A program made the position numbers and the translations under genes. The notes under the pieces were generated by a model. That model had not been told where the DNA came from. It ran no database searches and saw nothing but the letters and a program-made list of their open reading frames with translations. Below are positions 1 through 64,000 of a stretch of DNA of 64,000 bases, in pieces. The DNA comes from an uncultured delta proteobacterium. Its GTDB lineage: Bacteria; Myxococcota; Myxococcia; Myxococcales; Anaeromyxobacteraceae. The DNA is taken from assembly GCA_963814585.1 (NCBI GenBank), contig CAWFDF010000009.1:64001-128000 (forward strand), in the 5' to 3' direction. Numbering within the stretch: the stretch's first letter is position 1; the number at the start of each line of letters is the position of its first letter.

Positions 1-528
1 CGCCAGCACCCCGCCCTCGGCCAGCGCCGCCCGGCAGGCGGCCAGGCCGCCGTGCCCGTAGATGCGGTGGTTGGCCTCGTGGACCATCGAGCCCGGGCCG
101 TTGTCGACGTCGAGCAGGATGGCGTCGTAGGCGCCGCGGGCCTCGGCGATGCGGTCCATCACGTCGCCGACGTGGAGCTTGCAGCGCGGGTCGTCGAGCG
201 GCCGGCCGGCCAGCTTGCCCACCAGCCGCCGGTTCCAGTCGACCAGGGCCGGCGTCAGCTCGGCGACCACCACCCTGGCGTCGGTGGGGATCCGCTCGAG
301 CGCGGCGCGCGCCGTGAAGCCGAGTCCCAGGCCGCCCACCAGGACGGCGCGGCGGTGGCGCGCCTTCTTCAGCGCCAGCTCCGCCAGGGCGTCCTCCGAG
401 CCGTGCTGCCGGCTCGACATCAGCACCTTGCCGCCGTAGCGGACCACCCACTCGCCGTCGCGGCTGGCCAGCACCATCTCGGTGCCGTCCGGCGCCAGCG
501 CCTTCTCGACCGTCGCCCAGGGCTTCAC
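1..528 (-). CDS. Spermidine synthase-like class I SAM-dependent methyltransferase (runs off the window start)
   Basis: Not in the ORF track. Hand translation from GTG at 528 gives MKPWATVEKALAPDGTEMVL...LMSSRQHGSE...VLVGGLGLGFT (SAM-binding glycine motif)...VVVAEL...YDAILLDVDNGP. Confidence 0.8.
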   Translation of the reverse strand, partial: MKPWATVEKALAPDGTEMVLASRDGEWVVRYGGKVLMSSRQHGSEDALAELALKKARHRRAVLVGGLGLGFTARAALERIPTDARVVVAELTPALVDWNRRLVGKLAGRPLDDPRCKLHVGDVMDRIAEARGAYDAILLDVDNGPGSMVHEANHRIYGHGGLAACRAALAEGGVLA

Positions 529-647
529 GACCGAGGGTCTACCGCAGGCTGGCGACGGCCGCCATGCTCCGGCGCCGCCGGCCTGCTCGAGCTGGAGAGG
601 GCCGCCGCCCGGCGCTCGCCCGCAGGCGCCCGCGCCCAGCAGGCGAT

Positions 648-1127
648 CTAGGCCAGCAGGCCGACCAGCAGCGCGCCGATGAGCAGGAAGGCGAGCATCA
701 CCTTGGCCACGCTCCCGATCAGGAAGCCGAGGAGCGTCCCCACCCCGGCCTGCAGCGCCTTCTCCAGGTCGGGATCCTTCCAGAGCTCCAGCGCGACGGC
801 CCCCACCACCGGCCCGAGGACGATCCCGACCGGCCCGAGGAAGAGGCCGACCAGCAGGCCCGCGGTGGCGCCGATCACCGCCCAGCGCGAGGCCCCGAAG
901 GCCTTCGCCCCCAGGGCGGTGGCCGCCCAGTCGGCCGCCACGATGAGCAGCGCCAGCACCCCGGTGACGGCCAGCGTGGGCGCGCCGACCAGCTGGAAGT
1001 CACCGGCCCAGGCGATGAGCCAGACCCCGGCCCAGAGCCCGGCCGCCCCCGGCAGGACCGGGATCACCACGCCGGCCAGCCCGGCCAGCAGGGCCAGCGC
1101 GCCGAGCACGTAGAGCACGATGTCCAC
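648..1127 (-). CDS. DUF456 family membrane protein
   Basis: 159 aa, hydrophobic, with IPVLPG, GAKAFGASRW and GIVLGPVVGA motifs typical of DUF456. Confidence 0.8.
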   Translation of the reverse strand: MDIVLYVLGALALLAGLAGVVIPVLPGAAGLWAGVWLIAWAGDFQLVGAPTLAVTGVLALLIVAADWAATALGAKAFGASRWAVIGATAGLLVGLFLGPVGIVLGPVVGAVALELWKDPDLEKALQAGVGTLLGFLIGSVAKVMLAFLLIGALLVGLLA

Positions 1128-1283
1128 CCCGGCATGCTACCGCCTCGCCCGCGCCCCGGCACGGTCACGCCCGGGCCGTGCGCAGGGCGCGCGGCGCTCC
1201 ACGGCGTCACGGGCCCGTCACCCTCCAGCCGGCCCGGCGGCACTTCGCTCGGAATCTCCGCCGCGCGGGACTAGACTCCCGGC

Positions 1284-3047
<1,764 letters not shown>

Positions 3048-3051
<4 letters not shown>

Positions 3052-4307
3052 CGCCCGAGGGCCGGCTGCGCCTGGTGCCCTTCGAGGCCCTGCGCGGGCT
3101 GGCCGGGGCGCTCGAGCCGGCCCTCGCCGAGGTGCTCGCCGGCGCCACGGCCGAGCGGGTCCTCGACCGCTTCCTGCGCCGCCACCGGGACCTCGAGGCC
3201 CCGGGCCGGGCGGCGTGCGCCGAGGCCCTCCTCGGCGTCGGGCTCTGGCGCCGCCGGCTGCGCCACGCGCTCGGCGGTGCGCCCGGCTCGCCGCGCCTGC
3301 TGCTGGCGCTGCTGCTGCGGGACCTGGCCGGCCGGGACGACGCCGCCGAGCTGGCCGGGCTCCCGCCCGGCGGCTGGCCGCCGGCCGTCCCGCCGCCGGT
3401 GGCCCTGGCCGACCGGGCCTCGCTCCCCGACTGGCTGGCGGGGGAGCTGGTGCTGGCCGCCGGCGGCGAGGCCGAGGCGCTGGCCGACGCGCTCAACCTG
3501 CCGGGTCCGGTGGCGCTGCGGGCCAACCGGCTGCGCGGCGATCGCGGCGGGCTGGCCGAGGCGCTCGCCCGGCAAGGGGTCGGGACGCGCCCGTCGGCGC
3601 TGGCCCCCGACGGCCTGGTGATCACCTCGCCGCGCGCCAACGTCCGGGGCCTCGAGGCCTGGCGCGACGGCCGCTGCGAGGTGCAGGACGAGGGGAGCCA
3701 GCTGCTGGCGCTGGCGCTCGGCGCCCGCCGCGGGGAGCGGGTGCTCGACCGCTGCGCCGGGGCCGGCGGCAAGGCGCTGGCGCTGGCCGCGGCGGTGGGT
3801 CCGGAGGGGCGGGTGCTGGCCTGCGACGCCGACGAGGAGCGGCTGCGGCGGCTGGAGGAGCGGGCCGGACGGGCCGGCGCCGCGGCCATCGTGGAGGTGC
3901 TGGGCGCCGCGCCGCCCTCGCCGCTCGAGGTGGACGGCGCGCTGGTCGACGCCCCCTGCTCCGAGCTCGGGCCGCTGCGGCGGGGCCCGGACCAGCGCTG
4001 GCGGGTCGACCCGGGCCGCTTCGCGGCGCTGCCGCCGCTCCAGCTCGCGCTGCTGCGAGACGCGGCCCGCTGCGTCCGGCCGGGCGGGCGGCTGGTCTAC
4101 GCCACCTGCACCTTCCGCCGGGAGGAGAACGAGGCGGTGGCGCTGGCCTTCGAGGCGGCCGAGCCGGGCTGGCGGCGCGCCGCCCCGGCGGCGCCCGACC
4201 AGGTGCTGGGACCGGACCGGTTCCTCAGGACCTTCCCCCACCGGCACGGGACCGACGGCTTCTTCGCCGCGGCCTGGGTTCGATCGGAGGGCGCTCCGCG
4301 TCCCTGA
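3048..4307 (+). CDS. RsmB/NOP family RNA (cytosine-C5) methyltransferase
   Basis: ATG 3048 overlaps the kinase stop (ATGA). Motifs EVQDEGSQL, VLDRCAGAGGK, LVDAPCS, LVYATCT and TDGFFAA. Confidence 0.9.
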
Positions 4308-4346
4308 GGCTGGATCGCCCGGGCGACTCCTGGCCCGGCCCGGCTC

Positions 4347-6023
4347 CTACTCGGCCTCCAGCACCGCGCCGTTGCTGGCGTTGGTGACCTGGGCCGCGTA
4401 GCGGCGCAGCCACTTCGAGCGGATCTCCTTCCTCGGCGCCGTCCAGCCGGCGCGCCGCCTGGCCAGCTCGGCGTCGGCGACGCCCAGCGTCAGCGCCCGG
4501 GACTCCACGTCGATGGTGATGGCGTCGCCGTCGCGGACCAGCGCGATGGCCCCGCCCTCGGCGGCCTCGGGCGAGACGTGGCCGACGCAGGCCCCGCGGG
4601 TGGCGCCCGAGAAGCGGCCGTCGGTGACCAGGCCGACCGAGTTCCCCAGCCCCATCCCCATGATGAGCGCGGTGGGGGAGAGCATCTCCTGCATCCCCGG
4701 CCCGCCCTTCGGCCCCTCGTAGCGGATCACCACGAAGTCGCCCGCCTTCACCTTGCCGGCCATGATCCCTGCCACCGCCTCGTCCTGCGAGTCGAAGCAG
4801 ACGGCCTTGCCGGTGAACTTCCGCATCCCCGGCTCGATGCCGGCGGTCTTCACCACCGCCCCCTCGGTGGCCAGGTTGCCGAAGAGGACGGCGATGCCGC
4901 CCACCGGGCTCCAGGCGTGCTCGAGGTCGTGGATCACCGCCCGGTCCGTCACCTCGGCCTGCTCGATCCGCTGGCCGATGGTCTCGCCGCCCACGGTCAT
5001 GGCCCCGGTCCGGACCACGTCCCCGCGCCGGGCGATCTCCTTGAGGACCGCGCCGACGCCGCCCGCCTTGTGGACATCCTCGATGTGCACGGTGGAGAGC
5101 GAGGGGGCGATCTTGGCCACGTGCGCCACCCGGGCCGCCACCGCCTCGATGTCCCGGAGGTCCAGCTTCACGCCCGCCTCGCGGGCGATGGCCAGCAGGT
5201 GGAGGATGGTGTTGGAGGAGCCGCCCATGGCCATGTCGACCACGATGGCGTTCTGGACCGCGTCGCGGTCCAGGATCCTCCGCATCTTGAACTCGGGCTT
5301 CAGCGCGATCTCGACGGTGCGCCTGGCGGCGCGGCGGACCAGCGCCTCGCGCTCGGGGGTGAGCGCCAGCACCGTGCCGTTGCCGGGCAGCGCGATCCCC
5401 ATGGCCTCGCAGAGCACGTTCATCGAGTTGGCGGTGAACATGCCCGAGCAGGAGCCGCCCGACGGGCAGGCCCGGCACTCGATCTCGTAGAGCTCCTCGT
5501 CGGTCATCTTCCCCTGGGCCCGCCTGGCCACCGCCTCGAAGGCGGTGCTGAGGTCGATGGAGGTGCCGTCCTTCAGCGTCCCCGCCTTCATCGGCCCGCC
5601 CGAGCAGAAGACGGTGGGCACGTCGACCCGCAGCGCCCCCATCACCATCCCCGGCACGATCTTGTCGCAGTTGGGGATGCAGAGCAGGGCGTCGAGCTGG
5701 TGCGCCTCCATCACCGTCTCGACCGAGTCGGCGATCAGCTCGCGCGAGGGCAGCGAGTACTTCATGCCGCCGTGCCCCATGGCGATGCCGTCGTCCACGC
5801 CGATGGTGTTGAACTCGAAGGGGACGCCACCCGCCTTGCGGATCTCCTCCTTGGCGATCCGGCCGTACTCCTGAAGGTAGAAGTGGCCGGGGATGATGTC
5901 GATGTGGCTGTTGGCGATGCCGATGAAGGGCTTGGCGAAGTCCTCGTCCTTCAGGCCGACGGCGCGGAGCAGGCTGCGGTGGGGAGCCCGCTCGAACCCC
6001 TTCTTGACGGTGTCGGAGCGCAT
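4347..6023 (-). CDS. ilvD: Dihydroxy-acid dehydratase
   Basis: [19 protein letters not shown]...[13 protein letters not shown]...NCDKIVPGM...[11 protein letters not shown]...[13 protein letters not shown]...[11 protein letters not shown]. Confidence 0.97.
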
Positions 6024-6122
6024 GGGAGGGATGTCACTCCGCCGGGCGCTCCGAGTCAATGCCGGGCCCCGACCAGGCACCGGCTCGGAAACGCCGCGGC
6101 GCGGTACTAGACTCGGTGGCCC

Positions 6123-7445
6123 GTGCTCCTCGCCCCGCTGCTCTCGGCCCTCCTGGCCGCCGCCCCGGCCGGCCCCTGCGACCGCTTCACCGCCCTGGGG
6201 GGGCCGGCCCCGGAGCGGGGCGACGACGCCACCTGCGTCCAGCTGCTCGACGACGCCTGCGCCGGGAGCGTGGGGCGGGCCTGCAGCGCGCTGGCCGACC
6301 TGCTGCTGTCCGGGAGCGGCGTGGCCCCGGACCCGGCCCGGGCCGAGCGACTCCTCGACCGGGGCTGCCAGGCCGGCCACGCCGAGGCCTGCTTTCGCCT
6401 GGCCGGTCGCACCACCGACCCGGCCCGGCGCCGCGCCCTGCTCGCCGACGGGTGCGCCGAAGGCTCCGGCGGCGCCTGCCTCGACCTGGCCGAGCTGGCC
6501 AGCGACCCGGCCGCCCGGCGCGCCCTGCTGGAGCGCGCCTGCGACCTCGGCGCCGGGGGCGGCTGCCTGGCGCTGGCGCGGCTCGGCAGCGCTCCCCGCG
6601 GCATGACCTGGCTCGCCCTGCTGGAGCGCGGCTGCACCCGGGGAAGCGGGGCCGCCTGCACCGAGGCCGGGAAGGCCCGGAGCACCGAGGCCGCCAGCCC
6701 GCACGACCTGGATCGGGCCATCGAGCGGTTCGAGCGTGGCTGCCAGCTCGGCTCGAGCGAGGGCTGCGCCCGGCTCGGCAGCGCCCTGGTGCGGGGCGAC
6801 GCCGTGGTCCGCGACCTGCCGCGTGGTCGCGCCCTGCTCGTCGCCCACTGCGGCGCGCTCGGGGCGGAGGCCTGCCTGGCCGCCGCGGCCGAGCTGCCCG
6901 GCGGAGCGGCGGCGCTGCTCGAGGGCGAGCCGCCGCTGCCGCTGCTGGAGGTGCTCTGCGGGCGCCAGCAGGCCGAGGCCTGCCGCCGGGCCGGGCGCAT
7001 CTTCCAGGAGGGGCTGCTGGTCACCGGCGACGGGCGGCGGGCCGAGTACTTCTACGGGCTGGCCTGCGCCGGCGGTCAGGCCGCCGCCTGCCACGACCTC
7101 GCCATCCTGCTCTGGGCCGGTGGCGGCGTCCCCGTCGACCGGCCGCGCGCCGCCACGCTCCTGCGCCAGGCCTGCGACGGCGGGGTGGTGAGGGCCTGCC
7201 TCGACCTGGAGCTGTACGGACTGCGGAAGCCGGCGGCTCGCCGACTAGCGGCGGTGGACGGCGCCGTTCTGCGCCCACAGGTCGCCAGGCGACCGCAGGT
7301 CCTCCATGATGGCGACGCCGAGGGCGCAGGCCGTGAAGACGGCCAGCGCCAGCATCCAGGGCTTGAACGGCAGGAGCTCCTGCGGAACCTGGCGAGGCGT
7401 CCTGGGCCGGTCTGGCGGAAGCGGCGGCATCGGGTGCAAGGCTAG
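6123..7445 (+). CDS. Secreted cysteine-rich Sel1-like repeat protein (true 3' end may be near 7248)
   Basis: Signal peptide, then repeated AC..G...AC..LG units ([40 protein letters not shown]). Confidence 0.75.
7245..7430 (-). CDS. Small single-pass membrane protein (hypothetical)
   Basis: [61 protein letters not shown]. One hydrophobic helix and TAGCCT 8 nt upstream of the ATG. Confidence 0.5.
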   Translation of the reverse strand: MPPLPPDRPRTPRQVPQELLPFKPWMLALAVFTACALGVAIMEDLRSPGDLWAQNGAVHRR

Positions 7446-7561
7446 ACCGAGCACCGGGGCGGGCGCAACACCACGGCCGGTCCCGCCGCCGGTGGACCCC
7501 CGTCCCAAAGGGGCACGAGTGCGGTGCCGCGGCGCTCGCGGCGCGGTATGAACGGACACCC

Positions 7562-8985
7562 ATGACCGCCCTCCCCGTCATCGCCCTGGCGCTCGCGCTC
7601 GCCGCCCCGCCGCCGGCCCCGCCCCCCCGCGCACCTTCCGCGTCGACTACTTCCACACCGGCACCGCCACCTCCGAGACCTTCTCGCTCGATCGGCTGGT
7701 GCTCGAGCCGCTGCCGTTCCCGGGCCGGCCCGACCGGGCCGTCGACGACCTCGGCCTCGGCAAGTACCACTTCGAGGTCCGCGACCAGCAGAGCGGCGCG
7801 CTCCTCTACTCGCGCGGCTTCGCCTCCGTCTACGGCGAGTGGGAGACCACCGACGAGGCGCGCAAGGCCACCCGCACCTTCTCCGAGTCGCTCCGCTTCC
7901 CGGCCCCGGCCGCGCCGGTGAGGGTGGTGCTGAGGAAGCGGGCCCCCGACCAGTCCTTCCGCGAGGCCTGGACCCTGCTGGTCGACCCGAGGGACCAGCT
8001 CGTCGACACCGCCCCGCCCCCGTCGCCGGGGCCGGTCGTCACCTTCCAGCGGAGCGGCCCGCCGGAGCGGAAGTTCGACCTGCTGCTCCTCGGCGACGGC
8101 TACACCGCCGCCCAGCGCGGCGCCTTCGAGGCCGACGCGCGCCGGCTGCTCGAGGCGCTCTTCGCCGTCGAGCCGTGGAGGTCGCGGCGCGGCGACGTCA
8201 ACGCCTGGGGGCTCTGTCCGCCGTCCGACCAGCCCGGGGTCTCCCGCCCCTCCACCGGCGTCCACCGGCGCAGCCGCGTCGGCGCCACCTACGACGCCTT
8301 CGGCTCGGAGCGCTACGTCCTCAGCTTCGAGAACCGCTCGCTGCGCGACGTCGCCGCCTTCGCCCCCTACGACGCGGTGGCCATCCTCGTCAACGGCGAG
8401 ACCTACGGCGGCGGCGGCATCTTCAACCTCTACACCACGGTCGCGGCCCGCTCGAGGTGGGCCGAGTACATCTTCGTCCACGAGCTGGGCCACTCGGTGG
8501 CGGCGCTGGCCGACGAGTACTTCACCAGCGACACCGCCTACCTCCCGGCCGAGGGGCGGATCGAGCCCTGGGAGGCCAACGTCACCCTCGATCCCAGGGC
8601 GGCCAAGTGGGCCGACCTGGTCACGCCCGGCGCCCCGCTCCCCACCCCGTGGCCCAAGGAGGCCTTCACGGCGCGGGCCCGGGAGATCCAGGCCCAGCGC
8701 AAGGCCATCCGCAAGCGGAACGGGCCGGAGGCCGAGATGGACGCGCTCTTCGCCATGCAGCAGGAGGAGGAGACGGCGCTGCTCTCGCCGCTCGGCGGGA
8801 CGGTGGGCGCCTTCGAGGGGGCCAACTACGAGGCCTCCGGCAGCTTCCGGCCCCAGGCCGACTGCGTCATGTTCTCCCGCGACCGGGTCCCCTTCTGCGC
8901 GGTCTGCCGCCGGACGCTGGACCGGGTCCTGGACCTGTACGCCGCCCCCGCCGCCGCCCCCGTCACCGACCCTTCGCCGCGCTAG
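7562..8985 (+). CDS. Peptidase M64 (IgA peptidase family) metalloprotease, apparent frameshift in the C-run at about 7622-7628
   Basis: Signal peptide from ATG 7562. RTFRVDYFHTG, LLLGDGYT, YGGGGIFN, the zinc motif VHELGHSVAALADEY and DCVM...FCAVC are in the frame of ORF 7699..8985. Confidence 0.88.
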
Positions 8986-8990
8986 CCGCC

Positions 8991-9048
8991 CGCCACCACC
9001 CGGCTCTCCACCACTCCGCTCGCCACCGCCCCGCTCGCCGCCTCCCGG
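8991..9048. repeat. Degenerate 15-bp tandem repeat (about 3.8 copies) upstream of the GMP reductase-like gene
   Basis: cgccaccacccggct / ctccaccactccgct / cgccaccgccccgct / cgccgcctcccgg. Confidence 0.6.
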
Positions 9049-9058
9049 AGCCACCCCC

Positions 9059-10066
9059 ATGCGCGAAGCCTTCACCTTCGACGACGTCCTCCTGGTCCCC
9101 GCCTACAACCACTACGAGTCGCGCCAGCACGTCGACACCTCGGTCACCGACCGGACCGGCAAGCTGACGCTCAAGCTGCCGCTCATGACCGCCAACATGG
9201 ACACCATCACCGAGTCGGCGATGGCCAACTTCATCGGCGGCAAGGGGGGCATCGGCGTGCTCCACCGCTTCATGTCGGTGGAGCGCAACGTCGAGGAGTT
9301 CCGGCGCTGCACCGGCCAGGTCTTCGTCTCCATCGGCACCTCCGAGGAGGAGCTGGAGCGGGCCGAGGCCCTGCGCGGCGCCGGCGCCGACCTCTTCGTG
9401 GTCGACGTGGCCCACGGCCACGCCCGCTACATGGGCAAGACGCTCAAGCGGCTGCGCGAGCTGCTCCCCAACGCCTGCCTGATGGCCGGCAACGTGGCCA
9501 CCTACGCCGGCGCCGACTACCTGGCCTCGGTGGGAGCCGACATCGTCAAGGTGGGGATCGGGCCGGGGAGCGTCTGCACCACCCGGCTCAAGACCGGCCA
9601 CGGCGTGCCGCAGCTCACCGCCATCCAGGACTGCGCCCGCTGCGACCGCTCCATCGTGGCCGACGGCGGCATCCGCTACGCCGGCGACCTGGTCAAGGCG
9701 CTGGCCTTCGGCGCCGACTTCGTGATGATCGGCGGGATGCTGGCAGGGACGCGCCCCACGCCGGGCGAGCGGGTGCCGCAGCCCGACGGCAGCTGGGTGA
9801 AGACCTACCGCGGCATGGCCAGCCGCGAGGTGGCCGACGATCACCACGGCGGCATCGCCGAGTGGAAGACCGCCGAGGGGATCTCCACCACCGTCCCGTA
9901 CCGCGAGGACGAGGACCGGATCATCGGGGACCTGGTGGGCGGGCTCCGCTCCGGCCTCACCTACGCCGGGAGCCAGACCGTGAAGGAGCTGCAGCGCAAG
10001 CTCAACTACACGGTGATCACGCCGAGCGGCTGGCGCGAGTCGCTGCCGCACAAGGCGATGCTGTAG
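9059..10066 (+). CDS. guaC: GMP reductase / CBS-less IMP dehydrogenase family protein
   Basis: [23 protein letters not shown], catalytic loop [23 protein letters not shown]. No CBS domains. GuaC versus GuaB cannot be settled by eye. Confidence 0.8.
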
Positions 10067-10112
10067 CCGGGGACGAGGCCCCGGCGGAGCCAGGGCGGCG
10101 CGCCCACCAGGC

Positions 10113-10153
10113 AAGAGGAAACCCCGGCCCCGCGCGAGCGGGACCGGGGCTTC
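10113..10153 (-). terminator. Intrinsic terminator between the convergent guaC and porin genes
   Basis: Stem gaaaccccggccccgc / gcgggaccggggcttc with a 4-nt loop, ending in TTTCCTCTT on the minus strand. Confidence 0.65.
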
Positions 10154-10172
10154 GAGTGCTGCGCGCCAGTGA

Positions 10173-11441
10173 CTAGAAGAAGTAGTTGGCGGTGATCAGG
10201 CCCTGCATGGCGTCGGTGCTGGTGGTGGTGCCAACGCCGGTCCCGTAGGTGGTCTTGTTCTGGTAGAACTCGAGCCCCAGGGCGTAGCCGCCGTCCTGGT
10301 ACTTGAGCATGCCGCCCATGACGGTGTTGTCCAGGCGGCTGGTGTTGCCGGCGACGCGGCGCATGTCGGCCTCGTCGGGGGTGTTGGCGCCGTACACGAC
10401 GCTGAGCTGGATCTCCTTGGTGAAGTTGGCGGCCAGCTCGACCCAGTAGCCGGTGTCGTCGATGTCGCCGAACGCCAGCAGCGAGCCGAGCATGTTGCCG
10501 GTGGCGCTGCCCATGTAGTAGTTGCCGGCCAGCTGGAGCATGGTCCACCTGACCTTGCCGCCCACCTCGAAGACGTTGCCGTCGATGCTGGTCTTGCCGG
10601 CCGCATAGGCCGGAGGCGTGGCGCTGCCGCCGAAGCCGGTGAGATCCACCGTGTGGTAGACGCCGACCAGGTAGGCCATGTAGGTGAAGTCGCCGGACTT
10701 GCCGTCGACCTTGGCGCGCCCCTGGAACATGGGCATGCCCGAGGCCTCACCGAAGCCGACGCCGGCCGGCGTGGTGGCGAGGCTGGTGGAGCCGTTGTTC
10801 CACTTGTTGGCCACGGCCTCGGCGGCCAGCTCGAGCTTCATGGCGTCGATCGGAATCGTGTAGCTGAAGCGGATGCCCGGGGTGCGCCAGCCGATGGTGC
10901 CGGCCCCGTAGGTCATCGGGTTGGAGAGGTGGGCGAGCGAGGCCGGGATCTGGGGCACCACCAGCTGGTTCTGCTGGCCGAACTGCAGGTTGGCGTTGCC
11001 GAACTTCAGCTCGGCGATGGCGACGCGGAGGCGCGGGTGCGGCTGCTCGGCCCCGTAGGTGCCGGCGCTGGTCACGCCGAAGAAGTCGAACTCGAGGTAG
11101 GCGCGCGGCTGGGCGGCGCCGTCGAAGACCTTGGGGCCGGCCATGGAGAAGGAGAAGCGCGAGTTGCGGACGTCGCCGGCCATGATCGAGCCCGACTTGG
11201 TGGCGCTGGGGACGGCGCAGGGGCCGGGCTCGCAGGGCGCCGAGTTGGCGGGCGAGGGCGCCACCAGGGTCAGCCCCTGGCCCTGACCGGCGGCGAAGGT
11301 CTGATCCTGGTAGTACATCGAGGCGGACGCAATCCCGTGGAACTCGAACTTCCACGGATTCTCATCGGCGGCTTGCACGCTGGGCGCCGCGAGGGCGATC
11401 GCGAGCAGGGTGGCGGACATCAGGGAGCGCAGGTTATTCAC
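10173..11441 (-). CDS. Putative outer-membrane beta-barrel porin
   Basis: Signal peptide (…SVQA), amphipathic beta-strand pattern (AYLEFDFFG, PRLRVAIAEL, GIRFSYT) and C-terminal ANYFF beta-signal. GGAGG RBS upstream. Confidence 0.75.
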   Translation of the reverse strand: MNNLRSLMSATLLAIALAAPSVQAADENPWKFEFHGIASASMYYQDQTFAAGQGQGLTLVAPSPANSAPCEPGPCAVPSATKSGSIMAGDVRNSRFSFSMAGPKVFDGAAQPRAYLEFDFFGVTSAGTYGAEQPHPRLRVAIAELKFGNANLQFGQQNQLVVPQIPASLAHLSNPMTYGAGTIGWRTPGIRFSYTIPIDAMKLELAAEAVANKWNNGSTSLATTPAGVGFGEASGMPMFQGRAKVDGKSGDFTYMAYLVGVYHTVDLTGFGGSATPPAYAAGKTSIDGNVFEVGGKVRWTMLQLAGNYYMGSATGNMLGSLLAFGDIDDTGYWVELAANFTKEIQLSVVYGANTPDEADMRRVAGNTSRLDNTVMGGMLKYQDGGYALGLEFYQNKTTYGTGVGTTTSTDAMQGLITANYFF

Positions 11442-11849
11442 GTCTGTGTTCCTCCGTTGAACTGACTCGCCGACATCCGCAAAGGGGGCGCGGCGTGGGT
11501 GGGCTTCGGGGGGGCTTCGCGGGCTTCGTGGTGCAAATCGTTCGTCGAATGACGGTTATTGCGCAAGCCGCGATGCGTCAGGATCCGTTCAGGAGGCGCT
11601 CCCGGATCGAGATTATGCCAGTGATATCGGCTAGTTGAAAAATCTGAAAAAACGTTGCGTGGCCGTTTCGTGCCGAAATGGAGGCGGCCCGGAATCCCCT
11701 CGCCGGCTGTCGGTTCCTGTGTGGTCGGGTCCCACGGCTCCATGACCCTCGGGTCGGCCGCAGCCGCGACACATCGCCACGCTCCGGCGATCGCCCGCCC
11801 GGCGCTCTTCACGCTCCGTCCGTGGCGGCCCCGAGGTATGTTCCCCGCC

Positions 11850-12638
11850 ATGCCGGTCACCGCCGACGAGGTGCTCGACTTCATCCGCGCCCAGCGCCCG
11901 ATCCAGCAGCGGTTCTTCGGCGCCCGCGAGGCCGACAAGGTCCTCTCCTACCTCGGCAGCTGCGCCACGCCCGGCCTCTCCGCCTCGGTCTCCGTGCACC
12001 CGCTGCGCGCCCTGGCCCGCGGGCCGCGACCGTCGGAGCTGCTGGCCACCCTGGGCGGGGCCCCGCCTCGCCTGCCGGGGGCGGGCGAGATCGCCACCGC
12101 CTGCCTCTTCGACCAGCTCGTCGGGTACCAGCTCAAGACCGACGGGGCGGCGCCCGGCCGTGGCGTGGCCTGCGCCGGCGGGACCACCACCGTGCTGGGG
12201 GACCACGTCTACACGCTCCACCACGGGCCGTACATGACCACCGCCTTCGAGCAGGTGCCGATCGAGGAGGTGCTGGCCTCGGTGGGGAGCGCTCGCTTCG
12301 CGCTGCTCGGCGTCGGCACCCAGGTGAACCTCTCGCCGCGCTTCGACTGGCACGCCGAGAGGCGCGACGGCCGGCTGGTCACCTTCCACGGCGACGGGCT
12401 GCCGCTGAAGACCTGGGCCAACCTCAGGACCAACCGCCTGGTCACCCGCGCGCTCATCGACCCGTCCACCTTCTCCGGCTTCCTGGCCACCGGGCTGCTG
12501 GAGGAGTACCAGCCGGAGCAGGAGCCGGCGGCGTGGGCGGCCACCTGCCGCGGCTTCGCGGCGGGCGGCTGGTGGCGGCCGGCCCGCGCCTACAGGTTCG
12601 TGGCCGATCGGCTCGAGCGGCTGGCCCCGGTGGCCTGA
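11850..12638 (+). CDS. Hypothetical protein with a C-terminal pyridoxamine 5'-phosphate oxidase-like (FMN split-barrel) region
   Basis: GC3-rich frame from ATG 11850. NLSPR...KTWANLRTNRLVTRALID...GFLATG resembles the PNPOx-like pattern. Confidence 0.5.
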   Translation: MPVTADEVLDFIRAQRPIQQRFFGAREADKVLSYLGSCATPGLSASVSVHPLRALARGPRPSELLATLGGAPPRLPGAGEIATACLFDQLVGYQLKTDGAAPGRGVACAGGTTTVLGDHVYTLHHGPYMTTAFEQVPIEEVLASVGSARFALLGVGTQVNLSPRFDWHAERRDGRLVTFHGDGLPLKTWANLRTNRLVTRALIDPSTFSGFLATGLLEEYQPEQEPAAWAATCRGFAAGGWWRPARAYRFVADRLERLAPVA

Positions 12639-12639
12639 G

Positions 12640-13482
12640 GTGGTGACCGCGCTCGCCGCCGCCCTGCTGCTCGCCGCCGGCCCGGTCGGCCTGCCAGCGC
12701 TGCTGGCCGCCGCCGGGTCTGCGCCCGCCGGCGGCCCGCGCGCCGTCGCGGCCTCGGCGCCCCTGCTCGGGGTCCGCTACCGGCTCGGCCCCCTCGGCGA
12801 GGGGCGCGGCCCCGACCCCGACCCGCGCTTCCGCCTCGACGCCTTCGACTGCGTCACCTTCATCGAGACCGCCCTGGCGCTCGGCGCCGGGCGGGACGAG
12901 GAGGAGGTGCGCCGCGCCCTCGACGACCTCCGCTACGGCCAGGCGGTCGAGCTGGCCGATCGCGGCCACGAGGTGCTCTCCCAGTGGATTCCACGCAACG
13001 TGGAGAAGGGCTGGATCCGGCCCATCTCGCGCGAGCTGGCCGGCGACGCCGCCGTCGAGGCCGCCACCACCTACGACCCGGCCCGCTGGGCGGCGCTGGC
13101 CGGGCGCGGCCGCGGCTTCGCCGGCGTCCCCGCCGCGCTGCTGCCGGGCGGCCGCTTCGCCACCGAGGTGATCCCGCCGGCCGCGCTCGGCGCCGTCGAG
13201 CCGCGGCTGCCCGACGGCGCCGTGGTCTGGGTGGTCCGCGAGGATCGGCTCGACCAGGTGACGCGGGTCACGCACGGTGGGCTGGTGGTGGTGAGGGGCG
13301 GGCGCCGCTGGGTGCGCCACGCCAGCTCCCGGCCCAGCCTGCTGCGGGTGGTGGAGGAGCCGCTGGCCGACTTCGTCGAGCGGCAGCGGCAGGCCTCCTC
13401 CCGCCCCCTGACCGGGCTGGCCGTCTTCGCGGCGCCGGACAACCGGACCAGGCTCGCCCGCCTGCCTCCGCTGGCACCCTGA
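12640..13482 (+). CDS. DUF1460 family NlpC/P60-like N-acetylmuramoyl-L-alanine amidase
   Basis: Signal peptide, LLGVRYRLGPLGEG...FRLDAFDCVTFIETALAL (catalytic Cys), VTHGGLVV...VRHASS. Confidence 0.85.
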   Translation: MVTALAAALLLAAGPVGLPALLAAAGSAPAGGPRAVAASAPLLGVRYRLGPLGEGRGPDPDPRFRLDAFDCVTFIETALALGAGRDEEEVRRALDDLRYGQAVELADRGHEVLSQWIPRNVEKGWIRPISRELAGDAAVEAATTYDPARWAALAGRGRGFAGVPAALLPGGRFATEVIPPAALGAVEPRLPDGAVVWVVREDRLDQVTRVTHGGLVVVRGGRRWVRHASSRPSLLRVVEEPLADFVERQRQASSRPLTGLAVFAAPDNRTRLARLPPLAP

Positions 13483-13618
13483 ATTCCTCGGGAATTCCGG
13501 TTGTCACGGGAGGGGCCGTGCGCCCTCCCTTGTTTTCCAGCAGAACCACCGGCAAGCGCGCCGCATCGGGCGGCGAAATACCCGGCGGCCCCCCACGTAG
13601 GGGGGGCACGAGCCCACC

Positions 13619-14365
13619 ATGTCCCGCACCGAACTGATCGCAGACGGCGCCGCCGCCGCAGCCGTCCTCACCGCGCCGGGTCGCGGCCTCGACCTGGTGG
13701 TGACCCGCCGGCGCAGCCTGGGCGCACTCGGCCTCGCCACCATCGCCTCGATCCTCTTCGCCCTCGCCGCCGCCCCCCGCCTCGACTTCGAGAAGGCCGC
13801 CTCGCGCCAGCTGGAGAAGGGTCCGGACGCGGCCGAGATGACGCCCTTCCAGCAGGAGGAGGCGGTCACCCAGGCCCGCAAGATCGGCACCATCGCCGTC
13901 TACGCCGGCTCCGTCTTCAGCCCGGCCATCTCGGTGCTGGTGGCCGCCTTCTGCCTCTGGCTCGGCTTCAAGGTGGCCGGGGCCGCGCCGCCGTTCAGGG
14001 GGACGCTGGCGGTGGCGGCCCACGGCCTGCTGCCGGTGCTGCTGGCGCCGCTGCTCGTCATCCCGGCCGTCATCGCCAGGGCGCCGGTCGATCCCGAGGC
14101 GCTGGGGCGCCTGCTGCCGTCGAGCCTGGCCGCCTTCCTGCCGGCCCAGGCGTCGCCGGTCCTGGTGGCCCTGGCCTCCTCGTTCGACGTCTTCTCCTTC
14201 TGGTCGCTGGCGCTGGTGACCATGGGGATGATCCGGCTCTCCGGCGCTTCACCGCGGCGCGCCGCCACCGTGGTCGGCCTGCTCTGGCTGGCGCAGGTCG
14301 CCCTCCTCCGCATCGCCCCCGCCGCCGCCCTGGCCGCCAGCCGCGGCCTGGCCGGGGGCGCCTGA
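13619..14365 (+). CDS. Yip1 family membrane protein (YknW-like)
   Basis: About five hydrophobic segments, [10 protein letters not shown]...[15 protein letters not shown]. First gene of the exporter operon. Confidence 0.75.
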
Positions 14366-14370
14366 TCCCC

Positions 14371-15705
14371 ATGAACCGAACGCTCCTCGCCCTCGCCCTC
14401 GCCGCGCCGCTCGGCGCCGCCGCCGCCCCCATCACGCTCGACGAGGCGCTGGTGCTGGCCGCCCAGCACAGCCACGACCTCGGCATCGCCGAGGCCGACG
14501 CGCGGCTGGCCGGCGCCGACCAGCTCGGCGCCCTCCAGGGCGTGCTGCCGCGCCTCGACCTCGCCGCCAGCGGCGGCCGCCAGTACTTCGGCGCCAGCTC
14601 GGTCTCGCGGGTCGACCCCACCACCGGCTTCGTCATCCCGCCGGCCGACGCCTCGGACTACGGCGCCTACACCTTCAGCCTCAGCCTGACCCAGCCGCTC
14701 TTCGACCTGGCGGCCTTCAAGCGGCTCACCTCCTCCAAGGCCTCGGCCCGGGCCGCCAGCCGCAGCTACGACGAGTCCCGGCTGGCGGTGGCCTTCGACG
14801 TGACCCGCCGCTTCTACGAGCTGGTCAGGGCCGAGCGATCGCTGGGGGTGCTGGAGAAGGCGGCCCGGCGGAGCGGCGAGCTGGTGGAGCGGGCCGACGC
14901 CCTCTACGCCGCCGGCCGCGCCCAGAAGCTCGACACCCTGTCCGCCCGGGTGAACCTCGGCAACGACCGCATCGCGGTGGAGCAGGGGCGCACCCGCCTG
15001 GTCCAGGCCCGGTCCGACCTGGCCCTGGCCCTCGGCCAGCCCGGCAGCGACGCCATCGAGGTGGTGGCCCCCGCCGCGCTGGAGGCGCCCGGCCTGCCCG
15101 CCGGCGAGCCGCCGGCCCTGGAGGCGCTCCTGGCCACCGCCCGCGACCGGCGCCCCGCGCTGGCCGCCGCCGCGGCCCAGGTCGAGGCCGCCGACGCCGC
15201 GCTGGGGGTGTCCCGCGGCGGCTGGTGGCCCACCCTGGCGCTGCAGGGCAGCTACGCCCGCAGCGGCTACAACGCCACCGGCGACGGCGGCGTGGTCGGC
15301 GACCCCACCAAGGACTACGCCGCCACCGTCGGCCTGGTGCTCTCCTGGAACCTCTTCGCCGGCCGCTCCACCGAGGCCTCGGTGGGCCGCGCCGAGGCCG
15401 GCCTGGACCGCGCCCGCGCCACCGCCGCCAGGACCGTCGACGGCGTGGCCGGGCAGGTCTCCAGCGCCCGCCAGGCCGTGCTGGCCCAGGCCCGCCAGGT
15501 CTCGCTGGCCGCCGACAACTTCTCCGCCGCCGAGCAGTCGCTGTCGCTGGCCCGGCAGCGGTTCGACGCCGGGCTGGCCTCGCAGCTCGAGGTCCGCGAC
15601 GCCTCCCTGAAGTTCACCCAGGCCGAGCTCTCGCTCGTGCAAGCCCGCATCGACCACGCCGTCGCCACCGCCGACCTGGCGCGCGCCGTCGGAGGAGCCA
15701 TCTAG
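14371..15705 (+). CDS. TolC family outer membrane efflux protein
   Basis: [11 protein letters not shown] signal peptide, [39 protein letters not shown]. Two OEP repeats. Confidence 0.92.
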
Positions 15706-17070
15706 ATGGACGCCCAGACCACGCCGCCCGCCCCGCCCGCCACCGCCGCCATCCGCATGAGCTGGCCCAAGCGGATCTTCGCCGTCCTCTTCGTGCTGGC
15801 CATCGCCGGCGTGGTGGCCGCCTCGCTCAAGCCCAAGGCGGAGCCGCCGGCCAAGGTGCAGGCCAGCCCGGCCCGCAAGGGGGCCATCACCAGGGTGGTC
15901 ACCGCCGGCGGCAAGCTGCAGGCCGCCACCGAGGTGAAGCTCTCCTCCAACATCACCGGCGATCTCGTCGAGCTGCTGATCCGCGAGGGCGACCGGGTGA
16001 CCCGCGGCCAGGTGCTCGGCCGCATCGACGCCCGCCGCTACGGCGCCCAGCTCAACCAGTCGGAGGCGGCCCGCAACAGCGCCGCCGCCGAGACCGAGGT
16101 GCAGAACGTCCGGGCCGCGCAGCTCAAGGCCGAGCTGGCCCGCGTCGAGCGGCTGGTGGCCAGCCAGAACGCCAGCGCCGCCGAGGCCGAGAAGGCCCGC
16201 GCCGAGCTGGACGGAGCCGTCGCCCAGGCCGCCGCCGCCGCGCAGCGCCTGGCCCAGGCCGACGCCGCGCTGCGCGAGGCCCGCCACCAGTTCTCGCTCA
16301 CCACCATCACCGCCCCCATGGACGGCATCGTCACCCAGCGGCTCAAGCAGGTCGGCGAGCGGGTGCGCGGCTCCGACTTCTCCGAGGACGTGCTGATGGT
16401 CATCTCCACCCTCTCCAAGATGGAGATGAAGATGGAGGTGGGCGAGCACGAGGTGGTCTACGTGAAGGAGGGCGACCCGGCCGAGGTCGAGATCGACGCC
16501 TTCACCGACCGCAAGTTCAAGGCCCAGGTGGTGGAGGTGGCCCGCAACGCCACCATCAAGAACCTCGGCACCGAGCAGGAGGTGACCACCTTCATCGTCC
16601 GCCTGGCGCTGGTCGACCAGGTCCCCGGCGCCCTGCCCGGCATGAGCGCGCAGGCCGCGGTCTCCACCGACACCCGCGCCGACGCCGTGGTGGTCCCCAT
16701 CCAGGCGGTCACCGTCCGCAGCGAGAAGGAGCTGGCGACGCCGGGGCCGTCGCCGGAGAAGGCCGAGCCGCAGCCGGCCCAGCCGGCGCCGGGCAAGAAG
16801 GCCCGGAAGGAGCGGCTGCAGAAGGTGGTCTTCGTGGTGGTGGACGGCGAGGTGAAGGCCCGCCCGGTGGAGACCGGCCTGGCCTCCGACACCGAGATCG
16901 AGCTGATCTCCGGCGTGAAGGAGGGCGAGGTGGTGGTGGAGGGGCCCTACCGCGTCCTGGCCCGCGACCTGGCCGACGGCAAGAAGGTCACCATCGACGC
17001 GCCCCCGGTCAAGCCGGGCGCCGAGGCGGGCAAGGACGCCGGCAAGGCCGACAAGGCCAAGGCGCCGTGA
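15706..17070 (+). CDS. Periplasmic adaptor (membrane fusion protein, MacA/YknX-like)
   Basis: N-terminal TM helix, lipoyl halves ([24 protein letters not shown]), [27 protein letters not shown]. Confidence 0.92.
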
Positions 17071-17075
17071 ACGCC

Positions 17076-17800
<725 letters not shown>

Positions 17801-17804
<4 letters not shown>

Positions 17805-19051
17805 GGCCCGCCTGGCAGCGGACGGTGTCGGAGTGGGTGGAGGGCGTCCGCATCGCCCTCTCCTCGCTGGCCGCCAACCACCTGCGCACCTTCCTCACCA
17901 CGCTCGGCATCGTCATCGGCGTGATGACGGTGATCGCCATCATCGCCATCATCGACGGGCTCAACCAGAGCTTCGCCACCCAGATCGGCAACCTCGGGAC
18001 GCACACCCTCTACGTCGACAAGTGGCAGTGGATCAACACCCGCGACGACTGGTGGAACATGCGCAACCGCAAGAACATGGGGCGCGAGGAGCTGGAGGCC
18101 ATCGAGCGCGAGGCCGGCGAGGCGCTGGCGGTGGCCCCCATGGCCGGGCGGCCCGTCAGCGTGGCCGCCGGCGACGTGGAGCTGGAGCGGATCCGCTGCA
18201 CCGGCACCAACGAGCGCTACCTGGAGACCGGCGGGGGCACGGTGGCGGCGGGCCGCTTCCTCGGCCCCTCCGACGTCGAGCTCTCGCGCAGCGTGGTGGT
18301 GCTGGGGGCCGACGTGGCCGACCGGCTCTTCCCCCGGGTGCCGCTGGAGCAGGTGGTGGGGAAGCGGGTGCGGGTGCGCGGCGACCCGTACTCGGTGATC
18401 GGCGTCATGGCGCGGCGCGGGCGGATGCTGGGGATGGACCTGGACACCAACGTCACCGTCCCCTTCACCACCTTCCTGCGCGACATGGGAGGCAAGCGCT
18501 CCATCACCATCGCGGTGACCTCGGCGCCGGGGCGGCTGGCGGCGCTCGAGGACGAGCTGGTCGGGGTGCTGCGCCGGGCGCGGCGGGTCCCGCCGGAGAA
18601 GGGCGACGACTTCTCCATCAACCGCCAGGACCAGTTCCTCAAGCTCTACAACCAGCTCACCGGCGCCCTCTACGGCGTGGCGGTGGGCGTCGGCCTGATC
18701 ACGCTCATCGTCGGCGGCATCGGCATCATGAACATCATGATGGTCTCGGTGACCGAGCGGACCCGCGAGATCGGCGTGCGGCGCGCCCTGGGGGCGAGGA
18801 AGCGCACCATCCTGCTGCAGTTCCTCATCGAGTCCTCGGTGGTGGCGGCGCTGGGCGGCGCGGTGGGCACCGGCCTCGGCCTCGGCGTGGCGGTGCTGGT
18901 GGCGCTGCTCTCGCCGCTGGCGGCGGCGGTGACGCCCGGGGCGGTGGCGCTCGGGCTGGGCTTCTCGGCCACGGTCGGGCTGCTCTTCGGCATCTGGCCG
19001 GCCTGGCGGGCCGCCAACCTCGATCCGGTGGAGGCGCTGCGCTACGAATGA
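17801..19051 (+). CDS. ABC transporter permease (MacB-PCD/FtsX family)
   Basis: [14 protein letters not shown]...[29 protein letters not shown]...[17 protein letters not shown]. Confidence 0.93.
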
Positions 19052-20283
19052 CCCGGCTCCTCGACAACGTGACCATGGCGCTCGGCACCCTCCGGGCCAA
19101 CCCGCTCCGCTCCCTGCTCACCCTGCTCGGCATCGTCATCGGCGCCGGCACGGTGGTGGCGATGATGTCGCTCACCGAGGGGCTGCGTCTCAAGGTCACC
19201 ACCGACTTCGCCATGCTCGGCCCCGGCACCTTCCAGGTGCAGAAGTGGCCGGCCCCCGGCACCTTCGGCCACCGCGACTGGCGCAAGTACGATCAGCGCC
19301 GCCCCATCACCCGCGAGCAGGGCGAGGCGCTGCGGGACCTCCCCCACATCCGGCTGGTCTCGATCGAGGAGTACCCCAACCGGCCCGAGGCGGTGTCCAC
19401 CCGCAAGAAGTCCACCAAGCAGAACGTCGACGTCGGCGGCGTGCTCCCCGACTACCTGGAGGCCAACGGCGTCACCATCGCCCAGGGGCGGTTCATCACC
19501 GACGGCGACGTGGAGCTGGGGCGCCGGGTGGTGGTGATCGGCGCCGACGTGGCCGACGTCCTCTTCCCCGACGGGCAGGCGCTGGGCGAGGAGGTCCGGC
19601 TGCGCGGCCGGCCCTTCGAGGTGGTCGGCGTGGCCCAGCGGCAGGGCAGCGTGCTGGGGCTCAAGTCCAAGGACGGCTGGGCGATGATGCCGTGGCCGGC
19701 CTACGAGGTGGCCTTCGGCCGGAACCCCAACAACAACGTGGCGCTGGTGGCCAGCTCGCCGGAGGACATCCAGAAGGCCATCGACGAGGTGGTGACCCGG
19801 CTGCGGCGGCTGCGCGGCCTCGCCCCCGGCGAGGAGAACGACTTCGACTACTACACCAACGAGTCGGCCACCGAGACGCTCGACCAGCTCATCACCATGA
19901 TCGGCGCGGCCACCTTCGGCGTCTGCGCGCTGGCGCTGCTGGTGGGCGGCATCGGCATCATGAACATCATGCTGGTCTCGGTCACCGAGCGGACCCGGGA
20001 GATCGGCGTCCGCAAGGCGCTGGGGGCGCGGCGCGGCCGCATCCTGGCCCAGTTCCTCTTCGAGGCGGTGACGCTCTCGGCGCTGGGCGGCCTGCTCGGG
20101 GTGCTGCTGGGCGGCGGCGTGGCGGTGGGGCTGCGCGAGGTGATGTCGGTTCCGACGAGCATCCCGGCGTGGGCGGTGCTACTGTCGCTCTTCACCGCGT
20201 GCGGGGCCGGTCTGCTCTTCGGCATCTACCCCGCGGCCCGGGCCTCGCGCCTGGACCCCGTCGAGGCGATGCGGACCGAATAG
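19048..20283 (+). CDS. ABC transporter permease (MacB-PCD/FtsX family), second paralog
   Basis: [13 protein letters not shown]...[29 protein letters not shown]...[17 protein letters not shown]. Confidence 0.93.
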
Positions 20284-20297
20284 GAGCGGCCAGCCGC

Positions 20298-20987
20298 GTG
20301 GATCGTGCCAAGTTGAAGAGCGAGGTGAAGGGCTGGGTCTTCACCATCCTCGCGGTGCTGGCCTTCCGGACGTTCCTCTTCGAGGCGGTCTACATCCCCT
20401 CCGGCTCGATGCTCCCGACGCTGCAGATCGGCGACTACGTGGTGGTGGAGAAGTGGGCCTACGGCGCCCGCCTCCCCTTCACCGCCACCGCCCAGCTCGG
20501 CTGGGCGACGCCGGAGCGCGGCGACATCGTGGTCTTCCTCAACCCCAACGGCGGCTCGGGCGCCGACGACCTGATCAAGCGGGTGGTCGGCGTGGGCGGC
20601 GACGTGGTGGAGATCCGCGACGGCCGGCTGGTGGTCAACCACCGCCCGGTGGAGCGGGCCGCGGTGCCGGGCCCCTGCACCTACTGGAACCGGCCCGACC
20701 GCGGCGGCTGGGTGGAGGAGCCCTGCACCGACTTCGTCGAGAAGCTCGACGGCCACGCCTACCACACCCACTGCACCCCCGACCGGCCCTGCGGGGACGT
20801 GATCCGGCAGGTGGTGCCGGAGGGGCACGTCTTCCTGGCCGGCGACCACCGCGACCACTCCGCCGACAGCCGGGTCTTCGGCCCGGTGCCGGTGGGGCGG
20901 ATCAAGGGGCGGGCCTGGGTGGCGCTGCTCTCCTGGGGGCCGAACGGGCCGCGCTGGGACCGGCTGTTCCACGGGGTGAAGCACTAG
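20298..20987 (+). CDS. lepB: Signal peptidase I
   Basis: IPSGSMLPTLQIGD (catalytic Ser), RGDIVVF, LIKRVVG (catalytic Lys), GDHRDHSADSRVFG. AGGAG RBS upstream. Confidence 0.93.
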   Translation: MDRAKLKSEVKGWVFTILAVLAFRTFLFEAVYIPSGSMLPTLQIGDYVVVEKWAYGARLPFTATAQLGWATPERGDIVVFLNPNGGSGADDLIKRVVGVGGDVVEIRDGRLVVNHRPVERAAVPGPCTYWNRPDRGGWVEEPCTDFVEKLDGHAYHTHCTPDRPCGDVIRQVVPEGHVFLAGDHRDHSADSRVFGPVPVGRIKGRAWVALLSWGPNGPRWDRLFHGVKH

Positions 20988-21005
20988 GCTGAGGCCCCTC
21001 GATGG

Positions 21006-21159
21006 CGATTCCCGACGTCGGGAATCGGCCGTCCCGGAGGCCCCTCCTCTGCGACCTCTGACGTCAGAAACGGACCCAGAGTCAAACGGAGAACTGCCGC
21101 TGGAACTGCAGTGAGTTGCCGAGCAACGCGGACTCAAAGTCACCTTGGGCGCCCAAGGT
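21006..21159. repeat. Three different perfect palindromes left of the IS
   Basis: CGATTCCCGACGTCGGGAATCG (21006-21027), TCTGACGTCAGA (21057-21068), ACCTTGGGCGCCCAAGGT (21142-21159). Confidence 0.9.
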
Positions 21160-21208
21160 TGCGAAGGAAGGGCTCCAGGCGGGGTGGGTCATTTTCATTT
21201 CGGGCGCG

Positions 21209-22489
21209 GTCCAGACCGGCTACATCGGTAACGGGCAGACCGGAGACATGGGTAACAGTCTCGGCCCATGCCCTGGACCCAGACCGACCCGATGAGCGAG
21301 CGACTTCGATTCGTGATGGCGCAGCGCAAGCGCAGGTCCACGTTCAGCAGCCTCTGCGCTGCGTTCGGCGTGGCACCGAAGACGGGCTACAAGTGGTTGC
21401 ACCAGTTCGAGGCGTCCGGTGTCGCTGGGCTGCAGGACCGCTCCCGCCGGCCCAAGGGCAACAGCCGAAGCATCTCCGCGACCATGGGCGAGCGCCTGGT
21501 GGAGCTGCGTGGCTTCCATCCCACCTGGGGTCCCAAGAAGCTCGTCGCGTGGCTCGAGGCCAACGAGCGCTGGTGGGATGTGCCGGCTGCGAGCACGGTG
21601 GGCGAACTGCTGAAGCGGCGTGGCCTGGTGAACTCGCGCAAGCGCCAGCGGCATCAGCAACCTCGCACCGATCCGCTGCGCCACGCGGACAAGCCCAACG
21701 CCGTCTGGGCAATGGACTTCAAAGGGTGGTTCCGGCTTGGCGACGGCAGTCGCTGCGATCCACTGACCATCACCGACGCGTTCAGCCGCTACCTCATCTG
21801 CTGCAAGGCCGGGGCGTTGGTGGGCGATGAGGTCTCCAGGGACGTCTGGTGGGCGCTGGTACGAGCATTCCGCGAGTACGGGATACCAACCGCCATCCGC
21901 GTCGACAACGGTCAGCCTTGGGTGGCCCCCAAGGGAAGCCTCGGCCTCACCCAGCTCGCGGTGAAGATCCTGAAGGCCGACATCGCGCTCGAGCGCATCC
22001 GGCCTGCCAAGCCGCAAGACAACGGACGGCACGAGAGATTCCACCTGACGTTGAAGCAGGAGACGGCACAGCCTCCCTCCGAGACGATGCGCGCGCAGCA
22101 GGATCGCTTCGACCTCTTCCAGCGCGAGTACAACCAGGAGCGCCCGCACGAAGCCCTGCAGCAGCGTCCACCAGGTCAGGTTTACGTCGGCTCGCGACGA
22201 GCATTCCCGAGCCGCCTCCCCGAGCCTGAATACCCGAACTGGTACTCCACCGTTGCTCTCAACCCTGGAGGCCTGATGCGACTTGGAGGCACGACCTACT
22301 TCATCAGCACCGCGCTCGAAGGCGAGAGAGTCGGCTTCGTCGAAGTCGAGGAGGGATGCTTTGAGCTCTACTTCTGCAAGATGCTCCTCGGCCGCATCCA
22401 CGTCGCACACCCTGAACTTGGCTTCATCGCCGCCTGAGGACTGTTACCGATGTCTCCGGTCTGGTCGTTACCCATGTTTCCGGTTGCAC
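21209..22489 (+). mobile_element. IS481-family insertion sequence
   Basis: Imperfect inverted repeats of about 50 bp (21209-21260 versus 22439-22489), each with two copies of an accggagacat(c/g)ggtaac-like unit, enclosing one transposase. Visibly lower GC than the flanks. Confidence 0.85.
21268..22437 (+). CDS. IS481-family DDE transposase
   Basis: MPW...ERLRFV...FGVAPKTGYKWL (HTH), HPTWGPKKL, PNAVWAMDFKGWF...PLTITDAFSRY, IRVDNG, PQDNGRHERFHLTLKQE, YNQERPHEAL. Confidence 0.93.
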   Translation: MPWTQTDPMSERLRFVMAQRKRRSTFSSLCAAFGVAPKTGYKWLHQFEASGVAGLQDRSRRPKGNSRSISATMGERLVELRGFHPTWGPKKLVAWLEANERWWDVPAASTVGELLKRRGLVNSRKRQRHQQPRTDPLRHADKPNAVWAMDFKGWFRLGDGSRCDPLTITDAFSRYLICCKAGALVGDEVSRDVWWALVRAFREYGIPTAIRVDNGQPWVAPKGSLGLTQLAVKILKADIALERIRPAKPQDNGRHERFHLTLKQETAQPPSETMRAQQDRFDLFQREYNQERPHEALQQRPPGQVYVGSRRAFPSRLPEPEYPNWYSTVALNPGGLMRLGGTTYFISTALEGERVGFVEVEEGCFELYFCKMLLGRIHVAHPELGFIAA

Positions 22490-22523
22490 CTTGACTGAAC
22501 CGGCAGTGCGGGCGCTTGAGTGG

Positions 22524-22593
22524 AGTCCAAACGTTTGGACTGGTCCGCCAGTTGCGGCCACCCGTACCCTGAGTTGGTTCTGACGTCAGAACC
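22524..22593. repeat. Two different perfect 18-bp palindromes right of the IS
   Basis: AGTCCAAACGTTTGGACT (22524-22541) and GGTTCTGACGTCAGAACC (22576-22593). Confidence 0.9.
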
Positions 22594-22676
22594 GCCCTCT
22601 GAGTACGTTCAGGCCACGGCTCGATCGATGACCTCGCCCTCCGCGGAGCCGCCCGCCGCCGCGGACCCTTCGCAGC

Positions 22677-22752
22677 GCCTCTCGCTCGCCATCCGGCGCC
22701 GCCGCCTCGCACTCCCCCTCGCAATGCCTCTCGCTCGCCGTCCGGCGCCGCC
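22677..22752. repeat. 27-bp direct repeat (2 copies, 1 mismatch)
   Basis: gcctctcgctcgcc(a/g)tccggcgccgcc at 22677-22703 and 22726-22752. Confidence 0.8.
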
Positions 22753-22838
22753 ATCCCCGCGCGACCGTTTCTCTGGCCCCCACCCCCCGCCCGCGCCATG
22801 TCCTCCCCGGCGTCGTCGCGCCCCCCGAGGAGCCTTCC

Positions 22839-23273
22839 CTGGCCGAGCTCAAGACCAAGGTCCGCACCGCCAGCGCCAGCGCCTACCTGGCGGCCCTCCC
22901 CGACCCGCGCCGCCGCAAGGACGCAAGGACCGTCGCCGCGCTGATGCGCCGGCTCACCGGCAGCCCGGCCAGGCGCTGGGGGCCGAGCATCATCGGCTTC
23001 GGCCAGGTCCGGCTCCGCTACGCCAGCGGGCGCGAGCTCGACTGGTTCCTGGTCGGCTTCGCGCCGCGCCGGCCGGCCATGGTGCTCTACCTCGGCCTCG
23101 GCGACCTGCTCACCGCGGCGGCCTTGAAGAAGCTCGGCCCCCACCAGCGCGGCCCCAATGCCAACTCGGGCTGCCTCTACCTGAAGACGCTCGAGGGGGT
23201 CGAACTCAAGGTGCTCGAGGGGCTGGTGCGCACCGCCATCGAGCGGGTGCGCGCCAGGGCCGTCAAAGGCTGA
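22839..23273 (+). CDS. DUF1801 (YdhG-like) domain protein with an apparent CTG start
   Basis: The frame of ORF 22944 extends upstream to (L)AELKTKVRTASASAYLAALPDPRRRKDA...WGPSIIGFG...YASGRELDWFLVGFAPR...GCLYLK. GAGGAG lies 6 nt before CTG 22839. Confidence 0.8.
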   Translation: MAELKTKVRTASASAYLAALPDPRRRKDARTVAALMRRLTGSPARRWGPSIIGFGQVRLRYASGRELDWFLVGFAPRRPAMVLYLGLGDLLTAAALKKLGPHQRGPNANSGCLYLKTLEGVELKVLEGLVRTAIERVRARAVKG

Positions 23274-23897
23274 GCCTCCCGCACGCCGCCCTCACCGCCT
23301 CGACCGCCGTCCCCACCGCCGCCGCAACGGCCGGCGTGAGCCCCTCGCCGACGAGATCCATCACCTCCGCCTCCACCAGCACCAGCTCGATCCGCCCCGG
23401 CACCGGCGCCCCGGAGGCCCGCGCCAGCGCCAGGGCCGACGGCAGCCCGACGGCGTGCGGCGACGGGCCGGCCGGCGTGTGGAGCGCCTCGAGCGGCAGG
23501 GCGTGGACGGTGCCGGGCGGGTGCTGGCCGGTCTGGATGGCGTCCACCACCACCACCCGGTCGAACCCCTCCATGTCGTCGAGCAGGTAGAGCCCGGCCC
23601 GCGCACTCACCTTCACGGCCGCCCCCGGCGGCGGCGCCGCCTCGAGCACCCTCGCCACGTGGAGCGCCACCGCGTCGTCGCGGCGCAGCGGGTTGCCGAG
23701 GCAGAGGACCAGCAGTGCGTCGCTCGCGTCCTGCGCGATCGGCCGCGTGGGCCGGGGGTGAGCCGGCTGCCGGCGGAGCGGGTGCGGCGGAGCGGGTGCG
23801 GTGGAGCGGATGCCGGGGAGCGGGCGCCGAGGGCGGGTGCAGTAGGGCGTGAGGTCGGCGCGGTGCCGGTGGGCGCAGGTGCCACCGGGCGCCTCAC
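23263..23897 (-). CDS. Hydrogenase maturation protease (HyaD/HycI family); 5' end out of frame or uncertain, conserved core about 23263-23720
   Basis: LLVLCLGNPLRRDDAVAL, DRVVVVDAI, SPHAVGL. The only coupled start (GTG 23897) is in another frame. Confidence 0.8.
23772..23827. repeat. 14-bp tandem repeat, 4 copies (2 identical)
   Basis: ggcggagcgggtgc / ggcggagcgggtgc / ggtggagcggatgc / cggggagcgggcgc. Confidence 0.8.
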
Positions 23898-25379
23898 GGC
23901 TGCTCCTCGGGCACCCGCTGCCGCAGCACCTCGCGCACGTCGCCGCGGCGCGTCCTTCACCGTCACCACCAGCGGGAGCTCCCCCGGCAGCGAGTGCGAG
24001 GCGCAGGCGTTGCACGGGTCGTAGGCGCGGAAGGCCATCTCCAGCTGGTTGAGCAGGCCGTCGTTCACCACGCCGTCGCGGATCAGGCCGCGCGCCGCCT
24101 TGCGGACCGAGACCTGGACCGGCGCGGCGTTGTGCTGCGAGGCCACCACCAGGTTGACCGCGGTGAGCAGGCCGTCGGCCCCGGCCCGGTAGTGGTGGAT
24201 GAGCGTGCCGCGCGGCGCCTCGACCACCCCCACCCCCTCGGCCGGGCCGGTCAGCGGCCTCGGCACGGTGCGGACGTCGCGCGACGCCAGCAGCGGGTCG
24301 TCGACCGCCGCCGCGACGCGCTCGGCCGCCTGCAGCGCCTCCACCAGGCGCGCCCAGTGGAAGGCCAGGGTCTGGTGGGCCGGCCAGCCCAGCGCCTCGA
24401 AGAGCCGCTGCCGCTCGGCCTCGGCCAGCGGCGTGGCCATGGCGGTGGCCACGTTGAGCCGGGCCAGCGGCCCGACCCGGTAGAGGCCGCTCAGGTCACC
24501 TTCGGTGAAGCCGGTCCAGCCCTTCGACTTGAGGAAGGTGAACTTGGCGTAGGTCCAGGGCTCGACCCGCTCGGCCAGGTGCTCGAGGTAGTCGCGGGGG
24601 GCGAAGCGCAGCTGCTCGGCCCCGGCGGTGTCCACCACCCGCAGCGTGCCGTCGAGGAAGGTGAGCCGGCCGCCCTGGTCCACCATCCCCAGCGAGTGGG
24701 TGCGCAGGCGGTAGACCTCGCTGCCGATGGCGGCGAGGTACTCGCGCTGCCCCAGCACCGCCGCGCGGAAGGACTCGAGGGTGTCGACCGAGAACTGCAC
24801 CAGCCGGGGCGCCGCCTCGCGCAGCTGCGCCAGCGCCTCGGCCGGCATGGGGCGGGAGCAGCCCCCGGGGAGGGCGAAGACCGGGTGGACGGTCCGGCCG
24901 CTGATGGCCGCCATCAGGTCGCGGGCCTCCTTGCGGACCGAGAGGATGCGCCCTCCCAGCGAGGCGCCGACCCGCGCCAGCACGCCGAGGATGTTGCGCA
25001 GCGGCGCCGGCGCCTGGGGGCCGACCACGAAGTCGGGCCCGCCCATGTACCAGTAGTGGAGGAGGTGGTCCTCGAAGATGAAGAGGTCGTAGTAGAGCCG
25101 CTGCAGCGCCAGCGCCGCCGGTGGCGGCGTCACCCCGTAGAGGGCGTCGAGCGCCCGCACCGAGGCCAGGTGGTGGGCGGCGGGGCAGACCCCGCAGACG
25201 TGGGCGGTGAGCTGGGGCATCTCCTCGGCCGGGCGCCCCACGCAGAACCGCTCGAAGCCGCGCAGCTCCGGGATCTGCAGGAAGGCGTGCTGGGCGTTCC
25301 CCTGCTCGTCGAGCAGGATCTCCACCTTGCCGTGCCCCTCCAGCCGGGTGATGGGGTCGATGGTGATCCGGCGCGTCAT
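23894..25379 (-). CDS. mvhA: Group 3c-type [NiFe]-hydrogenase large subunit (apparent +1 frameshift at about 23947 in the C-terminal tail)
   Basis: MTRRITIDPITRLEGHGK, ELRGFERFCVGR, L1 HVCGVC, YRVGPLARLN, VEAPRGTLIHHY, L2 RAYDPCNACASH. The tail reads ...KDARGDVREVLRQRVPEEQP* after removing one base. Confidence 0.92.
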
Positions 25380-26842
25380 GGCGGTCCCTCCGGCAGGCGG
25401 CGCGGCAGCAGCGCCGCGGCCAGGCCGTAGCGCCAGAAGGTGCCGGCCGGGTCGGGGACGCTCGTCGCCAGCGCCCGCTGGGTGGCCTCGTCGCCCGCGA
25501 AGAGCGAGGCGAAGGCCGAGAGCATGGCGGCGCCGCCGTCGACGACCCCGTCGAGCGGCCCGAAGCAGCCCCGGCAGGGCATGTTGGCCTCGACGCAGCC
25601 GGGCTGGCAGCCTTGCCGGGTGGCCGGCCCGTGGCAGATCAGCCCCTGGGCCAGGAAGCAGGTGGCCTCGTCGGGCTGGGTGGTGGCGAGGCGTGCCAGC
25701 GCGGTGAGCTGCAGCCGCTCCGGGCGGGAGCCGTTGCGCGGGCAGGCGTCGCAGAGCGAGGCGTTGGGCGACAGCACCGCGCCCGGCGGCGGGAGGTCCG
25801 CGCCGGCCAGCAGGCGCTCGATGGCGGCGGCCAGGACGGGGGGCGAAGGGGGGCAGCCGGGGATGACGAAGTCGACGGGCACCGCCGCGCCGAGCGGGAT
25901 GGTCCGGCTGAGCAGGGCCGGCAGGGTCAGGTCGTGGCCGGCGGCGGTGACGGGACGGCCGGGCAGCACCTGCTCGGGGTTGGAGACCGAGGGCTGGTCC
26001 CGGTAGGCGGTGACCAGCAGCTCCTCCGGCTCGGAGAGGTTGCCGAGGCCGACCACGCCGCCGAGGTGGGCGCAGGCGCCGAACGCCACCACGGTCCGCG
26101 CCTTGCGGCGCAGCAGCACCGCCCAGTGGTCCTGCTCGTCGAGCCGGATGGCGCCGTTCACGAAGGCCACGTCGATGTGGCCGTCCGGCAGGGCCTCGAC
26201 GTCGGCCCGCTTGGCGTCGATGGCCACCGGCCAGAGCACGATCTCGACGCGTCCGGCCAGCTCGGCGAAGGCCCCGCCCAGGTCCACCACCGCCTCCTCG
26301 CAGCCGCCGCAGGAGGCGTTCCAGTAGAAGGCCACCCGCGGCTTGCCGGGCGCGCGGGGCGCGGCCGGCGCCTCCTCCAGCTGGTGCAGGCGGGCCCGGG
26401 TGGCGCGCACCGCGTCGTCGACCGAGTCGAGCGCGCGCCGCTGGTAGTCGAGCGGCCCGAGCGCCTCGAGCTCGGCGGTCATCCGCGTCGCCACCTCGGC
26501 GAAGCGCGGCCCCTCGGCGGCCCCCACCCACTCGACGCGCAGGCGCTGGCGGGGGATGTGGGCCTGCTCGAGGGCGCGGCCGAGCAGCGTCAGCCTGGCC
26601 GCCGCCCGCAGGTTGCCGTCGACGTGGTGGCAGTCGCCGGGGTGGCAGCCGCCCACCAGCACGCCGTCGGCCCCCTCGCGGAAGGCCTGCAGCACCATGG
26701 CCGGCTCGACGCGGCCGCTGCAGGGCACGCGCACCGGGAGCAGGGTCTGCGGGTAGTCGTGGTGCGAGCTCCCGGCCTTGTCGGCGGCGGCGTAGGCGCA
26801 CCACTCGCAGAGGAAGGCGACGATGCGGGGGGCGCGGGTCAC
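25376..26842 (-). CDS. mvhD-mvhG: Fusion of MvhD ([2Fe-2S] subunit) and MvhG ([NiFe]-hydrogenase small subunit)
   Basis: N-terminus IVAFLCEWCAYAAAD...RVPCSGRV...GADGVLVGGCHPGDCHH...EWVGAAEG. After a linker: AFYWNASCGGCEE...NGAIR...FGACA...IPGCPP...CDACPR...CFLAQGLICHGPATRQGC...CRGCFGP. Confidence 0.9.
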   Translation of the reverse strand: MTRAPRIVAFLCEWCAYAAADKAGSSHHDYPQTLLPVRVPCSGRVEPAMVLQAFREGADGVLVGGCHPGDCHHVDGNLRAAARLTLLGRALEQAHIPRQRLRVEWVGAAEGPRFAEVATRMTAELEALGPLDYQRRALDSVDDAVRATRARLHQLEEAPAAPRAPGKPRVAFYWNASCGGCEEAVVDLGGAFAELAGRVEIVLWPVAIDAKRADVEALPDGHIDVAFVNGAIRLDEQDHWAVLLRRKARTVVAFGACAHLGGVVGLGNLSEPEELLVTAYRDQPSVSNPEQVLPGRPVTAAGHDLTLPALLSRTIPLGAAVPVDFVIPGCPPSPPVLAAAIERLLAGADLPPPGAVLSPNASLCDACPRNGSRPERLQLTALARLATTQPDEATCFLAQGLICHGPATRQGCQPGCVEANMPCRGCFGPLDGVVDGGAAMLSAFASLFAGDEATQRALATSVPDPAGTFWRYGLAAALLPRRLPEGPP

Positions 26843-28806
26843 GTCGCCGCCCCGGCCCGGGCGCCGGCCAGCAGCGCCGAGATCTCCGCGGTCAGCTGGG
26901 CCCGGGTGGAGTGGGGCGCGGCCGCCGCGCCGGTGGGGCAGGCGGCGGCGCACCCGCCGCAGGCGTGGCAGTAGGCGGCCTCGACCGTGGCCTTGTGGGT
27001 GGCCGGATCGCGGACCACGGCGTGGTAGGGGCAGGCGGCGGTGCAGGTCCCGCAGCCGCCGCAGAGGACCGGGTCGATCTCGGCGGCCAGCGCCGTCAGC
27101 TCGCGCCGCTCGCCCGGCACCAGCGTGGCCAGCACGCGCCCCGCGGCGGCGGCGCCGTCCCGGATGGACTCGCGGATGGAGCGCGGGCCGGCGGCGGCGC
27201 CGGCGACGAACACCCCCGCCACCCGCGTGGCCGTCGGCTCGAACGGGTTGGCCGACCCCTCGGCCAGGAAGCCGCGCGGGTCGCGGTCCAGCCGCAGCAG
27301 CGCCGCCAGCGCCTCGGCTCCCTCCGCCGGCGTCGAGGCGGCGTGGAGGACCACCAGGTCGAAGGCCCGCGACGTCTCCAGCGGCCCGAGCGCGAGCCGG
27401 ACCGAGACCGCCTCGCCGGCCGGAGCCAGCCCGCCCGGCCGCAGCTCCTCGTCGAGCAGGAGGACGCCCTCCCCGGCCGCGGCCAGGGCCTCGGCGGCGA
27501 GCCCGGGCGTGCGCCCCAGGCCGCCCGCCACCGCCACCGCCAGCCCGGGCCAGCGCCGCCGCAGCCCGCGCGCCAGCTTGAGCAGCTCGCGGGACGGCAG
27601 CGCGCCGTCGCGGTCGCCGGCCGTCGAGGCCAGCAGCACCGAGCTCGGCTCCGGCCGGCCGGCCAGGGTGAGCCGGCCGCCGGTGGGGCCGCCCGGGTGG
27701 AGCAGGCGCTCCAGCTGCCAGGTGGAGATGACGCCGGGAGGACCGGCCACCTCGCCGGGGCGGAACCCGGTCGCCAGCACCAGGGCGCCGGCGGTGAGCC
27801 TTCGCTCCTCGGGCCTGGCGTCGAGCCGGATGGCGTCGAAGCCGCAGGCCGCCAGGCAGGCGTCGCAGCTGCCGTCGCGGTGGTGCAGGCAGGCCGCCGC
27901 GTCGAGCACGGCCAGGTGGGGCAGCGAGCCGGCGTAGGCGGCGCCGATGGCCCGCCGGGACCCGAGGCCGGCCGCCCACGGGTCCGGCACCTCGACCGGG
28001 CAGCGCAGGCTGCACTCGCCGCAGCCGATGCACCGCTGCGGGTCGACGAACCTGGGGGCCAGCGCCGCCGTCACCTCGAAGGCGCCGGGCGTGCCGCGCA
28101 CCCGCGTCACCGTGGCGCCGGTGAGCAGCTCGATCCGATCGTGGTGGAGCACCTCGTCGAGCGCCGGCTCCATGAAGCAGGAGGCGCAGACGTGGTCGGG
28201 GAAGATCTCGTCGAGCTGCGCGGCCAGCCCGCCCAGCGCCGGCGACCGCTCCACCAGCAGCACCCGGCGGTCCTTCCTCGCCAGCGTCAGCGCCGCCGCC
28301 ACGCCGGCCGCGCCGCCGCCCACCACCACCACGTCGGCGACCACGTCGACCTCGCGCCGCGCCCGGGGCTGGTGGCGGGCCACGCGGGCCAGCCCGGCCC
28401 GCACCAGCCGCTCGGCGCGCGCCGTGGCCGCCTCGGCCGCGCCGCCGATCCACTCCACCTGCTCGCGCAGGTTGACCAGCTGCAGGAGGTACGGGTTTCG
28501 CCCGGCCCGGGCCATCACGGCGCGGAAGGTGAGCTCGTGCTCGCGCGGGGAGCAGGCGGCGACCACCAGCCGGTCGAGCCGCTCCCGCCGAAGCCAGTCG
28601 GCCAGCCAGTCCTGGCCCTCCGCCGAGCAGAGGATCGGCTGGGTGGTCACCGCCGCCGCCTCGGGCCAGTGGGCCGCCGCCTCGAGCGGGCCGAGCTCGA
28701 TCAGGTTGAAGAGGTTGGGGCCGCAGCGGCAGAGGACCAGGCCGATCCGGCCGGTCTCCGGTTCGGGCGGGGCCGCGGCGGGTCCGGGCGGTGGCGGCGC
28801 GGTCAC
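26839..28806 (-). CDS. hdrA: HdrA-family (heterodisulfide reductase subunit A-like) FAD/iron-sulfur protein, divergent
   Basis: RIGLVLCRCG...LCSAEGQ...VVAACSPREHELTF...NLREQ, FAD motif VVGGGAAG, FPDHVCASC, inserted and C-terminal 2x[4Fe-4S] ferredoxin motifs, GVFVAGAAAGP. Confidence 0.88.
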   Translation of the reverse strand: MTAPPPPGPAAAPPEPETGRIGLVLCRCGPNLFNLIELGPLEAAAHWPEAAAVTTQPILCSAEGQDWLADWLRRERLDRLVVAACSPREHELTFRAVMARAGRNPYLLQLVNLREQVEWIGGAAEAATARAERLVRAGLARVARHQPRARREVDVVADVVVVGGGAAGVAAALTLARKDRRVLLVERSPALGGLAAQLDEIFPDHVCASCFMEPALDEVLHHDRIELLTGATVTRVRGTPGAFEVTAALAPRFVDPQRCIGCGECSLRCPVEVPDPWAAGLGSRRAIGAAYAGSLPHLAVLDAAACLHHRDGSCDACLAACGFDAIRLDARPEERRLTAGALVLATGFRPGEVAGPPGVISTWQLERLLHPGGPTGGRLTLAGRPEPSSVLLASTAGDRDGALPSRELLKLARGLRRRWPGLAVAVAGGLGRTPGLAAEALAAAGEGVLLLDEELRPGGLAPAGEAVSVRLALGPLETSRAFDLVVLHAASTPAEGAEALAALLRLDRDPRGFLAEGSANPFEPTATRVAGVFVAGAAAGPRSIRESIRDGAAAAGRVLATLVPGERRELTALAAEIDPVLCGGCGTCTAACPYHAVVRDPATHKATVEAAYCHACGGCAAACPTGAAAAPHSTRAQLTAEISALLAGARAGAAT

Positions 28807-28810
28807 ACCA

Positions 28811-29032
28811 TCAGTACTGGATGAGGATGACGGTCCTGGCGCCGTCGGCGCGGACGGCCAGCATGGTCCTGCGGCGGCGCTCGCAGAAGGTCCGGATGTC
28901 CTTCTCGAAGGTGGGGCAGTCCCCGGTGATCTCGACCACGGTGCCGGACCGGGTCTCGGCAGTCTCCACGGCGAGCTTCAGGACCGGCTGGGGGCAGCGC
29001 ATGCCGGTGCAGTCGATCTTCAGCACGTCCAT
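28811..29032 (-). CDS. tusA: TusA/SirA family sulfur carrier protein
   Basis: MDVLKIDCTGMRCPQPVLKL...VVEITGDCPTFEKDIRTFC with the CPxP motif, 73 aa. GGAGG RBS; the start could be TTG 29038. Confidence 0.88.
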   Translation of the reverse strand: MDVLKIDCTGMRCPQPVLKLAVETAETRSGTVVEITGDCPTFEKDIRTFCERRRRTMLAVRADGARTVILIQY

Positions 29033-29097
29033 GGCCAAGGTGGTTCGCCTCCTGGAGGTCTGGGAGGCCCGGGGGGAGGCGACCCACACCAGGCCTG

Positions 29098-29127
29098 ACC
29101 TTACCGGAGCGGATCCGGGCGAGTCAA
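29098..29127 (-). promoter_or_regulatory. Putative sigma70 promoter of the tusA-hdrA-mvh operon
   Basis: TTGACT-N18-TAAGGT on the minus strand, preceded by a T-run. Confidence 0.5.
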
Positions 29128-29172
29128 AAAAGGGACACCTGCGCGCTTCGCTTCGGATTCCGGGGACTTGGG

Positions 29173-29631
29173 TCAGTCCGCCACGTCCTCGGCCAGGATG
29201 AGCCGGTAGATCTCCTCGGACGAGGGCGCCGCCAGGATGGCCTCCCGGAAGGCGGCCACCCGGAAGATCCGGCTCACACGGGAGAGCGCCTTGAGGTGCG
29301 CCCCGGCGGAGTTCTCCGGCGCGAAGAGGGCGAAGAAGATCCGGGCCGGCTTGCCGTCGGCGGCCCGGTACTCGATCCCCTCCCGCGAGCGGCCCACGGT
29401 GGCCACCAGCGCCGGCAGCCCGGGCCACTTGCCGTGCGGGATGGCGACGCCGTCCCCGACGCCGGTCGACCCGAGCTTCTCGCGGTCGAGCAGCACCTGG
29501 ACCAGGCGCGCGGCGTCCAGCCCGTTGACCTGCGCCACCGGCCGGCACAGCTCGGCCAGCACCTCGGCGGCGGTGCGGCCCTGCAAGTCGGCCAGCACCG
29601 CCTGCGGCTGGAGGAAGTCCTGGATCTTCAC
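29173..29631 (-). CDS. ptsN: PTS IIA nitrogen-regulatory protein
   Basis: LLDREKLGSTGVGDGVAIPHGK...HLKALSRVSR. Follows rpoN-hpf. Confidence 0.92.
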   Translation of the reverse strand: MKIQDFLQPQAVLADLQGRTAAEVLAELCRPVAQVNGLDAARLVQVLLDREKLGSTGVGDGVAIPHGKWPGLPALVATVGRSREGIEYRAADGKPARIFFALFAPENSAGAHLKALSRVSRIFRVAAFREAILAAPSSEEIYRLILAEDVAD

Positions 29632-29670
29632 CCTGAGCTCGTCCTTTCGCCCGGCGGCGAGACCCTCGCG

Positions 29671-30219
29671 CTAGGAGGTGCGCGCCTCGATCAGGCCGAG
29701 GCTGCCGTCCTCCCTCCGGTAGAGGACGTTGATGGCACGATCCGCGGCATTCTGGAAGACGAAGAACTGGCTCCCCAGCAGGTCGAGCTGGAGGATGGCG
29801 TCGTCCACCGACATCTGCTTGGCCTGGAAGACCCGGCTCTTGGCCACCCGGTGGCTGGGCTTCTCCGGGTGCTCGATGATGTCGATGACGTCGTGGCGCA
29901 CCTCGACCGGCGCCGGCTCGACGTGCCCCGACTTGTGGTCCTGCAGCTTGGCCTTGTGCTTCTTGAGCTGCCGCTCGATCTTGTCGGCCGCCTCGTCGAT
30001 GGAGGCGTACATGTCCTTGGTCTTGGCGGTGCCGCGGAGCAGGAACCGCCCCGCCTTCACCGTCAGCTCGGCGTGGTGGGCCAGGTTCTCGACGTGGAGC
30101 ACGGCGTGGGCCTCGGAGGGCCGATCGATGAAGCGCTGGACGTGCTCGACCCTTCCCTTGACGTGCGACTTGAGCGCTTCGGTGGGCTCCAGGTGCCGGA
30201 ACGTGATGTTCACCTGCAT
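29671..30219 (-). CDS. hpf: Ribosome hibernation promoting factor (long HPF / RaiA)
   Basis: MQVNITFRHLEPTEALK...DMYASIDEAADKIERQLKKHK...MSVDDAILQLDLLG...NVLYRREDG. GAGGAGG RBS. Confidence 0.93.
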   Translation of the reverse strand: MQVNITFRHLEPTEALKSHVKGRVEHVQRFIDRPSEAHAVLHVENLAHHAELTVKAGRFLLRGTAKTKDMYASIDEAADKIERQLKKHKAKLQDHKSGHVEPAPVEVRHDVIDIIEHPEKPSHRVAKSRVFQAKQMSVDDAILQLDLLGSQFFVFQNAADRAINVLYRREDGSLGLIEARTS

Positions 30220-30246
30220 GGACCGCCTCCTCTGTGGGTGCGCTGG

Positions 30247-30374
30247 GCGTGCTGCCGACATGCTTCGGCCGCGAGCCTCGCGCTCAGCGGAGCGTGGAGG
30301 ACATCGCGGCCGTGGTTGCTGCCAGCTGCCAGCATGTCGAGGAAATGATAGCAGGGCGGCCGGCGGCAGCACGC
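30247..30374 (-). ncRNA. Candidate structured cis-regulatory RNA in the rpoN-hpf intergenic region
   Basis: Nested perfect complementary segments: 30256-30264/30331-30339, 30266-30274/30304-30312, 30281-30285/30290-30294 and 30247-30257/30364-30374. Confidence 0.4.
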
Positions 30375-30450
30375 GGATCCGGACGACTTTCTCAGGGCCG
30401 ATCCGGCGGTCGCAGGGGGCGCGGCCGTACGCCGCGCCAACCACCCGGAT

Positions 30451-32713
<2,263 letters not shown>

Positions 32714-32717
<4 letters not shown>

Positions 32718-33385
32718 GGGCCGCCTCCGGCCGGCCGGGCCGGGGCCGGCGCCGCCCGGGGCGCGACGGGCGCCGCCTTCGGTGGGGCGGGTGCCGCCCT
32801 GGGGGAGGCGGGCGTGGCCTTGCCCGGGGCGGCCGGGGCCGGCTTCCTCTGGAGCTGCTCGAGCTGCGTCGACGGGACGGTCGCCTGGACCGCCTCCTCC
32901 AGCAGCACCTCGTCGGCGGCGATCAGGTAGGTGAGGCGCTTGCCGGAGACCTCGGTCTCGCCGTCCCTCAGCACCGGGTTCCCGTCGCAGATGATCCTGG
33001 CGGCGTCGCGATCGTACTGGCCCCGCTCGCAGGTCACCACCCGGGTCCCGCGGACCAGCTTCACGTCCCCCTCGCAGACGGCGAAGGCCAGGCGGCCGGT
33101 GGCGTCGTTGTCGCCGACCATCCTGCGGCAGGTGAGCGTGAGGTCGTCGCGGGTGAGGGTCACGAAGGGCTTGCCCTGCATGATGACCTTCCGCGTCGTC
33201 CAGTTGTAGCGGATGACGTCGGCGTCGACCCTGGTCGGGACCTGCCGGTCCGCGTCGGACACCAGCGGGTTGGCCGCCCTGGGCCCGGGCGCCGGCGGGG
33301 CGGTGGGCTGGGCCGGCGCGGGCCCGGGCGCCGACGGGGCGGAGGGCTGGGCCGACAGGGCGAGCAGGAGGAGGAGGGCCGTCAT
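32714..33385 (-). CDS. lptA: LptA/OstA family LPS transport protein
   Basis: Signal peptide and beta-jellyroll pattern (CEGDVKLV...GQYD...GNPVLRDGETEVSGKRLTY). Lies between the lptC-like gene and lptB. Confidence 0.8.
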
Positions 33386-33906
33386 GGGCGGGCCGGCAGT
33401 CCGGTGACGAGGTGGGGCGCTCCGCGGATGACGAGCTCGCCGGTCGCGGCGTCGACGTCGAAGCCGGTCCCGGTGAGCCGGTAGCCGGGGCCCTCCAGCC
33501 TGACCGCCTCCTCGCCGTGGATCCCGATGCGGCCGTCGGGGCGCGGCGTGGAGACGGCGCTGGGCGTGACCGCGACGTCGGCGCCCCGGGAGGCGCGGAT
33601 GCCCCCGGTCACCCGAAAGTGGCGGTCGAGGAGGTTTCCCGAACCGGCCGGGGCGGTCACCCGGACCGTCCCGGTGGCGGTCACCTGGTCCCAGGTCAGG
33701 TCGAGCGCCGCCAGATCGGCGGTGTCGCGCCGGTAGGTGAGCCTCTGGGCCTGCCCGGAGGCGATGGTGACCCCCCTGCGGTCGAGCAGGAAGTCGACCC
33801 CATCCAGGGTCACCTCGGGGACGACCCGGCGTTGATCACCAGGGCGATCGGGCCGACAGCCCGTCACCAGGATCAGGAACACGAACGTGGCTTCCCGCAG
33901 CCCCAT
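33382..33906 (-). CDS. lptC: LptC-like LPS export protein (lipoprotein-type signal)
   Basis: LVTGC lipobox-like motif, beta-rich, GEEAVRLEGPGYRLTGTGF. Synteny upstream of lptA-lptB. Confidence 0.6.
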   Translation of the reverse strand: MGLREATFVFLILVTGCRPDRPGDQRRVVPEVTLDGVDFLLDRRGVTIASGQAQRLTYRRDTADLAALDLTWDQVTATGTVRVTAPAGSGNLLDRHFRVTGGIRASRGADVAVTPSAVSTPRPDGRIGIHGEEAVRLEGPGYRLTGTGFDVDAATGELVIRGAPHLVTGLPARP

Positions 33907-33969
33907 GGGCCTCCAAGTGCCGTGAACGATAGCACTCTTTTTCGTGCCAAACCACGGGCACAGGCCTTG

Positions 33970-34884
33970 CTAGACTTTTGGGGGTTGCGTCTTCCAGCGC
34001 TCGTGCATCCAGACCCAGTCGGCCGGGTGGCGCCGGATGGCGTCCTCCAGCACCGCCTGGCAGGCGGCGGTGATCCGGAGCGCCTCGGCCTCCTTGTCGG
34101 CCGGCTTCGGGTCGTACCGGATCTCGGTCACCTCGAAGACGAACCCGTCCCCCGGCCGCTCGCTCTTGCGGTGGCTCGTCCCCACCAGGATCGGCGCCCC
34201 GGTCCGGAGCGCCAGGTCGGCAGGCGCCCGGGGCGACCAGGCCGGCCGGCCGAAGAACGGCACCCACACCCCCTGCACGTTGGTGTCCTGATCCACCAGG
34301 AGCCCGAGGACGCGGTTCTCCTTGAAGACCCGCAGGAGCGCCCGGGCCGTGGAGGCGTCCTCCCGCCACAGCGTGGTGACCGCCCCGTCCTGCCGCCACC
34401 CCTCGATCAGCCCCATCAGGCGGGCGTCGCCGCCCCGCTTGGCCACCGCCGAGACCGGCGCGCCCACCTTGGCCACCGCCCGGGCCATCAGCTCCCAGTT
34501 GCCGAGGTGGCCGGTGACGAAGACGACCCCCTTGCCCCTGGCCAGGGCGGCCTGGAGCTCGGCGCCGGACAGCTCCATGTACCGCTCGATCCGGTCCGCG
34601 TAGGAGCGGATCGAGGTGATCTCCAGCGCCGACATGCCGAGGTGGACGAACATCCGCCGGGCGATGTCCCGCCGCTCGGCCTCGGTCCTCTCGGGGAAGG
34701 CCAGCGCCAGGTGGGCGAGCGCCAGCCGGCGCGCGTCGCCGAACAGGTGGTAGCCGAGCCCGCCCAGCCAGGCGCCGATGCGGACGGCCGGGCCGAGGGG
34801 GATGAGCGCGACCAGCCGGATCAGCCCGGCCACGACCCGGGAGCGGACGCCCCGCCGGAGGCGCGTTCCCAGCGGCGGCGTCAT
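33970..34884 (-). CDS. lpxL: Lipid A biosynthesis (Kdo2-lipid IVA) acyltransferase
   Basis: GKGVVFVTGHLGNWEL, LLVDQD...WVPFFGR, PADWVWMHERWK. Confidence 0.85.
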   Translation of the reverse strand: MTPPLGTRLRRGVRSRVVAGLIRLVALIPLGPAVRIGAWLGGLGYHLFGDARRLALAHLALAFPERTEAERRDIARRMFVHLGMSALEITSIRSYADRIERYMELSGAELQAALARGKGVVFVTGHLGNWELMARAVAKVGAPVSAVAKRGGDARLMGLIEGWRQDGAVTTLWREDASTARALLRVFKENRVLGLLVDQDTNVQGVWVPFFGRPAWSPRAPADLALRTGAPILVGTSHRKSERPGDGFVFEVTEIRYDPKPADKEAEALRITAACQAVLEDAIRRHPADWVWMHERWKTQPPKV

Positions 34885-34885
34885 C

Positions 34886-35425
34886 CTAGTTCGCCGCCCC
34901 CGGCCCGCGAGCCGCCGCCAGCAGGTCGCACAGCTCGCGCACCGCGCCCCGTCCGCCCGGCGCACGCGCCACGAAGTGGACCGCGGCCCGCACCGCCGGC
35001 ATGGCGTCGGCCGGGGCCGCCGAGAGACCGACCCGGCGCAGCAGCGGCAGGTCGTTCACGTCGTCGCCCATGTAGGCCACCTCGTCGTCGGGGACGCCGA
35101 GGTGGGCCAGCTGGCGGTAGCCGGCCAGCTTGTCGGCCTGGCCGAAGATCACGTGCTTCACGCCGAGCTCCTCCAGCCGGAGCCGGGTGGCCTTGCCCGG
35201 CCGGCCGGAGATGACGCCGAAGTCCAGGCGATCGCGCAGCAGGACGATGCCGAAGCCGTCGCGGACGTCGAAGGCCTTCATCAGCTCGCCCTCGGGGCCG
35301 TAGTAGAGCCGCCCGTCGGTGAGCACGCCGTCGACGTCGAGCAGCACCAGCCGGATCCGGGCGGCCTTCGCCATCAGCGCGCGCGCCGAGATGCGGGCGC
35401 GCGAGGCCGGCCTGGGCGCGGTCAC
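34886..35425 (-). CDS. kdsC: KDO 8-phosphate phosphatase
   Basis: LLDVDGVLTDG, AFDVRDGFGI, AYMGDDVNDLP, GGRGAVRELCD. Confidence 0.95.
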   Translation of the reverse strand: MTAPRPASRARISARALMAKAARIRLVLLDVDGVLTDGRLYYGPEGELMKAFDVRDGFGIVLLRDRLDFGVISGRPGKATRLRLEELGVKHVIFGQADKLAGYRQLAHLGVPDDEVAYMGDDVNDLPLLRRVGLSAAPADAMPAVRAAVHFVARAPGGRGAVRELCDLLAAARGPGAAN

Positions 35426-36249
35426 GGCTGCCCCAGCGCCCGGCGCACGGCCAGCACCTCGGCCAGCACCCGGTCGGCCATGGCGAAGTCCAGGCTGTTG
35501 GGCCCGTCGCTCAGGGCCACCGAGGGATCCTCGTGGATCTCCATGAAGAGCGCGTCGATGCCCACCGCCGCCGCGGCCCGGGCCAGCGGCGCCACGAACT
35601 GCCGGTCGCCGCCGGTGACGTCGCCGGCGCCGCCGGGGAGCTGCACCGAGTGGGTGGCGTCGAGGCAGACCGGCACCCCCAGCTGGCGCATCTGCACCAG
35701 CCCGCGCATGTCGACCACCAGGTTGCCGTAGCCGAAGGTGGAGCCGCGCTCCATGAGCAGCACGTTCTGGTTGCCGGCCTCGTGGCACTTGGCCACGGCG
35801 TGGCGCATCTCCCGGGGAGCCAGGAACTGGCCCTTCTTCACCGAGACGCTGGTGCCGTGGGTGGCGCAGGCGATGACCAGGTCGGTCTGCCGGCAGAGGA
35901 AGGCCGGCACCTGCAGCACGTCCACCACCTTCCCGGCCGGCTCGGCCTGCCAGCTCTCGTGGACGTCGGTGGTGCAGGGCAGGCCGGTCTCGCGCTTCAC
36001 CGCCTGGAAGGCGGCCATCCCCACCTCCAGCCCCGGGCCGCGGTAGCTCCTTCCGCTGGAGCGGTTGGCCTTGTCGAAGCTGGCCTTGAAGACCACCGGG
36101 AGGCCGTGCCTCCCGGCCAGCGCCTTGACCTTGTGGGCGTGGCGGAGCGCGTGGGCCTCGTTCTCCAGCACGCAGGGGCCGGCGATGAGGAGCAGTGGCC
36201 TCCCATCGCCGACCTCGTACCCGCCGATGCGGGCGAGGACCTGGGACAT
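35422..36249 (-). CDS. kdsA: KDO 8-phosphate synthase
   Basis: IAGPCVLE, FKASFDKANRSS, PAFLCRQTDL, KKGQFLAP, DATHSVQLPG. Confidence 0.97.
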   Translation of the reverse strand: MSQVLARIGGYEVGDGRPLLLIAGPCVLENEAHALRHAHKVKALAGRHGLPVVFKASFDKANRSSGRSYRGPGLEVGMAAFQAVKRETGLPCTTDVHESWQAEPAGKVVDVLQVPAFLCRQTDLVIACATHGTSVSVKKGQFLAPREMRHAVAKCHEAGNQNVLLMERGSTFGYGNLVVDMRGLVQMRQLGVPVCLDATHSVQLPGGAGDVTGGDRQFVAPLARAAAAVGIDALFMEIHEDPSVALSDGPNSLDFAMADRVLAEVLAVRRALGQP

Positions 36250-36257
36250 GGTGTCTC

Positions 36258-38676
<2,419 letters not shown>

Positions 38677-38804
38677 TCCGGGACCGCAACCTACGCGCTG
38701 CGATCGATCGCGTCAACCACCGTGGGGGCGGCGCGCCAACGGCCCGACTTGACACGCGGTTCCGCGCGGCGGCGCCGGACGGCGGTGGTGGTATAGCAGG
38801 GCGC

Positions 38805-39755
<951 letters not shown>

Positions 39756-39759
<4 letters not shown>

Positions 39760-40220
39760 GCTCGAGCGGACTGGCGCCGCCGGCGGGGCGGGGTGCCCTG
39801 GCGGTGATCTTCACCTCCCTGCGGACGCCCGGCGACGACGGCTACGCCCAGACCGCCGACGAGATGGTCCGACTGGCCGGTGAGCAGGACGGTTTCCTCG
39901 GCGAGGAGTCGGCGAGCGACGCGAGCGGCCTCGGCCTCACGGCCTCCTCCTGGCGCGACGAGGCGGCCCTCCGGGGCTGGCGCGAGCAGGCCGACCACCT
40001 GGCGGCCCGGGCCGCCGGGAAGGCGCGCTGGTACCGCGCCTACCGGATCCGCGTCTGCCGGGTGGAGCGGGAGTACGGGTTCGAGCGGTCGTCCAGACGT
40101 TTGGACCGCACCTGGAGTCCGCGTGTCGGTCGCAGCCTCTACCCCTCGCGCCCCTTGCCCCGCTCCGCCGCCCGCGCCGCCCTGGCGATGCGGCCGCGCT
40201 GCTTCACCGAGAGCGCATAG
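39756..40220 (+). CDS. Antibiotic biosynthesis monooxygenase (ABM) family protein with an aberrant C-terminal extension
   Basis: AVIFTSLRT...YAQTADEMVRLA.EQDGFLG.ES...W...H..AR..GKARWY..YRIRVCRVEREY. Confidence 0.8.
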
Positions 40221-40812
40221 AATCGGGTCCGCAGCGCCTCGAGCTCGTCGGCCGGAAGGTCCCCGTGCCGCCCCCGCTCCACCTCGCGCCGGTCCACGGC
40301 GCGGGCCAGGCAGATGGCGGCCGCCACCGAGACGTTGAACGACTGCGAGAAGCCGCGCATGGGGATGGCGAAGCAGGCGTCGGCGAGCCGCTGCGCCTCC
40401 TCCGAGACCCCGGCGTGCTCGTTGCCGAAGACCAGCGCCACCGGCTCGGCGAAGGACAGCCCGGCCAGCGACCCCGACCCCTCGCCGAGGTGGGTGGCGT
40501 AGACGCGGAAGCCGCGCGCCTTCAGCGCCGCCAGGCAGGACGCGGTGTCCTTCCAGCGCACCACCTCGAGCCACTTGTCGGCGTTCTGGCTGATCTTCTT
40601 GTTGCGGTCGTAGCGCTTCTGCGGCCCGACCACGACGTGGACCTCCTGCACCCCGAAGGACTCGGCGGTGCGGAGCACGGCGCTGGTGTTCTGCGGGTCG
40701 GCGAAGGCCTCCATCACCACGGTGAGCGTGCGGGTGCGCTGCGCCACCACCGCGTCGATGCGCGCCTTCCGCTCCGGCAGCAGGAACCCGGGGTCGGAAG
40801 GCGGCCCGTCAC
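40139..40812 (-). CDS. trmH: SpoU/TrmH family RNA 2'-O-methyltransferase (start uncertain)
   Basis: ERKARIDAVVAQRTRTLTVVME...DPQNTSAVLRTAESFG...VFGNEHAGVS...IPMRGFSQSFNVSVA. Confidence 0.85.
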
Positions 40813-42128
40813 CGGCGGCTCCGCGTGGCGACCGCCTTCTTCGCGCCCGGCTTCGGCGCGGCCTGGACCTGGCGACGCCCTTCCTCTTCGGCGCGGCCTT
40901 CGCCATCGCCTTCGCCATCGCAGCCTTCGCCTTCGGCGCGGCCTTCGGCATCCTGGCCGCCCGCTTCGGCGCCGCCTTCACGGCTTCGCCGCCGCAGCCT
41001 CCGGGACGAACGGCTTCGGCGCCTGGCCGCGGCGCGCCTCCCCGCCAACGGCATGGTCGGCTCGGCCACCGATCGCGGCCTCCCCGCCTTCTTCGGCCGC
41101 CCGCCGCCGTGCGGCGCCACGTCGGTCCAGATGGCCGCCGCCACGTCGTCGAGCAGGGCGTCGAGCCCCTCGCGCGTGGCCGAGGAGAGCAGGTGCACCT
41201 TCACCGGCACCCGTCGCCTCGCCATGGCCCGGGCCCAGCGCTCGCCGGCGGCGCGCGCCTCCGGGATGTCGACCTTGGTGACCGCCACCACCTGCGGCTT
41301 GCCGGCCAGCTTCCTCGAGTAGAGCTTCAGCTCCCGGTTGATGGCGGCGAAGTCGGCGGCCGGAGCGCGACCCGGACCGGGGTTGGCCCCCTCCACCAGG
41401 TGGACCAGCACGCGGCAGCGCTCGACGTGGCGCAGGAACTGGTGGCCGAGTCCGGCGCCCTCGTGGGCCCCCTCGATCAGCCCCGGGATGTCGGCCACCA
41501 CGAAGCTCCGCTCGCCGCGCCACTGGGCCACGCCGAGGTTGGGGGTGATGGTGGTGAACGGGTAGTCGGCGATCCGCGGGCGGGCCCGGCTGATGACGCT
41601 GATGAGCGTCGACTTGCCGGCGTTGGGATAGCCGACGATGCCGACGTCGGCCAGCAGCTTGAGCTCGAGCTGGAGGTTCCTCTCCTCGCCCTTGGTCCCC
41701 TCCTGGGCGTAGCGCGGCGCCTGGTTGGTCGAGGTGGCGAAGTTGATGTTGCCCAGGCCGCCACGACCGCCCTTGGCGACCACCAGGCGCGGGCAGCCCG
41801 GACCCATGTCGGCCAGCGTCTCGCCGGTGCCGAGGTCGCGCACCAGCGTCCCGGGCGGCACCTTGAGGACCAGCGGCTCCCCGCTGATGCCGTTCATGTC
41901 GCGGCCATGCCCCTTGGAGCCGCTCCTGGCCCGGTGCTCGCGGACGTAGCGGTAGTCGAGCAGCGTGGAGAGCTGCGGGTCGACCTCGAGGATGACGTCG
42001 CCGCCGTCGCCGCCGTCGCCGCCGGCCGGGCCGCCCTTGGGGATGAACTTCTCCCGGCGCCAGGCGATGGCGCCGGCGCCGCCGTCGCCGGACTTCACGA
42101 AGATGCGGACCTGGTCGACGAACTTCAT
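40809..42128 (-). CDS. obgE: GTPase ObgE/CgtA
   Basis: MKFVDQVRIFVKSGDGGAG...GGPAGGDGGDGG, G1 GYPNAGKSTL, YPFTTITPNLG, DIPGLIEGA, TKVD. Confidence 0.97.
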   Translation of the reverse strand: MKFVDQVRIFVKSGDGGAGAIAWRREKFIPKGGPAGGDGGDGGDVILEVDPQLSTLLDYRYVREHRARSGSKGHGRDMNGISGEPLVLKVPPGTLVRDLGTGETLADMGPGCPRLVVAKGGRGGLGNINFATSTNQAPRYAQEGTKGEERNLQLELKLLADVGIVGYPNAGKSTLISVISRARPRIADYPFTTITPNLGVAQWRGERSFVVADIPGLIEGAHEGAGLGHQFLRHVERCRVLVHLVEGANPGPGRAPAADFAAINRELKLYSRKLAGKPQVVAVTKVDIPEARAAGERWARAMARRRVPVKVHLLSSATREGLDALLDDVAAAIWTDVAPHGGGRPKKAGRPRSVAEPTMPLAGRRAAARRRSRSSRRLRRRSREGGAEAGGQDAEGRAEGEGCDGEGDGEGRAEEEGRRQVQAAPKPGAKKAVATRSRR

Positions 42129-42215
42129 GCTGCCCCCTCGAAACGACGAGCGCCGCGCGGCCCGAGGGCCCGCGGCGCCGTGGACGGCCGACGGAGCGGC
42201 CGGGCCTGCCGGGCC

Positions 42216-42473
42216 CTAGGCCTCGGGGATCACCGAGACCACGCGGCGGTCGCCGCGGGTGCGGGTGAACTTCACCGTGCCGTCGCGGGTGGCGAAGATG
42301 GTGAAGTCCTTGCCGAGCCCGACGCCCGGGCCGGGGTGGAAGAGCGTGCCGCACTGGCGGACGATGATGTGGCCGGAGACGACCTTCTCCGAGCCGTAGA
42401 TCTTCACGCCGCGGTGCTGCCCCGGCGAGTCGCGGCCGTTCCGCGAGGAGCCCTGTCCCTTTTTGTGAGCCAT
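42216..42473 (-). CDS. rpmA: 50S ribosomal protein L27
   Basis: [16 protein letters not shown]...[12 protein letters not shown]. Confidence 0.98.
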
Positions 42474-42491
42474 GGTTCGTCCTTCCTTTCC

Positions 42492-42797
42492 CTAGGCGCG
42501 GACCGCGGTGATGAGCAGCTCGGTGAAGGGCTGCCGGTGGCCGCGCTTCTTGGTCCAGCCTTCCTTCTTCTTGCGGAAGTGGACCACCTTCTTGTGCTTG
42601 CCGTGGGCCACGATCTCGCCCTCGACCGCGGCGCCCTTGACCACCGGAGCGCCGACCTTGGCCTCGCCCTCGCCGCCGACCATCAGCGCGTCGAAGGAGA
42701 CCTTGCCGCCCACGTCGCCGGCCAGCAGCTCGACCTTGACCCGGTCGCCCTGCGCCACGCGATACTGCTTCCCGCCGGTCTTGATCACCGCGTACAT
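42492..42797 (-). CDS. rplU: 50S ribosomal protein L21
   Basis: [14 protein letters not shown]...[11 protein letters not shown]. Confidence 0.98.
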
Positions 42798-42844
42798 CGC
42801 CTGCTCCTTGGAATTGCTGGGGTCCCGGACCTCCGGGAGGCGGC

Positions 42845-42874
42845 TCTATACGATCCGCCCGCCGCCGCTGTCAA
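42845..42874 (-). promoter_or_regulatory. Putative sigma70 promoter of rplU-rpmA
   Basis: TTGACA-N18-TATAGA on the minus strand. Confidence 0.6.
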
Positions 42875-42886
42875 GGATGAGCGGGA

Positions 42887-43819
42887 TCAGGGGGTTTCCA
42901 TGGAGCTCGATCCCCCGGACGAGGTAGGCGTAGCCCTCGCATGGGGGATCGGCTCGATGTCATGGAAGAGCCGGTAGTCGATCACGGCCGCGCCGTCCGG
43001 CTGGACCGCGAGGATGTCGATGAAGCGGCTGCCGAAGACCACCTCGGCCGGGCCGTAGGCGTGGCGGGCGTGGACGGTCTGGCCGAGGTGCTCGTCGAGC
43101 CCCGAGACCGAGACCATGATGGTGAGCGGCCGGCGAGCCAGCGAGGCGGCGTCGAGCCCGTGGAGCGGGCTCTCCGGCGTGATGGGGTGGACCGCCATCC
43201 AGGTGAGCGAGAACACCGAGGAGCGGGCTCTCCGCAGCTTCAGGTCGTAGACCTTGCGGATCGGCTCCCCCTCCAGGGTGGTCTCGGACCGCACCGCCAC
43301 CACCGTCAGCTCGGCCTCGACGATCTGGTTGGCGCGGGCGTTGGCCATCCGGAAGAGGAGCGAGGGGACGCCGTCGAAGGGCTGGACCACCGCCACCCGG
43401 CTGAAGAGGACGCGGGCGGTGGGGCGGGCGAACTTGGCGAAGACCAGGCCGGTGGTCACCGCCAGCCCGGCCATCCCCAGCATCACCTGGGCCAGCGAGA
43501 GCAGGTTGGCGGCGACGCCCCTCGGCACCTTGTCGCCGTAGCCGATGGTGGCCATGGTGTCGAAGGAGAAGAAGAAGGCGTCGGAGAAGGAGCCCGGCTC
43601 GGCGTTCTGGATGGCCCCGGGGCCGAGCGCCAGGTAGGCCAGCGCGAAGAGCGCGTTGATCGCCAGGTAGGCGATCCCCATCGTGGTGAAGAGGCGGGGC
43701 CAGCTCCAGGTGAGGAGCCGGTGGTAGAGGTCGCCGAGCGGCCGCCGCGGCAGGCCGACGGCGGTGACCGGGGTGCCGGTGCCGAAGGTGGTCTTGAGGA
43801 CGCTGGGGCGCTTCGTCAC
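42887..43819 (-). CDS. Inward rectifier potassium channel (KirBac family)
   Basis: DLYHRLLTWSW, DAFFFS...TMATIGYG filter, TGLVFAKFARPTARVLFS, FRMANARANQIVEA, HPITPESPL. Confidence 0.92.
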   Translation of the reverse strand: MTKRPSVLKTTFGTGTPVTAVGLPRRPLGDLYHRLLTWSWPRLFTTMGIAYLAINALFALAYLALGPGAIQNAEPGSFSDAFFFSFDTMATIGYGDKVPRGVAANLLSLAQVMLGMAGLAVTTGLVFAKFARPTARVLFSRVAVVQPFDGVPSLLFRMANARANQIVEAELTVVAVRSETTLEGEPIRKVYDLKLRRARSSVFSLTWMAVHPITPESPLHGLDAASLARRPLTIMVSVSGLDEHLGQTVHARHAYGPAEVVFGSRFIDILAVQPDGAAVIDYRLFHDIEPIPHARATPTSSGGSSSMETP

Positions 43820-44289
43820 GGCTTCACGTCGATGCCGAAGTGGCCGGGCGCCAGCCCCTTCCACGCGCAGTAATCGAGCAGCTCGCGCTTCAGGAGCCCC
43901 CAGGTGAGGGCCACCACCAGCGCGTCGTCGGTGAAGCCGAGCGGGCCGAGCAGGTCGGGGACGAGATCGAAGGGGGTGAGGACGTAGAGCCCGGCCGCGG
44001 TGAGCGCGGCGATGGCCTTCCAGGGCATCCGGTAGTCGCCCCGCACGGTGTCGCGCAGGACCATCCAGAGCAGCCGCAGCCGGGCCAGCAGGTCGGCCGG
44101 CGCGCCGCGCGCCCACCAGGGCCGGCGCTCGAGGAACCTCCCCACCCGCCCCACCGTCCCCTCCACCTCGAGCGGCGTGACGTCGGCGGCCCCGCGCGCC
44201 AGCTCGCGCGCCGCCGCCTCCCGGCAGGAGAGGCACTGGCCGTTGGTGCCGGTGCGCTGGCCGCAGGCGGGGCAGGGGGCGGAGGTCAC
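43816..44289 (-). CDS. YkvA/DUF1232 family membrane protein with an N-terminal CxxC..CxxC
   Basis: LYVLTPFDLVPDLLGPLGFTDD motif. Confidence 0.85.
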   Translation of the reverse strand: MTSAPCPACGQRTGTNGQCLSCREAAARELARGAADVTPLEVEGTVGRVGRFLERRPWWARGAPADLLARLRLLWMVLRDTVRGDYRMPWKAIAALTAAGLYVLTPFDLVPDLLGPLGFTDDALVVALTWGLLKRELLDYCAWKGLAPGHFGIDVKP

Positions 44290-44360
44290 CAGCAGATCCT
44301 AGCGGGTCGGCCGGCGCCGCGCCGCTCCGGGAGATCCCCGGTCCGGCCGCGCACCGGGCC

Positions 44361-45374
44361 TCATGGCGCCAGCGCCTTCAAGGTCGCGGCGCCGACCGGG
44401 CGGACCAGCCCCCGCTCGGTGATGATCGCCGTCACCAGCGCCGCCGGGGTCACGTCGAAGGCCGGGTAGCGGGCCGCGACGCCCACCGGCGCGATCCGCA
44501 GCGCCCCGATCAGCACCACCTCGTCCGACGGCCGCTCCTCGATGGGGATGCCGCCGCCGGTGGCGGTCTCGAGGTCGACGGTGCTCCACGGCGCCGCCAC
44601 GTAGAAGGGGATCCCGTGGTGCGAGGCCAGCACCGCCAGGCCGTAGGTGCCGATCTTGTTGGCGACGTCGCCGTTCGCGGCGATCCGGTCGGCGCCCACC
44701 ACCACGGCCTGGATCTCGCCGCGCTGCATGAGCCAGCCGGCCATCCCGTCGGTGAGCACGGTGACCGGGATGCCGTCGCGGTGCAGCTCCCAGGCGGTGA
44801 GGCGGGCCCCCTGGAAGAAGGGCCGGGTCTCGTCGGCCAGCACCTTCACCGGGTTGCCGGCCTCGTGGGCGGCGCGGATGACGCCGAGCGCGGTGCCGTA
44901 GCCGGCGGTGGCCAGCGCCCCGGCGTTGCAGTGGGTGAGCACCGTGGCGCCGTGAGGGAGGAGCGGCGCGCCCAGCGCCCCCAGGCGCCGGCAGGCGGCC
45001 TCGTCCTCGTCGCGGATGGCGTGGGCCTCGGCCAGCAGGGCGGCCGCGCCCGCCGCCAGCTTCCTCGAGATCCGCGCCACCGCCCAGGCCAGGTTCACCG
45101 CCGTGGGGCGGGCCTTCGCCAGCATGGCCGCCGCCCGGTGCAGCTGGGCCGGCCCGGCGCCGCGGCGCGCCTCCACCGCCACCCCGTAGGCCGCGGCCAC
45201 GCCGATGGCCGGGGCGCCGCGCACCGCCAGCGTCCTGATGGCGCCGGCCACCGCCTCGGCGGAGGAGAGCTCCAGCCAGGTCTCCTCGCCGGGGAGCAGC
45301 CGCTGGTCGATCAGCCGCACCAGGTCGCGCTGCTCGTCGTAGAGGATGGGCCGGAGCGGTTCACGCAGCGTCAT
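44361..45374 (-). CDS. mtnA: S-methyl-5-thioribose-1-phosphate isomerase
   Basis: [57 protein letters not shown]. Confidence 0.96.
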
Positions 45375-45583
45375 GAGCCCTTCCGCGGCCCGATCCGGCC
45401 GGTGGCGCGCAGCAGGAAGTAGGCGGTGGCCGCGGCGCCGCCGAAGGCGTACGGGCTGCGCTCCTGGGCCAGCGCGATGGTCACGATGCCCGCGCCGACC
45501 ACCAGGGCCCAGAGGAAGCCGCGGCTCGGCCCCCCCGCGCTGCCGGCGCCGGCCGGGCCGGCGCCCCACCCGGCCCAGCTCAT
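45371..45583 (-). CDS. Small hypothetical membrane protein
   Basis: 70 aa with two hydrophobic segments. ATGA overlaps with both gatB and mtnA. Confidence 0.65.
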
Positions 45584-47049
45584 GAGCCCGCCCCGAGCTT
45601 CTTCCTGAGCAGCGCGTTGACGACGCCGGGGTGGCCCTGGCCCTTGAGCGCCTTCATCACCTGGCCGACGAAGAAGCCGGTCAGGTCCTTCTTGCCGGAC
45701 CGGTGGCGCTCCACCTCGGCCGGGCTGGCCGCCAGGACGGCGTCGACGGCCGCCTCGATGGCGGCCTGGTCCGAGACCTGCGCCAGGCCGAGGCGCGGCA
45801 CCAGCTCGGCCGGGTCGCCGCCGCGACGGAAGAGCTCCTCCACCAGCAGCTTGGCCCCGGCGCCGTTGACCGTCCCGGCCTCGAGCAGCCCCAGCACCGC
45901 CGCCAGCCCGGCCGGCGTGAGCTTCCAGGATCCCGGGGGCTGGCCGGTCTCGTTCACGAGCCGCGACAGCTCGCCGATGGTCCAGTTGGCCACCTTCTTG
46001 GCCGCCTCGACGCCGCCGCCGCGCGCGGAGAGCGCCGCGTCGAAGAAGTCGGCCAGGCCGGCGTCGCCCACCAGCACGCCGGCGTCCTGGCTGGAGAGCC
46101 CCAGCTCGCGCTGGTAGCGTTCGGCCCGCGCCCGCGGCAGCTCCCCGAGCGTGGCCCGGACCCGCGCCACCAGCGCCTCGTCGACGCGGACCGGCGGCAG
46201 GTCGGGCTCGGGGAAGTAGCGGTAGTCGTGGGCCTCCTCCTTGGAGCGCATCGAGCGGGTCTCGCCGCGGGCCGGGTCGTAGAGCCGGGTCTCCTGCAGC
46301 ACCGGCTGGCCAGCCTCCACCAGGGCCACCTGCCGGCGCACCTCGAAGTCGACGGCCTGCCTCAGGAAGCGGAAGGAGTTCATGTTCTTGATCTCGGCGC
46401 GGGTGCCGTAGCTGGTGGCCCCCTTCCTCATCACCGAGACGTTGGCGTCGCAGCGGAACGAGCCCTCCTCGAGGTTGCCGTCGTTGACCCCCAGCGCCAG
46501 CAGGACGGCGCGCAGCGCCTTGAGGTACTCGACCGCCTCGTCGGCGCTGCGCAGGTCCGGCTCGCTGACGATCTCCAGCAGCGGCACGCCGGCGCGGTTG
46601 AGGTCCACGCCCGAGCCGCCGTCGGCCGCCACCTCGTGGAGGTTCTTGCCGGCGTCCTCCTCCATGTGGATGCGGGTGAGCCGGATGAGCCGCTCCCGGC
46701 CGTCCACGGTGATGGCCAGGCCGCCGCCCAGGCAGATGGGCAGCTCGTACTGGGAGATCTGGTAGCCCTTGGGCAGGTCCGGGTAGAAGTAGTTCTTGCG
46801 GGCGAAGACGCTGAGCGGCTGGATGGCGCAGCCCAGCGCCAGCCCGGTCTTCACCGCCAGCTCCACCACCCGCTCGTTGAGCGCCGGCAGGACGCCGGGC
46901 ATCCCCAGGCAGATGGGGCAGACGTGGCTGTTGGGCTCCCCGCCGAACTCGGTGGAGCAGCCGCAGAAGATCTTGGTCCGGGTGAGGAGCTGGGCGTGCA
47001 CCTCCAGCCCGATCACCACCTGGAAGTCGGCGGATCCCATGGCGCTCAC
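45580..47049 (-). CDS. gatB: Asp/Glu-tRNA amidotransferase subunit B
   Basis: [56 protein letters not shown]. Confidence 0.97.
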
Positions 47050-47479
47050 CGCCTCCCCGGCGCCGGCCGGGCGGCCCGCAGGCTCGCCCAGCGGGCCTGG
47101 CTCGGGTAGAGGAGGGCCAGCGCCAGCAGGTCCACCGCGCAGACGGCCAGCAGGCGCGGGTCGTCGGTGACGATCCAGGCCACCAGCGGGTAGAGGGCCG
47201 CCCCCTCGCAGAGGGCCCAGGCGATCAGCAGCCGCGTGAAGGCGGTGGCCTCGGGACCGGCGGCCACCGGCCTGACCGACCGGGGCAGCACCTGCGCCAG
47301 GACGATGCAGGCCGCCGAGGTCGCCAGGACGATCCCGAAGAGGAAGCCGCTGGCCGGCAGGTGGGGCGCCGAGCCGCGCACCGCCTCGACCACCGCCGCG
47401 AAGAAGACCGGGAGCGCCAGGGTCGAGGCCCAGACCCCGGTGGCCGCCGCGCGGGTCATGGCGCCCCCCGCCGCCCGGG

Positions 47480-47483
<4 letters not shown>
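47046..47483 (-). CDS. Hypothetical four-helix membrane protein between gatA and gatB
   Basis: Hydrophobic ORF (...[23 protein letters not shown]...) coupled to both neighbours by GTGA overlaps. Alternative ATG at 47459. Confidence 0.65.
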
Positions 47484-48951
<1,468 letters not shown>

Positions 48952-48955
<4 letters not shown>

Positions 48956-49245
48956 TCGATGATCCTCGGGACCTTGAAGCAGGTCCCCTCGCGCGCCGGG
49001 GCGTTGCCGAGCGCCTCCTCGGGTGAGAGGCCGGGCGTGAGGGTGTCGGGGCGGAGCGGCACGGCCTCGCCCTCGGCCAGGGCGTGGGTCATGGGCGGCA
49101 CGCCCGTGACGTCGAGCGCCTCCAGGGCGCGCACGTGGTCGAGGATGGCCGAGAGCTGCCCGGCGAAGAGCTGCTCCTCCTCCGCCGAGAGCTTCAGTCG
49201 GGCCAGCGCGGCGACGCGCCGGACCTCCTCGAGCGTGAGCGCCAT
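48952..49245 (-). CDS. gatC: Asp/Glu-tRNA amidotransferase subunit C
   Basis: [17 protein letters not shown]...[11 protein letters not shown]...ALGNAP...FKVPRIIE. Confidence 0.95.
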
Positions 49246-49259
49246 GGCCGCCCGGGGCA

Positions 49260-49598
49260 CTAGGGCTTGGTCTCGCCCTTGAACCAGTTGAGGATGGCCG
49301 ACATGACGCCGGGCGAGACCTCGGCGGAGCGCTTGACGATGTGCTCCAGCTCGCCCTCGTCGAGGAAGATGCCCTTGCAGGCGAAGCAGATGTCGACGTC
49401 GATGTGCTTGAACTTCACCTCCTGCAGGGGGAGGCCGCACTTGGGGCACCGCATGTGGTGGAGGGTCTTGAGGCGCTGGAGCTCGGCCGCCTCGGTCTCC
49501 TTCTTGACCTGCAAGGCCAGCTTGCGCTTCTTCTCGGCGTCCTCGCGGGCGAAGTACTCGTCTTCCGGGTGGCTGGGCTTCTGGTTCGTCATGGTCAT
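49260..49598 (-). CDS. zf-TFIIB-type zinc ribbon protein
   Basis: [13 protein letters not shown]...MRCPKCG...[18 protein letters not shown]. Confidence 0.85.
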
Positions 49599-50920
49599 TC
49601 CTTCAGCTGGTTGATGGCGTTCCTGGCGACCGGCGCCTCGTCGCCCTCGGGATGCTCGGTGAGGTACCGCTCGAACATGGCGATGGCCTCGGCCTTTCGC
49701 CCCGTGGCCCGGTAGGTCTCTCCCAGGCCGAGGAGCGCGTCGGCCTGCGTCGGCGAGCGCCGCAGCGCCTCCTGCAGGCTGGCCTCGGCCGGCGCGTACT
49801 GCTCCAGGTCGAAATAGCACAGGCCGCGGCCGGCGAGGGCCTCGACGTTGTCGGGGTCCTGCGAGAGGATCCGCCCGTAGAGCTCCAGCCCCTGCTCGGT
49901 CCTGCCGCCCTCGCGCAGCCGGCCGGCCTCGGCCAGCTGCTGCTTCAGGCTGGGCGGCTTCGGCCTGGGCCTGGCGTCGGGCGTCGGCTCGGGGGCCCTG
50001 GCGGCGGGCGGCTCGGGCGTCTGCTCGGGCTCGACCGGCCTCGCCACCGGCTGGGGCTCGGGCTGCGACGGGGGCGGCTCCGGGGGCGGCGGCTCCGGCG
50101 GCTTCACGGCGACGGGTGGCGGCGGCGCCGCCTGCACCGGCGGGGGCGGCGGGGGCGGCTCGCCCCGGCCGAAGATGCCCGGCATGAAGACGTAGGCCAC
50201 GGCGGCCGCGGCCACGGCCAGCAGCAGCAGGGCGGCGACGACGTTGCCCGTCCGGCTCGAACCGCCGACCGCGGGCCGGCCGGACTCGCCGAGATCGATC
50301 TGGATCGAACCGGGCGGAGTGGCTTCCCGGCGGGCCGGGGGCGGTGCGCCGACAGCGGGAGGCGGCGCCGGCGGGGGCGGGGGCGGGGGCGGGACGATGT
50401 GGGGCGGCGGATAGGGCGTCGCCGGGTAGAGGGAGGTGCGCCGCGCCGTGGCCCGGTCGGCCGCCTCCACCACCTCGAAGAAGCTCTGCAGCTCGGCCAA
50501 CGTCCCGAGCCGGACCCAGGCGCCATCGCCCTGGGTGACCTCGTCCTCCCGCCCCACCTTCCGCTCGACGATCCAGCGCTGGAGCGTGGTGAGCTCCGAG
50601 AAGGCGAGGGTCTGGCCGGTGGCCCGCGTGCGGATGGTCCAGGACGGGGCCGGCGGGGCCGGCGGCCCCTCGGTGAGGGCCGTGTCGACGCGGGGCGGCT
50701 GGGCGCGGGGCGCCGGCGGGCGCGGGGTGGTGGCCTGGGAGGCCTGCATGGGCGCCCCGTCCAGGTCCTCCGGCTTGACCGGGTAGCTGACCACCAGCTC
50801 CTTCTTCTTGACCCGGAAGACGTGGCCGCAGGCGTTGCACTGCACGGTCACCCCGGCCGGGGTGATCTGGTCGTCCTCGAAGGCGTACTGAGCCCGGCAA
50901 CGCTCGCAGCGGACGTCCAT
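49595..50920 (-). CDS. Membrane protein with MJ0042-type zinc ribbon, GYF-like domain, TM helix and C-terminal TPRs
   Basis: MDVRCERCRAQY...VQCNACGHVFRV; LQRWIVERKVGREDEV...WVRLG; Pro-rich linkers; TPR helices (DPDNVEALAGRGLCYF; ADALLGLGETYR). Confidence 0.8.
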   Translation of the reverse strand: MDVRCERCRAQYAFEDDQITPAGVTVQCNACGHVFRVKKKELVVSYPVKPEDLDGAPMQASQATTPRPPAPRAQPPRVDTALTEGPPAPPAPSWTIRTRATGQTLAFSELTTLQRWIVERKVGREDEVTQGDGAWVRLGTLAELQSFFEVVEAADRATARRTSLYPATPYPPPHIVPPPPPPPPAPPPAVGAPPPARREATPPGSIQIDLGESGRPAVGGSSRTGNVVAALLLLAVAAAAVAYVFMPGIFGRGEPPPPPPPVQAAPPPPVAVKPPEPPPPEPPPSQPEPQPVARPVEPEQTPEPPAARAPEPTPDARPRPKPPSLKQQLAEAGRLREGGRTEQGLELYGRILSQDPDNVEALAGRGLCYFDLEQYAPAEASLQEALRRSPTQADALLGLGETYRATGRKAEAIAMFERYLTEHPEGDEAPVARNAINQLKE

Positions 50921-51030
50921 GTCGACCTTGGTGCCCCGAGCACGTCATCTTGCCTGGGTCTGGGACACTGGTGAAGCGGGGGGGTCCTGCTGGCCCGATT
51001 CTAGGCCATCTGCTCGGAATCGCCGAAAAA

Positions 51031-51058
51031 TTGACCCCCTGCTACCCCCCGATATCCT
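51031..51058 (+). promoter_or_regulatory. Possible sigma70 promoter of ftsK
   Basis: TTGACC-N16-TATCCT preceded by an A-run. Confidence 0.4.
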
Positions 51059-51118
51059 CGGTCCACCCTGCCCCCGTCTCGGCGCCGGCACCGGTACTTC
51101 CACGAGGTCACAGCGCGC

Positions 51119-53902
51119 ATGGGCAAAGAGAGGCAGAACCGCCGGATCACCCCTCGCAGCCGCTCCAGGGAGGCAGGCCGGGCCGCCCGGACCGGCATGG
51201 CCCGGGACATCGCCGCGGTGCTGCTGCTGGCCCTGGGCGCAGCCGCTGCGCTGGCCCTCACCACCTTCTCCTCCGTCGATGGCGCGCTCATCGCCCGCCA
51301 CCTCTCGCCGACCAACCTGATCGGCCCGGTCGGCCACCGCGCCGCCTCGGCCGTCTACCGCGTCCTCGGCTTCGCCTCGCTGGTCGTCCCCTGCGGGCTG
51401 GTGGCGGTCGCCTGGCGGCTCTTCCGCGGCGCCACCGGCCGGCTCACCGCCATCGGCGCCGTCGCCTTCCTCTCGCTGACCCTCTGCCTCGCCACGCTGA
51501 GCCAGCTGCTGCTGTCCGGGCTGCAGCTGGCCAGCTTCCCGCCCGGCGGCCTGGTCGGCGCGGCGCTGGCGGCGCGCTCCCAGGCGCTGGTCTCCACCAC
51601 CGGATCGGTGCTGCTGGTCGCCGCCGCCGCCACCGTCTCGCTGATCGTCGCCACCGGCCTCAGGATCCGCGACGCCGCCGCCTTGGGGTGGGACGGCCTG
51701 GTCGCGCTGGCCGGCTTCCTCCGCTCCAGGCTCGGCTCCGCGGTGCAGGAGCACCGCGAGGCGGTGGCCGACATGCGGGCCGAGGAGGCGGCCGAGCGGC
51801 AGCGGCGCGCCGAGGCCGCGGCGCTGGCCGAGGCCGCCTTCCTCGACGGCGCCCAGGAGGAGGACCGGGAGGAGGCGCGGGCCATGGCCGGCGCGCTGGC
51901 GCTGGAGCAGGTGCGCCGCCCGCACCTCGACGAGCCGGCCTGGGTGGACGGCCTGGTGCCGGTGGCCCCCGCCGGGCTCGAGCCCGAGCCGGCCGCCGAG
52001 GCGCGGGCCGAGCCGGGCCGGCGCAGGCGCCGGAAGGCCGAGCCCTCGCCGCTGGAGGCCGCCGCGGTCCCCGGCGACGAGGAGCCGGACCTCTCGCCGG
52101 CGCCGACCCTGCTGCCGCCGCCGCCGGCCCGCCCCGAGATCGTGGTCCCGGCGGCGCTGCTGGATCGGAGCCGCAAGAGGAAGGAGAAGGAGAAGAAGGA
52201 GGCGCCCTCGTTCGCCTTCACCAAGGCCGGCGAGGTCTTCCGGCTCCCCGCCATCGACCTGCTCGACGTCCACGAGGAGAAGGCGGCCGACGTCGACAAG
52301 GCCAACCTGACCCGCACCGCCGACGTCATCGTGGCCACGCTGGCCGAGCACGGCATCGACGGCCAGATCACCTACATCCGGCCCGGGCCGGTGGTGACGC
52401 TCTACGAGTTCCTGCCGGTGGGCGGCACCAAGCTGGCCCGCATCGAGAACCTCGACAAGGAGCTGACGATGGCGCTGGCCGCCACGCGGATCCGCATCAT
52501 CGCCCCCATCCCCGGCAAGGGCGTGGTCGGCATCGAGGTGCCCAACAAGGACCGCGGCACGGTCTTCCTGCGCGACATCCTCGAGTCGGAGACCTTCGGC
52601 CACGCCGGCGGCTTCCTCCCGCTCGGCCTCGGCAAGGACATCGAGGGGACGCCCTACTGCGTCGACCTGCAGAAGATGCCGCACCTGCTCATCGCCGGGA
52701 CCACCGGCGCCGGCAAGTCGGTGGGGCTCAACACCATGATCCTGAGCATGCTCTTCCGGCAGACGCCGGCCGAGGTGCGGATGATCATGGTCGACCCGAA
52801 GATGACCGAGCTGTCCCCGTACGAGGACATCCCGCACCTGCTGCTGCCGGTGGTGACCGACCCGCAGAAGGCCTCGCGCGCCCTGCAGTGGGCGGTGGAC
52901 GAGATGGAGCGGCGCACCCAGATCCTGGCCGACACCGGCGTGCGCGACCTGAAGAGCTACAACGCCCGCGTCGACAAGCACCGCGCCGAGGGGACCACCT
53001 TCGAGGAGAAGGACCTGGCCCTGCCGCCCCGGAAGCTGGTGGTGATCGACGTCACGGCCGGCGAGACCGAGGAGGAGGCCGCCGCCCGCGCCGAGGCCGA
53101 GGCCCTGATCGCCGCCGCCAGCTCGGAGGGGCCCACGCCGCTGGCCGCCAGCCCCGAGTTCGCCGACCCGACCGCGCCGCCGCCCGCCGACCCGGTGGCG
53201 GAGCGCGACACCCCGCGGCTCCCGCAGAAGCTCCCCTACATCGTGGTGATCATCGACGAGCTGGCGGACCTGATGATGACGGCGCCGCGCGAGGTGGAGA
53301 CCTCGCTGGCCCGGCTGGCCGCCAAGGCCCGCGCCACCGGCATCCACCTGGTGGTGGCCACCCAGCGGCCGTCCACCGACGTGGTCACCGGCACCATCAA
53401 GAACAACTTCCCGGCCCGCATCTCCTTCCGGCTGGGGAGCCGGCACGACTCCACCACCATCATCAACGGCCCGGGGGCCGAGAGCCTGCTCGGCAACGGC
53501 GACATGCTGGTGATGACCGCCACCCAGCCGCTCACCCGGGTGCAGGGCGCCTTCGTCTCCGAGGAGGAGCTGAAGCGGGTGGTCGACTTCCTCAAGCTGC
53601 AGGGGAAGCCGGTCTACGACGAGTCGATCCTCAAGGCCCGCGACGGCGCCGGCGAGGGGAGCCGCGACAACGACCTCGAGGACCCGGTCTACGACCAGGC
53701 CATGGAGCTGGTGGCGCAGATGGACGAGGTCTCGGTCTCCAAGCTGCAGCGCGAGATGCGGCTCGGCTACAACAAGGCGGCCAAGATCATCGAGCGGATG
53801 GAGCGCGAGGGGCTGGTCGGGCCGCCCAACGGCGTCAAGCCGCGCCAGGTGCTGATGCGCGGCGGCACGCCGGGCGAGTACGAGGCCCGGCCGAACCTGT
53901 AG
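51119..53902 (+). CDS. ftsK: DNA translocase FtsK
   Basis: N-terminal TM domain, PHLLIAGTTGAGKSV, IIDELADLMM, ATQRPSTDV, gamma domain SVSKLQREMRLGYNKAAKII. Confidence 0.96.
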   Translation: MGKERQNRRITPRSRSREAGRAARTGMARDIAAVLLLALGAAAALALTTFSSVDGALIARHLSPTNLIGPVGHRAASAVYRVLGFASLVVPCGLVAVAWRLFRGATGRLTAIGAVAFLSLTLCLATLSQLLLSGLQLASFPPGGLVGAALAARSQALVSTTGSVLLVAAAATVSLIVATGLRIRDAAALGWDGLVALAGFLRSRLGSAVQEHREAVADMRAEEAAERQRRAEAAALAEAAFLDGAQEEDREEARAMAGALALEQVRRPHLDEPAWVDGLVPVAPAGLEPEPAAEARAEPGRRRRRKAEPSPLEAAAVPGDEEPDLSPAPTLLPPPPARPEIVVPAALLDRSRKRKEKEKKEAPSFAFTKAGEVFRLPAIDLLDVHEEKAADVDKANLTRTADVIVATLAEHGIDGQITYIRPGPVVTLYEFLPVGGTKLARIENLDKELTMALAATRIRIIAPIPGKGVVGIEVPNKDRGTVFLRDILESETFGHAGGFLPLGLGKDIEGTPYCVDLQKMPHLLIAGTTGAGKSVGLNTMILSMLFRQTPAEVRMIMVDPKMTELSPYEDIPHLLLPVVTDPQKASRALQWAVDEMERRTQILADTGVRDLKSYNARVDKHRAEGTTFEEKDLALPPRKLVVIDVTAGETEEEAAARAEAEALIAAASSEGPTPLAASPEFADPTAPPPADPVAERDTPRLPQKLPYIVVIIDELADLMMTAPREVETSLARLAAKARATGIHLVVATQRPSTDVVTGTIKNNFPARISFRLGSRHDSTTIINGPGAESLLGNGDMLVMTATQPLTRVQGAFVSEEELKRVVDFLKLQGKPVYDESILKARDGAGEGSRDNDLEDPVYDQAMELVAQMDEVSVSKLQREMRLGYNKAAKIIERMEREGLVGPPNGVKPRQVLMRGGTPGEYEARPNL

Positions 53903-54511
53903 TCACCTCCTGAAGCTGCCCTCCTCGCCGCGGAGCAGCCGCCCGATGTTCTCCCGGTGGCGCCACCAGATGAGCGCGCCCACCACGGCGCAGCCCCAGG
54001 CGATGGGCGTGGGCCCGAGCAGGTAGAAGCCCGCCATCACGCAGACCAGCGAGCCGGCCAGCGAGCCGACCGAGGAGGTGCGGGTGGCGAGGTAGACGCC
54101 CACCCAGGTGGCGAGGCCGGCCAGCGCCGCCCACGGCGCCAGCACCAGGAAGATGCCGAGCCCGGTGGCCACGCCCTTGCCGCCCCTGAAGCCGATCCAG
54201 ACCGGGAAGAGGTGGCCGGAGAAGGCGGCCACCGCCACCGCCATCACCCAGAGGTCGCCGCGGGGGCCGCTCCCCAGCCAGCGCTGGGTGAGCGCCACCG
54301 GCACCACCGCCTTCAGGGTGTCGAGCAGCAGCACCGCCACCCCCAGCCACCGGCCCCCGGCGCGGGCCGCGTTGGTGGCGCCGATGTTGCCGCTCCCCAC
54401 CTTGCGGACGTCGACGTCGAGCAGCAGCCTGGACAGGACCAGGCCGAAGGGGATGGAGCCCGAGAGGTAGCCGGCGGCGACGAGGATGGGGCCGAGGACG
54501 GCGTCGTTCAT
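53903..54511 (-). CDS. plsY: Glycerol-3-phosphate 1-O-acyltransferase
   Basis: YLSGSIPFG, GSGNIGATNAAR, GHLFPVW.GFRGGKGVAT, RHRENI.RL. Confidence 0.95.
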   Translation of the reverse strand: MNDAVLGPILVAAGYLSGSIPFGLVLSRLLLDVDVRKVGSGNIGATNAARAGGRWLGVAVLLLDTLKAVVPVALTQRWLGSGPRGDLWVMAVAVAAFSGHLFPVWIGFRGGKGVATGLGIFLVLAPWAALAGLATWVGVYLATRTSSVGSLAGSLVCVMAGFYLLGPTPIAWGCAVVGALIWWRHRENIGRLLRGEEGSFRR

Positions 54512-54520
54512 GGCGTCCGG

Positions 54521-54913
54521 TCAGGAGCGGGCCAGCAGCCAGGCCCAGTTGAGGAGGAGCGCCACCGCCCCGGCGGCGGTGGCCAGCCGCAGCGCGCCGG
54601 CCGGGACGCGCGGGAAGGGACGGCCCAGCGCCAGCAGCCCCAGGTCGAGCAGCGCGAAGCCCCACGCCCCCGCCGCCAGCGCGGCGCCGAGCGGGCTGGC
54701 GTGGAGCGCGCCGGCCAGGTCGCCGTGGGCCAGCGCCACGAAGGCGTGGGTCATGCCGCAGGTGGCGCAGGGGAGGCCGAGCAGCCCCCGGGCCGGGCAG
54801 GTGTAGGGCAGCGCCAGCACCGGGAGGAAGCGCGCCACCAGGAAGGAGAGGGCGCCGATGGCGGCGAAGACGTCGAGGTGGCCGAGGCGGCGCGCCGGGA
54901 ACGGGACGGTCAC
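54521..54913 (-). CDS. DUF2752 family membrane protein
   Basis: CPARGLLGLPCATCGMTHAF...GDLAGAL..SPLG...LLNW. Confidence 0.8.
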   Translation of the reverse strand: MTVPFPARRLGHLDVFAAIGALSFLVARFLPVLALPYTCPARGLLGLPCATCGMTHAFVALAHGDLAGALHASPLGAALAAGAWGFALLDLGLLALGRPFPRVPAGALRLATAAGAVALLLNWAWLLARS

Positions 54914-55929
54914 GGGCCGGGCTTCTGCCGGGCGGCCTCGGCCGCCTGCTGGATGGCGTTCCAGGCGCCGGCCCCGCCGATGGCGCCCAGGCCGCAGCAG
55001 CAGGCGCAGAGGAGGATGAGCGGCGCGAAGACCGCCAGCGCCGCCTTGCCCGGCCCGCAGCGCTGGGCCTCGCCGAGGCCGATGATGACCACCGCCAGGT
55101 ACCAGACCATGGCGATGAGCCCGCCGCACTGGGGGATCGCCATCACCAGGTAGAGCCCGGTGGCATAGCCCACCACCGTGAGCGTGGCGCCGAAGCCGCG
55201 CCCCGCCCCCTTCACCAGCATCAGCACCAGGTGGATGAGGCCGGCCACCAGGTAGATGGAGATGAAGGAGACCAGCGGCGCCACCAGCATCTGGGCCGCG
55301 GTGGCCTCGGGGGAGGTGAGCGTCTCGATGGTGCTGGCGAACTGCTCGAGGAAGCGCGCCGCCTCGGGTGGCAGCTCCGAGACCCTGGCCTGGAGCTGGC
55401 CGATGGTGGCGGCGCGGGTGAGGGCGCCGAAGAGCAGCGAGGCCCAGTTGCCGATGGTCGACCCGATCACCCCGAAGAGCAGCGCGGCGCCGGTCTGGTC
55501 GATGCGGACGCGCCGGAAGAAGTCGGCGGGCTGGGTCCCCACCAGCTTGAAGGTCTCGAGGGCGGCGGCGAAGAAGCCGCGCGTGGCCCGCTCGGCGAAC
55601 GGCGAGGGCTGCTCGGTGAAGGCCGGCGGCGGCGGCGGGGGGAGCGGCCCCCACCCACCGGGCGGAGGCGGCGGCGGCCAGCCGAAGGGCTCGGCCGGCG
55701 GCGAGCCGGACGGGGCCTCGGCGGACGGGCCCGGCGGGATGGGCGGTGGGATGGGCGGTGGCGCCTCGGCGGCGGGGGGCGCGGGCGGGGCCGGCGGCGG
55801 TCCGGCCGGCGCGGCCGAGCCACCCGACGGATCGGCGAGCATCAGCTCGGAGCCGCAGTGCGGGCAGGTCTGGAGGCCGAACCTCTCGGTGGTGAAGGTG
55901 CCCTGGCAGCGGGCGCAGCGGGCGAGCAT
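54910..55929 (-). CDS. Yip1 family membrane protein with an N-terminal zinc ribbon and Pro-rich linker
   Basis: CARC...CPHC, PFAERATRGFFAA...PADFF, five TM segments. Confidence 0.75.
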   Translation of the reverse strand: MLARCARCQGTFTTERFGLQTCPHCGSELMLADPSGGSAAPAGPPPAPPAPPAAEAPPPIPPPIPPGPSAEAPSGSPPAEPFGWPPPPPPGGWGPLPPPPPPAFTEQPSPFAERATRGFFAAALETFKLVGTQPADFFRRVRIDQTGAALLFGVIGSTIGNWASLLFGALTRAATIGQLQARVSELPPEAARFLEQFASTIETLTSPEATAAQMLVAPLVSFISIYLVAGLIHLVLMLVKGAGRGFGATLTVVGYATGLYLVMAIPQCGGLIAMVWYLAVVIIGLGEAQRCGPGKAALAVFAPLILLCACCCGLGAIGGAGAWNAIQQAAEAARQKPGP

Positions 55930-55976
55930 GGCCGGACCTTACCTCGCGGGGAGAAGTCCTGGCAGGACCCGGCCGG

Positions 55977-56285
55977 TCAGGCGTCCTCGCGCAGCTCCCG
56001 CACCTGGTCCACGTCGACCGAACCGCGGGTGCGGTAGATGGCGATGACGATGGCCAGGCCGACCGCCGCCTCGGCCGCCGCCACCGCGATCACGAAGAAG
56101 GCGATGGCGTGGCCGCCGAGGTTCCCCTGCTGGCGGGCGAAGGCCAGGAAGGTCAGGTTGGCGGCGTTGAGCATCAGCTCGACGCTCATCATGACCACCA
56201 GCGCGTTGCGCTTGGTGAGCACGCCGATCAGGCCGATGCCGAAGAGCATGGCGGCGAGCAGCAGGTACCACTGGGTGGGGACCAT
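55977..56285 (-). CDS. nuoK: NADH-quinone oxidoreductase subunit K
   Basis: [14 protein letters not shown]...[11 protein letters not shown]...[12 protein letters not shown]. Confidence 0.96.
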
Positions 56286-56804
56286 CTAGATCTTCTCCTT
56301 CGCCACCACCACCGCGCCGACGATGGCCACGGTGAGCAGGAGGCTGGTGGCCTCGAAGGGGAGCAGGTACTGGGTGAAGAGGACCCGGCCGACCGCCTTG
56401 ACGGTGCCGAAGTCGGTGGCCAGCCTGGCCGGGCCGGCCTCGGCCACCTCGCGCGAGACCCAGGCCAGCAGCGCCATCAGGCCGCCGCCGCCCAGCACGA
56501 AGCCGAGCCACTGGACCTGCTTGATCTTCTCCTGCTCCAGGTGGTGGTCGCCCAGGTTGAGCAGCATGATGACGAAGAGGAAGAGCACCATCACCGCGCC
56601 GGCGTAGACCAGGATCTGCAGGAAGGCGATGAGGTGGGCGGTGAGCAGCACGTAGAGGCCGGCCATGAAGAAGAAGGCCGCCACCAGGCTCATGGCCGCG
56701 TGCATCGGGCTCCGCGCCACCACCACGCCGACGGCCGACAGCAGCAGCGGGACGGCGAAGACGAAGAAGGCGATCCGCTCGGCGGTGAACAGGTCGGACG
56801 TCAT
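56286..56804 (-). CDS. nuoJ: NADH-quinone oxidoreductase subunit J
   Basis: QILVYAGAVMVLFLFVIMLL...YLLPFEATSLLL. Confidence 0.95.
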   Translation of the reverse strand: MTSDLFTAERIAFFVFAVPLLLSAVGVVVARSPMHAAMSLVAAFFFMAGLYVLLTAHLIAFLQILVYAGAVMVLFLFVIMLLNLGDHHLEQEKIKQVQWLGFVLGGGGLMALLAWVSREVAEAGPARLATDFGTVKAVGRVLFTQYLLPFEATSLLLTVAIVGAVVVAKEKI

Positions 56805-58132
56805 CGCGCGTACCTCACGGGCCCGGCCACCGCGTCGCGCGGCGCCTGGGTGAGCCCCCAGCCGTGGTCGCCGAACGGGCAGCAGCGCTGCTCGGCGTGC
56901 TGGAGGAACTCGGGCTTGAACTTCTTGACGAAGGACTGGACCGGCATGGCGGCGGCGTCGCCCAGCGCGCAGATGGTGTTGCCGGCGATCGAGTTGGCCA
57001 CCTGCTCCAGCTTGGCGACGTCCTCGGCGCTGCCGTGGCCGGCCTCCAGCTTGTGGAGGATCCCCTCCATCCAGTGGGTGCCCTCGCGGCAGGGGGTGCA
57101 CTGGCCGCAGGACTCCTCGGCGTAGAAGCGGGCCAGCCGCGCCAGGGCGCGGACCATGCAGGTCGACTCGTCGAAGACGATGACGCCGCCCGAGCCGGAC
57201 ATGGAGCCGGCCGCCTTGACGGCGTCGAACTCCATCGAGATGTCGATCTCGTGGGCCGCCAGCACCGGCGAGGAGGAGCCGCCCGGGATGACCGCCTTGA
57301 GGGCGCGGCCGCCGACGATGCCGCCGGCGTCCTCCATGATCAGCTTCTTCAGGTTGTAGTGGCAGGGCTTCTCGTAGACGCCCGGCCGGTTGACGTGGCC
57401 GGAGACGCCGAAGAGCCGCGTGCCGCCCGACTTGCCGGTGCCCAGCGCCGCGAAGGCGTCGCCGCCGTGCTGGACGATCCACGGGACGTTGGCGATGGTC
57501 TCGACGTTGTTGATGATGGTCGGCTTGCCCCACAGCCCCACCACCGCCGGGAAGGGCGGCTTGAGCCGCGGGTAGCCCTTCTTGCCCTCGAGCGACTCGA
57601 GCAGCGCCGACTCCTCGCCGCAGATGTAGGCGCCGGCGCCGCGGTGGACGTGGATGTCGAGGTCGAAGTCCTTCTTGCCCAGCAGCTTCGACCCGATCAC
57701 GCCGGCGGCGCGGGCCTCCTCGATGGCCTTCTCGAGGATGCGGGCCTGCCGGGCGAACTCGCCGCGGATGTAGATGTAGGCGAGGTGGATGTCGAGCGCG
57801 TAGCAGGTGAGCGCGATCCCCTCGAGGAGCTGGTGCGGATCGTGCTCGATGATGTAGCGGTCCTTGAAGGTGCCGGGCTCGGACTCGTCGGCGTTGACGG
57901 TCAGGTAGCGGGGCCGGACGTCCCTGGGCAGGAAGGTCCACTTCAGGCCGGTGGCGAAGCCGGCGCCGCCGCGGCCGCGCAGGTTGGACTTCTTCACCTC
58001 GTCGACGATGACCGAGGGCTCCATGCCCAGGGCCTTCTCGAGCGCGGCGTAGCCGCCGTCGGCCCGGTAGGTGGCCAGCGCGGCGGAGTCGGGCTTGCCC
58101 CAGCGGGCCGAGAGAACCAGGGTCTCGCTCAC
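56801..58132 (-). CDS. nuoF: NADH-quinone oxidoreductase subunit F
   Basis: LRGRGGAGF, NADESEPGTFKDR, GAGAYICGEESALLESLEG, ESCGQCTPCREG, TICALGD. Confidence 0.96.
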   Translation of the reverse strand: MSETLVLSARWGKPDSAALATYRADGGYAALEKALGMEPSVIVDEVKKSNLRGRGGAGFATGLKWTFLPRDVRPRYLTVNADESEPGTFKDRYIIEHDPHQLLEGIALTCYALDIHLAYIYIRGEFARQARILEKAIEEARAAGVIGSKLLGKKDFDLDIHVHRGAGAYICGEESALLESLEGKKGYPRLKPPFPAVVGLWGKPTIINNVETIANVPWIVQHGGDAFAALGTGKSGGTRLFGVSGHVNRPGVYEKPCHYNLKKLIMEDAGGIVGGRALKAVIPGGSSSPVLAAHEIDISMEFDAVKAAGSMSGSGGVIVFDESTCMVRALARLARFYAEESCGQCTPCREGTHWMEGILHKLEAGHGSAEDVAKLEQVANSIAGNTICALGDAAAMPVQSFVKKFKPEFLQHAEQRCCPFGDHGWGLTQAPRDAVAGPVRYAR

Positions 58133-58638
58133 TTCAGCCCCCCGAGGATGGCGTCGACCTTCTGCGGCGTGAGCTGCTCGTGCATCTCCTCGTCCACCAG
58201 CATGGCCGGGGCGGTGCCGCAGGAGCCCAGGCACTCGACCTCGCGCAGCGTGTACCGGCCGTCGGCGGTGGTGCCGGCCCCCTGCAGGGCCAGCTTCCGC
58301 TTCAGGTAGGTCCAGAGCTGGTCACCGCCCATGAGCGAGCAGGAGACGTTGGTGCAGACCTCGACCAGGTGCTTGCCGGTCGGGTGGGTCTCCAGCATCA
58401 CGTAGAAGGTGGCGACCTCCTCGGCGCGGGACGGCGAGGTGCCGAGGCGGGCGGCGGCCAGCTCCTGCACCGCCGGGGAGATGTGTCCGAAGAGGGCCTG
58501 GCCCAGCCTCAGCGCGGGGATCATCGCCGAGGCCATCCGGTCCGGCGGATACCGCTTGAGGATGGGGGCGAGCTCTCGGTCGAACTGCTCGACCTTCTCT
58601 CGCGGCAACCCCTCGACACCACCTGCATGGTTCGTCAT
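58129..58638 (-). CDS. nuoE: NADH-quinone oxidoreductase subunit E
   Basis: EVATFY, VCTNVSC, ECLGSCGTAPAM. Confidence 0.94.
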   Translation of the reverse strand: MTNHAGGVEGLPREKVEQFDRELAPILKRYPPDRMASAMIPALRLGQALFGHISPAVQELAAARLGTSPSRAEEVATFYVMLETHPTGKHLVEVCTNVSCSLMGGDQLWTYLKRKLALQGAGTTADGRYTLREVECLGSCGTAPAMLVDEEMHEQLTPQKVDAILGGLK

Positions 58639-58683
58639 GGGAGTCCGAAAGTGGGGTAACGGGAGCGGGAGGAACGGGGCCGG

Positions 58684-58712
58684 ACGCTAGAATCGCAGGG
58701 CGAGATTGTCAA
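58684..58712 (-). promoter_or_regulatory. Putative sigma70 promoter of nuoEFJK
   Basis: TTGACA-N17-TAGCGT on the minus strand. Confidence 0.65.
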
Positions 58713-58751
58713 GGAGATACGCAGCGATATGGCCCAATCCGGTCACCAATG

Positions 58752-58786
58752 AAAAACGCCCGCCGCGCACGGGGCGCGGCGGGCGT
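58752..58786 (-). terminator. Intrinsic terminator of the HU gene
   Basis: 13-bp perfect stem acgcccgccgcgc/gcgcggcgggcgt with a 5-nt loop, ending in a T-run on the minus strand. Confidence 0.85.
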
Positions 58787-58811
58787 CGAAAGCTCGTCGA
58801 AGGCGGGGAGG

Positions 58812-59099
58812 CTACTTCTTCGCCTTCTTGTTGAACGCGTCCTTGAGCGCCTTGGCCGGGGCGATCTTCACGACCGTCTTGGCCGCGATCTTGATCTGCT
58901 CGCCGGTGGCCGGGTTGCGGCCGATGCGCGCCTTGCGGTCGACCAGCTTGACCGCGCCGAGGCCGCCGAGCGGGATCTTCCCCTCGCCCTTGAGCCGCTT
59001 CATCACCACGTCCTCGACGGCCGCGAAGACCGCCTTGGCCTGCACCTTGGAAACACCGGCCGTCTCGGCCACCGCCTGGAAGAACTGGGCCTGCGTCAT
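58812..59099 (-). CDS. hup: HU family DNA-binding protein
   Basis: MTQAQFFQAVAE...RKARIGRNPATGEQIKIAAK...KALKD. Confidence 0.92.
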   Translation of the reverse strand: MTQAQFFQAVAETAGVSKVQAKAVFAAVEDVVMKRLKGEGKIPLGGLGAVKLVDRKARIGRNPATGEQIKIAAKTVVKIAPAKALKDAFNKKAKK

Positions 59100-59160
59100 G
59101 TCGGAGAACCCTCCTGCCGCCACGGGTCGATTTGGAGAAACAGGGCAGCGATGGCTGAGG

Positions 59161-59189
59161 GTGATATCGCTTCCGGATCGGGGAGTCAA
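59161..59189 (-). promoter_or_regulatory. Putative sigma70 promoter of the HU gene
   Basis: TTGACT-N17-TATCAC on the minus strand. Confidence 0.55.
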
Positions 59190-59300
59190 CTTCCCACCTT
59201 CACGATCACCCTGAAAAACGGGCCTTCCGTGAGGATCGCCGCCACGCCGCCGGCCCTCCCCCGAAGGCGCCCGGCGGCCGGGCGCGGACAGGACGGCGCG

Positions 59301-60428
59301 TCAACGGAGGGCCGCCACCACCTCCCAGAGGATGAGCAGGATGATGACCACCTCGAGCAGCTCCGAGCGGGAGGTGTCGGCGGCCTCGCCGGTCAGGTCG
59401 TTGACCTCGGCCAGCAGCTTCTGCTTGCGCAGGACCGTCTCCTGCCAGGCCGCCAGGCGGAAGCGCCGCACGGCGCTCTGGTAGAGGCGCGCCAGGTAGA
59501 AGTCCCCGACGATTTTCACAGCGTTTTCCAGCCGTTCGATCATCTCCGACAGCTCCAGCAGCAGCGCCGCGGTCTTGCGCTGCAGCTTGCGGAACTTGCG
59601 GGTCAGCACATGGGTGACGAGGTTCCCGCCTTGCTCCAGCTCGTCGTAGAGCCGGTGGAGCTCCCGGTCGAGCAGGTCGTCGTAGTAGCGGAGCTCCAGC
59701 AGGTGGGCGGTGGCGAACTCGAGCAGGTCCGGGACGTCGTCGAGGCCGGACGGCTCGAGCACGAAGGCGCTGTTCCAGTGGACCACCACCAGGTCGGTCT
59801 CGAGGTAGCTGAAGTGGTGCGACAACACGTCCTGGCGCTCCGACGCCGAGATCGGGGTCGTGGAGGCCTCTCCGAGCAGGAGGGCCGGGATCGGCTCCGT
59901 CGACAGCAGCTCCCTGGCCCGGACCGGGTGGCCCTGGAACGATCGGACGTAGAAGACCTGGTAGGTCTCGTGCCCCTTCCAGCCGTGAGGCCGCTCCAGC
60001 GCGGGGGCCAGCGCCTTGCCGATCTCGTCGGCCTCGCGCCGGGCGGCGGCGTCGAGCGCGGTGTTGGTGGAGGCCATGAGCCACTCGGCCAGCGGCACCA
60101 GGCTCCCCAGCGTCGTCCCCGGGCGGATGGGGATGGCGTAGCGGACGCTCACCACGCCGTAGTCGAAGACGTGGGCGGAGGCGATGGCCGAGGCCCGGCC
60201 GGCCGGCAGCTCCAGCTCGCGGCTTCCGAGCGCCAGGTGGAGCGGCGGGCGCGGGAACTCGATGGCCGAGGCGCTCAGGGCCCGGTCGATCTTGAGCCGG
60301 CCGGCCGGCGCCGCCGCCAGCACCTCGGCGCGGGCCAGGTCCACCGCATCCGCGACGTCGAAGAGCCGGTAGACCAGCACCGCCCCGTCGGCCACCTTCA
60401 GGCCGTCCTTCGGCTCCCTGGCGTCCAT
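59301..60428 (-). CDS. Conserved hypothetical protein, RMD1/DUF155-like, with a C-terminal TM helix
   Basis: YRLFDVADAVDL, VFDYGVVSV, LLELRYYD, GDFYLARLY, LLEVVIILLI. Confidence 0.65.
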   Translation of the reverse strand: MDAREPKDGLKVADGAVLVYRLFDVADAVDLARAEVLAAAPAGRLKIDRALSASAIEFPRPPLHLALGSRELELPAGRASAIASAHVFDYGVVSVRYAIPIRPGTTLGSLVPLAEWLMASTNTALDAAARREADEIGKALAPALERPHGWKGHETYQVFYVRSFQGHPVRARELLSTEPIPALLLGEASTTPISASERQDVLSHHFSYLETDLVVVHWNSAFVLEPSGLDDVPDLLEFATAHLLELRYYDDLLDRELHRLYDELEQGGNLVTHVLTRKFRKLQRKTAALLLELSEMIERLENAVKIVGDFYLARLYQSAVRRFRLAAWQETVLRKQKLLAEVNDLTGEAADTSRSELLEVVIILLILWEVVAALR

Positions 60429-60561
60429 CCGGCCAGCTTAGCCGAGGCGCGGCAGGCGCCTCGCGGACCCCCAACGGGGGAGGGAAAATAAAGTGTCGTC
60501 AGGCCCTCTTATACGTTGCTGTCACATGGTCACCTGACTGATATCTACCCTGGACTCGTCG

Positions 60562-61509
60562 TTGGCAGGGGGGCACTTGGTGGGGACCGAGCTCGTCAAT
60601 CCGCGGCGCGCACCGAGGGTCACCCACCGCTGCCGGGTGGACGTGCGCGACCGGTTCTCCTCCTGGACCGCGGCCACCGAGGATCTCGGCCCGCTCGGCT
60701 GCCAGCTGGTGACGCCGCGGCTGGCCGCCCCCGGGCGCGAGCTGAAGCTGCGCATCTACTGCGAGGCCATCGGCCAGACCATCGAGGCCAGCGGCAAGGT
60801 GGTCTGGTCGCGCGCCGAGTCCCCCTCGCGGCTCGGCATCCAGTTCCAGGCGCCCCGCTCCCACCCGGCCTGGTTCGACGTGCTGGTGCGGGCCGACCCG
60901 GGCGCGACCACCGCCGCCCACCGCCTGCCGGACCGGCTGCCGACCTCGGCGGTGCTGTGGCTCGGCCCGCCGCCGCGCTTCATCTCCGACTTCTCCGCGG
61001 AGGAGGTGGCGGTGCTGCGCCGCATCGGCACCGGCCTCTCCATCGGGTCGCTGGCGGACCAGCTCGGCTCGGCCTTCGAGCGGGTGCGCGGCTCCATCTT
61101 CTCCCTGCTGGCCCGGCGGCTGCTCGTGCTCGACGCCGCCGAGGCGGTGCCGCCGGCGCGCTGGACCGAGCCGCTGGCCGCGGCCGAGCGCGCCCTGGCC
61201 GCCGCGGGCGTGAGGCTGCCGGCGCCGACGGTGGGGCCGAACGCCGCCTCGGGCCGGAGCGCCGCGGCGCAGGCGCTGTTCGACGAGGGGATCGCCCACC
61301 TGACCGCCGGCCGGATCGAGGTGGCGGTGGCGCGGCTGCGCGAGGCGCGGCGCCTGGCGCCCACCGATCCGCTCATCGCCGGCGCGCTGCAGCGGCTCTC
61401 GCCGTGGGCGGCGCGCGACCTGGACGGGGAGCCTGGCCAGGGCCAGGAGGCCTCCGCCACCGCCGGGGCCGCCGCCAAGCCGCGCGGCGCGGGACGCTTC
61501 CCGCGCTGA
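60562..61509 (+). CDS. PilZ domain protein with a C-terminal TPR (start may be 60577 or 60580)
   Basis: PRRAPRV...EDLGPLG...GKVVW...LGIQF, then a TPR-like AQALFDEGIAHL...RLAPTD. Confidence 0.7.
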   Translation: MAGGHLVGTELVNPRRAPRVTHRCRVDVRDRFSSWTAATEDLGPLGCQLVTPRLAAPGRELKLRIYCEAIGQTIEASGKVVWSRAESPSRLGIQFQAPRSHPAWFDVLVRADPGATTAAHRLPDRLPTSAVLWLGPPPRFISDFSAEEVAVLRRIGTGLSIGSLADQLGSAFERVRGSIFSLLARRLLVLDAAEAVPPARWTEPLAAAERALAAAGVRLPAPTVGPNAASGRSAAAQALFDEGIAHLTAGRIEVAVARLREARRLAPTDPLIAGALQRLSPWAARDLDGEPGQGQEASATAGAAAKPRGAGRFPR

Positions 61510-61530
61510 GCCGGAGCGGCGCGGTGAGGC

Positions 61531-62991
61531 CTACGTCCCGACCACCCGCAGGCTGCGCGCCACCGCCGGGCGCTGCTCGAAGTCGATCAGGTACTCGCCG
61601 GAGAAGCAGGCGTCGCAGTAGGTCTGCCGCTTCTCACCGATGGCCTCGTACATCCCCGGCAGCGAGAGGTAGCCGAGGCTGTCGGCGGTGACGTAGGTGG
61701 CGATCTGGGCCTGGTCGTGGGTGGCGGCGATCAGCTCCTGGCGGGTCGGCGTGTCGATGCCGTAGTAGCAGGGCCAGGCGGTGGGCGGCGAGGAGATGCG
61801 CAGGTGGACCTCGCTGGCCCCGGCGGCGCGGATCATCTTGACGATCTTGCGGCTGGTGGTGCCGCGGACGATCGAGTCGTCCACCACCACCACCCGCTTC
61901 CCCTTGAGCACGTCCCGCAGCGCGTTGAGCTTCAGCTTGACGCCGAAGTGGCGGATCTGCTGCGAGGGCTCGATGAAGGTCCGTCCCACGTAGTGGCTGC
62001 GGACCAGCCCCATGTTGAACGGGATGCCGCTCTGCTCGGCGTAGCCGATGGCGGCCGGCACGCCCGAGTCGGGGACCGGGATGACCAGGTCGGCCGGGAC
62101 CGGGTGCTCCACCGCCAGCCTCCGGCCGAAGGCGTGGCGGGTGGCGTAGACCGAGCGGCCGAAGAGGATCGAGTCGGGGCGGGCGAAGTAGATGGCCTCG
62201 AAGATGCACCGGCCCAGCCGCTTCTCGGCGGGACGATCCGGGAAGAGCCGCTCGCTGCGCAGCCCGTCGCGGTCGACGATGATCAGCTCTCCCGGCTCCA
62301 CCTCGCGGACGTAGTCGGCCTCGATGAGGTCGAGGGCGGTGGTCTCGCTGGCCATCACCCACTGCCCCTTGAGCTTCCCCAGCACCAGGGGGCGGAAGCC
62401 CATGGGGTCGCGGACGCCGACCATGGCGGAGGGGGTGAGGAAGAGCAGCGAGTAGGCGCCGGAGACGCGGCCCAGCGCCTCGCGGACCGAGGCCAGCAGC
62501 TGCGCCGGCGAGCCGGGCGGGTGGATCACCCGGGAGCGGGCGATGAGGTGGACGATCACCTCGGTGTCGCTCGAGGAGGTGAAGATCGAGCCGGCCGACT
62601 CCAGCTCGTGGCGCAGGTGGTCGGCGTTCACCAGGTTGCCGTTGTGGCCGACCGCCACCGCGCCGCCGGCGTACTCGACGGCGAAGGGCTGGGCGTTCTT
62701 GACGTGGCTGGCCCCGGTGGTCGAGTAGCGGACGTGGCCGATGGCCGCCCCGCCCTTCAGGCCGGCGATCACGCCGGCGGTGAAGATGTCGGCGACGTGG
62801 CCCATGTCGCGGTGGACGTGGAGGGTCTGGCCGTCGGTGGAGACGATCCCGGCCGCCTCCTGCCCGCGGTGCTGGAGGGCGTGCAGGCCGAGGTAGGTGA
62901 AGTTGGCCGCCTCGACCTGCTGGCCGAGCCCCCAGATCCCGAAGATCCCGCACTCGTCCTTCAGCTTGTCGTAGACGGCGTCGTACCCCAT
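61531..62991 (-). CDS. purF: Amidophosphoribosyltransferase
   Basis: DKLKDECGIFG, LQHRGQE, GHVRYST, CIFEAIYFARPDS, VDDSIVRGTT, YYGIDTP. Confidence 0.97.
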   Translation of the reverse strand: MGYDAVYDKLKDECGIFGIWGLGQQVEAANFTYLGLHALQHRGQEAAGIVSTDGQTLHVHRDMGHVADIFTAGVIAGLKGGAAIGHVRYSTTGASHVKNAQPFAVEYAGGAVAVGHNGNLVNADHLRHELESAGSIFTSSSDTEVIVHLIARSRVIHPPGSPAQLLASVREALGRVSGAYSLLFLTPSAMVGVRDPMGFRPLVLGKLKGQWVMASETTALDLIEADYVREVEPGELIIVDRDGLRSERLFPDRPAEKRLGRCIFEAIYFARPDSILFGRSVYATRHAFGRRLAVEHPVPADLVIPVPDSGVPAAIGYAEQSGIPFNMGLVRSHYVGRTFIEPSQQIRHFGVKLKLNALRDVLKGKRVVVVDDSIVRGTTSRKIVKMIRAAGASEVHLRISSPPTAWPCYYGIDTPTRQELIAATHDQAQIATYVTADSLGYLSLPGMYEAIGEKRQTYCDACFSGEYLIDFEQRPAVARSLRVVGT

Positions 62992-63018
62992 GAGGCGGCG
63001 GAGTATAACCGTCCGGAC

Positions 63019-64000
63019 TTGAAAAGGAACCCCGCCCGCCGGGCCCTGGCTGCCCTCGCCGCCGCCGCCATCGCGCTGGTGGTGGCGCTGGCCCTGCTCT
63101 CGCTGCCGTGGCGCGCCGAGCGCCCGCAGCCACCGCCCGGCGTGACCTCGCTCGCCGCCGGGAGCGGGCCGCTCCTGGCGGGCGCGGCGGTGCGGCCGCT
63201 CGACCTCGGCCCGGCCCCGCTCATCGGCGGCTTCCCCCGCTGGCGGTGGCTGGCCGAGGGCGTGCGCGACCCCGTCACCGCCCGGGCGCTGGTGCTCGAG
63301 CAGCCGGGCGCCCGGGTGGCGCTGGTCTCGGTGGAGCTCCTGCTGGTCCCCGAGGCGCTCGACGAGGCGGTGCGGGGCCGCCTCTCGGATCTCGGCCTCG
63401 ACGCGCTCCTGCTCGCCCCCACCCACACCCACGCCGGTCCGGGCGGGTACTGGGACTCCCTGGCGGGTGAGGTGGGCGCGACCGGCCCCTACCACCCGGA
63501 CACCTTCGCGCGGCTGGTCGACGACCTGGTCGCCACCGTGCGAGCCGCCCACGCGGCGCGCGGGCCGGCCCGCCTGGAGGTGATCCGCGCCCGGCTCGAG
63601 GGGCTGTCCCGCAGCCGGACCGGGGCCGAGCCCGACGGCCGGCTGCTGGTGGTCCGGCTGGCCCGGCCGAGCGGCGAGCCGGTGGCCGAGCTGGTCGGCT
63701 TCCCGGCCCACGCCACCTTCCTCGGCAGGTGGAACCGCCAGCTCAGCGGCGACTGGCCCGGGCGGCTGCTGGTGGCCGGGGCGCGCGGGCCGCGCCTCTT
63801 CGTCCAGGGGGCCATCGGCGACCAGTCGGTGCGGCTGCCCCCGGGCGCGGTGGGGCCGGGCGAGCCGGAGCACGCCGCCTACGCCCGGCTGCTGGGTGAC
63901 TCGATCGACGTGCTGGGCGGGCGGTCGTTCGCGGCCTCGCCGCGGCTGGCGGTGGCCTCCGCCACCGTGGCGCTGCCGGCGCTCGCCCCCGGCGCCGTGC
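63019..64000 (+). CDS. Neutral/alkaline ceramidase N-terminal domain protein (runs off the window end)
   Basis: Not in the ORF track. Hand translation from TTG 63019: signal/TM segment, GVRDPVTARALVL, VALVSVELL, metal motif PTHTHAGPGG, FPAHAT, LSGDWPG, FVQGAIGD. Confidence 0.78.
   Translation, partial: MKRNPARRALAALAAAAIALVVALALLSLPWRAERPQPPPGVTSLAAGSGPLLAGAAVRPLDLGPAPLIGGFPRWRWLAEGVRDPVTARALVLEQPGARVALVSVELLLVPEALDEAVRGRLSDLGLDALLLAPTHTHAGPGGYWDSLAGEVGATGPYHPDTFARLVDDLVATVRAAHAARGPARLEVIRARLEGLSRSRTGAEPDGRLLVVRLARPSGEPVAELVGFPAHATFLGRWNRQLSGDWPGRLLVAGARGPRLFVQGAIGDQSVRLPPGAVGPGEPEHAAYARLLGDSIDVLGGRSFAASPRLAVASATVALPALAPGAV

Follow-up and report, generated by a model that had tools for sequence, protein, structure and literature searches.

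The operon lies on the minus strand of a 64,000-nt window, i.e. the whole stretch of DNA that was analysed and to which all coordinates refer; the source organism is a soil bacterium related to the myxobacteria. The open reading frame map shows five minus-strand genes in the order tusA, hdrA, mvhD/G, mvhA and protease, joined by 4-nt gaps or overlaps, and the tightly coupled operon described in the initial annotation is thus confirmed. It starts with a 73-residue TusA-family protein (28811..29032, minus strand; PF01206) carrying a CPxP motif (C13) and a second cysteine (D38-C39). This gene is followed by a 655-residue HdrA variant (26839..28806, minus strand), recognised by HdrA models, predicted structure and alignment to methanogen HdrA, and by an MvhD-MvhG fusion of 488 residues with 17 cysteines (25376..26842, minus strand; PF02662 and PF01058 in one reading frame). 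An MvhA-type [NiFe] large subunit (23613..25379, minus strand; PF00374; VhuA, E 2e-102) and a hydrogenase maturation protease whose start codon is not fixed (23263..23712, minus strand; PF01750; TIGR00072 at 115 bits, above cut-off) complete the set. The operon had also been assigned its own candidate promoter, a sigma70-like element TTGACT-N18-TAAGGT (29098..29127, minus strand). A similar element was found in 14 of the 23 upstream regions compared, but the element did not pass a strict promoter scanner. A tie to the upstream rpoN-hpf-ptsN genes was considered and set aside, since the module is equipped with a promoter element of its own and is located elsewhere in two relatives (G051 and G102).

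MvhA, MvhG and MvhD, as expected of an MvhADG-HdrABC complex, are all present. The L1 and L2 motifs of the large subunit read VCGVCPAAH and AYDPCNACASH, the reference forms being ICGxCxxxH and AYDPCccCATH (PMC6085437). As assembled, the mvhA frame encodes 588 residues and runs about 95 codons beyond the end seen in relatives (493-515 residues in 10 of 10 complete sequences), with a stop in another frame at 23894-23896. The overlong frame most likely reflects the insertion or deletion of one base downstream of the L2 motif; coverage by independent contigs is thin across this region (23756-23969), and the assembly has other frameshifts, with hypD split into three pieces. VhuA is the best NCBIfam model for the large subunit, and its scores against structures lie near one another (338 bits for 7T2R, 325 for 5XF9 of group 3d and 323 for 5ODC). 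From the sequence context of a three-cluster MvhG, MvhD and HdrA, we favour a putative assignment to [NiFe] group 3c. A separate Hox operon is located on contig C10 of the same genome.

HdrB and HdrC belong to the minimum MvhADG-HdrABC set (PMC6085437). A profile search of the window genome, which is 91.7% complete, found no HdrB (TIGR03288), and the HdrC model (TIGR03290) gave three weak matches, all inside other proteins; both queries also came back empty in five closed, single-contig relatives. The reported absence of both subunits from operon and window hence extends to the genome at this completeness. The CCG domain gave 11 matches in six reading frames of the window genome, best matching other enzyme types: GlcF, LutA, a GlpC-like protein linked to rubrerythrin, an FAD-oxidase fusion and a FadF-like protein that occurs twice, in regions that are nearly identical. 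The FadF and LutA labels are in part our assumption; the contexts of these proteins are those of glycolate, lactate, fatty-acid and rubrerythrin genes. Among 92 Anaeromyxobacteraceae genomes the module is present in 44, a patchy distribution, and an HdrB-like gene in four. Two of these four also carry mvhD-G, and in both the HdrB-like gene belongs to a separate hdr locus.

The HdrA profile models match the window protein at E-values of 1e-92 to 1e-132, yet far below their own cut-offs. Its AlphaFold model (pLDDT 93.8) finds the HdrA subunits of 5ODC, 8RVU and 7BKB as best Foldseek matches. The N-terminal cluster domain, the FAD site and two 2x[4Fe-4S] domains are retained. The ligands of HA4, the [4Fe-4S] cluster of the thioredoxin-reductase domain, are missing: the stretch of residues 385-412 (27571..27654, minus strand), whose four cysteines in canonical HdrA we take to be the HA4 ligands, contains no cysteine in the window protein or in 117 of its 119 homologs (55-89% identity), and is covered gap-free by an independent contig. 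HA4 has been described as the path of the high-potential electron toward HdrB (PMC13580544, section 6; PMC12350162). The flavin and remaining cluster sites are, in contrast, near-invariant, with E366, K410, C207, C210, R542 and the GxGxxG motif in 119/119 homologs and every other cluster cysteine, including all 16 of the ferredoxin domains and those of the N-terminal cluster, in at least 116/119. The C207-x-x-C210 pair (28177..28188, minus strand) aligns to the cysteine pair of 8RVU and 5ODC, which in methanogen HdrA lies between MvhD and FAD (PMC13580544, section 6). Likewise, E366 and K410 are equivalent to E356 and K409, a Glu/Lys pair at the FAD proposed as a marker of bifurcating HdrA (PMC12054007).

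Both residues lie in the HA4/NADP-like domain (residues 358-492; 27331..27735, minus strand), which has been deleted in frame, together with E366 and K410, in one genus (g9); a tuned flavin thus appears dispensable in some members. In G070 and G072 the domain is deleted, the GxGxxG motif and the CxxC pair remain, and TusA is kept at 79-81% identity. On a FastTree phylogeny of the HdrA subfamily, which left out six fragmentary rows (P0128, P0209, P0221, P0227, P0242 and P0264), the HA4 cysteines were lost at least three times and the domain was deleted at least four times. The dN/dS values of hdrA (0.37-0.69) exceed those of mvhA (0.16-0.34), and each whole gene remains below 1 in 5/5 pairs.

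The product of tusA matches PF01206 but does not reach the thresholds of the equivalog models for TusA and YedF; the CPxP motif and the fold match place it in the TusA family. C13, D38 and C39 are invariant in 33/33 aligned sequences, and the second cysteine is not unique, as E. coli YedF (1JE3) carries the same. Most TusA proteins of the family also have C8, alongside C13, C39 and C50, and this residue is absent from most TusAs outside the family and from the HdrA-fused form. The subfamily occurs in 43 of the 92 family genomes, in 40 of them with mvhD-G. TusA is fused to the C-terminus of HdrA in G051 (locus L055), its gene has moved between hdrA and mvhD-G in G049, G073 and G102, and in three loci (L075, L110 and L136) hdrA adjoins tusA without any hydrogenase large subunit. 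TusA is not bound to the Mvh-HdrA complex alone, as roughly twelve genomes of the family carry stand-alone copies and G074 has kept tusA and the protease after loss of hdrA-mvh. The neighbourhood survey found no HdrB, HdrC or HdrD in 80/80 metagenome hdrA-mvh-tusA loci, and tusA in 15 of 18 non-Anaeromyxobacter loci with sufficient flank. Since 20/22 non-Anaeromyxobacter tusA loci retain the canonical HA4 motif, the presence of HA4 may not matter for TusA function. Downstream of the protease, some relatives (L044, L047, L065 and L066) carry IscU-like and SaoD/DsrE-like genes, and the window genome encodes two small ferredoxins.

These observations bear out the earlier view of a reduced Mvh-HdrA module without HdrBC, and partly bear out its proposal that TusA stands in place of the disulfide reductase. 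Co-distribution, the HdrA-TusA fusion and the same module in other lineages argue for TusA as a dedicated partner, but HdrC's electron route over HA4 is closed to it, so that a changed mechanism would be needed. In other lineages genes for the same TusA subfamily immediately precede those of kinases, chemoreceptors or stressosomes, or TusA and kinase form a single fused protein, and the TusA-linked receptors share an unusual HAMP-like repeat. An atlas search with this region gave only HAMP-type clusters, and Pfam HAMP weakly matched seven of nine members. Neither the repeat nor the Cys-rich CW domain was found in the window genome or in 66 sampled family genomes. A role in sulfur respiration via DsrC was set aside, no DsrC having been found in the window genome. 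The genomic links of the TusA subfamily suggest signalling more strongly than sulfur metabolism.

The reading that we tentatively put forward, and to which we give a little less than an even chance, is an H2-driven, HdrBC-independent reduction of the TusA cysteine pair with the ferredoxin arm retained. A cytoplasmic group-3c-type [NiFe] hydrogenase, made up of MvhA and the fused MvhD-G, would feed an HdrA uncoupled from HdrB/HdrC, electrons passing from H2 over MvhA, MvhG and the MvhD [2Fe-2S] cluster to C207/C210 and FAD, a route modelled on the methanogen structures. As HA4 is lost, the one-electron exit toward HdrC/HdrB would be closed, and the C13/C39 disulfide or persulfide of TusA, the dedicated small partner, would most likely undergo a two-electron reduction at FAD or C207/C210, in the manner of thioredoxin reductase. 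Ferredoxin exchange probably continues too, since its arm is kept, and in many other lineages the state of TusA is apparently read by kinases, chemoreceptors or stressosomes. Loss of the HA4 cysteines beside near-invariant flavin, CxxC and other cluster residues argues for this reduction, as do the co-occurrence of TusA with mvhD-G, its fusion to HdrA and its retention where the HA4 domain is deleted. The deletion of E366/K410 in g9, the HA4 motif kept outside Anaeromyxobacter, the second cysteine shared with YedF, the stand-alone TusA copies and the faster evolution of hdrA argue against it; the route is only one of those that would fit all variants. A wider reading, possible if doubtful, is that Mvh-HdrA-TusA forms an H2/redox-sensing pathway, in which hydrogenase and repurposed HdrA would determine the thiol state of TusA with its two cysteines for histidine kinases, chemoreceptors or stressosomes to read via the HAMP-like repeat, and from which the Anaeromyxobacteraceae form would derive as a stripped, HA4-less H2-dependent protein-thiol reductase. 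Among the loci considered for the sensing pathway, H-NOX replaces TusA in some, and TusA-kinase fusions occur in archaea.

The near-invariant ferredoxin-domain and N-terminal cluster cysteines would also suit a plain, non-bifurcating H2:ferredoxin oxidoreductase, acting in H2 uptake or release, with HdrA as a wire and TusA as an accessory and not a substrate, either regulating the enzyme or supplying sulfur when clusters or ligands are assembled. Such an enzyme, which we consider rather unlikely, would accommodate genus g9, where the entire HA4 domain and its Glu/Lys pair are gone, the IscU-like and SaoD/DsrE-like neighbours, the two small ferredoxins and the roles of TusA proteins in cofactor and Fe-S metabolism (PMC11094781). 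However, it leaves unexplained the invariance of E366/K410 within a drifting domain, the linkage of hdrA and tusA in loci lacking a large subunit, and the TusA-kinase fusions. Alternatively, the invariant E366/K410, the common C8 and the intact ferredoxin arm might indicate that the complex still bifurcates, TusA binding a metal or Fe-S centre via C8/C13/C39 (and D38). It would then accept the single high-potential electron in place of HA4/HdrC, and the low-potential electron would go to ferredoxin. This appears improbable: C8 is mostly absent outside the family and in fused TusA, the Glu/Lys pair is deleted in g9, and the literature consulted yielded no Fe-S-binding TusA.

The initial annotation had also allowed for partners encoded elsewhere. 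hdr genes are often unlinked (PMC6085437), scattered as in methanogens, and the incomplete genome with its six CCG proteins gives some room for HdrBC, HdrD or another CCG partner at a distance; nevertheless this is scarcely credible, because the HA4 exit toward HdrC/HdrB is itself lost, and neither subunit was found here or in the closed relatives, the CCG proteins belonging to other contexts. Decay of a full hdrABC-mvh locus is very improbable as well. HA4 loss, the g9 domain deletion, patchy presence, the loss of hdrA-mvh in G074, the higher dN/dS of hdrA and the frameshift at the end of mvhA could all be read as erosion; against this stand intact frames and invariant cofactor ligands over 119 homologs, dN/dS below 1 throughout, a conserved promoter element and the 80 metagenome loci, among which no hdrBC-linked ancestral state was found. 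General decay is thus not seen, nor is a cognate hdrBC pair nearby or in the closed genomes.

Compared with MvhAGD-HdrABC of hydrogenotrophic methanogens (5ODC, 8RVU, 9SW2; group 3c), the window module shares MvhA, MvhG, MvhD, a full-length HdrA fold (about 30% identity, TM 0.72-0.79), the E356/K409 equivalents, the Cys pair near FAD, the MvhD His/Asp equivalents and every cluster except one. It differs in lacking HdrB/HdrC and the HA4 ligands, in the fusion of MvhD and MvhG and in having a TusA, either as an operon gene or as part of the HdrA chain. The same large subunit and fused delta-gamma subunit were already noted in Anaeromyxobacter dehalogenans 2CP-C (Adeh_4162/Adeh_4163; PMC2330069); the word heterodisulfide does not occur in that paper, and the passages drawn on here leave HdrA, TusA and mechanism undiscussed. 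An Mvh-HdrA locus whose genome has no HdrB/HdrC was published before for 'Ca. Symbiobacter mobilis' (PMC4053972), and the HdrL/MvhD loci of Desulfobacterium autotrophicum (PMC2702500) are comparable. The HdrA of that precedent has an added NADH-binding domain and a proposed confurcation, whereas the window HdrA is without such a domain, has lost HA4 and is accompanied by TusA. The sHdr-TusA-DsrE systems of sulfur oxidisers (PMC11094781; 6TJR) similarly link a TusA-family carrier to an HdrA-like flavoprotein, but retain HdrB/HdrC, have no hydrogenase and contain a short sHdrA (340 residues, 19% identity), and the window TusA is of another motif type. The sHdrB/sHdrC, DsrE and rhodanese gene set of that pathway was not recovered in the window genome, where the one weak DsrE match lies on another contig. 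As in sensory hydrogenases ([NiFe] 2b/2c and [FeFe] C1-C3; PMC5037454), hydrogenase genes of the wider module family are linked to kinases, chemoreceptors or phosphatases; unlike these, the enzyme here is group-3c-like with a maturation protease, the link runs via HdrA and TusA, and no receptor was found in the window's own family.

No description of tusA with hdrA-mvh, of an HA4-less HdrA or of the receptor link was found among the top-ranked matches of the literature searched; an earlier description may exist elsewhere. Group 3c hydrogenases beside hdrA are routinely annotated as electron-bifurcating heterodisulfide systems, and the widespread class described here should probably not be so read. 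Its HdrA is a natural variant that has no HA4 but is otherwise intact, one genus also lacking the entire domain and E356/K409 with it, and such variants bear on how electrons enter and leave the flavin and on the role of the Cys pair. As cultured Anaeromyxobacter species carry the module, one homolog (P0101) being named A. dehalogenans by its source, direct testing is possible. If true, the proposed reaction would be a way of turning H2 into thiol-reducing power or a signal that has not yet been described, and the TusA-receptor link, if it holds, would be a new hydrogen-sensing route in anaerobes.

The five genes that the initial annotation had described as one tightly coupled operon on the minus strand are all present in that order, and each was supported by gene call and family match: tusA (29032-28811), hdrA (28806-26839), a single fused mvhD-mvhG frame (26842-25376), mvhA (from 25379) and a maturation protease ending at 23263. 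The mvhA frame in the assembly spans 588 amino acids versus 493-515 in 10/10 complete relatives, and the window sequence fits the final residues of the relatives' mvhA in another frame. Because the shift is located behind the L2 motif and further frameshifts occur in the same assembly (hypD is split into three pieces), the overrun is read as an apparent assembly indel. Between the likely end of mvhA and the protease domain, about 180 bases (23715-23893) have low coding character, and an evident protease start codon is missing; the corresponding spacing is 0-40 bases in close relatives. The proposed promoter, TTGACT-N18-TAAGGT from 29127, has a like element in 14/23 upstream regions, but the window element does not pass a strict scanner. 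Directly upstream lie rpoN-hpf-ptsN (29173-31962), and in most family genomes the module is placed between ptsN and lepB. An IS481-family transposase (rve_3, HTH, LZ_Tnp_IS481; 21268-22437) has inserted itself between lepB and the end of the operon, and was not seen at the corresponding place in the 12 Anaeromyxobacteraceae-like loci compared. A 109-aa ORF on the plus strand (22944-23273) overlaps the protease stop; it has no Pfam match at E 0.01 and an 83% identical homolog in the same position in locus L037. In several Anaeromyxobacter genomes, small NifU_N/IscU-like and SaoD/DsrE-like genes stand directly behind the protease (L044:13626-14251, L047:13419-14095, L065:4911-5560, L066:4837-5513).

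The absence of hdrB and hdrC, initially noted for the window, extends to the whole genome (91.7% complete), where HdrB was not found by model search and HdrC gave no match above noise. The genome encodes one HdrA and one MvhD; a genome-wide search did not find DsrC, a weak DsrE match is located elsewhere, and 11 CCG matches fall in six ORFs, all in other contexts. Hydrogenase maturation genes, for which a search had been suggested, were found on contig C3, and there are two more [NiFe] enzymes, one of Hyb and one of Hox type. Two other TusA genes, both without the second cysteine, adjoin genes labelled by inspection as tRNA-thiolation-like and sulfur-carrier genes. Gene by gene, C18:10000-24192 is close to a repeat of C9:297000-314000, though its frameshifts differ; it probably reflects either duplication in the assembly or the presence of a second strain.

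A point overlooked by the initial annotation lies within HdrA itself. Its alignment to methanogen HdrA breaks at the start of the canonical Cys-rich stretch, and the four cysteines of a sister protein whose motif is intact align to S, G, P/S and R/E in the window. These four we take to be the ligands of HA4, the [4Fe-4S] cluster through which canonical HdrA exits towards HdrC and HdrB. Of the 295 homologs listed, the best 120 minus the window's own were compared: residues 385-412 contain no cysteine in 117 of these 119 and one in 2. All other cluster cysteines are kept in ≥ 116/119, and E366, K410, C207, C210, R542 and the GxGxxG glycines in 119/119; the predicted fold is intact (pLDDT 93.8), with HdrA as top Foldseek matches. 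In the accessible text of published mechanisms, the high-potential electron travels from FAD via HA4 to HdrB, the low-potential electron passes through HA3 to HA5/HA6, and between MvhD and FAD there is a conserved pair of cysteines with an unknown ligand (PMC13580544; PMC12350162). E356/K409, the methanogen counterparts of E366/K410, are proposed as markers of bifurcating HdrA (PMC12054007). Judged from sequence, with the HA4 ligands missing and neither HdrC nor HdrB found, the entire high-potential arm (HA4, HdrC, HdrB) is lost; what remains is the input, the flavin site and the ferredoxin arm.

The module is built from the parts of the bifurcating MvhADG-HdrABC family, whose minimum set includes HdrBC according to the portion consulted of PMC6085437, but stands outside it, because neither of two defining features tested was found. 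From the available parts of the respective papers, A. dehalogenans was noted in 2008 to have the large subunit and a delta-gamma fusion, without HdrA (PMC2330069); 'Ca. Symbiobacter mobilis' has Mvh and an NADH-binding HdrA, no HdrBC (PMC4053972); D. autotrophicum is described as having hdrA-mvhD loci (PMC2702500) and Dissulfuribacter an Mvh with HdrAC2 (PMC13490349); and the sulfur oxidisers known to have TusA with Hdr retain their HdrB/C (PMC11094781). The module is not described in the accessible parts of PMC5947623, PMC6019823, PMC8542988, PMC8092238 and bioRxiv 2024.09.26.615249. The literature search returned no paper that pairs tusA with hdrA-mvh, reports the loss of HA4 or describes a receptor link; a review on HdrA modules (Appel 2021) may cover part of this.

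Distant members of the subfamily were used to search metagenomes, and the best 80 of 475 matches were kept. HdrB, HdrC, HdrD and QmoC references matched none of these 80 loci, many on short contigs, and detected their targets in 6/6 control loci. Fifteen of the 80 are Anaeromyxobacter-like, 13 with tusA; tusA occurs in 22 of the other 65, and in 15/18 of those with ≥ 900 nt beyond mvhA. The usual order outside Anaeromyxobacter-like loci is hdrA-mvhD-mvhG-mvhA-(protease)-tusA, and the canonical HA4 motif is kept in 20 of these 22 tusA loci. The module TusAs form one subfamily with C13, D38 and C39 invariant (33/33), residues that the best 120 of 3245 TusA database matches have as well; the C39 position is Asp in E. 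coli TusA and Cys in E. coli YedF. In two metagenome loci a short HypA-like gene (81-86 aa) directly precedes hdrA (L159:2393-2638, L169:4607-4867). Further hdr loci of the family that lack HdrBC have the form hdrA-qmoC-like-hdrA with Mvh or Flx genes (L054:3599-11600, L086:6551-16215, L087:546-12271); ahead of that in L087 stands a second two-Cys tusA, then a kinase and a sigma54 activator.

Two-Cys TusA is also linked to signalling. The same-strand gene after tusA encodes a PAS histidine kinase or chemoreceptor in 8/15 non-Anaeromyxobacter loci with ≥ 2 kb behind tusA, and genome G135 has a stressosome RsbR behind mvhD-hdrA-tusA; a distinctive tandem HAMP-like repeat is common to all of these. 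A repeat profile was built with seven of the eight kinases/chemoreceptors. As an independent test, 401 genomes sampled from the phylum were examined: 6 have the repeat, and 5 outside the family have two-Cys TusA. A repeat-bearing RsbR gene directly follows tusA in G103, G113 and G201, as in G135, and adjoins hypF in G103 and G201; in the two genomes that have the repeat but no TusA, an H-NOX gene lies at the stressosome. Loci with tusA followed by a stressosome (repeat-bearing RsbR, RsbS, RsbT/RsbX types) are L075:8914-12167, L196:5733-8918, L197:5199-8428 and L198:4637-6202, two beside hypF; L199:1409-4858 and L200:1225-4926 have this stressosome type with an H-NOX (HNOB) gene and no tusA. 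Longer TusA-containing proteins (P0272-P0289) carry the two-Cys motif in 18/18 matches; 16 of these have a kinase ATPase domain, 15 of them together with PAS, and TusA forms the C-terminal domain of the PAS-kinase proteins; one is named Halobacteriota archaeon, and the TusA-kinase proteins are probably all one clade. One longer protein joins TusA to a Cys-rich CW domain, which also begins kinases behind tusA. That the module is a new H2-sensing pathway is a minority possibility. Sensory hydrogenases are listed in other groups in the part seen of PMC5037454. The sensing reading is weakened for the window because repeat and CW domain were not found in its genome, nor the repeat in 66 sampled family genomes or the HA4-less relative G102.

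The module is real and conserved. In Anaeromyxobacteraceae-like records tusA stands directly before hdrA and behind ptsN in 12/12 loci, 11 of which continue into mvhD-G, leaving no space for hdrBC. Among 92 family genomes, which include kin and hence are not independent, the mvhD-G query matches 44 (27/54 high-quality; one, G046, is a different system) and the TusA profile 43, with both in 40, TusA alone in 3 and mvhD-G alone in 4. The species named as sources of homologs are A. dehalogenans, A. oryzae, A. terrae and A. oryzisoli. Decay of a fuller locus is highly improbable: whole-gene dN/dS is < 1 in all five pairs, with hdrA the most relaxed gene (0.37-0.69, high GC compressing dS). G074 has lost hdrA-mvh and retains tusA and the protease, and in roughly a dozen genomes of the family a TusA copy stands alone in unrelated surroundings. 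HdrBC acting in trans, akin to the partners encoded elsewhere that the initial annotation had allowed for, is hardly to be expected. The HdrB model matches 4/92 family genomes, none above its cut-off; the two also having mvhD-G (G029, G046) hold HdrB apart from mvhD-G, in loci that have hdrA-like genes themselves, and five single-contig genomes gave no HdrB and no match to an HdrC query, itself without positive control.

Natural variants bear on the remaining readings. TusA is fused to the HdrA C-terminus in G051 (718 aa), the order is hdrA-tusA-mvhD/G in G049, G073 and G102, and in G070 and G072 HdrA domain 358-492, including E366/K410, is deleted in frame; HdrA there still has its FAD motif and Cys pair, and TusA is 79-81% identical. 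In a FastTree of 72 HdrAs (columns of the trait itself dropped, trait states set by regular expression, P-numbered rows represented by protein sequence alone), the window HdrA falls in a 49-row clade (support 99), separate from most canonical HdrAs, and well-supported branches force ≥ 3 changes for the Cys loss and ≥ 4 for the domain deletion. Bifurcation with a metal-bearing TusA appears improbable, and a plain H2:ferredoxin enzyme with accessory TusA, though a more serious contender, rather unlikely. We tentatively favour, at somewhat below an even chance, HdrBC-independent, H2-driven reduction of the TusA cysteine pair, probably with ferredoxin exchange. Electrons would pass from H2 through MvhA, MvhG, MvhD and C207/C210 to FAD, and the TusA pair would serve as a two-electron acceptor at the flavin or Cys pair, independently of HA4, a route compatible with all variants. 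The C-terminal fusion would put TusA near MvhD, the subunit that comes close to this Cys pair in methanogens. Since the ferredoxin arm is under selection, exchange with ferredoxin would likely take place as well.
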